Program-made: the position numbers and the translations under genes
In this document: piece after piece, positions 1-64,000 of the stretch
How positions within the stretch are numbered: the stretch's first letter is position 1
How the letters are laid out: each line of letters opens with the position of its first letter
From: Pseudomonadota bacterium
Lineage (GTDB): Bacteria > Bdellovibrionota > Bdellovibrionia > Bdellovibrionales > SG-bin7
Direction of reading: 5' to 3'
Assembly (NCBI GenBank): GCA_034439715.1
Contig: JAWXAY010000075.1
Location: 1,040 to 65,039 of the forward strand
DNA: 64,000 nt
The notes under the pieces: model-generated
Databases searched by the model: none
Told to the model about the DNA's origin: nothing
Seen by the model: only the letters and a program-made list of their open reading frames with translations

Positions 1-79
1 ATTTACAAATGCATAGTAAAATCATTGATTTAACAAAACATATAATTTAAAGTAGGCGAGAAATTAAGGGAGGCTACTT

Positions 80-430
80 ATGAAAAAAATATTTGTTTTA
101 ACAATGGTTTTAGTGGGTCACTTGGCACTTGCGGGCGAAGCTTTAGATAGCCCCAAGCGAGCCATAAAAGTAAAAGATCGTTTACAAAAATCCGTTTTTC
201 AAATTGAAGGCGTCAACGGAATTGGTGTCACGGGTTGTGATCCCGCAACAGGAAAGGCATCGCTCGATAAGGACTTCGTTCACTGTGTGAGTATTTCTAC
301 GGAAAACGAAGAGGCCTATGACTACGTTCTTGGGTTATACCCAACCCGCACAAAAGTGGGCGGCGTATTTATCGTTGTCGAAAATGTCGGTGTAATTACT
401 TCCGAGCCTCGTTTAGGTGGCGGCAATTAA
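80..430 (+). CDS. Small secreted hypothetical protein
   Basis: SD GGGAGG upstream; Sec signal MKKIFVLTMVLVGHLALA; two Cys in mature part. Confidence 0.75.
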   Translation: MKKIFVLTMVLVGHLALAGEALDSPKRAIKVKDRLQKSVFQIEGVNGIGVTGCDPATGKASLDKDFVHCVSISTENEEAYDYVLGLYPTRTKVGGVFIVVENVGVITSEPRLGGGN

Positions 431-1256
431 TACCTTCGATTTTATCAAGCTTACGCGTACATCAGATTCGCGCGCCTTTTTAAAAAAGGCGCTCGAGTTT
501 CACTATGAGCGGCAGGGCAAAATAAATCTTTCTGATTTTTCGAGAAAAGTGGGATTCTCTTCTCGCAGTTATCTCTCAGAATTTTTGGCTAAGAAAAAAG
601 GCCTATCTCGTGATAGCGTGCTCAGAATAAAATCGGCTCTAAAATTACCGCCATTGTACCGACGTTTTTTTGAACTTCTCGTTTACCGCGATCAGCCCGA
701 GCTTATGCCAAAAAATCTTTTGCTGCCTGATGTTTTAGAGCAAATCAAAAGTATGCAAGAAAGGTTGGCTGCGGAGGTGACAAAAGAGTTTTCGCCACGA
801 AATGTCTCAAACATAGTTAAGAAGGCCGAAATATATCAAGTTTACGCGGCTCTCGGTAAAGTAGGCGTGGGTGCAACTTTAGATGAAATTCTTAAACGAA
901 CTGGTCTCGAAAAACCTGTGATTCAAGATGTGCTAGAAATTTTAAAAAACGAGAAGGCTCTTATTCAAGTCGGGGATAGAAATATTCCTATTAGTTCTCA
1001 GCTAGACTTTTTAGGATTAAGTGCGAGTGACGGCTTAACAGATTTAACTCGGCAGGTATGTAATGCTATTTCAAAAAATGCCGCTGAAATTATAAGTCAA
1101 AATGAAAACCATGTTTTCTTTACAGCTTTTTCTATGAATAAAGCTGACGCACTAAAGTATAAAAAGAAATTAAGAGAAGTGGTTTATGAAGTCATTGAGC
1201 AGTTTCAAGTAGAGGACGGAGATTCCATCCAGCAATTATTTTTAACTTCGCGCTAG
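417..1256 (+). CDS. TIGR02147/DUF4423-like protein (N-terminal HTH, C-terminal winged-helix region)
   Basis: LSDFSRKVGFSSRSYLSEFLAKKKGLS HTH-like segment and C-terminal 'QQLFL' pattern typical of this family, which is expanded in Bdellovibrionota and Fibrobacter. Confidence 0.75.
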   Translation: MAAINTFDFIKLTRTSDSRAFLKKALEFHYERQGKINLSDFSRKVGFSSRSYLSEFLAKKKGLSRDSVLRIKSALKLPPLYRRFFELLVYRDQPELMPKNLLLPDVLEQIKSMQERLAAEVTKEFSPRNVSNIVKKAEIYQVYAALGKVGVGATLDEILKRTGLEKPVIQDVLEILKNEKALIQVGDRNIPISSQLDFLGLSASDGLTDLTRQVCNAISKNAAEIISQNENHVFFTAFSMNKADALKYKKKLREVVYEVIEQFQVEDGDSIQQLFLTSR

Positions 1257-1430
1257 CCTCGTGACGGCCTCTTAGTGTTGGTGGCTGGATCGACGAACCG
1301 GAATCAATTCGTCCCAACTTGAGACATCCCCTGTTTTGTACCGTCGTGATTCAATTCTACCCAGTCCCGAGGTTAAAAAAAAGACTCACTGCCGCCCGCT
1401 AACTATTGCGAAGCCACCACGAGACCTTCC

Positions 1431-1458
1431 TCAAGTAAATCCCAAAATTGTACGATAA
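1431..1458 (+). promoter_or_regulatory. Putative sigma-28 (FliA) promoter
   Basis: TCAAGTAA-N12-TACGATAA upstream of ATG 1483; same spacing as the stronger site at 18375-18402. Confidence 0.45.
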
Positions 1459-1482
1459 TATTTTTAGCAAGGGGCCCTAAGT

Positions 1483-3663
1483 ATGGAGTACGTTAGAAGT
1501 GTCTTTGGTAATTCCAGATTTTCTTTATTGGCGTTGGTCATCTTGGGCTTTGCAGTGTCATATCAGAATTGTGGCGATGGTCTTCGGCCGCTAAAGCATT
1601 CAAATAATGGCCAATTTTTAATTGAAGAACCTAACCCATTTCCGCTCTCATTTCAGTTTAAGTCGCCAGGTTTAGTCGGCGCCTCCAGCCTCCACGATTT
1701 CAGTTCGAATTCATATACCCATTTAATTGAATCAAGAAAAAATGGCGAAAATATCGTTGGTTACGACTTGCTAGTATATGACTATTCGCCTGACAATGAA
1801 TCGCCCTTAAGGCCGACCAGGACTGCACTTAATTTGCCTCTGTTACCTGGTGGCTATGTTGTTTCAGCTTTTTCTGATGGCACTCTCTATTTTAGAGGTG
1901 GAAACTCTTATTATGCTTTGGATATTTCTTCAAACACGGCTTCAATCGACCATAAGCCTATCGCAGTAGCCGACGGCACTTCATATGGTCCGTTTGGTTT
2001 TAATGGAAAAACATTTTTTTTCAGAACATACGGTGAGAGTGACCTCCTTGTCACTAAGGGTGTATATAAGCTCAATAGATATGAAATTACCAGCTCCTCC
2101 TCGATACGTCTAATAGAGACGATCGAAGGATGTAAAGAAGTCCACGAATACTTACCTATGTTAAGATGTGAGTCAGTCGATAAAATATCTAGTTACTTCG
2201 ATGTTTCTGATCCAAAAATCTTAAAGAAAATTGTTTTACCCACATTTCCCACAGGTTTTCATGTCGTGCAAGCAGATCAAAATTTTGTCGTTGCCTCCAA
2301 CACTGACGATGGGCCCGACCTCGTAGCAAAGAGTCAAGCCAAGTTATATAAAAAAGTTGGCGACAGTTACCAAGAGTGGGCCGATTTAGATTATCAGAGG
2401 ACCCACTTTTCACTTAGCAATAAATTGTTGTTAAGAACGGCTTTCAACCCAGTCACTAAAACGGCGTTTATTGAGGCCTTTGATATCGGACAAAAAAACA
2501 ATCCGGTTCATCTTGGCCAGTACCTTACATCGGTTTATACTGTTGACCCCACCCCTTACGTTGCAATTTTGAAAAATGACGTGGCGATAATTTCTGATAT
2601 CTTTAGAATTAGTATGATTGATTTCCGAGATGTTAAAAATATCAAAGAAATTCCAATTCTTACTATCCCCAGGACACCTAATTACTTGGTGACCAGATAT
2701 TTTATGATTCCTTCGTTTTTTAACATGCGGTACTTAGTTATAAACAATGGCGGACTGATATTAGATTTTAACAAGCCCACAACTGCCTTGGGAACTATTG
2801 ATTGTGAATCCGCCAGTCCTATTTGTTTAGACATTATTACTGGCAGTGGCCTGAAGTTTTCAAACGCTATGAGCTTCACTCCCAAATACCCGCTATTTAG
2901 TGATGGTGCCGAAAAGATACGATTCATCTACCTTCCGCCGGGTAGTAAAATCGATACGACCGACATCGACAACTGGGTATTTCCCAAAAACACAAAAATT
3001 TGGAAACAATTTAAATTCAATGATGTGATTTATGAGACACGAATTTTGGAAAAAGCAGGTGTCGGCGCTGGTGCTGCCAATTGGAAATCCAATGTTTACG
3101 CCCGTCGAGATAATGGTGATGGCGGTCCAATACCCCGCGATCCCGCCGACAGGACGATCTTAAACGACACCTTCACTCAAAACAAAAACGTGCCTCATGT
3201 CGGCATGTGCATCACCTGTCATGGCGCCGCCAAAGACTACGTGCTTGGCTTCGATGCGCTGGACCTTTCTGGTCAAATTGGTCAATTCTCATTGGCGAAC
3301 CTCAGCACCCAAGGATTTTTAACAATTCCGATAAATAAGCCAGTTGAAATTCAAGGTTCGCCAAATGCGAAAGCAGCTTTAGGGTATATGCAAACTAATT
3401 GTGGCACCTGCCATAGTCCCACGGGTGTTGCCGCCGGTGTTGGCTTGAATCTACGACATTCAAGTTTGGCCACAAGTCTTGAAACCGAAAATGCTTACAT
3501 GACATTGACGGCAAGGGGAGCAATAGTGGCAAAATCTCCATTGACCAGTCGAATTTATATTCGTGCGACTAATCCGTTATTACCAATGCCACCGCCTTTT
3601 CTGAACCAAATACTTGACCCCAGTGTCAGGCAGATATTTGCCGACTGGATCAACGAACTGTAG
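1483..3663 (+). CDS. Lipoprotein with LVIVD-like repeats and C-terminal SO2930-like diheme c-type cytochrome domain
   Basis: Signal ending SYQNC; repeats YFDVSDP/AFDIGQKNNP/IDFRDVKN; PLFSDGAEKIRFIYLP...WVFP...YETR motif; CITCH and CGTCH heme motifs; distal MPP. Confidence 0.7.
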   Translation: MEYVRSVFGNSRFSLLALVILGFAVSYQNCGDGLRPLKHSNNGQFLIEEPNPFPLSFQFKSPGLVGASSLHDFSSNSYTHLIESRKNGENIVGYDLLVYDYSPDNESPLRPTRTALNLPLLPGGYVVSAFSDGTLYFRGGNSYYALDISSNTASIDHKPIAVADGTSYGPFGFNGKTFFFRTYGESDLLVTKGVYKLNRYEITSSSSIRLIETIEGCKEVHEYLPMLRCESVDKISSYFDVSDPKILKKIVLPTFPTGFHVVQADQNFVVASNTDDGPDLVAKSQAKLYKKVGDSYQEWADLDYQRTHFSLSNKLLLRTAFNPVTKTAFIEAFDIGQKNNPVHLGQYLTSVYTVDPTPYVAILKNDVAIISDIFRISMIDFRDVKNIKEIPILTIPRTPNYLVTRYFMIPSFFNMRYLVINNGGLILDFNKPTTALGTIDCESASPICLDIITGSGLKFSNAMSFTPKYPLFSDGAEKIRFIYLPPGSKIDTTDIDNWVFPKNTKIWKQFKFNDVIYETRILEKAGVGAGAANWKSNVYARRDNGDGGPIPRDPADRTILNDTFTQNKNVPHVGMCITCHGAAKDYVLGFDALDLSGQIGQFSLANLSTQGFLTIPINKPVEIQGSPNAKAALGYMQTNCGTCHSPTGVAAGVGLNLRHSSLATSLETENAYMTLTARGAIVAKSPLTSRIYIRATNPLLPMPPPFLNQILDPSVRQIFADWINEL

Positions 3664-3721
3664 TTTAGAACAGAAACAATTTGGACCGAACGTTGTCACG
3701 GCGGGAGCCTGGCAGCACCCT

Positions 3722-4501
3722 TTACGATAATTCTATTAACTTATTTGCTATCTCAGCAAAACCACTGCCACCTTCAGAGGGAGATACAAACTGCGGCAAG
3801 AATTTCATTTGTCCTGAAAATTTTTTGACGTTGGCCACACCAAAAGAATTATTAAAAAACTGAAACATCGGCTCGTCATTGGGTGAATCTCCGATAAACG
3901 CCGCCACATCATTTAGCTTTGCCGCACTCAGGCCTAATTCTCGTTCGGCAAATATTTTGCACATGGACAGTTTATCAAAATCGCCAAACCAACCGTTGAC
4001 ATGAATTGAACTTAGTTTAGCGGTGGCGCCCTTTGACTCAAATATTTTTTTGATTTCTTGGGCTTTAGATAGAGGCAACGCCGGGACGTCTTCACAAAAA
4101 TCGATGGCTAAATCAAACAATCGCGAAAATTGATCAGATGCTATGGCAGTGCCCGGTACTTTTAATAGAATTTCTTTACCCAAAGTTCTAAGGTTTCTGC
4201 GGCTTTCTTTTCTTACTAAGGAAGGCAATGCAAAGTGGCGCTGCATCTTATTGTTTTTGTGCATAAAGTAAAAAGCGCCGTTTTCGCCAACGACGGCCCT
4301 GACTGGCCAAAGGCGCGCAATCATTTCGCACCAACCCGCAGGCCGGCCAGTAACAGGAATAACCTTAATGCCGGATTCAAAAAGCTGCCACAATGCAGTG
4401 TAGGCATTAGCAGCTAACTTACCAGAATCAGTGAGAGTATCGTCGATATCAGTAAAGACAATTTGAACTTTTTTTTGTTGAAACTGGGTTAAAGGCAGCA
4501 T
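3722..4501 (-). CDS. HAD-IIB family hydrolase
   Basis: DIDDT motif I, TGR motif II, GDSPND motif IV. Confidence 0.9.
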   Translation of the reverse strand: MLPLTQFQQKKVQIVFTDIDDTLTDSGKLAANAYTALWQLFESGIKVIPVTGRPAGWCEMIARLWPVRAVVGENGAFYFMHKNNKMQRHFALPSLVRKESRRNLRTLGKEILLKVPGTAIASDQFSRLFDLAIDFCEDVPALPLSKAQEIKKIFESKGATAKLSSIHVNGWFGDFDKLSMCKIFAERELGLSAAKLNDVAAFIGDSPNDEPMFQFFNNSFGVANVKKFSGQMKFLPQFVSPSEGGSGFAEIANKLIELS

Positions 4502-4648
4502 GCCGTCCTTATTTGAGATGTTAGTCGAGATATTAAGTGATGCTACTTCTTTAGACTATTCTTGAATAGAAAACTCTTGCAAGCAAAAAGGATTGGCTTG
4601 ATTTTAAAAAGAGTAAACATTTTTATGGTATAACTTTTGACTAGGACT

Positions 4649-7300
4649 ATGGCTAAGAAGAAAGCTCAAATAAAATCGATTAAGGAATCATCCAGAAACT
4701 CAGAGCCACAGGTGTCCTCGGGCTCCGGTAAAAAACTGGTCATCGTTGAGTCTCCAACGAAAGCGAAAACCATCAAGAAATTCTTAGGTAAAGAATATAC
4801 GATTCAATCATGTATGGGCCATGTTCGAGACCTGCCTGAATCTGCCAAAGCTATGCCTGAAAAATTTAAAAAAGAGAAATGGTCTCATTTTGGTGTGAAT
4901 GTAGATAAAGATTTTGAACCCGTCTATTTGATTCCCCGGTCTAAAGAAAAAATCGTGGGTCAACTTAAAGCGGCGCTAAAGGATGCTGATGAATTAATAC
5001 TCGCGACGGACGAAGACCGCGAGGGAGAAAGCATTAGCTGGCACTTATTAGAAGTCTTGAAACCCAAGGTGCCCGTAAAGCGTGTGGTGTTTCATGAGAT
5101 CACCAAAGAAGCCATTCAAAAAGCATTTAAGAGCCACAGAGATGTTGACGAGAATTTGGTAAGGGCGCAAGAGGCTCGACGTATATTGGATCGTCTTGTG
5201 GGTTACACTCTTTCTCCATTAATTTGGAAGAAAATCGCTTATGGCCTTTCTGCAGGTCGAGTGCAGTCTGTCGCGGTAAAAATTATTGTTGAAAGGGAGT
5301 TTCAGCGACTCGCCTTTAAGGCGTCCTCTTATTGGGGAATTGAGGGTCGGTGCGAAAAATCTAAAATTGGATTTAATGCGAGACTCAGTCAGTACGGCGA
5401 CAAGAGAATCATCATCGGAAAAGATTTCGATGATAAAACTGGTGAGGTTTTACCCGAAAGTAAAAAGCATCTCTATTTAGATGAGAAAAAGTCTCAAAAA
5501 ATAATTGATGAAATTAAGGGTAAGGACTTTAGCGTTACCGAGGTTGAGGAAAGACCCGTGTTCCGCAAGCCCGCAGCGCCATTTATTACCTCAACATTGC
5601 AACAAGATGCTAACAGAAAACTAGGCTTAAGTGCGCGCGAAACAATGAGTGTGGCACAGAAATTATACGAAGAAGGACTCATTACCTACATGCGGACGGA
5701 TTCTACCTTTCTTTCAGAACAAGCCATTAAAGCGGCTCGCAACTGCATATTAGATAAATACGGCAAAGAGTATTTGCCGAAGGAGCCGCGCCTTTTTGCT
5801 GCTAAAAAAGTAAAAGGTGCCCAGGAAGCTCACGAGGCTATTCGTCCCTCTGGACAAGAGTTTGTTTACCCTGACGATGCGGGCCTCAAGGGAGTGCAGC
5901 TAAAGCTTTATGAACTTATATGGATGCGTACTGTTGGTAGCCAAATGGTAGACTCTCGGCAAAAACAAACCTCTGTAAAAATGCAAGTTGGGGACGCCGT
6001 ATTTTCAGCCAGTGGAATGATTATTGAGTTTCCGGGATTTTTAAAAGCGTATGTCGAGAGCGAAGAATCGCAGGACGATGCTTTGAGCGAAAAAGAAAAT
6101 AGACTTCCCCAATTAAATAAGGGCGACAAGATAAAGTGTGCCGAACTTATTCCATCGGGACATGAAACCCGCCCACCAGCGAGATTTTCAGAAGCAAGTC
6201 TTGTGCAATTTATGGAAAAAGAGGGCATTGGACGTCCATCAACATATGCGGCCATCCTAAGTACCATCGTCGATCGAGGCTACGTGCGTAAGGTCAATAA
6301 TGCCTTGGTGCCTACTTTTACGGCGATTGTAGTGAGTGATCTTTTAAGAAAAAATCTGCCTAAGTATGTCGATGTGCATTTTACTTCTGATATGGAAAAA
6401 GCCCTGGATGATATCGCGGATGGAGATTTGGATATCGTCAAATATTTAGATACAGTTTATAATGGCAAAGAAGGCTTAAAAATTTTGGTTAAGGCGCAAG
6501 AAAAGGCCATCGATGCGGATCAAGCACGAACGATTAATTTGCCTGGATTTAAAAATCTCATCTTCAGGGTGGGTCGGTATGGCGCATATGTTTGCAGAAC
6601 AGAAAAGGGTGAAGAGGTCTGCGCCAGTATTCCAGAAAGTCAAAGTCCTGCCGATATCACAGCGGACATTGCGAACAAGCTAATTGATCAAAAAATAAAT
6701 GGGGCTGATGCTTTGGGCAAAGATCCTAAAACGGGTTTGTCAATTTATGTATTAACGGGCCGCTACGGACCCTACGTTCAGTTGGGGGATTCAGATCAAG
6801 AAAAGGTCAAGCGCATGTCGATTCCGCCGATAATTGACCCTACTAAAATTACCATGCCTCAGGCTCTAGAATTATTATCTCTCCCTAAAACTCTAGGTAT
6901 TTTTCCTAAAAATAGTAAAGAAATTAAACTGGGCCTTGGCAGATTTGGACCCTATGTTGTTTGTGATGGTGACTACCGCTCCGTGCCCAAAGCCGAGAAT
7001 TTTTTAGAAGTTACGCTAGACCGATCCATCGAACTTTTGTCTCAAGAGAAGAAGGGTCGTGGTCGGTCATCAGTTAAAAACGAACTTGGCAAACATCCTG
7101 AGTCGGGTACTGAGATTTACCTCATGGAGGGAAAATACGGGCCTTATCTGAAGTATGGTAAAGCTAATATATCACTGCAAGACGAAGATCCCAAAGGTCT
7201 CGATTTAAAAAAGGCTTTAGAGTTAATTGCGTCAAAACAAAAAACCAAGAAAGCGTCGAAGAAAACCTCTCAAAAAGCGCCAAAAGCTAAGAGCGCTTAA
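4649..7300 (+). CDS. topA: DNA topoisomerase I (type IA) with C-terminal Toprim_C repeats
   Basis: IVESPTKAKTI, ATDEDREGE, SAGRVQS, ITYMRTDS, GIGRPSTYA; repeated GRYGPYV units; start set at ATG 4649. Confidence 0.97.
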   Translation: MAKKKAQIKSIKESSRNSEPQVSSGSGKKLVIVESPTKAKTIKKFLGKEYTIQSCMGHVRDLPESAKAMPEKFKKEKWSHFGVNVDKDFEPVYLIPRSKEKIVGQLKAALKDADELILATDEDREGESISWHLLEVLKPKVPVKRVVFHEITKEAIQKAFKSHRDVDENLVRAQEARRILDRLVGYTLSPLIWKKIAYGLSAGRVQSVAVKIIVEREFQRLAFKASSYWGIEGRCEKSKIGFNARLSQYGDKRIIIGKDFDDKTGEVLPESKKHLYLDEKKSQKIIDEIKGKDFSVTEVEERPVFRKPAAPFITSTLQQDANRKLGLSARETMSVAQKLYEEGLITYMRTDSTFLSEQAIKAARNCILDKYGKEYLPKEPRLFAAKKVKGAQEAHEAIRPSGQEFVYPDDAGLKGVQLKLYELIWMRTVGSQMVDSRQKQTSVKMQVGDAVFSASGMIIEFPGFLKAYVESEESQDDALSEKENRLPQLNKGDKIKCAELIPSGHETRPPARFSEASLVQFMEKEGIGRPSTYAAILSTIVDRGYVRKVNNALVPTFTAIVVSDLLRKNLPKYVDVHFTSDMEKALDDIADGDLDIVKYLDTVYNGKEGLKILVKAQEKAIDADQARTINLPGFKNLIFRVGRYGAYVCRTEKGEEVCASIPESQSPADITADIANKLIDQKINGADALGKDPKTGLSIYVLTGRYGPYVQLGDSDQEKVKRMSIPPIIDPTKITMPQALELLSLPKTLGIFPKNSKEIKLGLGRFGPYVVCDGDYRSVPKAENFLEVTLDRSIELLSQEKKGRGRSSVKNELGKHPESGTEIYLMEGKYGPYLKYGKANISLQDEDPKGLDLKKALELIASKQKTKKASKKTSQKAPKAKSA

Positions 7301-7405
7301 TTTATTGTTATTGCGCTGCACACACCTTACAGATAAGTCAACTTCTTCCGATACTTATAGCAGAATTAGAACTATATAGTACTAACTTTAAACGAAGGAA
7401 ATTTT

Positions 7406-9556
7406 GTGAATTATACTTTGCGAATTTCAGCAGGACTGGCAGCTGTTAGTTTTCTTTGGTCATTTATATTTTTGCCACTTCCGACTTACGCGGCAGGGTT
7501 GCAGTGTGAATATTTATTTTTGATTCAAACCCAGTTTTTAAAGGATCACCTCAACTACAAACATTTAAAAACTTTACCGCCCGATGTTTACGAGATTTTA
7601 GAAACACGCACAATAGAGCAGTACGTGAAATCTTTAGATCGATCTAAACTGTATCTTTTAGAGGCCGACGTCGTCCAAGTTAAAACTAAGCTTCGAGGTA
7701 TTTTAGCCAAAGTTAAAGACTACAAATGTGACACCCTTTATGAAATTGACACGCTTTTGGGAAAAAGAATTAAAGAGCGTGCTGACTTTACTGCAAAATA
7801 TTTAGCTAGCGGTTTTAAATTTGAGCCAAAGACAGAAATTATTTTGGATCCCGAAAAAAGATCGTTTGCGAAGGATACAAAAGAGTTGGACGAATACCAC
7901 AAAAAATACCTTCAGTTTCAGATTTCGACTTATTTGCAAACCGATATGGCGCTCACTGAGGCCAAAGGCAATGTCATTCGTCGTTATCAGAGAGGGTTAA
8001 AAAAATACGAATCTAAATTAGAGGCCTCAATTCAAGAAAGGCATGACGAAATTTTTGATCTTTTTCTTAATTCCTTTGCGAAGTCACTCGATCCCCACTC
8101 TAACTATCTATCGCAAGACACTCTCGAGGACTTTTCAATCCAAATGTCTTTGTCTCTTGAGGGAATTGGCGCCACGCTTAGTTTTCAGGATGGATTTACG
8201 GTGATTGAGCAGTTAATTCCTGGTGGGGCCGCCGGTAAATCGGGAAAGCTTCAGCCTAAAGATAAAATTATTGCGGTCGGGCAAGGAGAGTCGGGGACCC
8301 TTGAAAATGTTGTAGAAGTTGAGCTTCGCGACGTTGTAAAAAAAATCAGAGGAGCCAAAAACACAAAGGTTAGACTTTCGGTATTAAGGAAAACAGCTAG
8401 TGAACAGTCAAAATTTGAAGTCATCTTAGTGCGCGATAAAATTAGTCTTGAAGACGACGCGGCAAGTATTACTTATGTTGATCGCGAAATTGGTGGGGTA
8501 AAGAGGAAAGTGGCCTTAGTGAACCTTCCTTCGTTTTACAGTGGCTCAGGAGATGACAGCCGGTTTAGCCAAGTCAGATCTTGTGCCAAAGATATGAAGA
8601 AACTTTTAAAAGAGGCTCGACAGAATAATGTCGATGCCATTCTGCTTGACCTATCCACTAACGGCGGCGGCTCTTTAGATGATGCTGTCAGCATCGGCGG
8701 ATTATTTTTTAAAAAAGGTGGCGTTGTAAAAGAAATAGGTCCCGAGGGCGAAAAAATTAGAGCTGATGACGACGCCGAGGTGGATTGGTCGGGGCCGTTA
8801 GTGGTTCTGACAAGTCGAATTTCAGCAAGTGCTTCTGAAATTGTAGCGGGAACGCTTCAGGATTATGACCGCGCCATCATAGTGGGCGGTGATCATACTT
8901 TCGGAAAGGGCACGATTCAAAGTGTGCGCAGACTGCCTAGTAAGCTGGGGGCTACGAAAGTGACTGTGGGGATGTTTTTTATACCTGGCGGGACAACCAC
9001 TCAGCATAAAGGTGTCGACGCAGATATTGTTTTTCCGGGAGTTTTTTCGACTGACGATGTGGGCGAGAAGACACTGGATTATTCTTTGGCGCCAAAGACA
9101 ACCCAACCTTTTATTTCTCCCGATGCTTTTGTTACAAATGGTGCAGGTAAGTGGGACAAAGTTAAGCCCGAAGTTCTCAAAGAGATCCGGGAAGTATCGC
9201 TGAAACGCATCTCTCAGGATAGTGAATTTAAGAAGGTGGTTGAAGAAATTAAAAAAGCTAAGGATCAAGAAAAGAACAAGACTACAAAACTTAGTGAATT
9301 GATGAAAGAAAAAACTGACATTGAAAAAAAGGAAAAAGAAGAAAAGAAAAGTATTCGATATGGCTCCAAAGAAGAAAAAATGGCGGAATATATGAAGCGC
9401 TCTGACATTAAAGAGTCTTTGAATATTGCTTTTGACTTTGTCCAATTGCAGAAAGGCGCCCCCATCATGTTGGGTGAGGTCAAGGTTAAGCCCGACAGAA
9501 AATCTATGGCCCCGGAATCAAAAGATAAGGGTGAAGTGTCGGATGTCACACGGTAA
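7406..9556 (+). CDS. prc: Carboxy-terminal processing protease (S41A, PDZ)
   Basis: LDPHSNY, GIGA PDZ loop, NGGGSL, SASASEI, TFGKGTIQ. Confidence 0.93.
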   Translation: MNYTLRISAGLAAVSFLWSFIFLPLPTYAAGLQCEYLFLIQTQFLKDHLNYKHLKTLPPDVYEILETRTIEQYVKSLDRSKLYLLEADVVQVKTKLRGILAKVKDYKCDTLYEIDTLLGKRIKERADFTAKYLASGFKFEPKTEIILDPEKRSFAKDTKELDEYHKKYLQFQISTYLQTDMALTEAKGNVIRRYQRGLKKYESKLEASIQERHDEIFDLFLNSFAKSLDPHSNYLSQDTLEDFSIQMSLSLEGIGATLSFQDGFTVIEQLIPGGAAGKSGKLQPKDKIIAVGQGESGTLENVVEVELRDVVKKIRGAKNTKVRLSVLRKTASEQSKFEVILVRDKISLEDDAASITYVDREIGGVKRKVALVNLPSFYSGSGDDSRFSQVRSCAKDMKKLLKEARQNNVDAILLDLSTNGGGSLDDAVSIGGLFFKKGGVVKEIGPEGEKIRADDDAEVDWSGPLVVLTSRISASASEIVAGTLQDYDRAIIVGGDHTFGKGTIQSVRRLPSKLGATKVTVGMFFIPGGTTTQHKGVDADIVFPGVFSTDDVGEKTLDYSLAPKTTQPFISPDAFVTNGAGKWDKVKPEVLKEIREVSLKRISQDSEFKKVVEEIKKAKDQEKNKTTKLSELMKEKTDIEKKEKEEKKSIRYGSKEEKMAEYMKRSDIKESLNIAFDFVQLQKGAPIMLGEVKVKPDRKSMAPESKDKGEVSDVTR

Positions 9557-10541
9557 GTTAGATTCAAAAATTCAGCTTAAGATTTTTGACCTGATGGTTA
9601 AATCTCGCGTTCTTGAATTAAGGCTTATCCAAATTTATAAACTGGGTGAAGGTTTTTTCTGGATTGGCGGTCCGGGAGAAGAGGCCTTTGGCGTGCCACT
9701 GGGACTTCTTGTGAACTGCGGGCAGGGCATAGAGCACGATTGGCTACATCTTCATTATCGTTCAACGCCAACAATGGTGGCGTTGGGCTTACCTATGGTT
9801 GATGCAATAAGACTGATGATGAATAAGGCCACTGACAAGTGTACAGGTGGCAGAAATTTCGCGGGTCATTTTGCTTATCCAGAGTGGAATGTAGCTCCAG
9901 TTTCATCACCCATTGAAATTCAGTATGGAGTTGCTGTGGGTACGGCGATTGCACAAAAACGCCATAATTCAAAAGGAATTACTATTGTCACTGGCGGGGA
10001 TGCAGGAACTGCAGAGGGAGATTTTGCGAGCTCTTTGATTTGGGCGACAAGAAAAGGGAATGAATTACCTATGCTCATTACGGTTCAAAATAATGGCTGG
10101 GGAATTTCAACCCGCTATGAAACCCAACACGGTGAAGAAAACATAGCGGATCGAGGTAAAGCCTTTCGCATGCGGACGGCTGTTTATAATGGAAATGATC
10201 CTGTTGAAAGCTATTTAGGACTTAAACGTGAGTTCGAATATGTTCGTACGACGAGATTGCCAAGTCTGGTGGAGTTTAAGGTGAGCCGTCTTTACGGTCA
10301 TTCTTCAGCAGATGGGGCCAACTTGCATCAGAACGAACCCGATTGTATTACGATTTTTGAAGAAAAATTGATTAGCCAGAAAATCTTGACCAAAGAAAAA
10401 GCTCAGGAGATTTGGAAAAAATACGATGAAGAAGTAAAAAAAGCCACAAATGAAGTTCGGGCCGAACCAAATCCTGAGAGTCGAGCGATTTGGGACCATG
10501 TTTTTGTTAATAATGAAAATGCGGACTGGAGAAAATTCTAA
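9543..10541 (+). CDS. ThDP-dependent 2-oxoacid dehydrogenase E1 alpha (likely branched-chain)
   Basis: GDAGTAEGD...QNN ThDP motif, RLYGHSSAD; start set at ATG 9543 overlapping the prc end. Confidence 0.9.
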   Translation: MSHGKLDSKIQLKIFDLMVKSRVLELRLIQIYKLGEGFFWIGGPGEEAFGVPLGLLVNCGQGIEHDWLHLHYRSTPTMVALGLPMVDAIRLMMNKATDKCTGGRNFAGHFAYPEWNVAPVSSPIEIQYGVAVGTAIAQKRHNSKGITIVTGGDAGTAEGDFASSLIWATRKGNELPMLITVQNNGWGISTRYETQHGEENIADRGKAFRMRTAVYNGNDPVESYLGLKREFEYVRTTRLPSLVEFKVSRLYGHSSADGANLHQNEPDCITIFEEKLISQKILTKEKAQEIWKKYDEEVKKATNEVRAEPNPESRAIWDHVFVNNENADWRKF

Positions 10542-11596
10542 TGGCAAACATGGCTCAAGCCATCCGTATGGCGCTCCATTATGCCGAAGAGAATTTAAAT
10601 GTTACCGATATATTTGGTGAAGATGTCGGGGCCCCTATGGGCGGCGTGTTTACCTGTACCCAAGGCTTAAAAACAACTTGGAATAGCCCGCTCGATGAAC
10701 GTGGGATTATAAACGCAGCGATTGGCATTGCGATGGCAGGTGACCGTTGCGTAGCCGAGATTCAGTTTTGCGATTATATATTTAATACCATTGATTTGTT
10801 AAAACACGCCGGAAATATGCATTGGGTTTCAAACGGAAACTTTTCTTTGCCTCTGGTCGTAATGACGCCAGTAGGAGCGGGAATTCGCGGTTCCATTTAC
10901 CATAGTCATAGCTTTGATGCTTGGGCCACTCGCTTAACGGGATGGAAAATCGTCATGCCATCTACCCCCATTGATGCCTATGGACTATTACTGTCGGCGA
11001 TTAAAGACCCCAATCCTGTTTTATTTATGATGCCCAAAGCCCTACTGCGCGTGAAGGGTGAGCTAAGAATTCCAGGTGAGCCGGACGACGACCGCGAATT
11101 AAAAAACAGAATCGACGCTCCTGTTGGCGATCGCAGTCAGTGGAAGCCCAGGTGGCCACAGTTGACAGATTACTCACTACCGATTGGTAAAGCACGTGTG
11201 ACTCGCGAGGGGACGGCGGCGACGGTTGTGAGTTACGGCCGACACTTATTGATCTGTAATGAAATCGCCGACACGTTAAAATCCGAAAACATCGCTATTG
11301 AAGTGATCGATATGATGAGTTTGATGCCGTATGACTGGAACACTATTAAAGCCTCAATAGCAAAAACAAAACGGGTAGTTTTTATCAATGAAGACACCGA
11401 GGTCACAAATTTTGCAGAACACCTGTCTCAGCGCGTGGTCACCGAAATGTTTTATGAACTTTTGGCGCGTCCTCGGATAATTGCCGGTAAGAATGTTCCT
11501 GGAATTGGGCTACACCCCAATTTAGAGGACGCATCTGTTCCACAAAGACATGATATTAAACGAGAGATATTAGAATTAATTAACGAAGTTCCTTAA
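10541..11596 (+). CDS. 2-oxoacid dehydrogenase E1 beta
   Basis: GEDVG...GGVF, AEIQFCDY, YHSHS; start overlaps alpha stop (TAATG). Confidence 0.92.
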   Translation: MANMAQAIRMALHYAEENLNVTDIFGEDVGAPMGGVFTCTQGLKTTWNSPLDERGIINAAIGIAMAGDRCVAEIQFCDYIFNTIDLLKHAGNMHWVSNGNFSLPLVVMTPVGAGIRGSIYHSHSFDAWATRLTGWKIVMPSTPIDAYGLLLSAIKDPNPVLFMMPKALLRVKGELRIPGEPDDDRELKNRIDAPVGDRSQWKPRWPQLTDYSLPIGKARVTREGTAATVVSYGRHLLICNEIADTLKSENIAIEVIDMMSLMPYDWNTIKASIAKTKRVVFINEDTEVTNFAEHLSQRVVTEMFYELLARPRIIAGKNVPGIGLHPNLEDASVPQRHDIKREILELINEVP

Positions 11597-11616
11597 TTTT
11601 TTTTGGGAGGTAGTTT

Positions 11617-12090
11617 ATGTTTCAGGTTGTTATTTTTTTAGGAATTCTAGTTGGCTTAAGCGCTAATGCTGCCGACAGCTCATTTGAAGTTGTTGTCGCG
11701 AACTACGAACCAGCAAGCCATTCGATAAAATATGAACTCTTCGCAAAGAATTGCAAAGAGGCCGCTACGGTTGGTGAGGCTGTTGCTAAATGCAACCCAA
11801 ATGGTACTCTTGACGTGACTGTTCCAGCAACATGCAATGCCGGGGATGGGGGGTTTCGTAGTCCGGGCAAATCCTTCTCTATAGCCAATGACTCATTAAA
11901 AGCAGCGGCGATAGAGTGTGGTAAGGGGACTATTTTTGTAAAGGCGGATGATGTCGAAGTTCCAAGGTCAGTTGGAGTCACTTTAAGCGATATCGAAAAG
12001 GCTTTTGCAGCTCGCGACAAAGAGCGTGAACCTAAAAGTACTTTGAAAAGCCGTAAGGGTGAGAACATCAATGAGGGATCGAGCCACTAG
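11617..12090 (+). CDS. Secreted hypothetical protein with four Cys
   Basis: SD GGGAGG; signal peptide ending ANA; no recognised domain. Confidence 0.7.
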   Translation: MFQVVIFLGILVGLSANAADSSFEVVVANYEPASHSIKYELFAKNCKEAATVGEAVAKCNPNGTLDVTVPATCNAGDGGFRSPGKSFSIANDSLKAAAIECGKGTIFVKADDVEVPRSVGVTLSDIEKAFAARDKEREPKSTLKSRKGENINEGSSH

Positions 12091-12103
12091 GGCTTCGAGA
12101 GCA

Positions 12104-12427
12104 CTATTGGGTATTTTGCGCGAGCCACTTCAAATACGAGCGAGAGCCCTTTGCTAATGGCAACATTACCACACACGGGCACTCATAGCTATGAAGCCCG
12201 ATAATTCGTTTTTCAACCCGTGTATAGTTCGTAGAACGAGTTTTAAAAATCACTCCGACCTCACGTGAGGTTTCAATTTTACCCTTCCAGCGATAAACAG
12301 ATTCCATGCCTGAAAAAATATTAGCGCAGGCCACAAGTTTTTCAGAAACCAACACGCGAGAAATTCGCAAAGCTTCTTTTTTATTTTTAACAGTGGTGTA
12401 GATCCAACAAAATTTGACCGAAGCCAT
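12104..12427 (-). CDS. cutA: Divalent-cation tolerance protein CutA
   Basis: LVACANI, SVYRWKG, HSYECP motifs. Confidence 0.93.
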   Translation of the reverse strand: MASVKFCWIYTTVKNKKEALRISRVLVSEKLVACANIFSGMESVYRWKGKIETSREVGVIFKTRSTNYTRVEKRIIGLHSYECPCVVMLPLAKGSRSYLKWLAQNTQ

Positions 12428-12428
12428 G

Positions 12429-13472
12429 TTAGTCGGCGCCCTGCTTAATTTGGTCTTGACGTTTTTTGTGAATTTCTTGTGCGTAACGTCTCATGGCGGC
12501 GATGTTATCCATCTCATCGTCTATTTCTACGCCAAGTAAAGTTTCAATAGCGTCCTCAAGGGTCACTATTCCCGTCATTTTATTGTGATCGTCTAAGACA
12601 ATAAATAAGTGGCGGTTTTTTAATATAAATTGGTCTAAAACCTGTGCGACAGAAAGATCTTCATGCACAAACTCAACTCTGGTCATGAGGTCACGAATTA
12701 AGGTATTGTCGTGATCGCGACTGGCGGCTTCCATAATACGAAACCTGTGAACAACGCCAACAATGCCATCAAGATCATTAGAAAAAACGGGCGTTCGTGT
12801 AAAACGAAGTAGTTTTTGATCTTTCATGACCTGATCAACGGTATATTCGGCCGAAATTGCCAAAACATCGCCACGCGGAGTTAAGATATCTGCGACTAAT
12901 ACTTTACCGAGCAACAACATATTTTTGATAACCACGGACTCATTTTTGCGGAGCGAGCCCTCAGAGGCACCAATTTCTGCAGTTTCAATAATTTCGGCAC
13001 GCGAGGTAATCATCGGCTTCTTTCCGCGAAATAAAAACACCAGTTTTTCGAGTAAAAATACCAACGGAAAAAACAAGAAAATTAATCCTTGAATGAGGTA
13101 CGCAGCTAACGGTGCAAATTTTTTCCAATGTATGGCACCCAAAGACTTAGGAATTACTTCTGAAAAAACAATAATGGCTAGAGTTAAGAGGGCTGAAGCA
13201 ACGGCGACATATTTATCACCAAAAAGTTTCAGAGCCTGTGCGCCCACTCCCGTGGCGCCACCCGTATGGGCTAACGTATTGAGAGCAAGAATGGCGATAA
13301 GGGGGCGGTTGATGTTTGCCTTAAGGCGGTTGAGAATGCGACCACTTCGGTTTCCCTTTTTTTTGGAAACCGAAATAAAGGCTGGCTGGACGGACAGCAT
13401 AACTGCCTCTAGCAATGAGCATGTAAAGGAAATTAAAAGTGTGACTAGTATGATTACAAAAAATGTGACCAT
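12429..13472 (-). CDS. CNNM (DUF21) plus CBS-pair protein, HlyC/CorC family
   Basis: CSLLEA, SEVIPKS, tandem CBS domains with GIVTLED. Confidence 0.92.
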   Translation of the reverse strand: MVTFFVIILVTLLISFTCSLLEAVMLSVQPAFISVSKKKGNRSGRILNRLKANINRPLIAILALNTLAHTGGATGVGAQALKLFGDKYVAVASALLTLAIIVFSEVIPKSLGAIHWKKFAPLAAYLIQGLIFLFFPLVFLLEKLVFLFRGKKPMITSRAEIIETAEIGASEGSLRKNESVVIKNMLLLGKVLVADILTPRGDVLAISAEYTVDQVMKDQKLLRFTRTPVFSNDLDGIVGVVHRFRIMEAASRDHDNTLIRDLMTRVEFVHEDLSVAQVLDQFILKNRHLFIVLDDHNKMTGIVTLEDAIETLLGVEIDDEMDNIAAMRRYAQEIHKKRQDQIKQGAD

Positions 13473-15580
13473 TATTTGTTTTCAGCAGCTCTTTTCTCTT
13501 GGTATTTTTTAACCAGCTCATCTTGATATGTCTTTGGGCAAGCCGAGTATTTTTTAAATTCCATAGTAAATTCACCTTTGCCTTGCGTACAACTGCGTAA
13601 GTCAGTCGAGTAGCCAAACATTTCTGTCAGCGGCACTTCGGCTTCTACAACGACGTAGGATTCAGTGTTCTGAGTGCCCATGATTACCCCGCGGCGTTGG
13701 TTAATTTGACCGAGTACGCTGCCTTGGAATTCCTCGGGAGCAGAGGTCTCAAGTTTCATGACTGGTTCCAGTGCTGTCGGCTGGGCGTGGCCAAAACACT
13801 CACGAATCGCTGCCATAGAACAAATGCGGAAAGCCATCTCACTAGAATCCACATCATGATAAGCGCCGTCATTTAAGGTAACTCGCACGCCCACTGTGGG
13901 AAAGCCGATAAGATTTCCTTTTTCGAGCTGTTCCTTAAAGCCTTTTTCACAAGCCGAAATAAACTCGCGAGGAATGCGGCCACCTGTGATGTCATCGACA
14001 AACTCAAAATCCTTGCCAGCATCGGCGGGTAGAGGCTCAATAAATCCACAGACTTTAGCATATTGACCCGATCCACCTGTTTGCTTTTTATGGGTGTAAT
14101 CAAAATTGGCTTTTTTAGCAATTGTCTCACGGTAGGCTACCTGAGGTTTGCCGGCGACAACTTCGACTTTAAATTCGCGCTTCATGCGTTCAATGTAAAT
14201 CTCTAAATGTAGTTCTCCCATTCCAGAAATAATGGTTTCACTTGACTCCTCGTCACGGTGCACGCGGAAGGTGGGATCCTCACGTCGAAACTTAGTGAGT
14301 GCTTTTGAAAAATTACCACCTTGAGTTTTGTCTTTGGGAGAAACCGCCAGAGAAATAACCGCTGCGGGAATATACATAGATGTCATAGTGTAGTTGACTT
14401 CGCCATCTGTAAAAGTATCACCCGTAGAGCATTCTACTCCAAAGAGGGCCACTATATCACCGGCATAGGCCGCGTCGATTTCTTCCATTTCAGCAGCGTG
14501 CATTTTTACAAGGCGAGGAATTTTTACCTTGCGACCGTTGACGACATTAGTAATAAAGTCGCCCTTTCTTAAAGTACCTTGATAAACGCGCATGTAGGTC
14601 AACTGTCCATATCGACCATCATCAAGTTTAAAGGCCAATGCCACTAAATGTTTATTGGGATCACACGCGAGATCAACTTTTTCTTCTTTTTTGTCTTGAT
14701 CGAGTGCGAAGTTTTGAATTTCAGGAGGGCTTGGTAGGTAGTCCTCAACGCCATCTAAGAGTTTTTGCACACCTTTGTTTTTATAGGCCGAGCCGCAAAA
14801 AACAGGGACAAATTGTAAACTAATAGTACCCTTGCGGATGGCGCCTCTAATTTCTGCTTCAGTTGGATCTTCTTCCATTAAAAATTTTTCACCAACTGTT
14901 TCATCATAGTCCGCCACGTTGCCAATCATTTCTTTGCGGTATTTTAAGGCCTGTTCCATGAGATCTTCGGGAATTTCCTTTTCGACGGTTTCAAGACCAT
15001 CTTTGCCTTCAAAATGGTAGGCCTTCATTTTTACTAGGTCGATCACACCTTTGTGGTTTTCTTCTAGTCCAATGGGAATTTGAATAAGCGCAGCATTTAA
15101 ATTAAGTTTTTCACGAATCATTCCTAATACACGAAAGGGATTGGCGCCGGCACGATCAAGTTTATTGATGAAAGCAAGCCTTGGCACTTTGTAGCGACGC
15201 ATTTGTCGATCTACCGTGATGGATTGAGACTGCACGCCCGACACGCCACAAAGGACTAGTATAGCTCCGTCGAGTACTCGTAGCGACCTTTCGACTTCAA
15301 TGGTGAAGTCCACGTGTCCAGGAGTGTCGATAATGTTGATTTCTATGTCTCTCCAGTGAACGTTGGTGGCTGCTGATTGAATTGTAATGCCCTTTTCGCG
15401 TTCGAGGTCCATCGAGTCCATGGTGGCGCCGACGCCATCTTTTCCTCGGACTTCATGCATTTGGTGAATTCGACCAGTGTATAAAAGAATTCGCTCGGTG
15501 AGTGTGGTTTTCCCTGAGTCGATGTGGGCTGAGATACCAATGTTGCGAACTTTATCAATGGTCCATTCTTTAGTCGCCAT
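13472..15580 (-). CDS. fusA: Elongation factor G (spd/mitochondrial EF-G1-like subtype)
   Basis: [51 protein letters not shown]. Confidence 0.97.
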
Positions 15581-15707
15581 GTCTACATTCCCCTTAAAAT
15601 ATTGCCCAGAGTTTAGTCATTATTAGTTTAGCCATGACTCCAACCAGGCAAGTTGTTAAATTAGGTGCCACATTACAAGATTTACGTTCCAAAAGTCAAA
15701 GGTATGA

Positions 15708-17114
15708 GTGGAGAAACTCTCTGTTTTAAAAGAAGTATTTGGCTATTCAGAGTTTCGTGGCGAGCAAGAGGCGATTATCGATGCCGTGCTCCAGCGAAAA
15801 AATAGCCTTGTTATCATGCCGACGGGAATGGGCAAAAGTCTTTGCTATCAGTTGCCCGCGCGTATTTTGGGCGGACTTACGTTGGTGGTTAGCCCTCTAA
15901 TTGCACTTATGAAAGACCAGGTAGACCAAATTAGTAGGCAAGGATTTCGAGCCGGATTTATTAATTCCAGCCTCGATCGTGGGGCCCGAGAAAAATCCTA
16001 TCTTAAGCTTTCGCAAGGTGAGTTTGAAATTCTTTACGTAACCCCAGAGAGATTTCGAAAGCCTGAGTTTTTGAGCGCGCTCAAAAAAAATGCCATTAAA
16101 CTTCTAGCAATTGATGAAGCCCATTGTATTTCTGAATGGGGCAATGACTTTAGACCGGATTATTCCCGTCTTGGCGAGATTCGCAAGAGTTTAGGTGCGC
16201 CCCCTACGATGGCCTTAACTGCCACGGCTACCCCTGAAGTAAGAGAGGATATCTTAAAGCAGTTAGATATTAGAGAAGGTGCCCAGATTTTTATTTATGG
16301 AATTGAGCGACCTAATCTTTTTGTCAGAGTGACCGATTTGCACGGATTTGAGAGCAAATTGAAGCGTTTTTTAGAAATTAGAAAGACTCAAAGTGGTGCA
16401 ATGATTCTTTATTTTTCACTAGTTTCTACACTTGAAGAATTTTCTCGCGCTCTCGATAAAGCGCAGATGCCGCATGTTACCTATCATGGTCAGCTCCCAC
16501 AAAATATTCGACGAAATAATCAAGAAATGTTTTTAGCCTCTCAAGAGGGGCTCATTTTAGCGACTCCGGCTTTTGGTTTAGGCATTAACAAAGAAAACAT
16601 TCGCAGCGTAGTTCATGGGGAACTGCCGGGATCGATCGAGTCTTTTTACCAAGAAATCGGTCGCGCCGGAAGAGATGGTGACGAGGCATACTGTGAACTA
16701 TTATACGATCAGGACGACATCACGATTCAAATGGATTTTATCAAGTGGTCGAATCCCGATCCTAATTTTATTACTGCCACTTATCGTTTGATTAAAAATA
16801 ATACGGCGAGATTTAAGCAACAGGGTCTTGATTATCTACGCGGGCAGATGAACTTTTATAACAAAAGAGACTACCGAGTTGAGACAGCCGTAAATCTTCT
16901 CAAGCGATGGGATTGCATTGGTGAGACCTTTCAGGATCCGTCAGGTGAATTTGTCGAGAAAACATTGTTTGAAAAGCGCATTAGAAATCAGAATAAAAAA
17001 CTTTTGGATTTAGTCCAACTGATAAAGTCTGAGGACTGCCGAAAGAAAATCATTTATGCTTATTTTGGCGTAAATTCTATTGATTGTGGTCGTTGCGATA
17101 ACTGTAAAGGTTAA
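15708..17114 (+). CDS. recQ: RecQ family helicase (short form, no HRDC)
   Basis: MPTGMGKS, DEAHC, QEIGRAGRDG, C-terminal CR...CGRCDNC Zn site. Confidence 0.92.
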   Translation: MEKLSVLKEVFGYSEFRGEQEAIIDAVLQRKNSLVIMPTGMGKSLCYQLPARILGGLTLVVSPLIALMKDQVDQISRQGFRAGFINSSLDRGAREKSYLKLSQGEFEILYVTPERFRKPEFLSALKKNAIKLLAIDEAHCISEWGNDFRPDYSRLGEIRKSLGAPPTMALTATATPEVREDILKQLDIREGAQIFIYGIERPNLFVRVTDLHGFESKLKRFLEIRKTQSGAMILYFSLVSTLEEFSRALDKAQMPHVTYHGQLPQNIRRNNQEMFLASQEGLILATPAFGLGINKENIRSVVHGELPGSIESFYQEIGRAGRDGDEAYCELLYDQDDITIQMDFIKWSNPDPNFITATYRLIKNNTARFKQQGLDYLRGQMNFYNKRDYRVETAVNLLKRWDCIGETFQDPSGEFVEKTLFEKRIRNQNKKLLDLVQLIKSEDCRKKIIYAYFGVNSIDCGRCDNCKG

Positions 17115-17121
17115 ATCTGGC

Positions 17122-17817
17122 ATGAGTAAAATAGACTTTCCTGATCCCAGTTTAGCAGACGAAAATGGTATCCTAGCTCTGGGCGGAAATTTTGAAGTCG
17201 AGACATTGCAATTGGCCTACTCAAAAGGAATCTTTCCATGGCCACAGGCGGGTCACACTTTTTTGTGGTTTTCTCCCAAAAACAGAGGCGTGATTTTGTT
17301 TAAGGATTTTCATGTGCCCAAAAGCCTAAAAAAGGAAATGAAAAAAGGCGCTTATCGATTTACTTTCAATAGAGCTTTTGAGCAAGTCATTAAGTATTGT
17401 GCCATTTCGCCACGAAAAACTGAGGCTGGATTAGAGCTAGGCACTTGGATTACTCCGGAAATCATTACCGCTTATTTAGATTTTCATAAAACGGGCTTTG
17501 CGCATTCGCTCGAATGCTGGCACGGCGATGAGCTGGTGGGGGGCCTTTACGGAGTGTGGGTGTCGGGGGTTTTTATGGGAGAAAGCATGTTTTTTTTAAA
17601 ACCTAATACTTCAAAAATGTGTGTGGTAAAATTAGCCGAATTTTTAATGTCAAAAGGACACGAGTGGATGGATACACAAATGGTGACTCCCGTCGTGAAA
17701 CTTTTGGGTGGAAAATACATTTCTCGGACTCGGTTTTTATGTTTACTGTCAGAGGCACAAAGGAAATTTCCGTATGAATCTTTAAAACCGGCGCTCGCCC
17801 CAGGGGACGATTTTTAG
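17122..17817 (+). CDS. aat: Leucyl/phenylalanyl-tRNA--protein transferase
   Basis: AYSKGIFPW, TWIT, AHSLECW, LVGGLYG, GESMF; start set at ATG 17122. Confidence 0.95.
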   Translation: MSKIDFPDPSLADENGILALGGNFEVETLQLAYSKGIFPWPQAGHTFLWFSPKNRGVILFKDFHVPKSLKKEMKKGAYRFTFNRAFEQVIKYCAISPRKTEAGLELGTWITPEIITAYLDFHKTGFAHSLECWHGDELVGGLYGVWVSGVFMGESMFFLKPNTSKMCVVKLAEFLMSKGHEWMDTQMVTPVVKLLGGKYISRTRFLCLLSEAQRKFPYESLKPALAPGDDF

Positions 17818-18354
17818 GTTGTTGTAGTTGCCTCGAGGTTGGGTCAAAAAATAAAATATAAATACTATGCCAAGAATGCAGGCCAAGTAGAGTAAAGCTA
17901 GCTTAGAGTAACTACGAAGCCAAGCCACTTTTTCTTTTACTTTAGTCTTTTTAAATTGTTCTCGGAGCACTTCAAATTTCTTGTTGAGGCCATGGTTGAG
18001 TTGCTTTCTGTGTCCGCGAGTTAGATTCATAAAGGTCACGGCGACAATAACATTGCGCTCGGGGTATTTCCATAAGTCTCGTCGTGGGATCTCTTCGATG
18101 CGAATCACACGGCTAAAGCACGCCATTTGTTCTTTGCTTGGTACTTCGAATTCAATCATGATGTTTTCGCCAAGGCGGGGAATGTGGTCGCGATTTACTA
18201 AGAAGGCCATGCCGGACTCGGACATATCAATAATCATGGTGCCAACGGACTTTCGATTTGTCAGTCCATGCGCGAAGCGAATAAACTGATTGTCCTCTGG
18301 ACGCAAAATGTATCTGGGTGCGCGCGTCACCCAACGTCTGGCCGAATTCGACAT
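17782..18354 (-). CDS. PilZ-domain protein with C-terminal TM helix
   Basis: RAPR plus DMSESG motifs; hydrophobic LALLYLACILGIVFIFYFL. Confidence 0.8.
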   Translation of the reverse strand: MSNSARRWVTRAPRYILRPEDNQFIRFAHGLTNRKSVGTMIIDMSESGMAFLVNRDHIPRLGENIMIEFEVPSKEQMACFSRVIRIEEIPRRDLWKYPERNVIVAVTFMNLTRGHRKQLNHGLNKKFEVLREQFKKTKVKEKVAWLRSYSKLALLYLACILGIVFIFYFLTQPRGNYNNLKIVPWGERRF

Positions 18355-18374
18355 TTCTACTCCTTACAGTACTT

Positions 18375-18402
18375 TGATCGGTATTGCTTGGCCCAAACTT
18401 TA
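18375..18402 (-). promoter_or_regulatory. Sigma-28 (FliA) promoter of the PilZ gene
   Basis: Minus strand TAAAGTTT-N12-ACCGATCA, then SD AAGGAG and ATG at 18354. Confidence 0.65.
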
Positions 18403-18457
18403 GATGGGGAATTCAGGCTTAACTTGCTAGATTTTGAGAATATCCCAAAATGGTACT

Positions 18458-19246
18458 ATGGCTAAAACTCCAGCGGAGAAAAATTCAAAAGGGCCTATCG
18501 CCAAAATTCGAAGGAGGATTTATCAAGCCAAGATCACACTGATGGTGGTTGGCATCTTAGTGTTTGGTAACTTTGCTCTTCAATTAATTCGAAAACCAAC
18601 AGAGCTCTTAAGCTTTCTTGGCCTCTCCAGTAAAAAAACTCCCCGCTCAACTTGGTACACTTACGGCGAGGATTTTTTAAAAAATGCGACACCTATAGTT
18701 ACTGCCGATTTTCTGGCTGCCATTGCCCAAGTCGAAAGCGCGGGTGACCCGGTCGCCCAGCCGGCGTGGACCATGAATTTATCTCGCGAATTTTTTCGTT
18801 GGTACTCACCTGCCTCGAGTGCCGTAGGCCTAATGCAAATTACTGAGGGTAACTACCAAGAAGCTAAAAACCTTTGTATTCGAGGTGGCCAAGTTGTTCG
18901 TGCCGGGCTCTGGTATGAGGCCGATTCCTGCTGGTTTAACTCATTATATTCTCGGATACTGCCTTCGCACTCCATAGAAATGGCAGCCGCATATATGCAC
19001 TTTCAGGTTGAAGCCATTCTAAAAAAGCTCAAAAAATCTGAAGTGGCCATTGAAGAAAAACAACGACTTGCGGCCATTATCCATCTTTGTGGCAAAGTAC
19101 GCGGATTTACTTATGCCAGCGATAACTTTAGTTTTAGACGATTTCAGACCTGTGGTTCTCACGATGCTCGCTCTTATCTAGCTAAAGTTCTTCGGTATAA
19201 GAGTCTGTTTTTAGGACTGATGTTAGGTGCGGGCTCACTAAGATAA
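18458..19246 (+). CDS. Membrane-anchored lytic transglycosylase (SLT domain)
   Basis: N-terminal TM helix; AIAQVES catalytic Glu; SSAVGLMQI. Confidence 0.85.
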   Translation: MAKTPAEKNSKGPIAKIRRRIYQAKITLMVVGILVFGNFALQLIRKPTELLSFLGLSSKKTPRSTWYTYGEDFLKNATPIVTADFLAAIAQVESAGDPVAQPAWTMNLSREFFRWYSPASSAVGLMQITEGNYQEAKNLCIRGGQVVRAGLWYEADSCWFNSLYSRILPSHSIEMAAAYMHFQVEAILKKLKKSEVAIEEKQRLAAIIHLCGKVRGFTYASDNFSFRRFQTCGSHDARSYLAKVLRYKSLFLGLMLGAGSLR

Positions 19247-19338
19247 TCTCGTTTTGGGCCGAGTACATTAGGAGATCTCGCCAAAATATAAGGCCAAATT
19301 GCCTGTTGGTGATATACGATGATTATATAGGGGATCAA

Positions 19339-19962
19339 ATGCCAAAACAAATTAAAATCCTGCCAATTTTTCTTTTAAGTTTTATGGGTCTGAATTCAGC
19401 AAGCGGGAAGCTGTTCAAACATTCGGCCAATTACAATACTGCGCCTTGGTCTTATCACGCCATTGTTGCTGGCGGAGATTTTGAAAATCAACATTCTCAC
19501 AGCACTTTTGCCTCGATGTTGGGTGATTCTAAAATTCAGTATTATTCGCTGTCGGATTTTTTTGAAAATTATGGTACGGGGCTGCATATCGCTCATATTG
19601 AGAAAAATAGATTTACCTCTGCGACTGATGGTTACTGGAAGATTGCGCCTGTACTAAGGTTTACGGTTCCTAAAGATGGCAATCTAAATTTGAGTGGACA
19701 ATTTAGTAAAGTAAAAGGTTCTTGTGTTAAATCAACTTTAAAAGGTGAAAGTCAAAAATTAGCCATTGCTCACAACAAGCAGGTTTTGTTTAAAGATGAT
19801 CTGACATTTCAAAAATCAAACAGCAAAGCCTTCAAAATAAAAATAAGAGTAAAGGCGGGCGATACCGTTGACCTTTCGGCTTTCAGCCTATGTCAAGTGA
19901 CGGTGGATCCTATTGTGAAATTGACACCTATAAGAAGCAAAATTTTGGTAGCTGGCTTTTAA
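19339..19962 (+). CDS. Secreted beta-sandwich hypothetical protein
   Basis: SD AGGGG before ATG 19339; signal peptide; FTVPKDG...VKAGDTVDL pattern. Confidence 0.65.
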   Translation: MPKQIKILPIFLLSFMGLNSASGKLFKHSANYNTAPWSYHAIVAGGDFENQHSHSTFASMLGDSKIQYYSLSDFFENYGTGLHIAHIEKNRFTSATDGYWKIAPVLRFTVPKDGNLNLSGQFSKVKGSCVKSTLKGESQKLAIAHNKQVLFKDDLTFQKSNSKAFKIKIRVKAGDTVDLSAFSLCQVTVDPIVKLTPIRSKILVAGF

Positions 19963-19983
19963 TCTCGTTTAGGGCTTGGCACT

Positions 19984-21105
19984 TTACGAGACACCATTTA
20001 GAACTTCACGATACAGTTCTTGGTGGGATTCCACCATTCTCTCTAAACGAAATAGATCATGAAAGCGTATTTCAGCGTTGGCGCTCATGCGCGCGCGCAG
20101 ACTATCATTGCCCAAGATTGTGTTGAGCGCCATGGCGAGACTCACGTGATCTTTTGGCGGCACAGTGAGGCCCGTGACGTTTTGTACGTTAACCGATTTC
20201 ACTCCCGACGGAATGTCCGTGGTCACCAATGGGCAGCCGCAGGCTAGACCTTCTATGAGACACATGCCAAAGGCTTCACGCTCGTCAATCGAGGGGAGCA
20301 CTACGACATCGGCCAAATGGTAAAATACACCCAAATCATGTCTCGGAAAATTTCTAAAAAAATGCACCTTATTTGTTAAACCCAAGCTGTGAGCCAGGGT
20401 CTGCAGCGCTTTTTGTTCGGGCCCATCGCCGACCAATAATAAAACGGCATCAACCCTTTTCATAGCCCGAATCAAATACGCCAAGCCCTTATACTCGACA
20501 AGGCGGCCTACATAAACAACAGTTTTTGTATTAAAATTGTTTTTGAGCTGATCAAACATCTGTTGGAGCGATGGCGTAAGTGCAAAACTTTTTTTGTTAA
20601 TGCCAAACGGAATAACTCGACATTTATTTTTGAAATCTCTCAAAACCGGAGAGTTATCGACAAGTTCAAAACTCGAAGTAATGATGGCGCGCGCCTGTGC
20701 AAGTTGTTCGCGTAAAAGGGGGAGGTAAAGCCGATTGAGCCATGGGTAACTTAAAACATCGCAATGATAGGTAATGACATAAGGGACTTTAGTTTTTCTC
20801 AATGCCAATGTCGCGAGTGGATTTGGTAGGTGCACGTGTAATAAATCGGCATCTAAAGACTTAGCCCGCTTCATAAAAGAAAAAGAAATGGGAGTAGAGG
20901 CAATTTCAAAAGGGCGAGACATTTTGTAAACTGGTACACCGTTCACAAAGTGAATTTCATTGTGTGGTGTTGTACCAGTTACAAGACATTTTACGTTAAA
21001 TTCACGTTTGTCGATACCCGTCGTAAGGTCATAAAGTACAGATTCCATACCGCCAGAATGTGGCGGAAAATACTTACCAACTTGAATTAATTTGGCGGGT
21101 GACAT
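19984..21105 (-). CDS. Glycosyltransferase family 4 (GT-B)
   Basis: KYFPPHSGGME, HVHLPNP, VGRLVEYKG, EAFGMCLIE (EX7E). Confidence 0.92.
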   Translation of the reverse strand: MSPAKLIQVGKYFPPHSGGMESVLYDLTTGIDKREFNVKCLVTGTTPHNEIHFVNGVPVYKMSRPFEIASTPISFSFMKRAKSLDADLLHVHLPNPLATLALRKTKVPYVITYHCDVLSYPWLNRLYLPLLREQLAQARAIITSSFELVDNSPVLRDFKNKCRVIPFGINKKSFALTPSLQQMFDQLKNNFNTKTVVYVGRLVEYKGLAYLIRAMKRVDAVLLLVGDGPEQKALQTLAHSLGLTNKVHFFRNFPRHDLGVFYHLADVVVLPSIDEREAFGMCLIEGLACGCPLVTTDIPSGVKSVNVQNVTGLTVPPKDHVSLAMALNTILGNDSLRARMSANAEIRFHDLFRLERMVESHQELYREVLNGVS

Positions 21106-21108
21106 AGT

Positions 21109-21918
21109 TTAAATAATAGAAACAACATCCGCTCTTGTAAATGAATACTTTTCAGAACTAGTCTGAGCAAGAAATCCCGCCAGCCGTAGTTCGCGTTCAA
21201 AATGATCGAAGCTGGGGTAGAAGTGATAGTAAAGCAGGCCGGCATCAGTGTTATGATTTCCTAAAAATGAACTGACGGTATCGCCAGGAGACCAAATATT
21301 TTGACCACGCCATCTAAAGCGTAAAATTTGCGAGCCCCAGAAGAGTCTATCTCTAGGCGTTAACTGCCGAATATATGGCAAGCAAAACAAAACAGAATTT
21401 TGATTGCCCAATTGGTGTAGTTTTTTTAGGAACTCAACTCGCTTGGTTTGGGTAGGTATGTGGCCAATAATAGCTGGAGAAACAAAAAGAAAATCAAAAT
21501 GGGCATTGCTTAAAGAAAACACATCGCCTTGCTTGAAAGTCACCCGACTTTTAATTCTGCTTGAGACCATTTGAGCGCGCATGATCATAGACTGACTGGA
21601 GTCGATCCCTAAAACCTTATAGCCCATTTTTTCAAGCGCAAAGGACTCTCGACCGGCACCACAGCCGACGACTAAAGCTGTGGGGCTGCCCTGAAAAAGC
21701 TTAAAGGCCGCGAAGGCAGCTTGCAGTTCCTCGGACTCTAAGCCAAGACGCACCAATTTTTCGTAATAATCAAGTTCTGTGGGAGTTGAGTAACGTTCGA
21801 TCATTTTATTCATGAGTTTGTCGCTCGACGAAAGCGCCGAAGAAAACGATGGGGAAAACAGTGCCTCAGCAATCTGCTTAAGTCTACGTGGGATCTTTTT
21901 AAAAGAACTGAGGGTCAT
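21109..21918 (-). CDS. Class I SAM-dependent methyltransferase
   Basis: LVVGCGAGRE motif I, GIDSS, GDV. Confidence 0.88.
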   Translation of the reverse strand: MTLSSFKKIPRRLKQIAEALFSPSFSSALSSSDKLMNKMIERYSTPTELDYYEKLVRLGLESEELQAAFAAFKLFQGSPTALVVGCGAGRESFALEKMGYKVLGIDSSQSMIMRAQMVSSRIKSRVTFKQGDVFSLSNAHFDFLFVSPAIIGHIPTQTKRVEFLKKLHQLGNQNSVLFCLPYIRQLTPRDRLFWGSQILRFRWRGQNIWSPGDTVSSFLGNHNTDAGLLYYHFYPSFDHFERELRLAGFLAQTSSEKYSFTRADVVSII

Positions 21919-21919
21919 G

Positions 21920-22738
21920 CTAATATCTTAGCAAAAAATTCCGGCCTTGTGTGCGAACTTTTTTAAAGGCGGAACCCAAAATTTTAAGGCTGATCGCTAA
22001 TAAAACAAGACCAAAGGCGAAAAGCATCGCCCATTCGACAAAGTTAGGTGGCGATTCTGAATATAGGATCCCACGAGCGCGCGTGAGCACAAAGTAAAAG
22101 GGCGAAACGAGTGCCACTGACTTCTGTAGAATCTCAGGTAGCACAGAAGTTGGAAAATAGAGACCCGACAGCAAAGTTAAAAATGAAATTGCGAAGGTCA
22201 GAGCTCTTTCTCCCCGGCCAAACAGGATAAGCACTGTAGCCGATAGTAGTCCTAGGCTCAAAAAAAACGGGAGTGAACAAAAAACAAAGGCCAAAAGTAA
22301 TATAAGTTTTTGCAAACTGAGCTGAAAGCCAAAAAATAAAGCGGCCAATCCAACTAAAATCAAAAGCCGTACTGCATCCAAGGGCAGTTTTGCCAGTGTC
22401 CAAAACAATAAGGGGGTCTGAGTTCGTGTTGGCAGACTCATAAAGGTCTCAAGTGTCCCACTAGCCACAGCCTGACGAACAACATGAATGGTCCCTTCGA
22501 TGAGAACGAGAGGTAAAGTGAGAATTAACTCCCCGCTAAAAACAAAGTTAAAGTAATCGACTGTTTCTGTAGTTAAATGGTCCTTAAGAGCCGGGGCAAA
22601 GGCCTCAGAAGTAAACCAATACATGATTAGGCTCAATACCGAACCGACAAGTGCGCCTCCTATGGCCCATTTGGAGGGGTAGGAATCCTGGTATTCCATT
22701 GCGACAAATTTAGAGTAAATACTCTGCCATTTTTTCAT
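21920..22738 (-). CDS. ABC-2 type exporter permease
   Basis: About six TM segments; GTLE and LSGLYFP motifs; start overlaps the ATPase stop. Confidence 0.88.
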   Translation of the reverse strand: MKKWQSIYSKFVAMEYQDSYPSKWAIGGALVGSVLSLIMYWFTSEAFAPALKDHLTTETVDYFNFVFSGELILTLPLVLIEGTIHVVRQAVASGTLETFMSLPTRTQTPLLFWTLAKLPLDAVRLLILVGLAALFFGFQLSLQKLILLLAFVFCSLPFFLSLGLLSATVLILFGRGERALTFAISFLTLLSGLYFPTSVLPEILQKSVALVSPFYFVLTRARGILYSESPPNFVEWAMLFAFGLVLLAISLKILGSAFKKVRTQGRNFLLRY

Positions 22739-23370
22739 TGAAGTCGACCATTGGCCAGTCTATAGGTTTTAGACTGAAGCGACTGCCACTCTTGATCTAA
22801 GTGGTTAGTAAAAATCAATAATCGATTCTTGCTATTTTCTGATAGAATTTTTACTAAGCCTAGGCGAGTTTTCTTGTCGAGACTTCTTAACGGTTCATCA
22901 AGCAAAAGCACTTTACGGTCGCTAATTAGAGCCAATGTAACTCGTAAAAGTTGCTTCATGCCAGACGACATTTGATTAAACGGAGTTTTTAAAATTTTTG
23001 TGAAGTTGAAGTGTTGACTGAGTTGGTGCAATTTTTTTTCAAGACTCAAATCGTTCAGACCGTAGAATTCAGCTAGAAGCGAGAGATTTTCTTGCCCTGT
23101 TAGGCGTAAAAAAAATCCCCCATCGTTGACGCCGACATAGGCTAATCGGTCCTTAATTTTTAAAAAATCATTTTTAGTGTCAAGATTATCAATTATGACT
23201 TGGCCTTCGGTAGGTAATAAGAGCCCCGCGAGTGTTTTTAAAAAAGTAGTCTTTCCACTGGCATTATCACCGCAAATTTCAATAGTCTCGCCCATTTGCA
23301 CTTCAAAATTGATATCATTTAAAACATTTTTGGCGCCGTAAGAAAAGGTGAGGGCTCGCGTACAAATCAT
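22735..23370 (-). CDS. ABC transporter ATP-binding protein
   Basis: GDNASGKT Walker A, MSSGMKQ signature, LLLDEP Walker B. Confidence 0.92.
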   Translation of the reverse strand: MICTRALTFSYGAKNVLNDINFEVQMGETIEICGDNASGKTTFLKTLAGLLLPTEGQVIIDNLDTKNDFLKIKDRLAYVGVNDGGFFLRLTGQENLSLLAEFYGLNDLSLEKKLHQLSQHFNFTKILKTPFNQMSSGMKQLLRVTLALISDRKVLLLDEPLRSLDKKTRLGLVKILSENSKNRLLIFTNHLDQEWQSLQSKTYRLANGRLQ

Positions 23371-24212
23371 TTAGTTAAACGGCGGAGGCCATATAAAAAA
23401 GCCTCAACGATAGTGTCGCGCATTAGCGCTTTGTAAAACATATAAAAGGCGTGAGGCTTTTTATGGAGTTGTTTACGAATTCTCTCAGGATGAAGAAAGC
23501 GTGCGGAGGTCTTGCGTAAAAACCAAGAGGCCAATGGCTTAAGGGGCTTTTCGCTTACTACACTGTGGCCATAGTACTTCTCGAGAAGAATTAAAGATAC
23601 ACCCACCGCATTTTTTAAGCGATAGGACTTAGCTCGCAGAAATATTTTAGGCCAACTAATCGAAGCGCTTTCTTTAAGTAACAGAAGATTGAGATCATAT
23701 AGCCACTGAATTTCGTCAAATAAATGTTGAAAGGCGCCGTGGCCGCAGAGATAAACAAAAAGATCTTCAGCACAAGGCTCGCGAAACCAAACGAGCCCCG
23801 GAATTTTTGTTTGTCGGGAGTCCTTAATAAAGGAGTAGTCTATATCTCGGTCAACGAGAAGTCCTTTGTGAATTTCTACTGGAAAGTTATCAAATAAATA
23901 AACGGCCCGAAAAGCATTGCCCATCCATTTTTTGCCATTAATAGGTTTGCCACCCAAATCCTTCAGAACTTGCATTGATTTTTCCCAGTTCTGGGGCTCT
24001 ACAAAAAGGTCCAAATCAGTATAGTTACGCTCGCTGGCATTTTCATAATAGCGAAATATCAGGGCCGGTCCCTTTAATATCCAAATAGGAATTTTACGAG
24101 CCATAAACTCTAGATCTAATCTTTTAAGGAGTTCTAAAAAATAAATATGGCGAACAAGGTGAGTTTTTTTTAATATCGTGGAGCCATTATTAGTGAGGTT
24201 CATCTCAGGCAT
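23367..24212 (-). CDS. Nucleotidyltransferase family protein (NTP_transf_5-like)
   Basis: ILKGPAL, ERNYTDLDLFV, VEIH and WLYDL motifs. Confidence 0.85.
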   Translation of the reverse strand: MPEMNLTNNGSTILKKTHLVRHIYFLELLKRLDLEFMARKIPIWILKGPALIFRYYENASERNYTDLDLFVEPQNWEKSMQVLKDLGGKPINGKKWMGNAFRAVYLFDNFPVEIHKGLLVDRDIDYSFIKDSRQTKIPGLVWFREPCAEDLFVYLCGHGAFQHLFDEIQWLYDLNLLLLKESASISWPKIFLRAKSYRLKNAVGVSLILLEKYYGHSVVSEKPLKPLASWFLRKTSARFLHPERIRKQLHKKPHAFYMFYKALMRDTIVEAFLYGLRRLTK

Positions 24213-24218
24213 ACAACA

Positions 24219-24247
24219 ATGCTATTACTCTTATTTTTTAATGTCAA
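24219..24247 (-). promoter_or_regulatory. Internal sigma-70 promoter inside the RiPP cluster
   Basis: Minus strand TTGACA-N17-TAGCAT, 6 nt before ATG 24212. Confidence 0.5.
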
Positions 24248-24681
24248 AGATTTGACTTGAGCCAAAAGAAAGCTCTGCTTAGGAGAAACAGTACTATCAA
24301 GGAGATCCATCTTTTTAGTCGTGTTAAAAAACTTTGATTTGAAAGATGCCCCATCGTTGAAAGCCGGGCCAAAAGCGACTTCAAAGGCTGTCCCCTTTGA
24401 CCCCAAACATAGGATTTATGTTTTCGTTTGAGCCCTTGGACCATTCCCCACATTTGATTTTGATTAAAGGGCTCGAGGTTTGTTGAAAAATCGCCTTTCA
24501 AAAATAGACCATTTTTTAGGGTAACGATTCGGTGTGATATCCATTGTTGTTCATCTTTTACGATGACGATGTCGCCCGTTTCGACTGTGGCTTTCTCAAA
24601 AGAGACTAAGAGTTCATCGCCTTCTTGAAAAAAAGGCCACATGCTGTAGCCAGAAAACGGCAGGCGGGCCAGGGCAGACAC
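24244..24681 (-). CDS. S24/S26 family (signal-peptidase-like) peptidase
   Basis: GYSMWP catalytic Ser, GDIV, SHRIV His, LKGD; GTG start directly after the precursor TAA. Confidence 0.82.
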   Translation of the reverse strand: MSALARLPFSGYSMWPFFQEGDELLVSFEKATVETGDIVIVKDEQQWISHRIVTLKNGLFLKGDFSTNLEPFNQNQMWGMVQGLKRKHKSYVWGQRGQPLKSLLARLSTMGHLSNQSFLTRLKRWISLIVLFLLSRAFFWLKSNL

Positions 24682-24870
24682 TTAAGAGTGTAATTTCAAG
24701 GAATTGCAGCTATCGGCTACCGCAGCCTTACGTCCTCCGGCCATTGACATTCCATTGCACCCGGCTCCATAAATCATTAGAGATTCAGTAGTTACTTTGG
24801 GCGAGCTGTAAGGTTTTTTTTCTGTTTTCTTGTTCTCTGTTTTGGTCTCTGGTTTTTTTGAATTTTTCAT
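24682..24870 (-). CDS. Putative RiPP precursor peptide (62 aa)
   Basis: SD AGGAG; KKPYSSPKV resembles the YxxPxL RRE-binding leader motif; Gly/Ala/Ser-rich core with Cys38 and Cys55; lies between rSAM and peptidase. Confidence 0.85.
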   Translation of the reverse strand: MKNSKKPETKTENKKTEKKPYSSPKVTTESLMIYGAGCNGMSMAGGRKAAVADSCNSLKLHS

Positions 24871-24887
24871 TTTTCTCTCCTGATTTT

Positions 24888-25940
24888 CTAGTTTATTTTT
24901 TGGGCAAATTGATGAGCTTCATATTTTATCTTAGCAAGCATCTGTTGAAATGGAGTTACTTTTAGTGGGTCGCCATGTTCGTGTTGAGCTGCGGCTGGGC
25001 AGTGATCGCAAAAGGACATATGTTTACCCTCTACACCCTTCATTTGGCCAAACTTAAATTCTCGCCATTTTGAGGCTAGTTTGCTCTCCCAAATTTCTGA
25101 AAAGTTTTGCTTGGTTAAATCTCCGAGCGGCTCTCTAACCTCAATGCAAGTAAGTAGTTCGCCATAAGCTGTAACAGCACATTTACCTTTAGCCGCATTG
25201 CAAAGATAGTCGGATTTAGTTTCGGTGGAGGGTTGAGGTGCTGAATAGGGCCAACGTGTAATATGCTTGATGTAAAATTCCCGAAGCTGTTCGGGCGTAG
25301 CGCGCAAAGATGTTGGTGATAGCTCTCCATCAAATTTAGGCGTAATAAAAGCATCGTGCCTAACAGCGGCGTTTCGGCTAATTCCCCATTCAGCCATTTC
25401 AAAATAGGACTCAATGTTTGCTTGGGTTAATAGACAATTAATATGAATATTTATTTTTTGAGCGACGCAGATTTCAATCGCCTTTTTGGTTTTCTCGCAA
25501 GACCCATAAACTCGAGTCATTTTATCATGGATGGCAGGATCTAGGCTATACAAGCTAAAGGCGATGTCGGCCATGCCTACTTCTTTTAAGCGCCTTCCTG
25601 TTTTTTCATTTATCAATAGTCCATTAGTGATCATAGAAAGAGAAAATCCCAGGCGATGGGCTTCGTCAGCAATGTCCCAAAAAAGTGGGTTCAACATGGC
25701 TTCACCGCCCATGAGGATTAAGTAAAGAGTTCCCGCTTCGCGCAGTTGCTTTAAAATATGTTTCCACTGGTCTAAGTTTAGAACTCGAGAGGCAGTATCT
25801 TTGTATTCAGGAATATAACAGTGCGAACAGCGCTCATTACAGCGATTCGTTAGTTCGAGCGAAGCCTGAATAGGTCGAAAGGCCTGGATACTGCGGTTCT
25901 GCCATTTGTCAAAAACCGAAACACCTCGTTCAACGGACAA
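24888..25940 (-). CDS. Radical SAM peptide maturase with SPASM/Twitch-like C-terminus
   Basis: CNERCSHC (CxxxCxxC), GGE, ITNG; C-terminal CNAAKGKC...GELLTC...FSEIWES...CDHCP. Confidence 0.92.
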   Translation of the reverse strand: MSVERGVSVFDKWQNRSIQAFRPIQASLELTNRCNERCSHCYIPEYKDTASRVLNLDQWKHILKQLREAGTLYLILMGGEAMLNPLFWDIADEAHRLGFSLSMITNGLLINEKTGRRLKEVGMADIAFSLYSLDPAIHDKMTRVYGSCEKTKKAIEICVAQKINIHINCLLTQANIESYFEMAEWGISRNAAVRHDAFITPKFDGELSPTSLRATPEQLREFYIKHITRWPYSAPQPSTETKSDYLCNAAKGKCAVTAYGELLTCIEVREPLGDLTKQNFSEIWESKLASKWREFKFGQMKGVEGKHMSFCDHCPAAAQHEHGDPLKVTPFQQMLAKIKYEAHQFAQKIN

Positions 25941-26205
25941 GAAGCATTCCCTTCTCCCTCATTTCGCCAATGAGGGTAATTGTGTCGGCGGTCGCTTGTT
26001 CAGTCGGGACATCGAACTCATTACAAAGACTAGTCACAACAGCTCGTACACTCGTTTCTCCATCGAGCATTCTCCAAATAAAAGTGGCTGTTTCATTGAG
26101 TTCGTGGACCGCTGATTTTTGAGGAGTAAGAACTAACGCTTTGCCTTCCATTTCTTGCCAGGGAGTTAGAGTTTCCTTTTTAAAAACTTGATCAATCGTT
26201 TCCAT
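25930..26205 (-). CDS. PqqD-family RiPP recognition element
   Basis: HELNETATFIWRMLDG...V..LCNEFDV...D...L; SD AGGAG before ATG 26205. Confidence 0.92.
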   Translation of the reverse strand: METIDQVFKKETLTPWQEMEGKALVLTPQKSAVHELNETATFIWRMLDGETSVRAVVTSLCNEFDVPTEQATADTITLIGEMREKGMLLVR

Positions 26206-27124
26206 CAACAACTCCTAAAAATGGGGTATTTAAATTGAGTTTCAAATTCCAGCTTGGAACCGTCGCTAAAAACCGCTCTGTAAGTTGGGTTAACTTCTGA
26301 ACTTCTTGGTGGCTGACATGAGTCCAGTTGGGATACATTAGCGACATAAAAAATCTTCTCATAGCGGCTACGCCAGACAAGCGTGTTTTTTCTAAATCTC
26401 CCGCCTGTTCTAAAAAATAAAAACCATTTATTGGAAATTTTTTACCAGCTCGCCCTTTAAATTTAGGATTCTGTCCTAGTATCGGAGTTTCAGCAAACGC
26501 TGTGCTATTTTCAATGGTAATCAAGATCATATCGTCACCAAGTATCAGGCGATCTTTAATGCGCGAAACCGTTGTCGTTTTGCCCACGCCAGAGGGGCCG
26601 ATAAACATATGTGCCCGATCGCCCTGACCGACAAAACACGAACTATGCATAACGATACAATCTTTTCTTAACAAAAACTTTGGCATTAACCAGCGAAGCG
26701 CATTATAAAATCCGTCATCTAAATTTGGCCGTACATAGACGCTGATTAGCTTCTCATTTTTTGCTATTCCCATAAAGTCACGCTGTATGGCTACTTCGCA
26801 ATTACTATGTCTTGAAATTTCTAAGTCCGAAATTGGGTCCTCATTCCAATGGCTAAGTTCACTTTCGCTCACACCAAAGGGACTCTGCCAAGAAACACAA
26901 AAATCTAACGGTTCTGATGATGAATGATTTGTCGTCTCTAAAACGTTGTAAGAATTTAGGATTCTTTCAACCCAATTCTTCATTTCAATATTGTCGTAAG
27001 AAAAACCGACGTTGAGACCGTGGATCAAAAACTGTGCAGAAAATTCATTTTTAGATTTAAGCTCTAACGCTCTCGGAATCAGTGACCTTTTTTTATTTCG
27101 AGAATCAATCTGTACGTCATTCAT
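26192..27124 (-). CDS. HPr kinase-related kinase (ScmC/PadeK-like)
   Basis: MHSS His motif, GPSGVGKTT Walker A, LGDD Asp-Asp motif. Confidence 0.85.
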   Translation of the reverse strand: MNDVQIDSRNKKRSLIPRALELKSKNEFSAQFLIHGLNVGFSYDNIEMKNWVERILNSYNVLETTNHSSSEPLDFCVSWQSPFGVSESELSHWNEDPISDLEISRHSNCEVAIQRDFMGIAKNEKLISVYVRPNLDDGFYNALRWLMPKFLLRKDCIVMHSSCFVGQGDRAHMFIGPSGVGKTTTVSRIKDRLILGDDMILITIENSTAFAETPILGQNPKFKGRAGKKFPINGFYFLEQAGDLEKTRLSGVAAMRRFFMSLMYPNWTHVSHQEVQKLTQLTERFLATVPSWNLKLNLNTPFLGVVDGND

Positions 27125-27223
27125 AATACGTACCAGTTTAGCAAGATTGCGTAAAATAGGGAAAGATAATGAGTATAAATGCCGGCATCAGGACCTAGGT
27201 CGATAAATCAATTTCTTTGCACG

Positions 27224-27787
27224 TCATTTACTGCCACCCAGAAGGCCTTCTTTTAACTCGGGGTTTGGCGGTTCTTTTCCAATGAAAACTGACATGATGG
27301 TCTTTGGAAAATGAGGGTCAAAAATAGCACCCTGATCCTTGTTTTTTACAGTGACTTGCAGATGATCCGAAAAGACGCTAAATACCATGCGATCGCCTGA
27401 CTGCATATCAGTCATCATGGTCAAAAATCTTTTTATAAGGGGCTTTTGCTCTTCGCATAGTGCACCACAATTATTTTTGAAGGCAACTTCCCAACCTTCA
27501 GTTACTTTGGATTTTGATACTTCTCTCAAGAAGTGAAGGACTACTTTTTTTGGACTGGTGCTCTCAATAATCTCATTCGATAATTTCGTTTTTTTTTCAA
27601 TATAAAGGCCAGCCACATAAACTTTTATCGGGACAAATAAAATCCGAGTGAGTCGAGTGCCCAGGCCATTTAATACGAGTTCTTTTTCGTCAAGAATTTC
27701 CTTATCAACAAATTCGACATCGTAAATTTTCGCTGCCTGAGCTGTGGTTGCAAGAAAAACCAATATGATTAAATTCTTAATGATCAT
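27224..27787 (-). CDS. Chalcone isomerase-like periplasmic protein
   Basis: Signal peptide; LVLNGLGTR, VYVAGLY, LKEGLLG. Confidence 0.88.
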   Translation of the reverse strand: MIIKNLIILVFLATTAQAAKIYDVEFVDKEILDEKELVLNGLGTRLTRILFVPIKVYVAGLYIEKKTKLSNEIIESTSPKKVVLHFLREVSKSKVTEGWEVAFKNNCGALCEEQKPLIKRFLTMMTDMQSGDRMVFSVFSDHLQVTVKNKDQGAIFDPHFPKTIMSVFIGKEPPNPELKEGLLGGSK

Positions 27788-27809
27788 GATGTAAATACTT
27801 CCTCAAACT

Positions 27810-27842
27810 AAAAGAAAAGGCCAGGGATTTTACCTGGCCTTT
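27810..27842 (-). terminator. Rho-independent terminator after the Pro-rich peptide gene
   Basis: Perfect 10-bp stem AAAGGCCAGG/CCTGGCCTTT, 7-nt loop, U-tract on minus strand. Confidence 0.8.
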
Positions 27843-27866
27843 GTTTCAAGAGTATGGATCTTCGCA

Positions 27867-28070
27867 TTAAATGCAGGGGATATGCGGGATATCTGGTAGA
27901 TCCGGAAGATCTGGAATTTTTGGCAATTCAATGCCGATATCTGGCAATTTGACATCGGGAAGTTCAATTTTGATATCAGGAATTGGACAATCACCTTCAT
28001 GACTGTCTGCGAATGCGCTGATGCCAGTTAATAATGCAGCCACAAAAGAAATAGCTAGAATTTTCCTCAT
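27867..28070 (-). CDS. Secreted Pro-rich micropeptide with (I/L/V)P(D/K) repeats
   Basis: SD AGGAGG; signal peptide ending AFA; own terminator; repeats flanked by two Cys. Confidence 0.8.
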   Translation of the reverse strand: MRKILAISFVAALLTGISAFADSHEGDCPIPDIKIELPDVKLPDIGIELPKIPDLPDLPDIPHIPCI

Positions 28071-28338
28071 TATATTTCCTCCTGTTGTTAAAATTCGCTA
28101 ATGAAGCAGCCCCAGGCTACACGAATAAAGACAACAAGCTCAAATAAAAAAGTGATTTCGTAGGACCTTGGTCTAGCCCCTATTCCAAAACATGTATCAA
28201 ACGTTAGTACTTAGCGAAGTGCTAAGTGTCGCCTGGACTTACTAATATAAATTTTTCAGGATTTGCGAGCCGTATTCGACGGCATCCACAATTCGAACCA
28301 AATGATATCCGAGCACCTAGCTAATTCATTTTGAACAC

Positions 28339-28355
28339 GGGGCCATTGTTTGCAT
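28339..28355 (+). promoter_or_regulatory. Putative sigma-54 -24/-12 promoter of the transposase-like gene
   Basis: GG-N10-GC (GGGGCCATTGTTTGCAT), preceded by TTCA-TTT-TGAA dyad at 28325-28335. Confidence 0.4.
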
Positions 28356-28366
28356 CACCTTAAACA

Positions 28367-28831
28367 GTGCCTCGCATATCAACTTTGTTTCAAAATCAGT
28401 TTGTTTTTCATATGACGGGGAGAGCTCTTGGACATCGCTGGCAGGAGTGGGAGGCGCGGCTCCAACAAGAATCCAAAAATAAAAAATTAACCGTACATGC
28501 TTTTGTACTGATGTCGACACACTTTCATTTACTGTTGAGTGTAAAAACTAAAGAAAACCTAGATGTCGAATTCGAAGGTACGACATATTCCGTTAACAAT
28601 TTCGAGCAGTATAAAAATTCTTATAGATATATTTACCGGAACCCCGTTGTGGCGGGGCTTTGTCTGCGGGCCGAAAACTATCCTTTTAGCACATTGCCAT
28701 TAATACTTGGAAAAAGAAGTTCAAAAATTCCCGTGGTCGATCATATGGGATTAATCGTGGATCCCCAAAAAATACTTGAGTGGATCAACACAAATCCAAC
28801 AGCTCGGCCCAAGTATTCACGATATGATTAG
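28367..28831 (+). mobile_element. REP-associated tyrosine transposase-like (RAYT/Y1 HUH) gene, internally shortened
   Basis: MPR start, FHMTGR, AFVLMSTHFHLL (HUH), YIYRNPVVAG, YPFST. Confidence 0.8.
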
Positions 28832-29429
28832 CTTTGGCTTTTTCCAACTCTTCACGGGAACCAAAACCCCATAGCACACCGATTGATTTTATATGGTTTT
28901 TTTGCGCAGCATGAATGTCATGCTCGCGGTCGCCAATCATTACACAATCGTTGGCAATCAGTTTTTCTTGATGAAGCAAATAAGATAAAAGATCCGCCTT
29001 GTCTGCTCTAAGGCCGTCGAGCTCTGGACCGTAGATTTTTTTAAAATATTTGTCTTTGCCGAAATGTTTGAGGACTTTTTCAGCGAGGGGCAGGGGCTTC
29101 GAAGTGGCGACATATAACTGATGTTTTATTTGTAATTGGGGAAGTGCCTCATCAATCTCAGGAAAGAATCGATACTTAAATATCCCAATGTCCGTATGGT
29201 GCTTGCGGTAAAGGGCGATAAACTTCGCACCAAGTTCGTTATGGCGTTCACCTAACAAAGAGACTACTGATTTCTGAACGGGGGGACCAATGCAGGCACG
29301 GATATCGTTATCTGGCGGAGGCTGGAGGCCCAATTCGGCGAAGGCCGAATGAAGACTCGTGCTAAAGGCTTCAAAAGGGTCGGCCAGTGTTCCATCTAAA
29401 TCAAAAAGCAAGTTCATAGACGGCAGCAT
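28785..29429 (-). CDS. HAD-IA hydrolase (phosphoglycolate phosphatase/nucleotidase-like)
   Basis: FDLDGTL, ATSK, MIGDREHD, WGFGS. Confidence 0.92.
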   Translation of the reverse strand: MLPSMNLLFDLDGTLADPFEAFSTSLHSAFAELGLQPPPDNDIRACIGPPVQKSVVSLLGERHNELGAKFIALYRKHHTDIGIFKYRFFPEIDEALPQLQIKHQLYVATSKPLPLAEKVLKHFGKDKYFKKIYGPELDGLRADKADLLSYLLHQEKLIANDCVMIGDREHDIHAAQKNHIKSIGVLWGFGSREELEKAKANHIVNTWAELLDLC

Positions 29430-29639
29430 ACAATTGCTAAATGGCTAGTTCAAATCATTAGTTGCGGACATGAGGGTTGGTGTTCGGAAATAATTTTATC
29501 CATTTGGGTTCTAAGGTATTGAAAGGGTTGGACCACAACTTGAATGGAAGCTTAAGTAAAAGGTTCAGAGGCTTTTAATTGACAGACTTAAGGCCTCCGA
29601 CTAAATCCAAAACTAACAACCTTCAAAGGGAGAAAAAAT

Positions 29640-30059
29640 ATGTCTGGAGTTAATAAAGTTATTCTAGTGGGTCGACTTGGCGCTAATCCTGAAGTTCGTA
29701 CGATTAACGGCGGTCAAACGGTAGCTCACTTTAACTTAGCAACCAGTGATGTATGGCAAGATGCTAATGGCCAAAAGCAAGAGCGCACACACTGGCACCG
29801 AATTGTTGTGTGGGGAAAGCTCGCTGAAGTTTGTGGTCAACATTTAAGCAAAGGGCGACAAGTATACGTCGAAGGCAAACTTTCTAATCGTTCATGGGAA
29901 GATAAAAATGGCCAAAAGCGTTATACGACTGAAGTTATCGGCGCAACCGTTCAATTCTTGGGCAGCCCTGCTGAACGTGAAACTCCAGCTTCCGAGACTA
30001 ACCCTCAGGAGTTTGACTCTTCTCCAAACTTTGAAGCCAACGAAGAAATTCCTTTTTAG
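29640..30059 (+). CDS. ssb: Single-stranded DNA-binding protein
   Basis: VNKVILVGRLG, WHRIV, acidic C-terminal EEIPF. Confidence 0.97.
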   Translation: MSGVNKVILVGRLGANPEVRTINGGQTVAHFNLATSDVWQDANGQKQERTHWHRIVVWGKLAEVCGQHLSKGRQVYVEGKLSNRSWEDKNGQKRYTTEVIGATVQFLGSPAERETPASETNPQEFDSSPNFEANEEIPF

Positions 30060-30070
30060 TTACACTGAAT

Positions 30071-31054
30071 TTACTGAATTTTTGTAATTTGAGGATTGGA
30101 ACCTGCGCGACCGGCAATACGGCATCTGTAGCGTAAGGTTCCGCCTTCTCCGCCAGCTTTGCATGCAGACAGCAAAATATCTAACAGGGGCAGGGCACCC
30201 GATAGGTACTGACTAATTTTTAAATCTAAATTTACTGAAAAATTCCCAAACTGCGGGGTCAGATTTCCGTTGTACATCGCCAGAGTCAGGTCAACTTTGC
30301 CATCAACTTTACAATCAAGGTCATCATCACTCGCCAAGAGAGAACTTTTTTCGATGACCAAAGTTTTATCCGCAAGCTGCAGATTCAGATCAATTTTTTT
30401 AAAGCGAATGGCTTTAGACAGTGGTTGATAATACATCTCACCTTCGACTGGCACAGGTAACTGAGTGAGTTCCAATTTTTTGCTTCCGACAACCAGACTG
30501 CCCTTGGGCTGTTCTGAAAAACTGGGGTCGAAGCTTCCGTCAAATTCTCCATCAAAAACACCATTGGCGAAAGATGTCAGTTTCGCCAGCTTCAAAATTT
30601 GATCAATACGAATATCTTCCCAGCCAGCACTAATGTCGTAGAGCATTTTCTTATCTTTACTTTGATCTTTAAAAGACATCGAAAGGTCGCCGCCAAAAAG
30701 TCCTCCTGCAGAAATACTGGCACCTAACTTACTCGATAGCAGGGCGAGAATTGAAGGGGCAATCGTTAAAGAGCGGAGACTAATTTCTGGCAATGGATTC
30801 ACTGTTACGGACACTTTAGAAAATTGAAGTCCTGGACGGGGAATAATATCGATTCCCATATCTTCAAAGTGTAGGCTTACGGCGCCCTGGGTCTGTTCTG
30901 AAATCTTAGAGTTAACGAGGTCACCTAAATCGCCGAATGGAAAAAGAAACAATGAAAAGAATAAAGTAGCGGTCATGAGTGCCAGGATTTTTTTCTTGTG
31001 GTTCTTAAATACACCGATAACTGATTGGATGAGTGCAGAGAGAATTTTCTGCAT
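30071..31054 (-). CDS. gspN: Type II secretion system protein N
   Basis: N-terminal TM ending FP, beta-rich body; last gene of the gsp operon. Confidence 0.7.
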   Translation of the reverse strand: MQKILSALIQSVIGVFKNHKKKILALMTATLFFSLFLFPFGDLGDLVNSKISEQTQGAVSLHFEDMGIDIIPRPGLQFSKVSVTVNPLPEISLRSLTIAPSILALLSSKLGASISAGGLFGGDLSMSFKDQSKDKKMLYDISAGWEDIRIDQILKLAKLTSFANGVFDGEFDGSFDPSFSEQPKGSLVVGSKKLELTQLPVPVEGEMYYQPLSKAIRFKKIDLNLQLADKTLVIEKSSLLASDDDLDCKVDGKVDLTLAMYNGNLTPQFGNFSVNLDLKISQYLSGALPLLDILLSACKAGGEGGTLRYRCRIAGRAGSNPQITKIQ

Positions 31055-31758
31055 TACTCAGTTTCTCCACGAGGTTTGCGTCGCACTTTAGTGGGCCGCT
31101 TATTTTCGGTATCGGAGGGCTCCTCAGAAGAATCAATTTCAGGGCGAGGAAGGTTGAACGAGGCTAGTGTATAAGTGGTTTCAAAGTAGTGGCTGTCTTG
31201 AGGGTTGGAGCGAACTTTTAACCCCACAAGTTTTACCGATGGGCTGAGGTCTTGGAAGTCAAAGGCGAGACTCACCAATTGGGTGAGATTAAGTTGTTTA
31301 AAAGATACGATAAGTCCCTCGATGGACAGATCCTTGGCCCCAAAGGGTGCCATGTTTACCATCGTGGGTTCCATCGGGCCTACTTGTTCGGCGATCAAGC
31401 CCTGTCCTGCGATACGTGATTGAATCATTGACTTTAATTGATCGGACGACGGTGCGGGGGGCAGTTGAGGTGTGGTTTTTAGCTCACGGTTTACTTCAAG
31501 TAGCCGGCGGATCAGAGACTGGTTATCCTCAAATTGCGAAATGGAATCGCTGGCTGTATTGAGATAAGAGAATGGAAAAAGAAATAAAAATGAGAGGGTT
31601 AAAAATGCAGCCACGCCGGCCATAATTATTTTTTGAGTTCTTGCAGGATAGGAATCAAACTTTTCTTTTAAAGAAGTATAGGCCTGAGACTCTTGCACCC
31701 GCTCCCAATAGGGAGTGAAAAGTTCCAGAAGTTTTTCTTTGAGATCCGAAAAATTCAT
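31054..31758 (-). CDS. gspM: Type II secretion system protein M
   Basis: Single TM, coiled coil and ferredoxin-like C-terminus; position after gspL. Confidence 0.65.
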   Translation of the reverse strand: MNFSDLKEKLLELFTPYWERVQESQAYTSLKEKFDSYPARTQKIIMAGVAAFLTLSFLFLFPFSYLNTASDSISQFEDNQSLIRRLLEVNRELKTTPQLPPAPSSDQLKSMIQSRIAGQGLIAEQVGPMEPTMVNMAPFGAKDLSIEGLIVSFKQLNLTQLVSLAFDFQDLSPSVKLVGLKVRSNPQDSHYFETTYTLASFNLPRPEIDSSEEPSDTENKRPTKVRRKPRGETE

Positions 31759-33401
31759 TTAGTCGCCTTTACGTTTCGATCCACACTAATCTGAAAACCA
31801 AAGGACAGTGGGCCTTTGGCGATTTCGGGAGTCGTTTTTTTTACTTTAGAATCTTGAGAGGCCATCTTTAAACTGTTTTCAATAGCCAAAATTTGCTCTT
31901 GTCGCTTAACTGTACCCTCCACCAAAAAGTTTTGATTCTCAATTTCTAGCCGTAAAATATCAATGGTCTTTTCGGGCAAAGCCTCCGAAACTTTTTTAAG
32001 AACATCTAAAGCCGAGCTCATCTCTAACAGTCCAGCCACTTTTTTGCTGGCGTCAATAATTTTTCTATTTTCGCTAATATAGGTTGTGATATCCCTAGAA
32101 GTTATTTTCTTTTTAGAAATAAAATTTTTGGCAATCGTATTCATTCGCTCTTCGGAAGTAGTAGCAATTTTTAGAGCAAAACTTTCTTTAAAAATGCTAA
32201 AGACGCAGAAGGCGGCGAGTCCGGCCATAGCCAATTTTGCGGTATAGGACCACTTATGCCAAAATACTTCGAGTGTTATGTTCTTGAGACCAAAATCCTC
32301 CTTGCGGAAATTCAGAGGTGGATTTTTGGTTTTTTTTATTCCCTCAATGGCAAGTCCCAAGGCAACGCCGCAGCCAGTGACGATTGTCGGCGTTTTTTCA
32401 AAACTTACGCCGGACACATTTTGAAAGGGGTCAAAATAACTGCACGGAATTTCTAACTCCTGAGTCAAGTAAGCATTGATGTTTTTTACCCGACTGGCGC
32501 CTCCAGTAATTTGAAGACTCGTCACATAACAGTTGTGTTCTCCTGTAAGCTCCATAATCGTGAGCTTTAACTCACGAACCATCTCGTTAAAGCTTTCGAT
32601 TATGGTTTCGGAAAACAATACCTGATCACGGCTGGCACCTTCAGAATTCAAAAGCACGAAGGCCTTAGATTGGACCTCGCGCATGGCCTCAAGGTAAAGC
32701 ACGCCATATTTTTTGCTGACGAAATCTATAAGATTTTTTCCACCCCAAATTATAGTTCGGGTGCCAAAGAGTTTCTGATTTTTGAAAAGTGAGACTATGG
32801 TTTTTTTATGGCCCACACTAACGACTATGCTGCTCTGGCTAGGTGGCGATTTGGACGACGTGTCTCCTTGTTCTGAGGGCGTTTCCTCTTGCGGCGGCGC
32901 TTGGTCCCAGGCCTCGATGGTGTTGGCAATAGCCGCACTCTCCATGCTTATGATCTGCGGTTCAATGCCAGCATCGTGAGCCATGTGGAGAATTGCTTCG
33001 ACTTTGGGTTTGGGGGCAGCGCAGGCAATGACTTCGGCCACGTTACCGACGTACTTGATTATTTTTGAATCAAATATGGCGTTAGACATATCAAAAGGAA
33101 TTTCATCCTCAAGTTCAAAGGGTAAACTTTTGTTTATTTTTGAACGTTCGCGGAACGGAAAAAACTTATGCCTGGTGGTCACGCGATCTTGGGAAATGCC
33201 GAACACAAAGGTAGTGCTACCAAAATCCCGATTCTCGGCTACTTTTCTAAGTGTTTCTAAAATATTAATTTGGTTGTCAAAATGGGGGTCGGGATTTAGA
33301 GGGTATTCCGAGAGACTCTTTATAAAAAAGGTTTTTCCTGAAGTCTCAACTTCAGCAATTTTAATTGAAAATGTGCCCACATCAATGCCGATAGACTTCA
33401 A
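31755..33401 (-). CDS. gspL: Type II secretion system protein L (PilM/FtsA-like cytoplasmic domain plus TM)
   Basis: IGIDVGTFSIK, ITGGAS, LNFRK, TM, periplasmic domain. Confidence 0.8.
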   Translation of the reverse strand: MKSIGIDVGTFSIKIAEVETSGKTFFIKSLSEYPLNPDPHFDNQINILETLRKVAENRDFGSTTFVFGISQDRVTTRHKFFPFRERSKINKSLPFELEDEIPFDMSNAIFDSKIIKYVGNVAEVIACAAPKPKVEAILHMAHDAGIEPQIISMESAAIANTIEAWDQAPPQEETPSEQGDTSSKSPPSQSSIVVSVGHKKTIVSLFKNQKLFGTRTIIWGGKNLIDFVSKKYGVLYLEAMREVQSKAFVLLNSEGASRDQVLFSETIIESFNEMVRELKLTIMELTGEHNCYVTSLQITGGASRVKNINAYLTQELEIPCSYFDPFQNVSGVSFEKTPTIVTGCGVALGLAIEGIKKTKNPPLNFRKEDFGLKNITLEVFWHKWSYTAKLAMAGLAAFCVFSIFKESFALKIATTSEERMNTIAKNFISKKKITSRDITTYISENRKIIDASKKVAGLLEMSSALDVLKKVSEALPEKTIDILRLEIENQNFLVEGTVKRQEQILAIENSLKMASQDSKVKKTTPEIAKGPLSFGFQISVDRNVKATK

Positions 33402-33459
33402 TTTTTTATGCTCCCGTTCAAGCCTTTATTTTATGGACTTTTTTACGGTCTGGAAAGGT

Positions 33460-34740
33460 TTAATTTTCAAACCAATAAACTACCTGCGGTCGTCCCTTGG
33501 GGATTTCAGCTTTTTTTTCGGGTTCGGCTGGGGGCTTTTCTCCCGCTGCGGGTGTAACAGGGTTAACTCCACCTGGATCTTTGTCTGGATCTTGTTTTCC
33601 ACTGGTTTTTTCTTTGGTGAGGATGTCTTTTAAACGATCTTTTACGCGATCAAAGTCGTAGACAATGGCCACGACTTTTCGACTCATATTTGAGTAATTT
33701 CCCACGCTCGTTACCCGAAAGTTGAGAATGGAGTCAAACTCAAGTGGAATATTTTTTTCTTTGAGGGAATTTGTTCTTAGGCCAAGCCCCTCAAGAAACG
33801 AAAAAAAATCTTTTTCATCCTGAAAGGGACCACCTTTAAGTTCATCACTTCGACGCTCAATTATTTTATCGGCGGTTTCTTTTTCAATTGAAGGATCGAG
33901 AGACATCAGAACATCTTTCGGCGCTTGGTTTACGTTAATGGCTTTAGAGCCATAGACTGTAATATTGGGAGCTAAAACATCAAAAAAATCGTCTTCCATG
34001 CCGGCGACCATATGCAGCTCTTGTAAAGTTTTAAATGGTTGATTGGGGGGCAGGTCAGTAGCATCGGATTCAGTATATAACGAATTTTCGTCGCCGCTAT
34101 TTAGGCTCACCGTGTCCTCGTCGACCCAGTCAATCATGTTATTTACCAACTTCTCAAAATCATAGCCTTGATAGTCTTCAGCCCACTTATCTTCGCCTTT
34201 TAGTTTTGCATTAAAAATATTAAGAATTTTAATTTGAGTAGCTTCTCGCAAGTTTTTTGATTGAGAGCCTAGGTCATTGATATCTAGTTTGGCGCTTTCA
34301 TTTTCAATTGTGGTCATGTACTTGCCATCAAAAATAGATTCTTTAAGTACTTTATTGACCTCGTCTTGTGTAGTCCTCAGGGCGTCCTTAGGTAGAGGTA
34401 AAGGCCAAGGCAATGGCATTTGCCAAATTTTATCGAGCATCGAAGCATTGGGACCTAAATCTTTTCCAAATTGAGCGAGTGCCTTTTTATAGATTAAAAT
34501 TCTAAAAAGACTCATCTCGACTCCCGCCTTGGCCGCATAGTAAGCTCTTAGTCTATTAAGACCCTGCGAAGCCGAAAGACTTTCTATATTGGTACCATAT
34601 TGAACCTCAACAGCAATTGTTGTTAATAAAGTCATCGCAAAAATTGCCATGAGAAGTGCTACGCCACTTTGCGAATTCTTTTTTTTATTCATCCGCAGCC
34701 GGCGGAGTAAATTTTTCATCATCGATATTAGTTCCTCCAT
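33460..34740 (-). CDS. gspK: T2SS minor pseudopilin K (true start possibly about 34692-34722)
   Basis: SG|VALL class III signal without Glu5; KLDIN, IDWVDED, INVNQAP. Confidence 0.88.
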   Translation of the reverse strand: MEELISMMKNLLRRLRMNKKKNSQSGVALLMAIFAMTLLTTIAVEVQYGTNIESLSASQGLNRLRAYYAAKAGVEMSLFRILIYKKALAQFGKDLGPNASMLDKIWQMPLPWPLPLPKDALRTTQDEVNKVLKESIFDGKYMTTIENESAKLDINDLGSQSKNLREATQIKILNIFNAKLKGEDKWAEDYQGYDFEKLVNNMIDWVDEDTVSLNSGDENSLYTESDATDLPPNQPFKTLQELHMVAGMEDDFFDVLAPNITVYGSKAINVNQAPKDVLMSLDPSIEKETADKIIERRSDELKGGPFQDEKDFFSFLEGLGLRTNSLKEKNIPLEFDSILNFRVTSVGNYSNMSRKVVAIVYDFDRVKDRLKDILTKEKTSGKQDPDKDPGGVNPVTPAAGEKPPAEPEKKAEIPKGRPQVVYWFEN

Positions 34741-35569
34741 CTTTTGCTTTCTTGCCGTCGAGCGGTGTGTTGTTCGGATATCTCAAGGCGGCCACCAGAA
34801 TCATTGAATATTTTTTCTTGGAATCCAATTTTTTATCCTTCATTGTTAAGCGAATTTGTACGGCCTGGGGAAAGCGATTTCGGATTTCATTTTTTCCTTT
34901 ATCGTCGGTACGCCATTCCTTTTGCCAGCCTTCGAGTTCTTCGCCAAAGTAACGCAGCTCAAATTTTTCAACGCGTTCCAAAATAGCGGTGTCTGTTCCA
35001 CCCACGGTGAGGTCTTTGTCGATGTAGGGCGAGAGCTTTCTCCAGAGGCAATCTGAAGATTCCTTAACTTTACTTCCCCCTCGGCTTTGGCAGGGTTTAA
35101 TAAAATAGCCAATTTTAGCCTGATCGCTCTCGAGGGAATCCTTTAGAGTACGAACATTACTTAAGGAGCTAAAGTAGAGCGAGTTTTCTTCTCCCAAAAA
35201 GTGTGTACGAATTGGCGGTGGATCTTTGAGTTCAAAGAGTTCTTCTTGTGCTGGCGCTACGGGATTGGGAGAAACGGGATTTGGAGGGGAAGGATCATTG
35301 GGATTAGGAGGTATTACTGGGGGAGCTTTGGCCTCCTCTTTAATTTTCTTTAATAATTCATAATGAATATTTCGGTAGTTAAAGGCCAAGTTAATATCCC
35401 GCTCAATAATACGTAAAACATCCCTCATGTTCGAAGTATGATCGATTTCATTCTGTACTTTGGTCCTGTCCTTGAGAGCTTTCCCAATAGAGTTGGCTGT
35501 CAGAACCGAGAGTGCTCCCAATATTGTTATGGCTACTAACACTTCTATTAGCGTAAAGCCCTTTTTCAT
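34685..35569 (-). CDS. gspJ: T2SS minor pseudopilin J
   Basis: G|FTLIE signal; Pro-rich insert; FPQAVQI. Confidence 0.85.
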   Translation of the reverse strand: MKKGFTLIEVLVAITILGALSVLTANSIGKALKDRTKVQNEIDHTSNMRDVLRIIERDINLAFNYRNIHYELLKKIKEEAKAPPVIPPNPNDPSPPNPVSPNPVAPAQEELFELKDPPPIRTHFLGEENSLYFSSLSNVRTLKDSLESDQAKIGYFIKPCQSRGGSKVKESSDCLWRKLSPYIDKDLTVGGTDTAILERVEKFELRYFGEELEGWQKEWRTDDKGKNEIRNRFPQAVQIRLTMKDKKLDSKKKYSMILVAALRYPNNTPLDGKKAKDGGTNIDDEKFTPPAADE

Positions 35570-36066
35570 TTTCCGGCTCCCGAAGGACTGAGGGCGATAT
35601 CTTTATTGTAGTCGACGATGTAAGAGGTGAGGGCATAACGTTTAATCTCTTTCCCCTTTTTCAATACAATAACTGTCACTTTGATTTCCTTAATTGATTT
35701 ACTGAGAACTTCGGTCAATTGCTTAACAATGGATGTTTCCATGTCACTAACCCGATCCTTTTCGCTCGTCAGAAGGCTCGCTAAATCTGGCATGGTAAAT
35801 TCTTGAGAATTAAATTCCCACTTGTAATCCGGAAAGTCCTTTCCAAAATCGCCAGTGTCCTCTTCATCAATTTTTTCGAGCGGCGCATTTTGATACTTGA
35901 GTTCCATCTCGGTCATTTTCTGTTGTAAAAGAAACGTTACTTCATTGTAGAGTCTTGCCTTCCTTAAGCGTAAGACGTTTCCCCCCCAAGTACTGCTGAT
36001 AATAATTAGAGAGAAGCTTAAAATCATCATGGCCACGAGGGTTTCAAGTAAAGAAAATCCCTTCAT
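35566..36066 (-). CDS. gspI: T2SS minor pseudopilin I
   Basis: G|FSLLE signal; operon order. Confidence 0.82.
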   Translation of the reverse strand: MKGFSLLETLVAMMILSFSLIIISSTWGGNVLRLRKARLYNEVTFLLQQKMTEMELKYQNAPLEKIDEEDTGDFGKDFPDYKWEFNSQEFTMPDLASLLTSEKDRVSDMETSIVKQLTEVLSKSIKEIKVTVIVLKKGKEIKRYALTSYIVDYNKDIALSPSGAGK

Positions 36067-36668
36067 TGAGCCCTAATTTCTTTAATTGAAATATCACTGG
36101 TGTAGATATCGACTTTTCCGGTAATGGGATGAATAGCAATGGTCCATTTTAACTTTGCGCCGGCTGACAAATGAATGGCTGTCTCTTCAACCAAGCCCTC
36201 AGGCAAAAAATGAACATAGGCCATACCACTATCGATCACTTCATCGCTTCTGGCGTACTCCACGCTCGTGATTTCAAATCCATTGGGCACTTCTTGCTTG
36301 CCGCCACGAACAGCTCTCTTGTCTATTGAAAAAAGGGATTTTTTTTCATCATCTTCGTCATCAAAAAGGCCTTTTTCTTCTTTTTTGGTTTCAAATAAAA
36401 CTTTGGAGTTAGATACTTCAGCCCAAATTTTATCAGGTTCTTTAGCGTTGATTTCAAGCGCCAATCTAAATGTGACATTTTGAAGTTTGGCACGATTATG
36501 GAGACTTCGAGACAGAGCCGCGAGGTCTCGAACTATTTTCTTCATATCTTGGTTGGGACTTCGAAGTTTTTGTGCGGCAATAACTACCATAAATCCTATG
36601 ATAGCTAAAACCACGAGAACTTCTATGAGCGTAAAGCCGCTCCTATTCTTTCGCTGCCTCTTCCTCAT
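36063..36668 (-). CDS. gspH: T2SS minor pseudopilin H
   Basis: G|FTLIE signal; FLPEG motif; start set at ATG 36668. Confidence 0.82.
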   Translation of the reverse strand: MRKRQRKNRSGFTLIEVLVVLAIIGFMVVIAAQKLRSPNQDMKKIVRDLAALSRSLHNRAKLQNVTFRLALEINAKEPDKIWAEVSNSKVLFETKKEEKGLFDDEDDEKKSLFSIDKRAVRGGKQEVPNGFEITSVEYARSDEVIDSGMAYVHFLPEGLVEETAIHLSAGAKLKWTIAIHPITGKVDIYTSDISIKEIRAQ

Positions 36669-37107
36669 TAGTGATGTCAGAGTCATACCCGCTTCCGCCC
36701 TCTTTTTTATCTTTACCGAGGGACTTTAACAAGTAATTGCCGCCGCTATTTTCGTACTGGATTTCATTGCCAAAGGGATCTTTCATAAGGCTAGGTTTTA
36801 TATAGGCTTCGGGACCCCAGCTCTCGCAACCCGTTCCCTCCTGATTCAAAAGCCCTCTCAGGCCGGCATCGGTGGGAGGGTAATCATTGCAATCGGAATT
36901 GTAAAGATCGAGCGCCTTGCCCAATTCAGAAAGCTGAGCTCGCGTTTGCCGCTGCTTGGCTTTGTTAAAGTTCGACATAATTTTTTGCCCTAACATCGCC
37001 ATCACGCCACCGACGATCGCAAGCACAATCATAATTTCAATTAAAGTCATACCTTTATCGTTACGCTTACTGGTCAGTTTACAGTTACCTTTTTTGGTGA
37101 GCCACAT
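36643..37107 (-). CDS. gspG: T2SS major pseudopilin G
   Basis: G|MTLIE, YP...GL..L, KDPFG, SLGKD..EGG...DSDI. Confidence 0.92.
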   Translation of the reverse strand: MWLTKKGNCKLTSKRNDKGMTLIEIMIVLAIVGGVMAMLGQKIMSNFNKAKQRQTRAQLSELGKALDLYNSDCNDYPPTDAGLRGLLNQEGTGCESWGPEAYIKPSLMKDPFGNEIQYENSGGNYLLKSLGKDKKEGGSGYDSDITNEEEAAKE

Positions 37108-37139
37108 CTGAGAATCCCCCTAGTAGATCAAATACATTA

Positions 37140-38357
37140 CTAAGATATGTTAGCCATTTCAAACATAGGAATCAAGATTGCGAAAACGATCATGCCGATA
37201 ACGCTTCCCATTATCACAATAAGAATTGGGTTTAAAATAGAAGTAAGTCCGTCCACTCGAGTCTTGACTTCAAAGTCGTAGGCCTCACTTACCTGTAACA
37301 GCATATTTTCTAGATCGCCCGTTTTTTCACCAATATTTATCATGTTGGTAACGATGGGTGGAAACTCGCCCGATTTTTTTAAGGGGCCGGCAATATTTTC
37401 ACCTTCGCTGATATTGTCTCGAGCTTGATCAATGGCGCGGGCCAGTACCGCGTTATTGACGACATTTCTGACGATGTCCATTGCGGTCAGCATTGGCACT
37501 CCGCCGGTGAGCAAGGTGGCTAACGTGCGAGTGAAGCGACTCACGGCTATTTGTCGGGCGACTTTACCAACGACGGGGATTTTTAAAATAATGGTGTCCC
37601 ACTGGGCAGATCCACTTGGAGTCGAAGTCCAGCTTTTAAAAAATATCCATATGGCAAAGAATCCGGCCAGCACCCACATCCAGTTATTGACCATAAAACC
37701 ACTCGCGTTAATTACAACAAGAGTATACCACTCTAGTTTTAATTCGGGAGCTGCTTCAAAGACCTCTATAAGTTTTGGAACAACGAAAATAAACATAAAA
37801 GTCAACATGCCCATGGTGACGATCATCATGATGATGGGGTACATAAGGGCTGATCGAATTTTTGCCTGAAGTTGACTTTGTGATTCCGTAAATTCTGCGA
37901 GCCGAATCAAAATCACATCGAGGGTACCCGACATTTCCCCCGCTTCTACCATCGACACATAAATATTTTTGAAAATTCGCGGGTATTTGGCTAATGATTT
38001 GGCGAGCGATGAGCCCTCGTTGACCATATTTTTAATATCCGCGAAGGCTTCTTTTAAAGTTTGATTCTCCACTTGTTCAGAAATGGCATTTAGGCTTTCT
38101 ACCAGAGGGACGTTGGCCTTTAATAAGGTGGCTAATTGACGTGTGGCCATCGAGAGATCCTCAACGCCGACGCTGCGACCACTTGATAATTTCTTTTTAC
38201 TCCCTTTTTTTTCAACTTTTTGTTTGTCGTGAATTTCTACGACATAAACCCCTTCTTTTTTGAGTTTAGTACGCGCCGACTTTAAATTTTCAGCATCCAC
38301 GGTACCGCGGATATTTTTACCTAAATTGCTAATTCCTTTGTATTCAAATATTGGCAT
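37140..38357 (-). CDS. gspF: T2SS inner-membrane platform protein F
   Basis: AGEMSGTLD, ALMYP, GEKTGDLE. Confidence 0.95.
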   Translation of the reverse strand: MPIFEYKGISNLGKNIRGTVDAENLKSARTKLKKEGVYVVEIHDKQKVEKKGSKKKLSSGRSVGVEDLSMATRQLATLLKANVPLVESLNAISEQVENQTLKEAFADIKNMVNEGSSLAKSLAKYPRIFKNIYVSMVEAGEMSGTLDVILIRLAEFTESQSQLQAKIRSALMYPIIMMIVTMGMLTFMFIFVVPKLIEVFEAAPELKLEWYTLVVINASGFMVNNWMWVLAGFFAIWIFFKSWTSTPSGSAQWDTIILKIPVVGKVARQIAVSRFTRTLATLLTGGVPMLTAMDIVRNVVNNAVLARAIDQARDNISEGENIAGPLKKSGEFPPIVTNMINIGEKTGDLENMLLQVSEAYDFEVKTRVDGLTSILNPILIVIMGSVIGMIVFAILIPMFEMANIS

Positions 38358-38363
38358 AATAAA

Positions 38364-40052
38364 TTACAAATCCGTTTGGGTATTAGTAACGACTTCTTCA
38401 ATAGTAGTAACGCCATTTAATATTTTTTCAATTCCATGGTCACGAAAGGGAACCATTCCACATCTGATGGCCACCTTTTTTATCTGCGCACTGTCGGATC
38501 TCTGCATTATGAGGGAACGGATTTCATCATTAATCAATAACAATTCTTGAATCAGTGTGCGCCCCAGATATCCTTTTTGATTACACTGATTGCAGCCGCC
38601 AGTTTTAAATACGTTTGCACGTGCCACCTGCTCGGGACTTAACTCAAGACTGCGAATCTCAACCTCAGACATTTTGTGGGGTACTTTACAATGAGGACAA
38701 AGTAAGCGCACGAGTCGCTGAGCTGCCACACCGATTAATGAGGTGGCAATTAAGAAAGGTTCGCAGCCGATATCAAGTAAGCGTGGAAACGCTCCCGCTG
38801 AATCGTTAGTGTGTAGAGTCGATAGAACCAAGTGGCCTGTCAGCGAGGCATTAATTGCAATTTCGGCAGTTTCAAGGTCGCGAATCTCACCGATCATTAT
38901 GATATCAGGATCTTGCCTGAGAATAGATCGAAGCCCATTGGCAAAAGTAAGACCGATCTTTGCATTTACTTGAATTTGTCCAATGCCGTGCACGCGTTGC
39001 TCCACCGGATCTTCAACTGTAATAATATTGCGATCGACACTGTTAATTCGTGTCAGACAGGCATACAATGTTGTCGATTTACCACTGCCTGTAGGACCAG
39101 TCACAAGCATAATACCGTAGGTTTTACTAAGAATGTCAGTTATCTCTACGAGGCTCTTGTCCGAAAATCCCAATTGCTCGAGCTCTAAGACGACGTTAGA
39201 TCTATCTTGTAGACGCATCACCACTCGTTCGCCGAACGCGGTGGGCACCGTGGACAAACGAACGTCAATGTCTTTGCCAGCAAGTTTGAGCGGAATGCGA
39301 CCGTCTTGAGGAAGGCGTTTTTCTGCGATGTTGAGATTGGCCATAACTTTGATACGAGAAGTAATGGCATTTTGCAGGCGCTTCGGCGGTTTAAAGACAT
39401 CATACAGAATACCGTCAATGCGAAAACGTACAGCCATGTCTTTTTCGTAGGGCTCAATGTGAATATCAGAGGCTTTTTCTTTAACAGCTCGAAACAAAAG
39501 TGTATTGACAAGTTTTATAACGGGCGCATCGTCATCGCCAGCATCCAAGAGATCGATGATGGGTTCATCGAGGTCGTAGTCTTCTTCTTCGATGTCATCC
39601 AATCCTTCAAGTGCCGCTGTGCTTTTTTCATAAACTTTATTAATCGCGTCCTTAATCTTGAGCGATGTCACCACTATCGGTGAAATCTTTTTTTCAAAAA
39701 TGAGCTTCATGTCGTCGAGCGCCTTCATATTTAGCGGATTAGAAACCAAAATCTTAACCTGGTCAGATTCCAATTTAAAGGGTAAAACCTCAGTAGCTTT
39801 GGCGTATCCCAAGGGAATGTCCCGCACAAGATCGACGGGAATGTCATTGACCGGAATTTCTTTTAAAAAAGGAAGTTCGAGTTTAAGGCAAATTTCTTGA
39901 AGCAATGACTCAGCAGTTTTTATTTCTTTTTTTCTCAACTCTTCACCAAAATTAGTTTCAAATTGAGAAGGCATTGAGAAAATAGTCTGCACCTGCTCGG
40001 GAGTGAGGCTGGTGGTCTTGCTTAATAAAACTTCAAGGTCTGTTTGTGCCAT
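38364..40052 (-). CDS. gspE: T2SS ATPase E
   Basis: ASDIHIEP, RLPQDGR, GPTGSGKS, LRQDPD, TGHLVLSTLHTN, CxxC tetracysteine. Confidence 0.96.
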   Translation of the reverse strand: MAQTDLEVLLSKTTSLTPEQVQTIFSMPSQFETNFGEELRKKEIKTAESLLQEICLKLELPFLKEIPVNDIPVDLVRDIPLGYAKATEVLPFKLESDQVKILVSNPLNMKALDDMKLIFEKKISPIVVTSLKIKDAINKVYEKSTAALEGLDDIEEEDYDLDEPIIDLLDAGDDDAPVIKLVNTLLFRAVKEKASDIHIEPYEKDMAVRFRIDGILYDVFKPPKRLQNAITSRIKVMANLNIAEKRLPQDGRIPLKLAGKDIDVRLSTVPTAFGERVVMRLQDRSNVVLELEQLGFSDKSLVEITDILSKTYGIMLVTGPTGSGKSTTLYACLTRINSVDRNIITVEDPVEQRVHGIGQIQVNAKIGLTFANGLRSILRQDPDIIMIGEIRDLETAEIAINASLTGHLVLSTLHTNDSAGAFPRLLDIGCEPFLIATSLIGVAAQRLVRLLCPHCKVPHKMSEVEIRSLELSPEQVARANVFKTGGCNQCNQKGYLGRTLIQELLLINDEIRSLIMQRSDSAQIKKVAIRCGMVPFRDHGIEKILNGVTTIEEVVTNTQTDL

Positions 40053-40054
40053 AG

Positions 40055-42304
40055 TTATTGTACGACTTCTTCTCCATTAAGTGTTTCATCAATAATTTCG
40101 TCCTGCTCTTTGGGTGTCGCTTTTATTGTCGCTCGTCTATCTTTACCAAAATTCAGAGCATCTTCAAACTCTTTGCCAAAGGTGTCGCGCCCGCCTTGTT
40201 GCTCTCTGACGAACTCAGAGCGTTGTCTAATTTTTCGATTGAACAATTCTTGGCTGTCTTCTTCGGCTCGCATTATTTTTGGGGTCAAAAAGACAACCAA
40301 GTTTGTTTTTCTGACAATCTTCCTTATCGATTTAAAGAGCCAACCCAAAACTGGAATGTCTCCAAGAACGGGCACTTTATCAACTGTAATTGATTCGTCG
40401 TTTTTCATAAGACCACCGAGTACAGCGGTATTCCCATCAGGAACAACAATCATGGTTTCAATCGTCCGTTCGTCAATTGAGACAGCAGACGCTGCTAGTT
40501 CGGCCGCAGCTACTGGAACTTGGCTGATGCCTTTGATAGACTGGTTAACCTTCATGCGGATCTTACTGCTGTTGGGAGCGATAAAGGGTTCTATTTGTAG
40601 TTTGATGGTCGCTTTAGTTCGCTCAGTACTATTGTTGGTAACCCCGCCAGTGCCAACTTGGCTAGCTTTGCCGGTAGGGACATCAGAACCGACTTCGATC
40701 ATGGCTTTCTCATTATTAAGGGCCATAATTTGCGGAGTAGAAAGGATGTTGGCATCAGTCGTGGTTTTTAAAAAGGAAATCAGACCAATCAAGCTTTTAA
40801 CTTTTGTGGCGACCCCACCTACGGAAATATCAATAGTCTCTCCGTTGCCAAAACCAAGTATGGTGCCCTTGGAGGTTGGATTCAATAAGGCTCCAAAATC
40901 TCCAGTCACATAGCCCACGCGGGATTTACCACCGTCATCGGGATTTAAGAATTTAACGACGTTGGCAGAATAGGTATTAACCTTATCCGCCTGCATTTCC
41001 ATAATAATCGCTTCGACGTAAACCTGGTCTTTAGCAATATCAATTTTTCTTAACAGAGATTTTACAATTTCATAATCGGGTTTACCGGCTGTCACAATTA
41101 AACTATTAGTAGATTTTTCGGCCGTGATTTTTACATCCCCACCAAAAAGCCCCTCATTCAACGGCACAGGATTAAAAGGCGAAATCGGACTACCGGCGCC
41201 TGGTGTTCCTCCTGCCCCTGATTTAGATTTTGAAGCTATTCCGCTGAGCGTGTTGGCGATACCCTCGGCGTCGCCGTATTTTACATAATACACGTAAACA
41301 CCGCCGGCGTCCTCGGGTTTAAGTCGGTAATCTAGGCGTTGCACAAGTTTTCTGATTCGGGCAATTCCGGTATCGTTGCCAAGAACGATCAAAGAGTTTG
41401 TCCGATCATCAGAAATCACACGAAAGTTTTCGCTGCTGTCGGCTTTGGCCTCGCCAAAGCGGGGCACACTCGAAGAAAACGTGGTGCCAGCACGTCCGCC
41501 TTGCTTTCTTTTTCCCTCTTTATCTAAAATTTGATCAATAAGGTCAGATATAATTTTAGCTTTAGCATAGCGAATACGAATGACTTCCATGCGTTCTTCA
41601 AAGCCAGGCACATCTAACTTACCAATAATTTTGACGAGTCGCTCGATGTTAGAGCCAAAGTCAGAGATGATGATAGAATTTGTCGCGGCGTAGGCAAACA
41701 TGATTCCATCTTTAGTGGCAAGTGAGCGTAAAACTTTATTTACAACTTCATCGGCGCTTATGTATTTAAGCTGAACAATTCGCGTAATCATAATGTCGGA
41801 ATCTGGTGAATAACTGCCAGAGTAAGTTTCTATGCTGTCTTTGGTGGCGTTACGAGCCAGCGTGATTTTTAAAAATTTTCCTGAGGGAACAACAGTGTAC
41901 CCGTTGACGGAAAGTGCCGTTAAAAAGGCTTTATAGGCCTCAGCGACAGTGATCTGTGTCGGCGCGATAATAGAAATTTTACCTCTGACGTTTTGATCTA
42001 TAATGAAGTTCTTTTTGGTCAGTTCACTGATGGCCTTTACAACATCTGTAATTTCAGCATTGGGGTAATCAAAGCTATCTATGAGGTCCGGAAAGTTTTC
42101 GTTATTGATATCTTCTGGTTCCGCGAGCGCAATATCTGGCTTATCTGAATTTTTTTCTGTCGATTTTTCTGTCGGTGGCCTATTTGATGGTTCCTGCTGG
42201 GCAAGTTTACGCCCAAATGATTTAACTTGGGAAGGCGCCGGTTTTTGCGCGAGTGCTATCGGCACTACTATGAGCGTAACAATTATTGACGAAATAAATT
42301 TCAT
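40055..42304 (-). CDS. gspD: T2SS secretin D
   Basis: Signal peptide, N0-N3 domains, QVYVEAII, KVPVLGDIPVLGWLF, FLTPKI. Confidence 0.96.
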   Translation of the reverse strand: MKFISSIIVTLIVVPIALAQKPAPSQVKSFGRKLAQQEPSNRPPTEKSTEKNSDKPDIALAEPEDINNENFPDLIDSFDYPNAEITDVVKAISELTKKNFIIDQNVRGKISIIAPTQITVAEAYKAFLTALSVNGYTVVPSGKFLKITLARNATKDSIETYSGSYSPDSDIMITRIVQLKYISADEVVNKVLRSLATKDGIMFAYAATNSIIISDFGSNIERLVKIIGKLDVPGFEERMEVIRIRYAKAKIISDLIDQILDKEGKRKQGGRAGTTFSSSVPRFGEAKADSSENFRVISDDRTNSLIVLGNDTGIARIRKLVQRLDYRLKPEDAGGVYVYYVKYGDAEGIANTLSGIASKSKSGAGGTPGAGSPISPFNPVPLNEGLFGGDVKITAEKSTNSLIVTAGKPDYEIVKSLLRKIDIAKDQVYVEAIIMEMQADKVNTYSANVVKFLNPDDGGKSRVGYVTGDFGALLNPTSKGTILGFGNGETIDISVGGVATKVKSLIGLISFLKTTTDANILSTPQIMALNNEKAMIEVGSDVPTGKASQVGTGGVTNNSTERTKATIKLQIEPFIAPNSSKIRMKVNQSIKGISQVPVAAAELAASAVSIDERTIETMIVVPDGNTAVLGGLMKNDESITVDKVPVLGDIPVLGWLFKSIRKIVRKTNLVVFLTPKIMRAEEDSQELFNRKIRQRSEFVREQQGGRDTFGKEFEDALNFGKDRRATIKATPKEQDEIIDETLNGEEVVQ

Positions 42305-42319
42305 ATAAACCTTCCTTGG

Positions 42320-43237
42320 CTATTGAGTAATCACAACGGAGTGATCTTCATCCCTGCCGTTTCGATTAATCCCGATCTGTATGTTGTTACTGCTTTTAAC
42401 ATCATTAAAAATTTGCATTGCCTTTGCCGGATTATCTACCGGTTGGCCATTCACAGTTTTAATAATATCATTGGGTAAAAGACCCATTTGAGAAAGTACG
42501 CTGTTGGGATCAATATCAAAAATCTGGTAGCCATCAATACGGCCCTGGGCATCACGATGAAAGTTTCCACTTGCCTGATTCATAATCTCAGGGATTTGCA
42601 AGAGGGTTTTATCCAAAAAGCTCTTATTAATTTTTACCTGATTTCCTTCGACGGTGATTTCTTTACTGGCCCCAACGGGTGATTTAACACCAAAGCTCAG
42701 TTTCCCATCTTCTTTTATTTCAGCAAATTCCATGCGATTCGTGTTTTTGTTTTTAATTAATATTTTTCGACGCTCCACTTTTTTTAACACTGCCATATTT
42801 TCAATCTCATCTTCAATTTCGTAAGCGACAATTTTACCGCGGCCTTTGAGTTCAATGCTAGCGACTGACTTAGAGCCATCGACATGCACGATTGTGCCCA
42901 CGAGACTAATCGGGAGTTTGGTAGGTTCTGCTGGTAAATCCTCTGGAGACTGTTGTTCGCCATCACTTGTGAGTTTTTTGGCTATTACGCCATCGGAGTT
43001 GAAAATATTTTTTCGGGTAATCACCTGATAGTTTGACATTGGTTTTGGCTCAGATGTGTAGGGTCGCGAGGCGACGGGGACTTGGGTAGGCGATAAGGGT
43101 AAAAAATTATCGCGAATGTAAGTCGTGATGAGATCGGCAGAAAGGTAGCCTAAGAAAATCATCAAGATATAGATATAGCTATACTCAAATCTTGGTGGAG
43201 AAATTTTGACTTTTCGAATCGGCTGAATTCTATTCAT
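42320..43237 (-). CDS. gspC: T2SS protein C (TM, HR and PDZ domains)
   Basis: TM; LVGT HR region; GLLPNDIIKTVNG PDZ. Confidence 0.88.
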   Translation of the reverse strand: MNRIQPIRKVKISPPRFEYSYIYILMIFLGYLSADLITTYIRDNFLPLSPTQVPVASRPYTSEPKPMSNYQVITRKNIFNSDGVIAKKLTSDGEQQSPEDLPAEPTKLPISLVGTIVHVDGSKSVASIELKGRGKIVAYEIEDEIENMAVLKKVERRKILIKNKNTNRMEFAEIKEDGKLSFGVKSPVGASKEITVEGNQVKINKSFLDKTLLQIPEIMNQASGNFHRDAQGRIDGYQIFDIDPNSVLSQMGLLPNDIIKTVNGQPVDNPAKAMQIFNDVKSSNNIQIGINRNGRDEDHSVVITQ

Positions 43238-43400
43238 TTTTATTAATTTTTATCCAAACGTTATCTAAAAGTTTAGCGAAATAAAGGGGTTAGATCAGTA
43301 AAAAGAAAAGTTAGCCTCGCCTAACGTCCAGCTCGATTTTGATATTGACGATCAGGCCAGCAGAAGCCCTATACTTAGGTCAAGACGGGGAGGAATTCTT

Positions 43401-44111
43401 ATGAGCAAGAAGCGAATTTGTCGACTTAGCATTCTTATCTTTGGCGCTTTCTTTGGCGCTATTTTTTTCTTAGGCTGCGGTGACGAAGTTGAGAAGAAAA
43501 TAGATACTTCTAATCTCGTTGCCGATTTTTCTGTGATTGGAAACAATAATTCGGTTAAATGCAGAGCCCAGTTTTGGGAAGGTAGTAAAACAAACTTAAG
43601 TGGAGAGCTTTCGAACGGCGATCAAGTTTGGTGTCAAGGCAATATGATGGTAAAAAAACAAGAAGCGAAAAGTGGGATTTGGTATGAAACCGATGTCGTT
43701 ATTGAAGAAAAATTAGAATACATTTTAAGTTTTAAACGTCCGGGAGAAAATGCCTATTTAGCGCATGTCACTTTACCCAAAAAAGTTAAAATATTAAATC
43801 CTCATCACGGAGATAAAATTGAACAAGGTCGCGATATTTTGGTTGAGGTTACGCCCGGAGAAAAAAATCTTGATATAACGATTCTTGACTTCGAAAAAAT
43901 CGAAGGCGGCATTAGCGTGGGTTATTCGGAAAGGGCCCCGGGAGACACGAGCTCTCACAAAATTGCTCACAATCATACGAGCACCACGGGAACTGCTGTC
44001 GCCCAGATTATGCTCCAGCGCATTCGCATCGGGAGCCAACCTGACGGACTAATGGGTGACACATCGGGAGTTCAAATGGACAAAATAGCCATTGAACTTA
44101 AGAGTAAGTAA
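43401..44111 (+). CDS. Hypothetical lipoprotein
   Basis: SD GGGGAGG; lipobox FLGC; beta-rich mature domain. Confidence 0.75.
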   Translation: MSKKRICRLSILIFGAFFGAIFFLGCGDEVEKKIDTSNLVADFSVIGNNNSVKCRAQFWEGSKTNLSGELSNGDQVWCQGNMMVKKQEAKSGIWYETDVVIEEKLEYILSFKRPGENAYLAHVTLPKKVKILNPHHGDKIEQGRDILVEVTPGEKNLDITILDFEKIEGGISVGYSERAPGDTSSHKIAHNHTSTTGTAVAQIMLQRIRIGSQPDGLMGDTSGVQMDKIAIELKSK

Positions 44112-44216
44112 TTTGTCAGTTTCTTTCGTGGGCGCAAGTCTTTCATAGGGCTTTTGCAAAACTTACTCTGTTAAATTAACCAAACTCATTCAACTCAAAA
44201 ATAGGATGTCTGCTGA

Positions 44217-44232
44217 CGGCACACGTTTTGCT
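44217..44232 (+). promoter_or_regulatory. Sigma-54 -24/-12 promoter
   Basis: CGGCAC-ACGTT-TTGCT, near-consensus YGGCAC-N5-TTGCW. Confidence 0.7.
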
Positions 44233-44309
44233 ATTGGACAAGTATAAGTAACGTTTTTTGGTCTTTAAATTGTAAAAAGTTTTAAAGCGGCCTAGAAAAA
44301 ATTGGGGGA

Positions 44310-44990
44310 GTGATGGAGTTGGGGGTTTTTGGTCTTCGAGGTTTTGAATCTGAGGTCGTAAGGGTTAATTTGTGTCGCATTCCGCAGGTCAGCATCAGAA
44401 TTCGTGAAGCGCAAAAGCTTTTAGAGATGGCCAAAATAAAAGACGTGGACTTAATGTCCTTCGTTGTAACCAATGAAAAATTTTTTACGCTCAGTCGAGA
44501 ATTTCGAAGCTTTATTATTAGCATTATTTCAATGGGAATTTGTGATAAATATAGCGCGAGTTGTGCTCCCCCTCAGCAAATGCTTATGAACGACAATTTG
44601 GAACTCCTCTTGGACTATGTTAAGTCCGATGTGATTTCTGATAAAAAACACCCCAAAGTTTTAGAGGCCTTTTGTCGACAGCTGGCACGAAAAAACATTT
44701 TTGCGCGCGTCCCTCATAAAGAAACTAACCCAGTAAGCTATGGATTATTTACTTCTCACGCGCGCTGGGTAAATTCCGAGGGTTGTCAGTACGGTTTGTT
44801 TTTTCAGTTTTTAACACAGGCAGTGCTTGAAAATGGCGTCAACAGGATTATTTATTTTGGCCCTCAAAATGAAGAGCTCAAGAGTTTGCAAAAGTTGGTT
44901 TCTGATCGCTGGCCAAATGTTAAAGTTTTGGCCTCTGTTGACATAGACGAAACTTTAAGGACTGTAGACTTTAATATCCACGCTTCTTAA
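44310..44990 (+). CDS. Hypothetical protein, possibly a degenerate FabD-like fold
   Basis: N-terminal GVFGLRG and C-terminal GVNRIIYFGP echo FabD termini; no GHSxG. Confidence 0.5.
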   Translation: MMELGVFGLRGFESEVVRVNLCRIPQVSIRIREAQKLLEMAKIKDVDLMSFVVTNEKFFTLSREFRSFIISIISMGICDKYSASCAPPQQMLMNDNLELLLDYVKSDVISDKKHPKVLEAFCRQLARKNIFARVPHKETNPVSYGLFTSHARWVNSEGCQYGLFFQFLTQAVLENGVNRIIYFGPQNEELKSLQKLVSDRWPNVKVLASVDIDETLRTVDFNIHAS

Positions 44991-44999
44991 AACGCGAAA

Positions 45000-46160
45000 C
45001 TAAATCAACGCGGCCTCTAAAAAAGGAGGCGGTAGTAGTGATGTGGGCAAAAGATAGTTGGGCAGTGGTTCGTCCTCATTCCATAATGTGTAAACTCCGA
45101 ATGGTAATGCACCCGATAAATAATGCTTGGGCACATTAGTAGCGTAGTCTTCATGAAAATTAATATAGCTTAAAAACTCGGTCCCTTGAGTTTGTTTATA
45201 GGCATAGTATAGCAATGATTGAAAAATATCGGGATTATCGCAATGCAGATGACTTAAGAATTTAAAGCGCAGCGCTTGATTTCGCTCGGGTAATTTTTTA
45301 GCCATGCCGAAAAGTGAACCCACCTTAAGGAACTGCCTAAGGCCCGCAATGTAGCCATGATACTCTGTAACATTATATTTTTGCACGGACAAAGCATCCC
45401 AGGGCGCCACACACCCTACGATATTTCCGTCGTTATCTCGTGCTAGTAAAAAATCCGAAAGACTTAAGCCTTTAAACCGGCTCAGTTGCTCCATCAGCGC
45501 AGTTTCGTCTCTTAGAGCGAAGCCCAGTGGCCTTTCTCGCAGTTTCTTATTTAAATAATTAAGCAGTTCGGTCAGGTCTGACTTTGAGGCCGATGAAATG
45601 CTCAAAGTACTCAAAGGACGTGATAAGTAAGGTAAGCGGCCGTGAAGTGTAATGTAATCAAACTTTCTCAAAAGATAATAGCGGGGCATTTTTCTCTTCG
45701 GACTGCGGGCACGCAAAAAAGTGTTGTAGGCCTTTCCTTGTTCTTGAGAAAGCACTGTAAAAAGATAGCGACATTGCCGCTTTGATTGGGAATCGTCAAT
45801 AATGTCCAAAAAGGACTTGGACCACGAGAGAAGGGCTTCGCGTTGCGGGTCAATGCGTAAATCTGTCATGTAGCCGATTTTTTCTAATTTTCCGTTAAGC
45901 CAAGCTTCGCGGTAAACTAGAGTGACAAGTCCAACAATGTTTCTTTCACCATCGCGCAAAATATAAGGATCAAAGTCATTGCTGCTAATTTTATAAAAAT
46001 CAAAAAACGGATGCACGCGACCAATGGCCACTTCGATGGGACCCGGAAAGGGATGTTTTTGAAAAAATCGGATGAGTTCATGACTGTCATTTTCAGTGGC
46101 CAACTCAAACTTCATATTAAGTTTTGGCCCAAAGAGTTTCTTTAGACTTAGATTTTGCAT
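45000..46160 (-). CDS. Tandem GNAT-fold hypothetical protein (start possibly 46115)
   Basis: LATENDSHEL and ASKSDLTEL GNAT starts; IGYMTDLRIDPQR. Confidence 0.65.
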   Translation of the reverse strand: MQNLSLKKLFGPKLNMKFELATENDSHELIRFFQKHPFPGPIEVAIGRVHPFFDFYKISSNDFDPYILRDGERNIVGLVTLVYREAWLNGKLEKIGYMTDLRIDPQREALLSWSKSFLDIIDDSQSKRQCRYLFTVLSQEQGKAYNTFLRARSPKRKMPRYYLLRKFDYITLHGRLPYLSRPLSTLSISSASKSDLTELLNYLNKKLRERPLGFALRDETALMEQLSRFKGLSLSDFLLARDNDGNIVGCVAPWDALSVQKYNVTEYHGYIAGLRQFLKVGSLFGMAKKLPERNQALRFKFLSHLHCDNPDIFQSLLYYAYKQTQGTEFLSYINFHEDYATNVPKHYLSGALPFGVYTLWNEDEPLPNYLLPTSLLPPPFLEAALI

Positions 46161-46683
46161 TTATAAAGCGCGCTGCCACAAATAGATAATCTCCTAGGCG
46201 GTTGAGATAAATTAAGTCCTCTTTAAGGTGAGGGCACTCAGATAAATGTTCGGCAACTCTGCGCTCAGCCCGCCGACAGACCGTGCGCGCCACATGTAGG
46301 GAGGCTGCTGAGATATTCCCCCCTGGCAAGATAAAATTCTTAAGAGGCTTCAGGCCTATTTCAAACAAATCCATTTGTTCTTCAAATAAGTGGATTTGTT
46401 TCGCGTTTATTTTAGGTAAACCCAAAAGAATTTTACTATCATCACAGGCGAGGCGGCTACCAATGCAAAATAAATCATGTTGAGATGCAGTTAGCGTTTT
46501 TAAAACCTGAGTTTTAAAAGCCGCTTTGGGCTTGCCGTTTAAAGTTGCAATACAAAAGCCAACATACGAATTGAGTTCGTCGATAGTTCCGTAGGAATGG
46601 AGCCGTGAGTGGGACTTTAAAACCCTTTTTCCGCTGATGAGGCTGGTTGTTCCTAGATCACCGGTTTTGGTATAAATCTTCAT
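46117..46683 (-). CDS. pduO: PduO-type cob(I)alamin adenosyltransferase
   Basis: KIYTKTGDLG, YGTIDELNS, FILPGG, RTVCRRAER, YLNRLGD. Confidence 0.93.
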   Translation of the reverse strand: MKIYTKTGDLGTTSLISGKRVLKSHSRLHSYGTIDELNSYVGFCIATLNGKPKAAFKTQVLKTLTASQHDLFCIGSRLACDDSKILLGLPKINAKQIHLFEEQMDLFEIGLKPLKNFILPGGNISAASLHVARTVCRRAERRVAEHLSECPHLKEDLIYLNRLGDYLFVAARFINAKSKSKETLWAKT

Positions 46684-46759
46684 AATCACAATATTTTAGC
46701 AGCAAAAAAGATTGCAATGCAAAAGGTAATCATTAAGGTTAAGGGATAAGGACAAATAA

Positions 46760-47560
46760 ATGAGACCTTTCTTTATTTCCATACCTCATGCCGGCGAAGT
46801 AGTGCCCACAGAGGCTACTTGGTTACGTGACCTCAAGGAACCGATCCTAATGTGTGACACCGATCGGTTTGTAGATAGGCTTTATCTTCCGACCATAATA
46901 AAACTAGGCCTCCCGAATGTCATTGCTGAATTTCATCGCTATGTTGTAGATCTCAATCGTTGGCCCGAGGATGTTGATTGTGAGTCAGTGCAAGGTAGTA
47001 AGAACAAATCTGGACTTCACCCAAAGGGTTTTCATTGGTACATAACAACTCAGGGGCAAAGGGTAATGGATAAACCTATGACTCAAGCGCTCCACGAAAA
47101 ATTTGTTAAAATGTATTTTGAGCCTTTTCACTCTGAAATTCGCAAAAAATTTGCCGAAATGAAAAAAAGTGGCGCTAGAGAAGTTTATCATTTAGACGCC
47201 CACAGTATGCCGTCCAGGGGTGGCGCAATGCATGAGGATCCAGGTGAGACAAGAGCTCAAATAGTTATTAGTGACTTTAAAGGCAAGAGTTGCAACAGAT
47301 GGTTTTTAGATCTTGTGGTGAGTGCCTACGAAAAAGCGGATTTTCAAACCCGAGTTAACTGGCCGTATATTGGTGGTCGCATCACACAAACTTATGGCCA
47401 GCCAGAAAAAGGTCAGAATACCATTCAAGTAGAAATGAATCGCGCTCTTTATATGGATGAACAGACAAAAAAGTGGCAATCCGCAGAAGCCACAGAAGTG
47501 CAAAAAAAGTTAGAGCAGGCGCTCTCAGAAATTTATAATAATGTACCGGAAATCACATGA
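46760..47560 (+). CDS. hutG: N-formylglutamate amidohydrolase
   Basis: ISIPHAG, DTD, VDLNR, DAHSM, NWPYIGG, QVEMNRALYM. Confidence 0.88.
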   Translation: MRPFFISIPHAGEVVPTEATWLRDLKEPILMCDTDRFVDRLYLPTIIKLGLPNVIAEFHRYVVDLNRWPEDVDCESVQGSKNKSGLHPKGFHWYITTQGQRVMDKPMTQALHEKFVKMYFEPFHSEIRKKFAEMKKSGAREVYHLDAHSMPSRGGAMHEDPGETRAQIVISDFKGKSCNRWFLDLVVSAYEKADFQTRVNWPYIGGRITQTYGQPEKGQNTIQVEMNRALYMDEQTKKWQSAEATEVQKKLEQALSEIYNNVPEIT

Positions 47561-48933
47561 GTCGAATTCCACTGAAAAAGTTTATTAAGTTTTTTTCTTC
47601 TCTCAAGTTGGCGGTAGTGTTAATTTTGTCCCTCGGTGCCGTAACTTCTGTGGGAACCATCATTGAGGCTAAATACAATACCATGACTGCGCAAAAGTGG
47701 GTTTATCATTCGCCCATCATGCTTGGCCTTTTGGCGCTTCTAATGTTTATTTTGTCGATGGTGCTCTTAGACCGCTATCCTTGGAAAAGGCAGCAGTCAG
47801 GATTTGTTTTGGCTCACATTGGACTTATTACTTTACTTCTTGGCTCCTACGTTACTATGCAATGGGGAATTGACGGAAGCTTGGCCTTTCCCATCGGTGA
47901 GGTAGCCAGAAAAGTGGTGATTGATGAAACTGAGATAAACCTATGGTCATCGTTTGATGGGGATCGTTACACCCGACTCTACCATAAAGATGTTGATTTC
48001 TTTTTGAAGCGACCGAGCAAGTATCCCATTTCCATTGCTACACCCGTCGGAAATATAAAAATTGATGATTTTGTCCCCTATGCTTTTGTCGAAAGAAAAT
48101 TTGTGGGCAGCAAAGATAGAAAAAAAGGTGCCGGGCTCAGATTCCAAATGCAGAATCAGTTTGTGAACGTCATTGATTGGTTGGCTCAACGTGATGATTC
48201 GAAGGGTGCCATAGCTCCTTTGGGACCAGCACAGATAGTTCTTGTTACGGGATTTTACAAGCCGACCGGAAAAAACGAAATTGTCTTAGAAACTAATGGC
48301 GATAAGGAGTCACTTAAGTATACCGTTTATTCAAGTAAAGTGGGAGTTTCGCCAAAACGTGGTGTAGCGAGAGCGGGTAGCGAGATCGACACGGGTTGGA
48401 TGGGGTTAAAGTTTAGAATACTCAATTACTTTCCTCATATCGATGAAGAAGTTACTATTAGACCACTCAAATACCCGACGGAATTGACTCGACAAGCGAT
48501 TAAAGTGAGCCTTAATGACAGATCGCAGTGGGTGGAGCTAAATAACGTCGTTCGTTTTTTTGTAGAGAATCAGGTTTATGTGTTAGAATATGTGAATAAA
48601 GGCCTCGACATCGGATTTGATATGCGGCTGACTGATTTTACAGTGGGCCGTTATCAAGGAACGATGCGAGCCGCCAGTTACCAAAGTGAAATGGACGTCG
48701 AGGGGCAAGGTAAAGTAACTATTGCCATGAATGAGCCTCTTACAAAAAATGGTTATACCTTCTATCAGGCCAGTTTTCAGGAGGAAAACGGTAAACCAGT
48801 ACTGAGTATATTATCGGTTAACAGAGACCCTGGTCGTTGGATTAAATATTTGGGTTCGCTTTTGGTTGTACTTGGAATAATCATCATGTTTTATTTTAAA
48901 GACTATTATTTTCCTAAAAAAGAATCAGCGTAA
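47557..48933 (+). CDS. resB: Cytochrome c biogenesis protein ResB/CcsB
   Basis: SSLKLAV, GT.IE, AHIG, MNEPL, FYQAS, DPG. Confidence 0.88.
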   Translation: MSRIPLKKFIKFFSSLKLAVVLILSLGAVTSVGTIIEAKYNTMTAQKWVYHSPIMLGLLALLMFILSMVLLDRYPWKRQQSGFVLAHIGLITLLLGSYVTMQWGIDGSLAFPIGEVARKVVIDETEINLWSSFDGDRYTRLYHKDVDFFLKRPSKYPISIATPVGNIKIDDFVPYAFVERKFVGSKDRKKGAGLRFQMQNQFVNVIDWLAQRDDSKGAIAPLGPAQIVLVTGFYKPTGKNEIVLETNGDKESLKYTVYSSKVGVSPKRGVARAGSEIDTGWMGLKFRILNYFPHIDEEVTIRPLKYPTELTRQAIKVSLNDRSQWVELNNVVRFFVENQVYVLEYVNKGLDIGFDMRLTDFTVGRYQGTMRAASYQSEMDVEGQGKVTIAMNEPLTKNGYTFYQASFQEENGKPVLSILSVNRDPGRWIKYLGSLLVVLGIIIMFYFKDYYFPKKESA

Positions 48934-48943
48934 GGTGGATTGA

Positions 48944-50608
48944 ATGAGTTTGAAATTATTGAAAAGGCCTCTTGGATTATTTTTACTTTTATTTTTTATG
49001 ATGAGTCCGGCCATGGCCGTTCGTGATTCCGTTAAATTTTTGGCCATTCAAAACGGAGGTCGCCTTAAACCTTTTGATACTTTTGCTAAGGAGAGTTTGC
49101 AGCTACTTCATGGAAAAAGAAGTCTTGAGGGGCGTAGCGCGATCGATGTAATAATGACGATGTATATGGTTCCCGATCTTTGGGAAAACACGAAGTTTAT
49201 TTCAATAAAAAATCTCGACCTTAAAAGAGAATTGAAATTTGAAGAGGGCCAAAATCTTTTTTCAATGAAAGACATTCTTTCGAGTACCCGTTTGCGGCTA
49301 ATTATTGAAAAACTTCGCTCTAGAGAAGCTATGAAAGAAAAACTAAACCCTTATTATCAGGCCATACAAAAAATAGAGGGACAGATCTTTACTTACCAAT
49401 CTATTGTCAGTGGTCAGGCGCTTACTTTAGTACCACCAAAACAAGGTGAATCTAGTCAATGGTTGCCGGTTTTTCATAGTACGGGGCCATTTGTTGATCT
49501 TTTTTCTAAAATCGGCTCAGAATTTGCGATGTCGGTGGGTGCCGAGGTCAAAGACAGGAAACCAGAGTTAGATACACTTAAAAAAACGCCAGCACAGGCA
49601 GAGATTGATTTGGCCCAAAAGGTAAGCGACTTTAGCGCGGCTGCTCGTGCGCAAAACCCTGAGCTTTACCCCAAAGACCGAGATATTAAAATAGAAGTCT
49701 TTTATAACTCACTTCAACCGTTTATGTGGAGCTGGATCTGCTACCTCGTGGCTGGCTTTATGTTTTTGATGTTTTTGTTAAGCCATCGAAAATGGACGAA
49801 AAATACGGCCTTTTTCTTTCTCTTTGCTGGCTTTTTGATCCACACTTTGGGTTTTGCATTTCGCATCTATATTAGTGGGCGTCCGCCGGTCTCTAATATG
49901 TATGAAACTGTCATATGGGTGGCTTATGGCGCCATATTATTTGGATTCATTATCGAGCGCATCTATAGACATACAGTTGTGCTCATTGGCTCGTGCCTTG
50001 TCGCCATGCTCTGTTTGATTCTTGCGGATTTAGCGCCGGCAATTTTGGATCCGAGTCTGCAGCCGCTCGAGCCCGTATTGGTAAGTAATTTTTGGCTCAT
50101 TATTCACGTAATGACGATTTCTATCAGTTATGCGGCTTTCTTTTTGGCTCTTGCTTTAGGAAACATTGGTCTGTTTTTCTATATTCGAAACGAAGAAAAA
50201 AACAAGACTTCGATCAACCAGGTGACGAATGCCATTTATCGCTGCATTCAAATTGGAGTAGTGCTTTTGGCCGCGGGAATAATTTTGGGTGGAATTTGGG
50301 CCGACTATTCATGGGGAAGATTTTGGGGTTGGGATCCCAAAGAAACTTGGGCTCTTATTGCCTTGTTAGGCTACTTGGCTATGCTTCATGGCCGATTGGG
50401 TGGTTGGATTAAAAATTTTGGCATGAACGTTTGGGCTGTGGTGGCATTTTCTCTGGTTATAATGGCCTGGTACGGAGTGAATTTTGTCTTGGGTGCCGGC
50501 CTTCATTCCTATGGCTTTGGTGCTGGCGGAATAGAATACGTCGTCGGGTTTATCGTCGCCGAAATCATCTATGTAGTTTACGCATGGATGATGCGAGGAA
50601 AAGCTTAA
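48944..50608 (+). CDS. ccsA: Cytochrome c biogenesis protein CcsA/ResC (System II)
   Basis: GRLKPFDT, PVSNMYE, WLIIHV, WGRFWGWDPKETW, GLHSY. Confidence 0.93.
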   Translation: MSLKLLKRPLGLFLLLFFMMSPAMAVRDSVKFLAIQNGGRLKPFDTFAKESLQLLHGKRSLEGRSAIDVIMTMYMVPDLWENTKFISIKNLDLKRELKFEEGQNLFSMKDILSSTRLRLIIEKLRSREAMKEKLNPYYQAIQKIEGQIFTYQSIVSGQALTLVPPKQGESSQWLPVFHSTGPFVDLFSKIGSEFAMSVGAEVKDRKPELDTLKKTPAQAEIDLAQKVSDFSAAARAQNPELYPKDRDIKIEVFYNSLQPFMWSWICYLVAGFMFLMFLLSHRKWTKNTAFFFLFAGFLIHTLGFAFRIYISGRPPVSNMYETVIWVAYGAILFGFIIERIYRHTVVLIGSCLVAMLCLILADLAPAILDPSLQPLEPVLVSNFWLIIHVMTISISYAAFFLALALGNIGLFFYIRNEEKNKTSINQVTNAIYRCIQIGVVLLAAGIILGGIWADYSWGRFWGWDPKETWALIALLGYLAMLHGRLGGWIKNFGMNVWAVVAFSLVIMAWYGVNFVLGAGLHSYGFGAGGIEYVVGFIVAEIIYVVYAWMMRGKA

Positions 50609-50745
50609 AAAGGCATTAGCTTTGCGCAGGTCTTAAGCAGCTGAAATTATTTTTTTAAAAATCCTATTTGATTTCTTGAAACTAATGCTTAAGCTCAGTA
50701 ACTATTAATCTAAACTAACTACTTGATTAACAGCAAGGTAGCCTT

Positions 50746-51315
50746 ATGCATAATAAATTTTCTTATAAGTTTGTCGTGGGATTTTTACACACACTGCCAA
50801 TCTTGTTTTTGGCGTTTTCCATTATTTCCTGTAAGCCCAAAGACAAGTCAAACAAGGATCCCAACAATAATAGCATGTCGATGGCTTATAACAAAGGTTA
50901 CACTCCCGACCAGCCGATTGATTTTGATCATACTTTACATGCCGGCGTTAATAAAATTCCTTGTCTTTATTGCCACGCCAATGCGCCTCGCTCTCGGCAC
51001 GCGACGGTTCCTAGCCTAAATATTTGTATGAATTGCCATATTCAAGTAGCAACTGATCGACCAGAAATTAAAAAGCTTCAAGATCATTTTAATAACGATA
51101 GGGCTGTTGTTTGGAACAAAGTTCACCTGCTTCCTGATTTTGTAATGTTTAATCATAAGCCGCATGTTCGAAAAGGAATTGCCTGTCAATCTTGTCATGG
51201 GCCCGTGGAATCAATGGCCCAGGTAAAACAATTTTCTGACCTATCGATGGGTTGGTGTGTGGATTGCCATCGTAGAAACAACGCACCCCTAAACTGTACT
51301 ACGTGTCATCACTAA
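50746..51315 (+). CDS. actA: Alternative complex III pentaheme cytochrome c
   Basis: QPIDFDH; five CxxCH (CLYCH, CMNCH, CQSCH, CVDCH, CTTCH). Confidence 0.92.
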   Translation: MHNKFSYKFVVGFLHTLPILFLAFSIISCKPKDKSNKDPNNNSMSMAYNKGYTPDQPIDFDHTLHAGVNKIPCLYCHANAPRSRHATVPSLNICMNCHIQVATDRPEIKKLQDHFNNDRAVVWNKVHLLPDFVMFNHKPHVRKGIACQSCHGPVESMAQVKQFSDLSMGWCVDCHRRNNAPLNCTTCHH

Positions 51316-51331
51316 TAAAGAGGCTTGCATC

Positions 51332-54300
51332 ATGAGTGAAATTACTGAGAACAATCAAACTCAACAAAATAAATCAGAGAAACTCTGGGTCGGACTTGAA
51401 CACTATTATGATGATCCTAAATTTTTAGAAATGGCGCAGAAGGAATTCTTGTCGTCGCCACTGAGCAGTGAACCTGACTCAGAATTTGGTCGCCGCGAAT
51501 TTTTAAAACTCATGGGCGCGAGTATTGCCTTAGCCTCTACTTCATGCATCCGTCGTCCGGCAAACAAGATTGTACCTTATGTAAAGAGACCCGACGAAGT
51601 TGTTCCTGGCGTTGCCAATTATTACGCTACAAGCTGGCTAGATAATGGACAAGGTTTTGGCATGGTCATTAAAACCAGAGAGGGTCGACCCATTAAAGCC
51701 GAAGGATTACTAGAGCACCCGGTAAATAGGGGCGGACTTTCAGCTCGAGCCCAAGCTCATGTACTCAGTGTTTATGATCCCGATCGCGCGCGCGGGCCAA
51801 AGAAAAATATCGTTAATGAAAAGCGAACAAATTCTGACTCGGTAGAAGTGACTTGGGAAGCCGCTGACAAAGAAGTCATAGAGCAATTAAAAAAAGGAAA
51901 AGTGAGAATTCTATCAGGCACGTTGGCGTCTCCGTCGACAGAGTCTTTGATATCTGAGTTCTCTCGTGCTTTTGGGGCTAAGCATATCGTTTGGGATAAT
52001 TTAGGTGCTGATGATGTAAAAGAAGGGCAAGCCCTTTGCTACGGCCAAGAAGCGGTGCCGCGCTACCGGTTTGATAAAGCTAAAACTGTCGTCAGCTTTG
52101 GTGCCGACTTTTTGGGAACCTATTTATCACCCGTAGAATTTACGAAACTGTTTGCTAAATCTCGGCATGCGGGACCTTTGATGAGTCAGTTGGTGGTTTT
52201 TGAATCCCTGTATTCATTAACAGGGGCCAATGCCGACACTCGTGTTTCGGTGGCTAGCGACCAATTGTTTGCGAGCCTCATGGGCCTTATTCATGAAATC
52301 GTCGTTGTGAACAAAAAATCAAGTTATGCTGGCAACGCAGAAGTTCAAAAGTGGCTGGAGCCCTACGCGAATGTGGCTGTGAATAATGGAGTTTCTTCAG
52401 AAATTTTTTCGCAGCTGGCTCAAGAATTATGGAAAAATAGAGGCGAGAGCCTCATCATTTCAGGTGGATTAAATATTCCAACAAAACAAGCTGTGCCTCT
52501 GCAAATAGCCACTAATTTTTTGAATTCATTACTCGATAACGATGGTAAAACGATTGATGTCAACATTTCGCCCAACAAAACCTACAAGGGCTCATTTAAG
52601 GCGTTGGCTTTGCTGATTGATGAGATGAAAAATGGACAGGTCTCGACGTTGATTATTCATCGCTCCAATCCTATTTATTCCCTCCCAGTATCTTCGGGTT
52701 TTCAAGAAGCTCTGAATAAAGTGGGGCTTGTGATTTATACCGGAGACCGTAACGATGAAACTGGCAGAATCTCAAATATGTTTTTACCGGATCACCATTC
52801 GCTTGAAAACTGGGGCGATGGAGAATTTCAAAAACAGGTTTACTCAATTCAACAGCCGACCATTAGGCCAATGTTTAACACCCGAGCCTTTCAGGATTCT
52901 CTCTTAACTTGGATGAGCCTCGGTGGCTCAAAGTCAGCGGCTAAGGATTGGCATGATTATTTGGTGAATTATTGGAAGTCCAACATTTACGGCCAGTGGA
53001 CCAAAGGGGCAAAAAGTTTTGAGGAGTTTTGGGTTGACGTTTTGCAACGTGGCGTAATGGATGTTTCTAACTTATCGGCCAAGCGGTCAGCGACTAGTGG
53101 AGCTAGGCCTTTTAGTTTAGGCGCCTTAAAAAATTCTAAGGTAGAAGCGGCACCACCGGGTACAAAATTATTAATGTATTCTAAGGTTGGCATGGGCGAT
53201 GGTTCGATGGCCAATATTTCGTGGATCCAAGAGTTTCCTGATCCCGTTACAAAAATTACCTGGGATAATTATTTAACGGTATCTGAAGAGTTTGCTAGTA
53301 AAAATGGCCTCAAGGAAGGCTCATTAGTTGAAGTCACTGCCAACGAGTATGTCGAGGCCCTGCCTGTGCACATTCAGCCGGGGCAACATTCAAATGCGGT
53401 GGGTGTGGCAGTCGGATATGGTCGTCGATTTGCCGGTAAAATTGCGAGCGAAAGTGGCGAGGAAGTTAGCAATAGATCGATTGGTCAAAACGCTTTTCTT
53501 TTTGCCAAACTTGAAAATGATCAGTGGATTCGCTCGGGAATGACCGTAAAAGTTACAGTCATTGAAGACAAGTTTCATCCTTTAGCCTGCACTCAGGGCC
53601 ACCATATGCTGCGTGATAAAAAATTTGAAGTGAAGGATCGCAACATTATTGCCCATACCTCTCTTACGGAATTCTTAAAAAATAAGAAGGCTGGAATTCA
53701 CCAACATGGTGAATTAAAGAGTATTTGGCCTGAGCACAAATACACCGGCCACAAATGGGCCATGGTCATTGACAGTAACTCCTGTACAGGCTGCAGCGCC
53801 TGCGTTGTGGCTTGTCAGTCCGAAAATAATATTCCTGCCGTAGGAAAGCGATACGTTTTAGAAGGACGTGAGATGCATTGGATTCGGATCGATCGTTACT
53901 ACCGAGGTGACCCCGAGGCGCCTGAAACTTTGTATCAGCCAATGCTGTGTCAACATTGTGACAATGCTCCTTGCGAAACAGTCTGCCCGGTGGTTGCCAC
54001 TTCTCACAGTAGCGAGGGACTCAACGAAATGATTTATAATCGTTGTGTGGGGACTAGATACTGTTCCAATAACTGTCCTTACAAGGTGCGAAGGTTTAAC
54101 TGGTTTAATTATTTAGATCATAATGACACTTTAAAATTAGCCTATAACCCCGAGGTCACAGTTCGTAGTCGAGGGGTGATGGAAAAATGTACCTTTTGCG
54201 TCCAAAGAATTAAAGAAGCCAAGCAAACAGCTCAGGATAAAAAGGTGCCCTTGGCTGACGGCGATATCAGAACCGCATGTCAGCAATCTTGTCCGGCCGA

Positions 54301-54478
54301 TGCGATATCTTTTGGGGACAATAACGATAAAGGCAGTCAAGTTAGTCAGCTTTTTAACTCTGACCGAGCCAGCGTTGTATTAGAGGAGCTTTATGCAAAG
54401 CCGGCAATTAAATATCTGACTAAAATTAAGAATCCTTTGATGGCACAAGTGAGTTCGCATCAAGAAGGAGGTCATTGA
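51332..54478 (+). CDS. actB: Alternative complex III molybdopterin-oxidoreductase-like/Fe-S subunit
   Basis: Tat RREFLK plus lipobox STSC; [33 protein letters not shown]. Confidence 0.95.
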
Positions 54479-55863
54479 TGTTTACCCGAGACCAGCTAAT
54501 CACCGGAAATAAAACACTTGAACAGATCACCAATGATATCTGCGAGCCCGTAGAGACGGTGCCCACAATTAAATGGGTGGCGCTAATGTTGGGTGCTAAC
54601 TCCACGCTTTTAATTTTCGTATCCACATTGATCATGATCATTGGACTCGGCATGGGCCTAATGGCTGTCAATCATCCCATCGGCTGGGGAACAGATATTA
54701 TAACTTTTGTTTTTTGGATTGGTATCGGACATGCGGGCACGCTCATCTCAGCAATTCTATTTTTATTTCGACAAAAGTGGCGGACATCAATAGCGCGCTC
54801 GGCAGAAGCGATGACAGTTTTTGCAGTTATGACTGCAGGTATTTTTCCGCTTTTACATACCGGCCGCCCGTGGTTAGGCTATTGGTTGTTGCCTTATCCC
54901 AATCAACGCGGTCCTTTGTGGATCAACTTTCGGTCACCTCTTCTTTGGGACGTGTTTGCTGTTTCTACGTACATGACTGTTTCGGTTGTTTTTTGGTACG
55001 TGGGGATGGTTCCTGATTTTGCGACTCTGCGCGATCGGGCTAAAAATAAAATACGTAAGATTGCCTATGGTGCCTTGTCGCTCGGTTGGCGAGGTACCGC
55101 GCGAAATTGGAGCCACTATGAAATGACTTACCTCCTCCTGGCGGGTCTTTCAACACCACTTGTATTGTCGGTTCATACAATTGTATCTTTTGATTTCGCG
55201 GTCTCCCAACTTCCGGGTTGGCACACAACTATTTTTCCGCCCTACTTTGTGGCTGGAGCGATTTTTTCGGGTTTTGGAATGGTAGTGACTTTAATGACCT
55301 TGGTCAGGATCGGATTTCCAAAATTTAAAGATTATGTGACCATTAATCATATGGAAGTCATGAATAAGATCATCATGACTACGGGACTGATGGTTGGCTA
55401 CGCCTACGCGACCGAGTTTTTTATAGCTTGGTATTCCGGAAATCCCTTTGAGTCTTTTGTCTTCATCAATCGAGCATTTGGCCCCTACGCCTGGTCTTAT
55501 TGGATCATGGTAACCTGCAACGTATTTATCCCGCAACTTTTTTGGTGGAAGAGCATTCGTCGCAGTATTCCCGCAATGTTTGTGATTTCAATCTGTGTGA
55601 ATATTGGTATGTGGTTTGAGCGGTTTGTTATTGTGGTAACATCCCTCCATCGAGACTTTCTGCCCGCAAACTGGGGCGATTTTATTTTTACTTGGGCTGA
55701 CTTTGGTGTTTTGTTTGGTAGTTTTGGATTTTTTTTAACACTGTTTTTATTGTACCTAAGATTGGCTCCGGCTATTTCGATTGCTGAGTTAAAACCGGTG
55801 TTAAATGTGGGTCGCGACAATAATGGGCATGATGCCTCTAGCGGAGGAACTCATCATGGCTAA
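54475..55863 (+). CDS. actC: Alternative complex III NrfD-like quinol-oxidising subunit
   Basis: [40 protein letters not shown]. Confidence 0.95.
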
Positions 55864-56389
55864 GAATAAAAAAGTCACGGTCGGAATATGGGAAGACGAA
55901 CACAAATTGATCGAAGCTGCTCGCAAAACACGAGAGGCTGGATTTAAGATTTTTGACGCAATTACCCCTTACCCCGTTCATGGAATCGAAGAGGCCATGG
56001 GTATAAAGAGATCATGGATCCCCTATATTTGCTTTAGCTTTGGCATTTTAGGCTGCACTTTTGCCGTTTGGCTGACTAATTATGTCGCTGAGACCGAGTG
56101 GCCAATTAACATTGGCGGCAAGCCACTAACTCTTTGGGCTGCCTCACCCGGATTTATGCCGATCATATTTGAAGTTTCAGTTCTATTTGCGGCTTTAAGC
56201 AGTGTGGCTGCTCTGCTTTTTGTGGCGTGCGACCTCCCCAAAATAAATCCGCCAATAATTGATCCCGCTTTAACGTCGCATAAATTCGCAATTTTTGTAG
56301 ATGAAGCCGACGCCAGCTATAACACGGCAAAAATTCAACAACAGTTTAAAGAGTGGGGCGCTAAAGAAACTCGGGAAACGGAGTTTTAG
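55856..56389 (+). CDS. actD: Alternative complex III subunit D (DUF3341)
   Basis: [21 protein letters not shown]; SD GGAGGA before ATG 55856. Confidence 0.92.
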
Positions 56390-56956
56390 ATGAATAGAAT
56401 GACTTTTCACATAGTATTTCCATTGGCATGCCTGATATTGGGCGGGTGCGATCCCAAACAGCCCAACATTGAGATTATTCAGGACATGATGGATCAGGAC
56501 TCGGTGAAGGCACAAGACTATGAGCCCAAAAAATCAGATGGATTGGCGATGCGGATTCCGCCGAAGGGTACAATTCCAATTAATTTCGAAGCCTACATTA
56601 TTAAAGATGTGGACGAAGCCTCTAGCAAACTTAAGAATCCTAATGCGGATTTAGTTACGCGTACGGCTCAGGAGCAAAAAGACGTTTTAGAACGCGGTCG
56701 CTTTATGTTTGATACCTACTGCGCTATTTGTCATGGCCCTCAGGGCAAAGGCGATGGTGCTGTCGCTGATAAAATGTTAATTAAGCGACCACCTTCTTTG
56801 CTGGTGGCACCGATATTAGGTTATAAAGATGGTCGATATTTTCATGTGATCTCCCAAGGATACGGAGTTATGAGCTCCTATGCCGGGCAGGTAGGAAAAT
56901 TTGAAGATCGTTGGGCGATTGTGACATGGATTAGACAGCTTCAAAAAATGAATTAA
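56390..56956 (+). CDS. actE: Alternative complex III monoheme cytochrome c lipoprotein
   Basis: Lipobox LGGC, DM..Q, CAICHG, DRWAIV. Confidence 0.92.
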   Translation: MNRMTFHIVFPLACLILGGCDPKQPNIEIIQDMMDQDSVKAQDYEPKKSDGLAMRIPPKGTIPINFEAYIIKDVDEASSKLKNPNADLVTRTAQEQKDVLERGRFMFDTYCAICHGPQGKGDGAVADKMLIKRPPSLLVAPILGYKDGRYFHVISQGYGVMSSYAGQVGKFEDRWAIVTWIRQLQKMN

Positions 56957-56971
56957 TGAGGGGCAAGGACA

Positions 56972-58183
56972 ATGGTTGCAAGTTCACATGTAGATATGAA
57001 TGTTAAGCCAGGAAACCTTTTAGTTTCTGCACGATTTAAAACTACTTATTCAGTTCTAATGTTTTTAGGACTTGCCGTTTTTTTGGTGGGTTTAAAACAG
57101 TCCCAAGAAAGAGCGTGGGCCTCATACCTGATTGGGTTCTTCTTTTTTACTAGTTTAAGTTTGGGTGGGATATTTTTTACCTGCCTTCAACATGTAACTC
57201 ATGCTGGCTGGAGTGTAAATATCCGTCGATTTTCAGAAAGCATGTCCGCGTTTTTACCTTATGCTTTTGTTTTAGGTTTGATTTTTCTATTTACAGGCAG
57301 TGGCAAGTTGTACGATTGGCTTGATTCAAGTTATATGATGGCAGATCCCCTTTTGGCAAAGAAGGCTTCATATTTAAACGGGCCTTTTTTTGCGATCAGA
57401 ATCTTGCTATTTTTTCTTATTTGGCTAGTGCTAAAAAATCGAATTATTGGTCAGTCATTAAAACAGGATGAAAACAATGACTCCAGCATCACCAATAAAG
57501 TCGTGCCATGGAGTATTGCGTTTTTATTAATATTTGCGCTTTCCTATACGCTTTTTAGTATCGACACTATTATGAGTTTGGATCCTCATTGGTACAGCAC
57601 AATGTTTGGTGTTTATTGTTTTGCAGGGCTGTTTCAAGCTTCCCTCGCGATGATGATACTCATTACTATTTGGATTCGAAAAAAGGGCTTGGTAAATGCT
57701 TTTGTAAAAACGGATCACCTGCATGATTTGGGTAAGTTTTTAAAAGGATTTACTGTCTTTATGGCCTATATCGGCTTTTCGCAATTCATGTTAATCTGGT
57801 ACGCCAATCTGCCCGAAGAAACCGAATTCTTTTTGCACCGATCTCACAGCGGGTGGATGAATATTAGCTTATCATTGTTGATTTTTAAGTTTATTGTGCC
57901 ATTTTTACTGCTCTTACCAATGAAAAATAAAAGATCCACACCTCACCTTACCCTCGTTTCAATTTTGGTTTTGATTATGGAATACGTCGATCTTTATTGG
58001 CTTATCTATCCTAATATTAAAGGCGGCTCGCACGTTATGTTTGGCGTTTGGGAGATCGGCGTATTTTTAGGGTTCCTTGGAGCCTTTATGTTTGCGGTTT
58101 CAAGATTTTTAGCTAAACATAGTTTGATTCCCATGAACGACCCACGCAGACACGAGTCTATGGCTCACCACGTGAGCTATTGA
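56972..58183 (+). CDS. actF: Alternative complex III subunit F
   Basis: About ten TMs; MSLDPHWYSTMFG, HDLGK, QFMLIWYANLPEE. Confidence 0.93.
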   Translation: MVASSHVDMNVKPGNLLVSARFKTTYSVLMFLGLAVFLVGLKQSQERAWASYLIGFFFFTSLSLGGIFFTCLQHVTHAGWSVNIRRFSESMSAFLPYAFVLGLIFLFTGSGKLYDWLDSSYMMADPLLAKKASYLNGPFFAIRILLFFLIWLVLKNRIIGQSLKQDENNDSSITNKVVPWSIAFLLIFALSYTLFSIDTIMSLDPHWYSTMFGVYCFAGLFQASLAMMILITIWIRKKGLVNAFVKTDHLHDLGKFLKGFTVFMAYIGFSQFMLIWYANLPEETEFFLHRSHSGWMNISLSLLIFKFIVPFLLLLPMKNKRSTPHLTLVSILVLIMEYVDLYWLIYPNIKGGSHVMFGVWEIGVFLGFLGAFMFAVSRFLAKHSLIPMNDPRRHESMAHHVSY

Positions 58184-58214
58184 AAAAAACACAAAAGGCA
58201 CTTGGTGTTTTTTT
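58183..58214 (+). terminator. Possible intrinsic terminator after actF
   Basis: AAAAAAACAC...GTGTTTTTTT inverted repeat; weak GC stem. Confidence 0.4.
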
Positions 58215-58254
58215 GTAATGACTTCTTGGACAGTGCTGCGTAAGTAACCGCTTT

Positions 58255-59217
58255 ATGACTCGATTAAGATTTTCGTACGTATTTTTGTTTCAGATTATTT
58301 TGGGAAGCTCCGTGGCGACTTTTGCAAAACCAATCGTGGTCAATGTCGCCGATACCTTTTCTATCAACTGGACGAACAATAAAGAGGCCACTTCCAGCCA
58401 AAGAGTTAAATCTTTTCATGAGAACGTCGTTCCACAATTCCCCGAGTTTTATAAATATCGATTTAATACTTTAAAAAAGCAAGCAAGAGATGTTGGCCAA
58501 GAGATCGTAAGACATTTTGATGAGTTTTCAGAAATTTCGATTGAGTTTTCAAAGCTTTCAAAAGAGCTGCCGACAAATCTTGAAAACGCTATTTTAAGTT
58601 TTTCAGAAAGATTTAAAGACTTTGATTCGAATTTTAAGATTTACCTCATTCATAGCCTAGACGAAATGGACGGGGGCGTAAGAACAGTCGGCGATCAAGA
58701 GTTTTTTATTTTTGGACTTGAAAGCATGATTAAATTTCATAATTTCTCTAACAGAACTCCTTTTTTTCATCACGAGCTGTTTCATCTATACCATTTTCAG
58801 GTGCGAAAGGCCGAATTTAGAGAAGAACTTTGGGAGTACCTTTGGATAGAGGGTCTTGCCACCTATATGTCTCATGTTTTAAATCCTACTGCTACTTATA
58901 TTGATTTAGCTTTGGACGTGCCTGAAGGATTAGTAAACAAATGCGAAAAAAATTTTCCGGACATAATAGAAGCTTTACTAGCTTCGTTCGACTCTAAGTC
59001 TCCCGAAGTTTATGCTAAATTCTTTTTACCCAACGCTAACGACGAAATTATTCCTTCTCGAGCTGCGTACTATATCGGATATCTATTAGCCAAAGAGATT
59101 GCTAAAACAGCGGCGCCGGCGACTCTTGTGAACTTGGGTGGCGATGCCTTAAAATTACAACTACGAAAAGCATTACAGCAACTGCTTCGGACTCATCAAA
59201 ATGAATCCCATTTTTGA
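58255..59217 (+). CDS. Secreted DUF2268-like Zn-dependent protease (gluzincin)
   Basis: Signal peptide; HELFH then EGLATY; RAAYYIGY. Confidence 0.82.
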   Translation: MTRLRFSYVFLFQIILGSSVATFAKPIVVNVADTFSINWTNNKEATSSQRVKSFHENVVPQFPEFYKYRFNTLKKQARDVGQEIVRHFDEFSEISIEFSKLSKELPTNLENAILSFSERFKDFDSNFKIYLIHSLDEMDGGVRTVGDQEFFIFGLESMIKFHNFSNRTPFFHHELFHLYHFQVRKAEFREELWEYLWIEGLATYMSHVLNPTATYIDLALDVPEGLVNKCEKNFPDIIEALLASFDSKSPEVYAKFFLPNANDEIIPSRAAYYIGYLLAKEIAKTAAPATLVNLGGDALKLQLRKALQQLLRTHQNESHF

Positions 59218-59248
59218 ATACGTAAACTCCATTAGCAGCGATAAATAA

Positions 59249-61498
59249 TTAGGGAAGCGCCAAATTTACCACGATAGACTTGATTGGTCCGCCGACTTCA
59301 ACAAGTGGGCTTCCAGAATATGGCTGGTGCGCCACTTTGCCTGAGCCAAAATCAAAGAGGCGATTGATTTGCAAGGTTAGCGGAAATTTAGAGTCAACTT
59401 TGAGTCGGTAATTGTCATCGCTTAATCTTTGAATAGATAACCTTCGAATTAAATTCCCCTTATAAGTGAAATTTTTAAGAATCATTGGCGTCTTTGGATC
59501 AATCACCAAATTCCATTCAAGATAACCACTCACTATTTTTTCAGACGAAGTACCGGTTAGAAAACGCGGAAAACTGCCAATGTGAGATTGAGTTGATTGG
59601 CTAAGGTGCACTAGCCATGGCTTCGGATCCTGTCCCAAATAAGCGGGAACTGGTCTGAGACCAATCAAGTGGCGCGGAAGGCTATAAGTAAAAGGTGTTT
59701 TGCCCCAACCGGTAAAGTCTGAACGTGTGGTGTGATTGGGTTGTTCGCCGACAATGGGTTGCTTTCGGCCATCAACAGTGCGCTCACCATAAAATTCATA
59801 AACCGTTTTGTCAGAGACTTCTGCCATACTGGAAGTGAAGTTGCGGGTGATCACAAAAGCTAAATCAGGTCGCCCGCTATTTTCTAATCCTTGCGCCAAA
59901 ATAACAAAGCTCGGAGGCCAGCGGCCGCCGCGCCAATATTGTCCAACACCAGAGTAGAGCGGATGTGATGACGACAAGCTTGCAGCTGGAAACTTCCCGC
60001 CAAATTTACCTTCAACTAATTGCATATCAGCAAAACGTTGAACTTGGTGGCTATCAGCGGCGGCAGCTAAAAATGGCCAGAAGCCAGCTTGAGTAGCAGT
60101 AGAAGTGTCTCGCTTGGTGCCGCCCTTACCGTCAGATATTAAATCAAAATAAAAACCTTGATTTTCGTCCCAGTAGCGATGGTTGAGAAGATCTTTAAGT
60201 ACATTGGATTTAGACCAAGCGTTTTGAGCTTCGGACCATTCACCTCGTAGCGCATGAATTTCGCCGATGTCTTTGTACACCATCATTTGTTGCGCTAGTA
60301 AATCAACCCAACCCACGATATTATTGCGGGGAGCATTGTCAGCGCCGCTACCAAGATTCGAAGTCCAGTAACCAATTAACTTTCCGTCTGGATCAACGAC
60401 AGAACGAGTGAGTTCAATCCACGCTGCATAATCGGTAAGTGACTTAAGAGAACGTGAGAGGCGTGGCGCTCCTTGGTTAGGATCAGAAAGCGCGAATAGA
60501 TATCTCTCAACCCAGCCCGTGAAGTTGGGATTTGCGAACTCATCATTTTCGCGCTCCTTGCCGAACTTTACATCGGTAGGTCGATGATAAGAAATTAAAT
60601 TGGAATGACGAACCTCACGTGGAATAGAGCCATTCTTCATCTTTATTTGTGTGCCGTAGTGAAAGTCGAGTGTAGCTGCGCTGAGTGGCAAGTGGTGTAG
60701 GCCAGAGCTGAGGCTAACAAATTGGTTATCCCAAAAAAATCCGTTACCGTTAAAAGCAGCGTCGTTTTGTACACGAAGCTCGTTGGCGGCGGCAGTACTG
60801 ATGAGGTGGTTATTTGGGTTAAAAAGTTGAAATCCGGTCATGTTACCGGCGTCATCCATTTTTGCCACGACTTTCAGGTTAACTCCGAATTCGGCGGCAG
60901 CTAGGCGAGTATTTGGAGTCGCTTGATCTGTTAAAATCCAAACCAACTTTCTGTAACCAAGTTTGGTAGTAGTCTCAACTAAACTTGCCATCTTGGCAGC
61001 ATTGCGTGTTAAGAGCGGAAATTTTACAGCAAAGGGACGCTGCTCAGAGAATGCAACAAAACTCGAAGCGTCGACCATTTGGCTTTTATAACTTTCGAGT
61101 AAAACGGGAAGGGTTTCGTGAATGATCTTGCCGGTCTGATCGCGGAATTGTACAACGGCATCATGTTGTTCACCGCTACGCGCGAACTGAAGTCGCGCTG
61201 TAGTTTGCCCCTCTGGCAGATCTTGGCCTTCAACGCCGTCTTGAATAATTCGCACAATCAATTTTTTTGGATTCAATCTGGCTTGAAGGGAGGTAGCTAT
61301 AGCCGTCCAATCCAGGTCAATCCGCGCATTAGTCTTGTCGATTTTGAACTCCGGGAAGAGGGCCTTTTGATACTCTCGCTGGTTTTGATTTACGTCAAAA
61401 AACAGATCCGAACATTTTGACCCCATTGACTGCGTCGCAGTCGCACAAGCGCTGCCAGATAAAAATAAAATAAAAGGTATGGCCAGAATTTTGCTCAT
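59249..61498 (-). CDS. Secreted (alpha/alpha)6 glycoside hydrolase, GH63/MGH1-trehalase-like, with unknown N-terminal domain
   Basis: FFWD, SGADNAPR, WDENQGFYFD, GFWPF, YWRGGRWP, YEFY, DFTGW. Confidence 0.8.
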   Translation of the reverse strand: MSKILAIPFILFLSGSACATATQSMGSKCSDLFFDVNQNQREYQKALFPEFKIDKTNARIDLDWTAIATSLQARLNPKKLIVRIIQDGVEGQDLPEGQTTARLQFARSGEQHDAVVQFRDQTGKIIHETLPVLLESYKSQMVDASSFVAFSEQRPFAVKFPLLTRNAAKMASLVETTTKLGYRKLVWILTDQATPNTRLAAAEFGVNLKVVAKMDDAGNMTGFQLFNPNNHLISTAAANELRVQNDAAFNGNGFFWDNQFVSLSSGLHHLPLSAATLDFHYGTQIKMKNGSIPREVRHSNLISYHRPTDVKFGKERENDEFANPNFTGWVERYLFALSDPNQGAPRLSRSLKSLTDYAAWIELTRSVVDPDGKLIGYWTSNLGSGADNAPRNNIVGWVDLLAQQMMVYKDIGEIHALRGEWSEAQNAWSKSNVLKDLLNHRYWDENQGFYFDLISDGKGGTKRDTSTATQAGFWPFLAAAADSHQVQRFADMQLVEGKFGGKFPAASLSSSHPLYSGVGQYWRGGRWPPSFVILAQGLENSGRPDLAFVITRNFTSSMAEVSDKTVYEFYGERTVDGRKQPIVGEQPNHTTRSDFTGWGKTPFTYSLPRHLIGLRPVPAYLGQDPKPWLVHLSQSTQSHIGSFPRFLTGTSSEKIVSGYLEWNLVIDPKTPMILKNFTYKGNLIRRLSIQRLSDDNYRLKVDSKFPLTLQINRLFDFGSGKVAHQPYSGSPLVEVGGPIKSIVVNLALP

Positions 61499-61510
61499 TA
61501 CCTTTAGATT

Positions 61511-61526
61511 AGCAAAGTACGGACCG
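61511..61526 (-). promoter_or_regulatory. Putative sigma-54 promoter of the glycoside hydrolase gene
   Basis: Minus strand CGGTCCGTACTTTGCT (GG-N10-GC with TTGCT). Confidence 0.5.
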
Positions 61527-61566
61527 AGATAACTAGCTGAATTCTTGACATACCTTAGGAGATACT

Positions 61567-62940
61567 GTGCCCAAAAGTGTTATAAAAGTGGCGTCTTTTG
61601 GCATTGGTATATTTTTTGCCCTGAATGCCCAGGCGGGAGTGATGGAAGATAAATCTGTGACATTTGATCAGCGCGCCAATGCCGCTAAAAATACCTACGG
61701 CCTTGTGGGAAGCTCTGACGATGCTCCCATTTGGAATGGTGTTTATGTAGCTTCACAAGCACATCGATTCAGAGTAACTCACGATCCTCAGGCGCTTAGA
61801 CAAATGGAAGACGCGCTCTATGGATTAGTAACTCTCCATGATGTGACCAATATACCAGGGTTTTTCGGGAGAAAGATTGAGCCATTAATAATTGGGCTTA
61901 ATGGCGCACCTGTGCTCCAAGACGGTTATCAAGTCGGTCATGGAGTTTGGAGTAAATATGCCTGGAAGGGTAAAATTTCTCACGATCAGGTTGTCGGTTA
62001 TCTTTATGGTTTGGGTGAGGCCTGGCCCTATATTCAAAACTCCGATTTAAAGACTAAAGTAAGAAATGTAGCCACTCAGATTGGTCAGCATTTTATTGAT
62101 CACAAAGAAAAAATCCAGGGTCCGGGCACTGATCTTGATTTTTCGCCGGCGCGAATAAAAATCGACTTTCTTCCTGAAGCACTTTCATTTTTGACTGATG
62201 CCATTTTACCTCGAGGAGGCAAGGCGATGTACGCTTTGCAACTGTTAAAAGTTGTGTCGGTAATAACGAACAATTCGCTGTTTATTTCGTATTATAAAAA
62301 ATTGCTAGATGATAAAAATTATGGCGCCCTGATTAGGGATTACACTCAAGGGTTTACGGAGAAAATTGTCGAAGACAATATCGGTGCGATCGATTTTTTT
62401 GCACGATTTCAGGCGGGATTTGTGGTGCGTGCCACACCGGATTCGTTAAGAGCCGACATTGCGCAGAATTTAAGCCATCTTGCGCTTTACTCATTGAGTA
62501 GCTTAGAAACAGACATCAGTTATCGCAAAGACTTCGTAGAAGCGCTCAAACGAAGTCATTTTTATGTCGCCCGACATTCCAACACTTTTTGGAATTTTTT
62601 GGCGGTCTCTCAAATAGAAAATGATCCACAAGGCATTATTGAGGGGAAAAACTCATTATCGGTTTTTCCGATGGATAATTATGGCCTTCGAAGCAATAGC
62701 GGAGATAACAGCATTCCTAAATACAAGGGGCTTTCGCCTAACTTTTTTAAAGGCGCCAACTGGAAATGGTATTCCAAATTGCCGCTGCCATTTGAAAGAC
62801 GTCCTATGCACTCCTTTGCATGGCAACAAAATGCCTTTGAAATGGATGGGGCCTACGGTAGTCACGATTGCCCAGGGGTAGCCTATTTAGCCGCTTATTG
62901 GATGGGCCGTGCCTACGGTTATATTGGACCTCACGAATAG
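61567..62940 (+). CDS. Secreted uncharacterised alpha-helical toroid protein
   Basis: SD AGGAG; signal ending AQA; DDAPIWNGVY, WKGKISHDQ, YLAAYWMGR motifs. Confidence 0.7.
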   Translation: MPKSVIKVASFGIGIFFALNAQAGVMEDKSVTFDQRANAAKNTYGLVGSSDDAPIWNGVYVASQAHRFRVTHDPQALRQMEDALYGLVTLHDVTNIPGFFGRKIEPLIIGLNGAPVLQDGYQVGHGVWSKYAWKGKISHDQVVGYLYGLGEAWPYIQNSDLKTKVRNVATQIGQHFIDHKEKIQGPGTDLDFSPARIKIDFLPEALSFLTDAILPRGGKAMYALQLLKVVSVITNNSLFISYYKKLLDDKNYGALIRDYTQGFTEKIVEDNIGAIDFFARFQAGFVVRATPDSLRADIAQNLSHLALYSLSSLETDISYRKDFVEALKRSHFYVARHSNTFWNFLAVSQIENDPQGIIEGKNSLSVFPMDNYGLRSNSGDNSIPKYKGLSPNFFKGANWKWYSKLPLPFERRPMHSFAWQQNAFEMDGAYGSHDCPGVAYLAAYWMGRAYGYIGPHE

Positions 62941-63082
62941 AATTTTGAGGTCTCTATTGACGAACAGGGTCTAGGTGCATTAATATTATACTTGATGATG
63001 CTTAATTTTCCTTCGAAAAATGATATCTATAATATCCAAAAAAATCCAACCATGATCAACTTTTAATGCCCACGGCTTTGTA

Positions 63083-64000
63083 ATGGCTAAGATTAAGATC
63101 CATCTGCCCGACAATTCTATTCGTGAATTTGACCAGGAACCTACTATCCTGGAGGTAGCCCTCAATATTGGCGCTCGACTGGCGAAGGATACCGTTGGCG
63201 CTTTTATAAATGATGAAAAAGAGATTCAGGATTTTCGTCAAAAGCTAAAAGACGGTAGCCGCATTAAAATTGTGACTTTGAATTCTATTGAAGGGCGGGA
63301 AGTCATTCGTCACTCAGCCGCTCATGTGATGGCTCAGGCCGTACAAGAGTTATGGCCAGATATCAAAGTAACTATTGGCCCCGTGATTGATAATGGATTT
63401 TATTATGACTTTGATACCCCACGGCCATTTACTCCCGATGTATTAGAGAAAATTGAAAAGCAAATGCAAGAAGTGATTAACCGCGATCTTGAGATTGTGC
63501 GTGAAGAATGGACCTCTGAAAAAGCGATCGCGCTTTTTACTAAAATGGGTGAAAAATTTAAAGTGGAAATCATTCGCGACCTTAATGTGCCCAGCGTTTC
63601 GTTATACCGGCAAGGCGACTGGCTTGATCTTTGTCGCGGTCCTCATTTGCAAAAAACTAGTCAGATTAAAGCATTTAAGATCCTTTCCATTGCTTCGGCA
63701 TATTGGCGAGGGGACGAAAAGCGGGAGAGCCTGCAACGAGTTTATGCGACGGCCTTTGAAAGCAAGCCAGAACTCGAGCGACACTTACATAATCTGGAAG
63801 AAGCTAAAAAACGAGATCACCGAAAGTTGGGTAAAGAGTTAGGCCTAATTTTTTTTCATCCCTTTTCGCCCGGTGGCGCTTTTTTTACCGGTAAGGGCAC
63901 CATTATTTTTAATCAATTGCAAAATTACATGCGTGAACTTTATAAAGAATATGGCTACCAAGAGGTTATTACACCTCAACTCTTTGACGTCGAAATGTAT
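63083..64000 (+). CDS. thrS: Threonyl-tRNA synthetase, 5' part (runs off the window; absent from the ORF track)
   Basis: Manual translation from ATG 63083: MAKIKIHLPDNS (TGS), RHSAAHVMAQA, IGPVIDNGFYYD, DLCRGPH, AYWRGD, RDHRKLG. Confidence 0.96.
   Translation, partial: MAKIKIHLPDNSIREFDQEPTILEVALNIGARLAKDTVGAFINDEKEIQDFRQKLKDGSRIKIVTLNSIEGREVIRHSAAHVMAQAVQELWPDIKVTIGPVIDNGFYYDFDTPRPFTPDVLEKIEKQMQEVINRDLEIVREEWTSEKAIALFTKMGEKFKVEIIRDLNVPSVSLYRQGDWLDLCRGPHLQKTSQIKAFKILSIASAYWRGDEKRESLQRVYATAFESKPELERHLHNLEEAKKRDHRKLGKELGLIFFHPFSPGGAFFTGKGTIIFNQLQNYMRELYKEYGYQEVITPQLFDVEMY

Follow-up and report, generated by a model that had tools for sequence, protein, structure and literature searches.

A short precursor peptide family from Bdellovibrionota, predicted to follow a radical SAM variant of the linear polyphosphorylated peptide pathway

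The DNA considered here (the window) is a contiguous stretch of 64,000 nucleotides from a bacterium of the Bdellovibrionales, on the reverse strand of which lies a gene for a precursor peptide of 62 residues. Sequence comparison indicates that the family to which this peptide belongs is a radical SAM variant of a peptide pathway described in 2026, that of the linear polyphosphorylated peptides (LPP; Popov et al. 2026, PMC13381572), and that it lies outside the LPP, lasso, spliceotide, and cyclophane families. The pathway likely works as does that of LPP, with terminal phosphorylation of the paeninodin type and an additional radical SAM step. We tentatively favor as its product a 26-mer in which Cys residues form thioethers and the C-terminus is phosphorylated, a model which, taken as a whole, falls somewhat short of probable; the radical chemistry is its weakest step. 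The open reading frame, the operon, the conservation pattern, and the intact catalytic motifs upon which it is built are matters of observation. Coordinates are collected in Table 1.

Table 1. Features of the precursor gene and its operon (positions are those of the window).
Feature	Position	Strand	Remarks
HprK/PEPCK-fold kinase (LppK/PadeK-like)	26192..27124	-	in 52/53 loci
Discrete PqqD/RRE	25930..26211	-	PF05402, E 1e-18; in 44/53 loci
Radical SAM enzyme, shortened five-Cys SPASM domain	24888..25940	-	in 49/53 loci
Ribosome-binding site AGGAG	24877..24881	-	6 nt upstream of precursor ATG
Precursor peptide gene, 62 aa	24682..24870	-	ORF 24870-24682, reads as quoted in the initial annotation
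Leader motif Tyr21-x-x-Pro24-x-Val26, predicted RRE-binding site	24793..24810	-	Tyr in 143/146 homologues with modal spacing
Tyr34-Gly35-Ala36, predicted -3/-2/-1 site of S26 leader peptidase	24763..24771	-	predicted from the LPP register
Predicted core Gly37-Ser62, 26 aa	24685..24762	-	predicted; 25 aa on the lasso register
Cys38-Asn39-Gly40	24751..24759	-	Asn in 178/187; Cys and Gly invariant in 106-row alignment
Gly-Gly-Arg-Lys48	24727..24738	-	loop Lys 187/187, GGRK 139/187
Cys55, 7 residues from C-terminus	24706..24708	-	tail of 7 in 157/187, of 5 in 27/187
Ser62, C-terminal, predicted phospho-acceptor	24685..24687	-	Ser 160, Thr 24 of 187
Soluble archaeal-type S26 peptidase (LppS-like)	24244..24681	-	TIGR02228, E 6.5e-7, below cut-off; in 46/53 loci
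NTP_transf_5 nucleotidyltransferase (LppN/PsmN-like)	23367..24212	-	PF14907, E 5e-29; in 48/53 loci
ABC-2 exporter, ATPase + permease	21920..23370	-	in 27 and 26 of 53 loci
Accessory methyltransferase + GT4 glycosyltransferase	19984..21918	-	methyltransferase in 10/53 loci; fused in same-family loci L131, L180

The precursor frame is a genuine gene, the homologue counts being far beyond chance. Its stop codon abuts the GTG start of the next gene, and Tyr21, Pro24, Tyr34, Cys38, and Cys55 are all present as listed in an earlier annotation made from the sequence alone (the initial annotation), with 16 residues separating the two Cys. The Lys-rich leader ascribed there to the 62-residue frame was likewise confirmed, residues 1-20 containing 8 Lys/Arg and 3 Asp/Glu. 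Scans against Pfam and NCBIfam assign the precursor peptides to no family. AlphaFold predicted no fold for the isolated peptide (pTM 0.21), a result that is compatible with the "flexible" inter-Cys segment that had been proposed, but is uninformative. Promoter and terminator matches are at chance level (14 vs 16.6 and 12 vs 9.1, respectively).

A search with the single precursor sequence retrieved only the precursor itself. A seed alignment was consequently sought among 60 related genomes in the form of precursors lying beside related radical SAM genes (six close and one distant); the neighbors of those radical SAM genes yielded six further precursors, locus L002 stopping at the contig end. 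The seven-row profile found 120 proteins at E<=0.1, plus 77 representatives in a second search. After merging, and with the long proteins P0165 and P0184 left out, the homologue set consists of 187 peptides, of which 178 pass a stricter pattern (n=178 below). Since the profile holds the motifs, the positive conservation counts are inflated, whereas the failures at Tyr34 and at the second Asn are unaffected. The precursor is present in 49 of the 401 genomes of the phylum, or about one in eight of those searched, and the named close relatives are Bdellovibrionales and other Bdellovibrionota.

The initial annotation had proposed to check the conservation of the YxxP motif, the Cys residues, two Cys-Asn motifs, GGRK, and Tyr34. 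The alignment upholds the YxxP and the Cys, exactly two of the latter being found in 186/187 homologues, and GGRK too is widely kept, a loop Lys being invariant (Table 1). The Cys-Asn motifs fared unevenly: Asn follows the first Cys in 178/187 peptides and the second in just 73/187, so that a repeated CN is not a family trait. Position 34 is occupied by Phe (87), Tyr (31), Leu (21), Val (20), or Gly (13), with Ile also seen (n=187); it is aromatic in 118/187 and aliphatic or Gly in about one-third, from which it follows that I-Y-G is local to the window and not family-wide. Three features escaped the initial annotation: the conserved Ser/Thr at the C-terminus, the Lys present in every inter-Cys loop, and the S26 cleavage site predicted here.

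From the leader Tyr to the first Cys there are 17 positions in 146/187 homologues and 18-37 in the other 41/187, and the cleavage register is thus not universal. The first Cys lies 9 (163) or 10 (15, the window included) residues from the Lys in the set of 187, and the second Cys 7 (157) or 5 (27) from the end (184/187), whereas the spacing from Lys to the second Cys varies from 4 to 11; the inter-Cys loop is 12 to 20 residues in 177/178. The core therefore consists of two fixed-length modules, Cys1 to Lys and Cys2 to the end, joined by a variable linker. The idea that the enzyme acts twice, previously read from the repeated Cys-Asn, loses that footing, but two such modules fit two independent events, and would also fit a disulfide. 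Trp or Tyr occurs anywhere in the core in 6/187 peptides; Phe is found there in 97/178, mostly directly before the second Cys, and is absent from the window core. The peptides end with Ser in 160 cases, with Thr in 24, and with some other residue in 3 (n=187), against a background of 10.3% Ser/Thr in 2199 long ORFs of this genome. At L175:9141-9618 two precursor genes lie in tandem, with Gly-rich insertions after the leader motif and ahead of the first Cys.

The precursor gene is part of a co-directional run encoding an HprK-like kinase, PqqD/RRE, radical SAM/SPASM enzyme, precursor, S24/S26 peptidase, NTP_transf_5 protein, ABC-2 ATPase and permease, methyltransferase, and GT4 glycosyltransferase. 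For comparison, 53 neighborhoods were assembled, the window counted in, several of them being cut by contig ends; clustering of the neighbors merged families through fused genes, and per-gene profiles were used instead. Across these 53 loci gene order is shuffled and gene content constant, and no additional gene family recurs with the cassette beyond those named here. GT4 genes are found in 23/53 loci, many of them within polysaccharide-type runs. The cassette lies inside or beside runs of this type (GT4, SLBB, MraY-like transferase) in L140, L142, L159, L161, L167, L176, and L181, as in LPP clusters. Two RRE genes, or an RRE-radical SAM fusion plus a discrete RRE, are seen in L140, L142, L143, L151, and L166; other fusions unite kinase and S26 (L145, L182), radical SAM and S26 (L147), S26 and methyltransferase (L133), and methyltransferase and GT4 (L131, L180). 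In L153, L154, and L164 the cassette adjoins a module for error-prone replication, made up of genes for an IMS/Y-family polymerase and for DNA polymerase III alpha. Upstream of the operon, the window contains a chalcone-isomerase-like gene directly before the kinase (27224-27787, -; confined to the window and same-family genomes, 3/53 loci), a 67-aa ORF two genes upstream with a signal-peptide-like start, short Pro/Asp/Leu repeats, and no family match (27867-28070, -), and a weak match to a REP-associated tyrosine transposase (28367-28831, +; E 2.5e-9, below cut-off).

Eighty more distant radical SAM loci were also compared. The kinase was found in 18 of them, and 14 yielded, by eye, 15 candidate precursors. 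Each of these has a YxxP leader, contains two or three Cys, and ends in Ser/Thr. Three Cys are frequent in these candidates, with the Lys moved next to the first Cys. The 14 loci belong to Desulfobacterota, Chloroflexota, Acidobacteriota, Armatimonadota, Omnitrophota, and others. A Pfam/NCBIfam scan of 14 of the 15 candidates assigned them to no family. The candidate precursor of L059, a locus with a different gene layout and no kinase detected, ends in His.

The RRE profile finds its best solved relatives in TbiB1, PbaB1, LppB (E 3e-11), and TfuB1, which are the RREs of lasso and LPP systems. In LppB, Asn33 and Asp70 are described as holding the leader Pro and Tyr (PMC13381572); by alignment count the equivalent residues of the window protein, Asn39 (45/49) and Asp76 (47/49), are conserved in the family. 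This agrees with the earlier proposal of a RiPP precursor whose YxxP leader serves the adjacent PqqD/RRE, and we consider it very probable, on these grounds, that the RRE would grip the YxxP leader of the precursor.

Two registers are available for placing the end of the leader. In LPP, whose peptidase is likewise of the S26 type, the leader is described as carrying its Tyr at -16 and as ending in Phe-Glu-Thr, with Phe occupying -3 and Thr -1; these last residues matter for LppS, which cuts directly after them with Phe-3 seated in a hydrophobic cleft (PMC13381572). Lasso leaders have Tyr at -17 (PMC10368454), a register on which the core would start at Cys38. When the LPP register is applied to the family, -3 is Phe/Tyr/Val/Ile in 146/146, -2 Gly/Ala in 146/146, and -1 Ala in 143/146. 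The S26 peptidase keeps Ser13, His50, and Asp64 in 45/45 sequences, like the LppS triad, and is predicted to cut after Tyr34-Gly35-Ala36, releasing a core of 26 residues. A cut at Ala36/Gly37 is thus reasonably probable, while one at Gly37/Cys38 is unlikely. Since Tyr34-Gly-Ala falls on the S26 site under the LPP register, and Tyr34 is within the leader under the lasso register as well, this residue likely belongs to the leader.

Lasso kinases whose target is a conserved Ser at the peptide terminus are reported to carry a His-Lys-Asp-Asp motif (PMC9266682). The kinase family considered here has His160 in 51/51, Lys182 in 51/51, Asp197 in 46/51, and Asp198 in 51/51 sequences. The related kinases LppK and BsfK are described as modifying an internal Ser3, not the terminus (PMC13381572, PMC10368454). 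In the present family core position +3 is Asn in 178/187 and Ser in 2/187, and in the 106-row alignment no internal Ser/Thr is invariant, which leaves the kinase without another constant target. Phosphorylation of the terminal Ser62 by the kinase is accordingly rated, from the sequences, as quite likely. In the case of pseudomycoidin, the nucleotidyltransferase gene is required for hexosylation of the terminal phosphoserine (PMC9266682), and LppN was inactive in a heterologous host (PMC13381572). In the nucleotidyltransferase of the present family Asp66 and Asp68 are found in 48/48 sequences; this enzyme would next add a nucleotide or sugar to the phosphoserine, after which the product would reach the cell surface through the ABC-2 pump.

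The radical SAM enzyme was modeled with confidence (pLDDT 96) and matches SuiB, SkfB, PqqE, CteB, and anSME at TM 0.58-0.69 with no clear winner, SuiB and SkfB being the best fold matches with similar scores and SuiB on top. SuiB is a cross-linker that forms a Lys-Trp C-C bond. By sequence profile the best solved relative is the sactisynthase SkfB, and the decarboxylase BlsE is also matched; the top NCBIfam matches (NirJ2, AhbD, NirJ, PqqE, MftC) are all far below cut-off. Two clades of enzyme, each with a support of 100 in a quick tree and sharing 24% identity, accompany the same precursor family: clade A, exemplified by the window enzyme, within which identity is 38-58%, and clade B, exemplified by L149:5945-6994. 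Clade A has the pattern Cx6Cx10C...Cx2C, in which three second-cluster cysteines are lost and a total of five are kept; clade B has Cx2Cx5C plus a distal Cys, with Ser at the fourth position, and the distant members (n=13) the seven-Cys SPASM pattern. From SPASM structures we take these Cys to be the ligands of the auxiliary clusters.

A six-residue active-site profile, after PMC10288494, reads YMISIE in the window, YTKSIG in most of clade B, and mostly YTF[S/T][L/I]M in the distant enzymes; the references are StsB YTISKL, CteB FFTSHQ, SkfB YTFSQL, PqqE SSISHA, and SuiB FLTSIA. The window profile agrees with StsB at 3/6 positions, with SkfB, SuiB, and PqqE at 2/6 each, and with CteB at 1/6, and is not diagnostic. 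Taken together the profiles lean weakly to sactionine chemistry. We surmise that the enzyme forms thioether rings from Cys38 and Cys55, and it appears somewhat more probable than the contrary that at least one Cys thioether is present. The nearly fixed Cys-to-Lys spacing places the partner of Cys38 most likely within Gly-Gly-Arg-Lys, and that of Cys55 most likely lies in the fixed-length tail.

A disulfide is also compatible with two Cys on either side of a variable loop. It is conceivable, if rather doubtful, that leader recognition, cut, and phosphorylation are the same but that Cys38 is paired with Cys55 in a disulfide, or that both bind a metal, the radical SAM enzyme acting elsewhere through a Lys48 or Asn39 cross-link, or by epimerization. 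The loop length is tolerable for a disulfide, the Lys is as invariant as the two Cys, SuiB heads the fold matches with Ile common at profile position 5, and the five SPASM Cys of the window enzyme could fully ligate one auxiliary cluster, which may then be without an open site. A Lys cross-link, however, would find no conserved aromatic partner, the distant relatives often have three Cys with the Lys beside the first, and the distant enzymes have an SkfB-like profile, starting with Y-T-F-S/T in most. Less likely again is a radical SAM enzyme acting on the Ser/Thr end, for example by oxidative decarboxylation similar to that of MftC or AhbD, possibly of the phosphorylated residue and with Cys55 effecting a capture, the kinase working there or on an internal hydroxyl. 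The fixed distance from Cys55 to the terminus and the internal Ser3 targets of LppK and BsfK would suit it, as would the matches to AhbD, MftC, and the decarboxylase BlsE, but the latter all score far under their cut-offs and are of a kind common to SPASM proteins, and an internal hydroxyl is disfavored by the Asn at +3 and the want of any invariant internal Ser/Thr.

The initial annotation offered three chemistries, of which Cys thioether formation is retained as a prediction, while the two centered on Tyr34 find no support. Spliceases act at XYG (PMC11414181), a sequence that is present in the window peptide and in 31/178 homologues, yet tyramine excision at Ile33-Tyr34-Gly35 is hardly credible: 156/187 peptides have Phe, Leu, Val, Gly, or Ile in place of the Tyr despite orthologous enzymes, the site is in the predicted leader, and no splicease model is among the best 25 NCBIfam matches. 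An aromatic cross-link from Tyr34, giving a cyclophane, might be argued from the aromatic majority at this position and from SuiB as top fold match, and is nevertheless very improbable, given the third of homologues with an aliphatic residue or Gly, the probable leader location, and the scarcity of Trp/Tyr in the core. The preference for hydrophobic residues at position 34 is accounted for by the -3 pocket of the S26 peptidase, as with LppA Phe-3 (PMC13381572).

A C25-family gene or fragment is found near the precursor in 33/53 loci, that of L176 being a small C25. The complete giant C25 proteins are mostly of about 2,500 aa, with some >3,000 (range 2,500-3,500 aa), and their C-terminus comprises a Cys, a hydrophobic or transmembrane stretch, and basic residues. 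Among the matches listed, the precursor is carried by 38/41 genomes with a C25 frame >1,400 aa, although kin among these genomes are not independent; 11 precursor-carrying genomes are without such a frame among the same matches. In this genome the giant C25 gene is on a contig other than that of the precursor (G000:C33:29695-40344, equivalent to L183:2696-13345), and its 3,549-codon frame specifies a protein for secretion, in which the N-terminal block is duplicated and which also contains a C25 domain resembling that of PorU and the Cys-transmembrane-basic tail. The best solved relative is PorU (PDB 6za2, E 1.5e-10), which serves type IX secretion as its C25 transpeptidase (PMC8545088). The catalytic dyad (His 21/21, Cys 20/21) is intact in this genome's copy, and the PorU model NF033707 scores 117-209 bits in four relatives against a cut-off of 420. 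Unlike PorU, these proteins reach 2,500-3,500 aa and end in the Cys-transmembrane-basic tail, which recalls MYXO-CTERM; no MYXO-CTERM model is matched by them. G222, G241, and G336 encode a giant C25 protein, with neither a precursor nor a clear kinase found with these queries. Since G336 (C25 frame at G336:C30:13240-14319) is 100% complete with no detectable cassette, the link between C25 and the precursor is not obligate. A connection between PorU and RiPPs was not described in the papers searched.

The exported product probably meets the co-inherited giant C25 protein at the cell surface. An adventurous extension, which we regard as quite improbable, is that the product serves as a surface tether and not as a diffusible antibiotic: the nucleotidyltransferase would link its phosphoserine tail to a glycan of the surface, the invariant Lys or the freed N-terminus would act as nucleophile for the PorU-like C25 transpeptidase, and the thioether-stapled peptide would couple giant adhesin-like proteins to the capsule of the predator. 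If true, a RiPP would function as an anchor for protein sorting, and the cassette encoding it would extend across several phyla. The biological role and final product of the LPP/paeninodin tailoring kit (kinase, nucleotidyltransferase) are given as not known in PMC13381572, and a first concrete clue to what such phosphopeptides do comes from the close association with a giant surface protein resembling PorU. The family also provides a substrate that is short, strongly conserved, and equipped with well-defined points of attack, namely two Cys, one Lys, the Ser at the terminus, and a predicted cut site, and two radical SAM clades working upon the same peptide family constitute a natural replicate for finding the chemistry.

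Neither an LPP-like pathway that includes a radical SAM enzyme nor the present precursor family was found described in the literature searches. The SynChlorMet cassette (ScmC/ScmD/ScmE/ScmF) resembles the operon in possessing PqqD, an ScmC-related kinase-like protein, and radical SAM/SPASM enzymes, with weak matches to all four models. Scores against cut-offs are 16/125, 37/100, 65/400, and 65/400 bits for ScmC, D, E, and F; the window has one radical SAM gene vs two, its precursor matches no model, and the assignment was rejected. Sactipeptides and ranthipeptides (SkfB, StsB, CteB; PMC10288494) share an RRE-associated radical SAM/SPASM enzyme and conserved Cys in the core. The window system differs in falling below every such NCBIfam cut-off among the matches listed, in having only two, widely spaced Cys and a five-Cys SPASM domain, and in its tailoring by kinase, S26 peptidase, and nucleotidyltransferase. 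The spreadsheet supplement of PMC10288494 gave no match to the taxon or motif terms used, and the full profile tables and the logos for six predicted groups of sactipeptides in its PDF supplement may be relevant both to novelty and to the comparison of profiles. Membership of the spliceotides was rejected, the XYG not being a conserved core element here (Tyr in 31/187, within the predicted leader), as was that of the radical SAM cyclophanes, the core having no conserved aromatic residue (Trp/Tyr in 6/187).

The phosphorylated lasso peptides (paeninodin PadeK, ThcoK; pseudomycoidin PsmK, PsmN; BsfA; PMC9266682, PMC10368454) are described with the same YxxPx-hydrophobic leader, RRE, His-Lys-Asp-Asp kinase, terminal Ser, and nucleotidyltransferase, but the window operon is without the macrolactam cyclase and the B2 cysteine peptidase. 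A lasso peptide was rejected on this account and from the core and leader themselves, with Asp/Glu at core positions 7-9 in 3/178 and Thr at -2 in 1/178.

By comparison, LPP of the Bacillota (LppA/B/K/S/D/N), as described in PMC13381572, share the YxxP leader with a discrete lasso-type RRE, the HprK-like kinase, the Ser-His-Asp S26 peptidase, NTP_transf_5, and an exporter, the lasso cyclase being absent from both; polysaccharide genes are often nearby, and the leader ends in a hydrophobic-x-small pattern at -3/-1. The LPP core gene set (SpI-like peptidase, HprK kinase, NTP transferase, and exporter) is accordingly present. Strict membership was rejected, since of the consensus YxxPxVLxHQxIxFETxxS with phosphorylated Ser3 only the YxxP and the -3/-1 character are common to both. 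The main text of PMC13381572 contains neither "radical" nor "rSAM," and its supplement lists one Bdellovibrionales S26 peptidase with two RREs and no precursor assigned. In contrast to LPP as described there, the window family is found in a different phylum, exports through an ABC-2 rather than an MsbA-type pump, is without the core Ser3, and is co-inherited with a giant C25 protein; it has in addition a radical SAM/SPASM enzyme and a short, conserved core in which two Cys and one Lys are invariant and the terminal residue is Ser/Thr. The presence of the radical SAM gene in 49/53 loci argues against a linear, primarily phosphorylated product of the LPP type.
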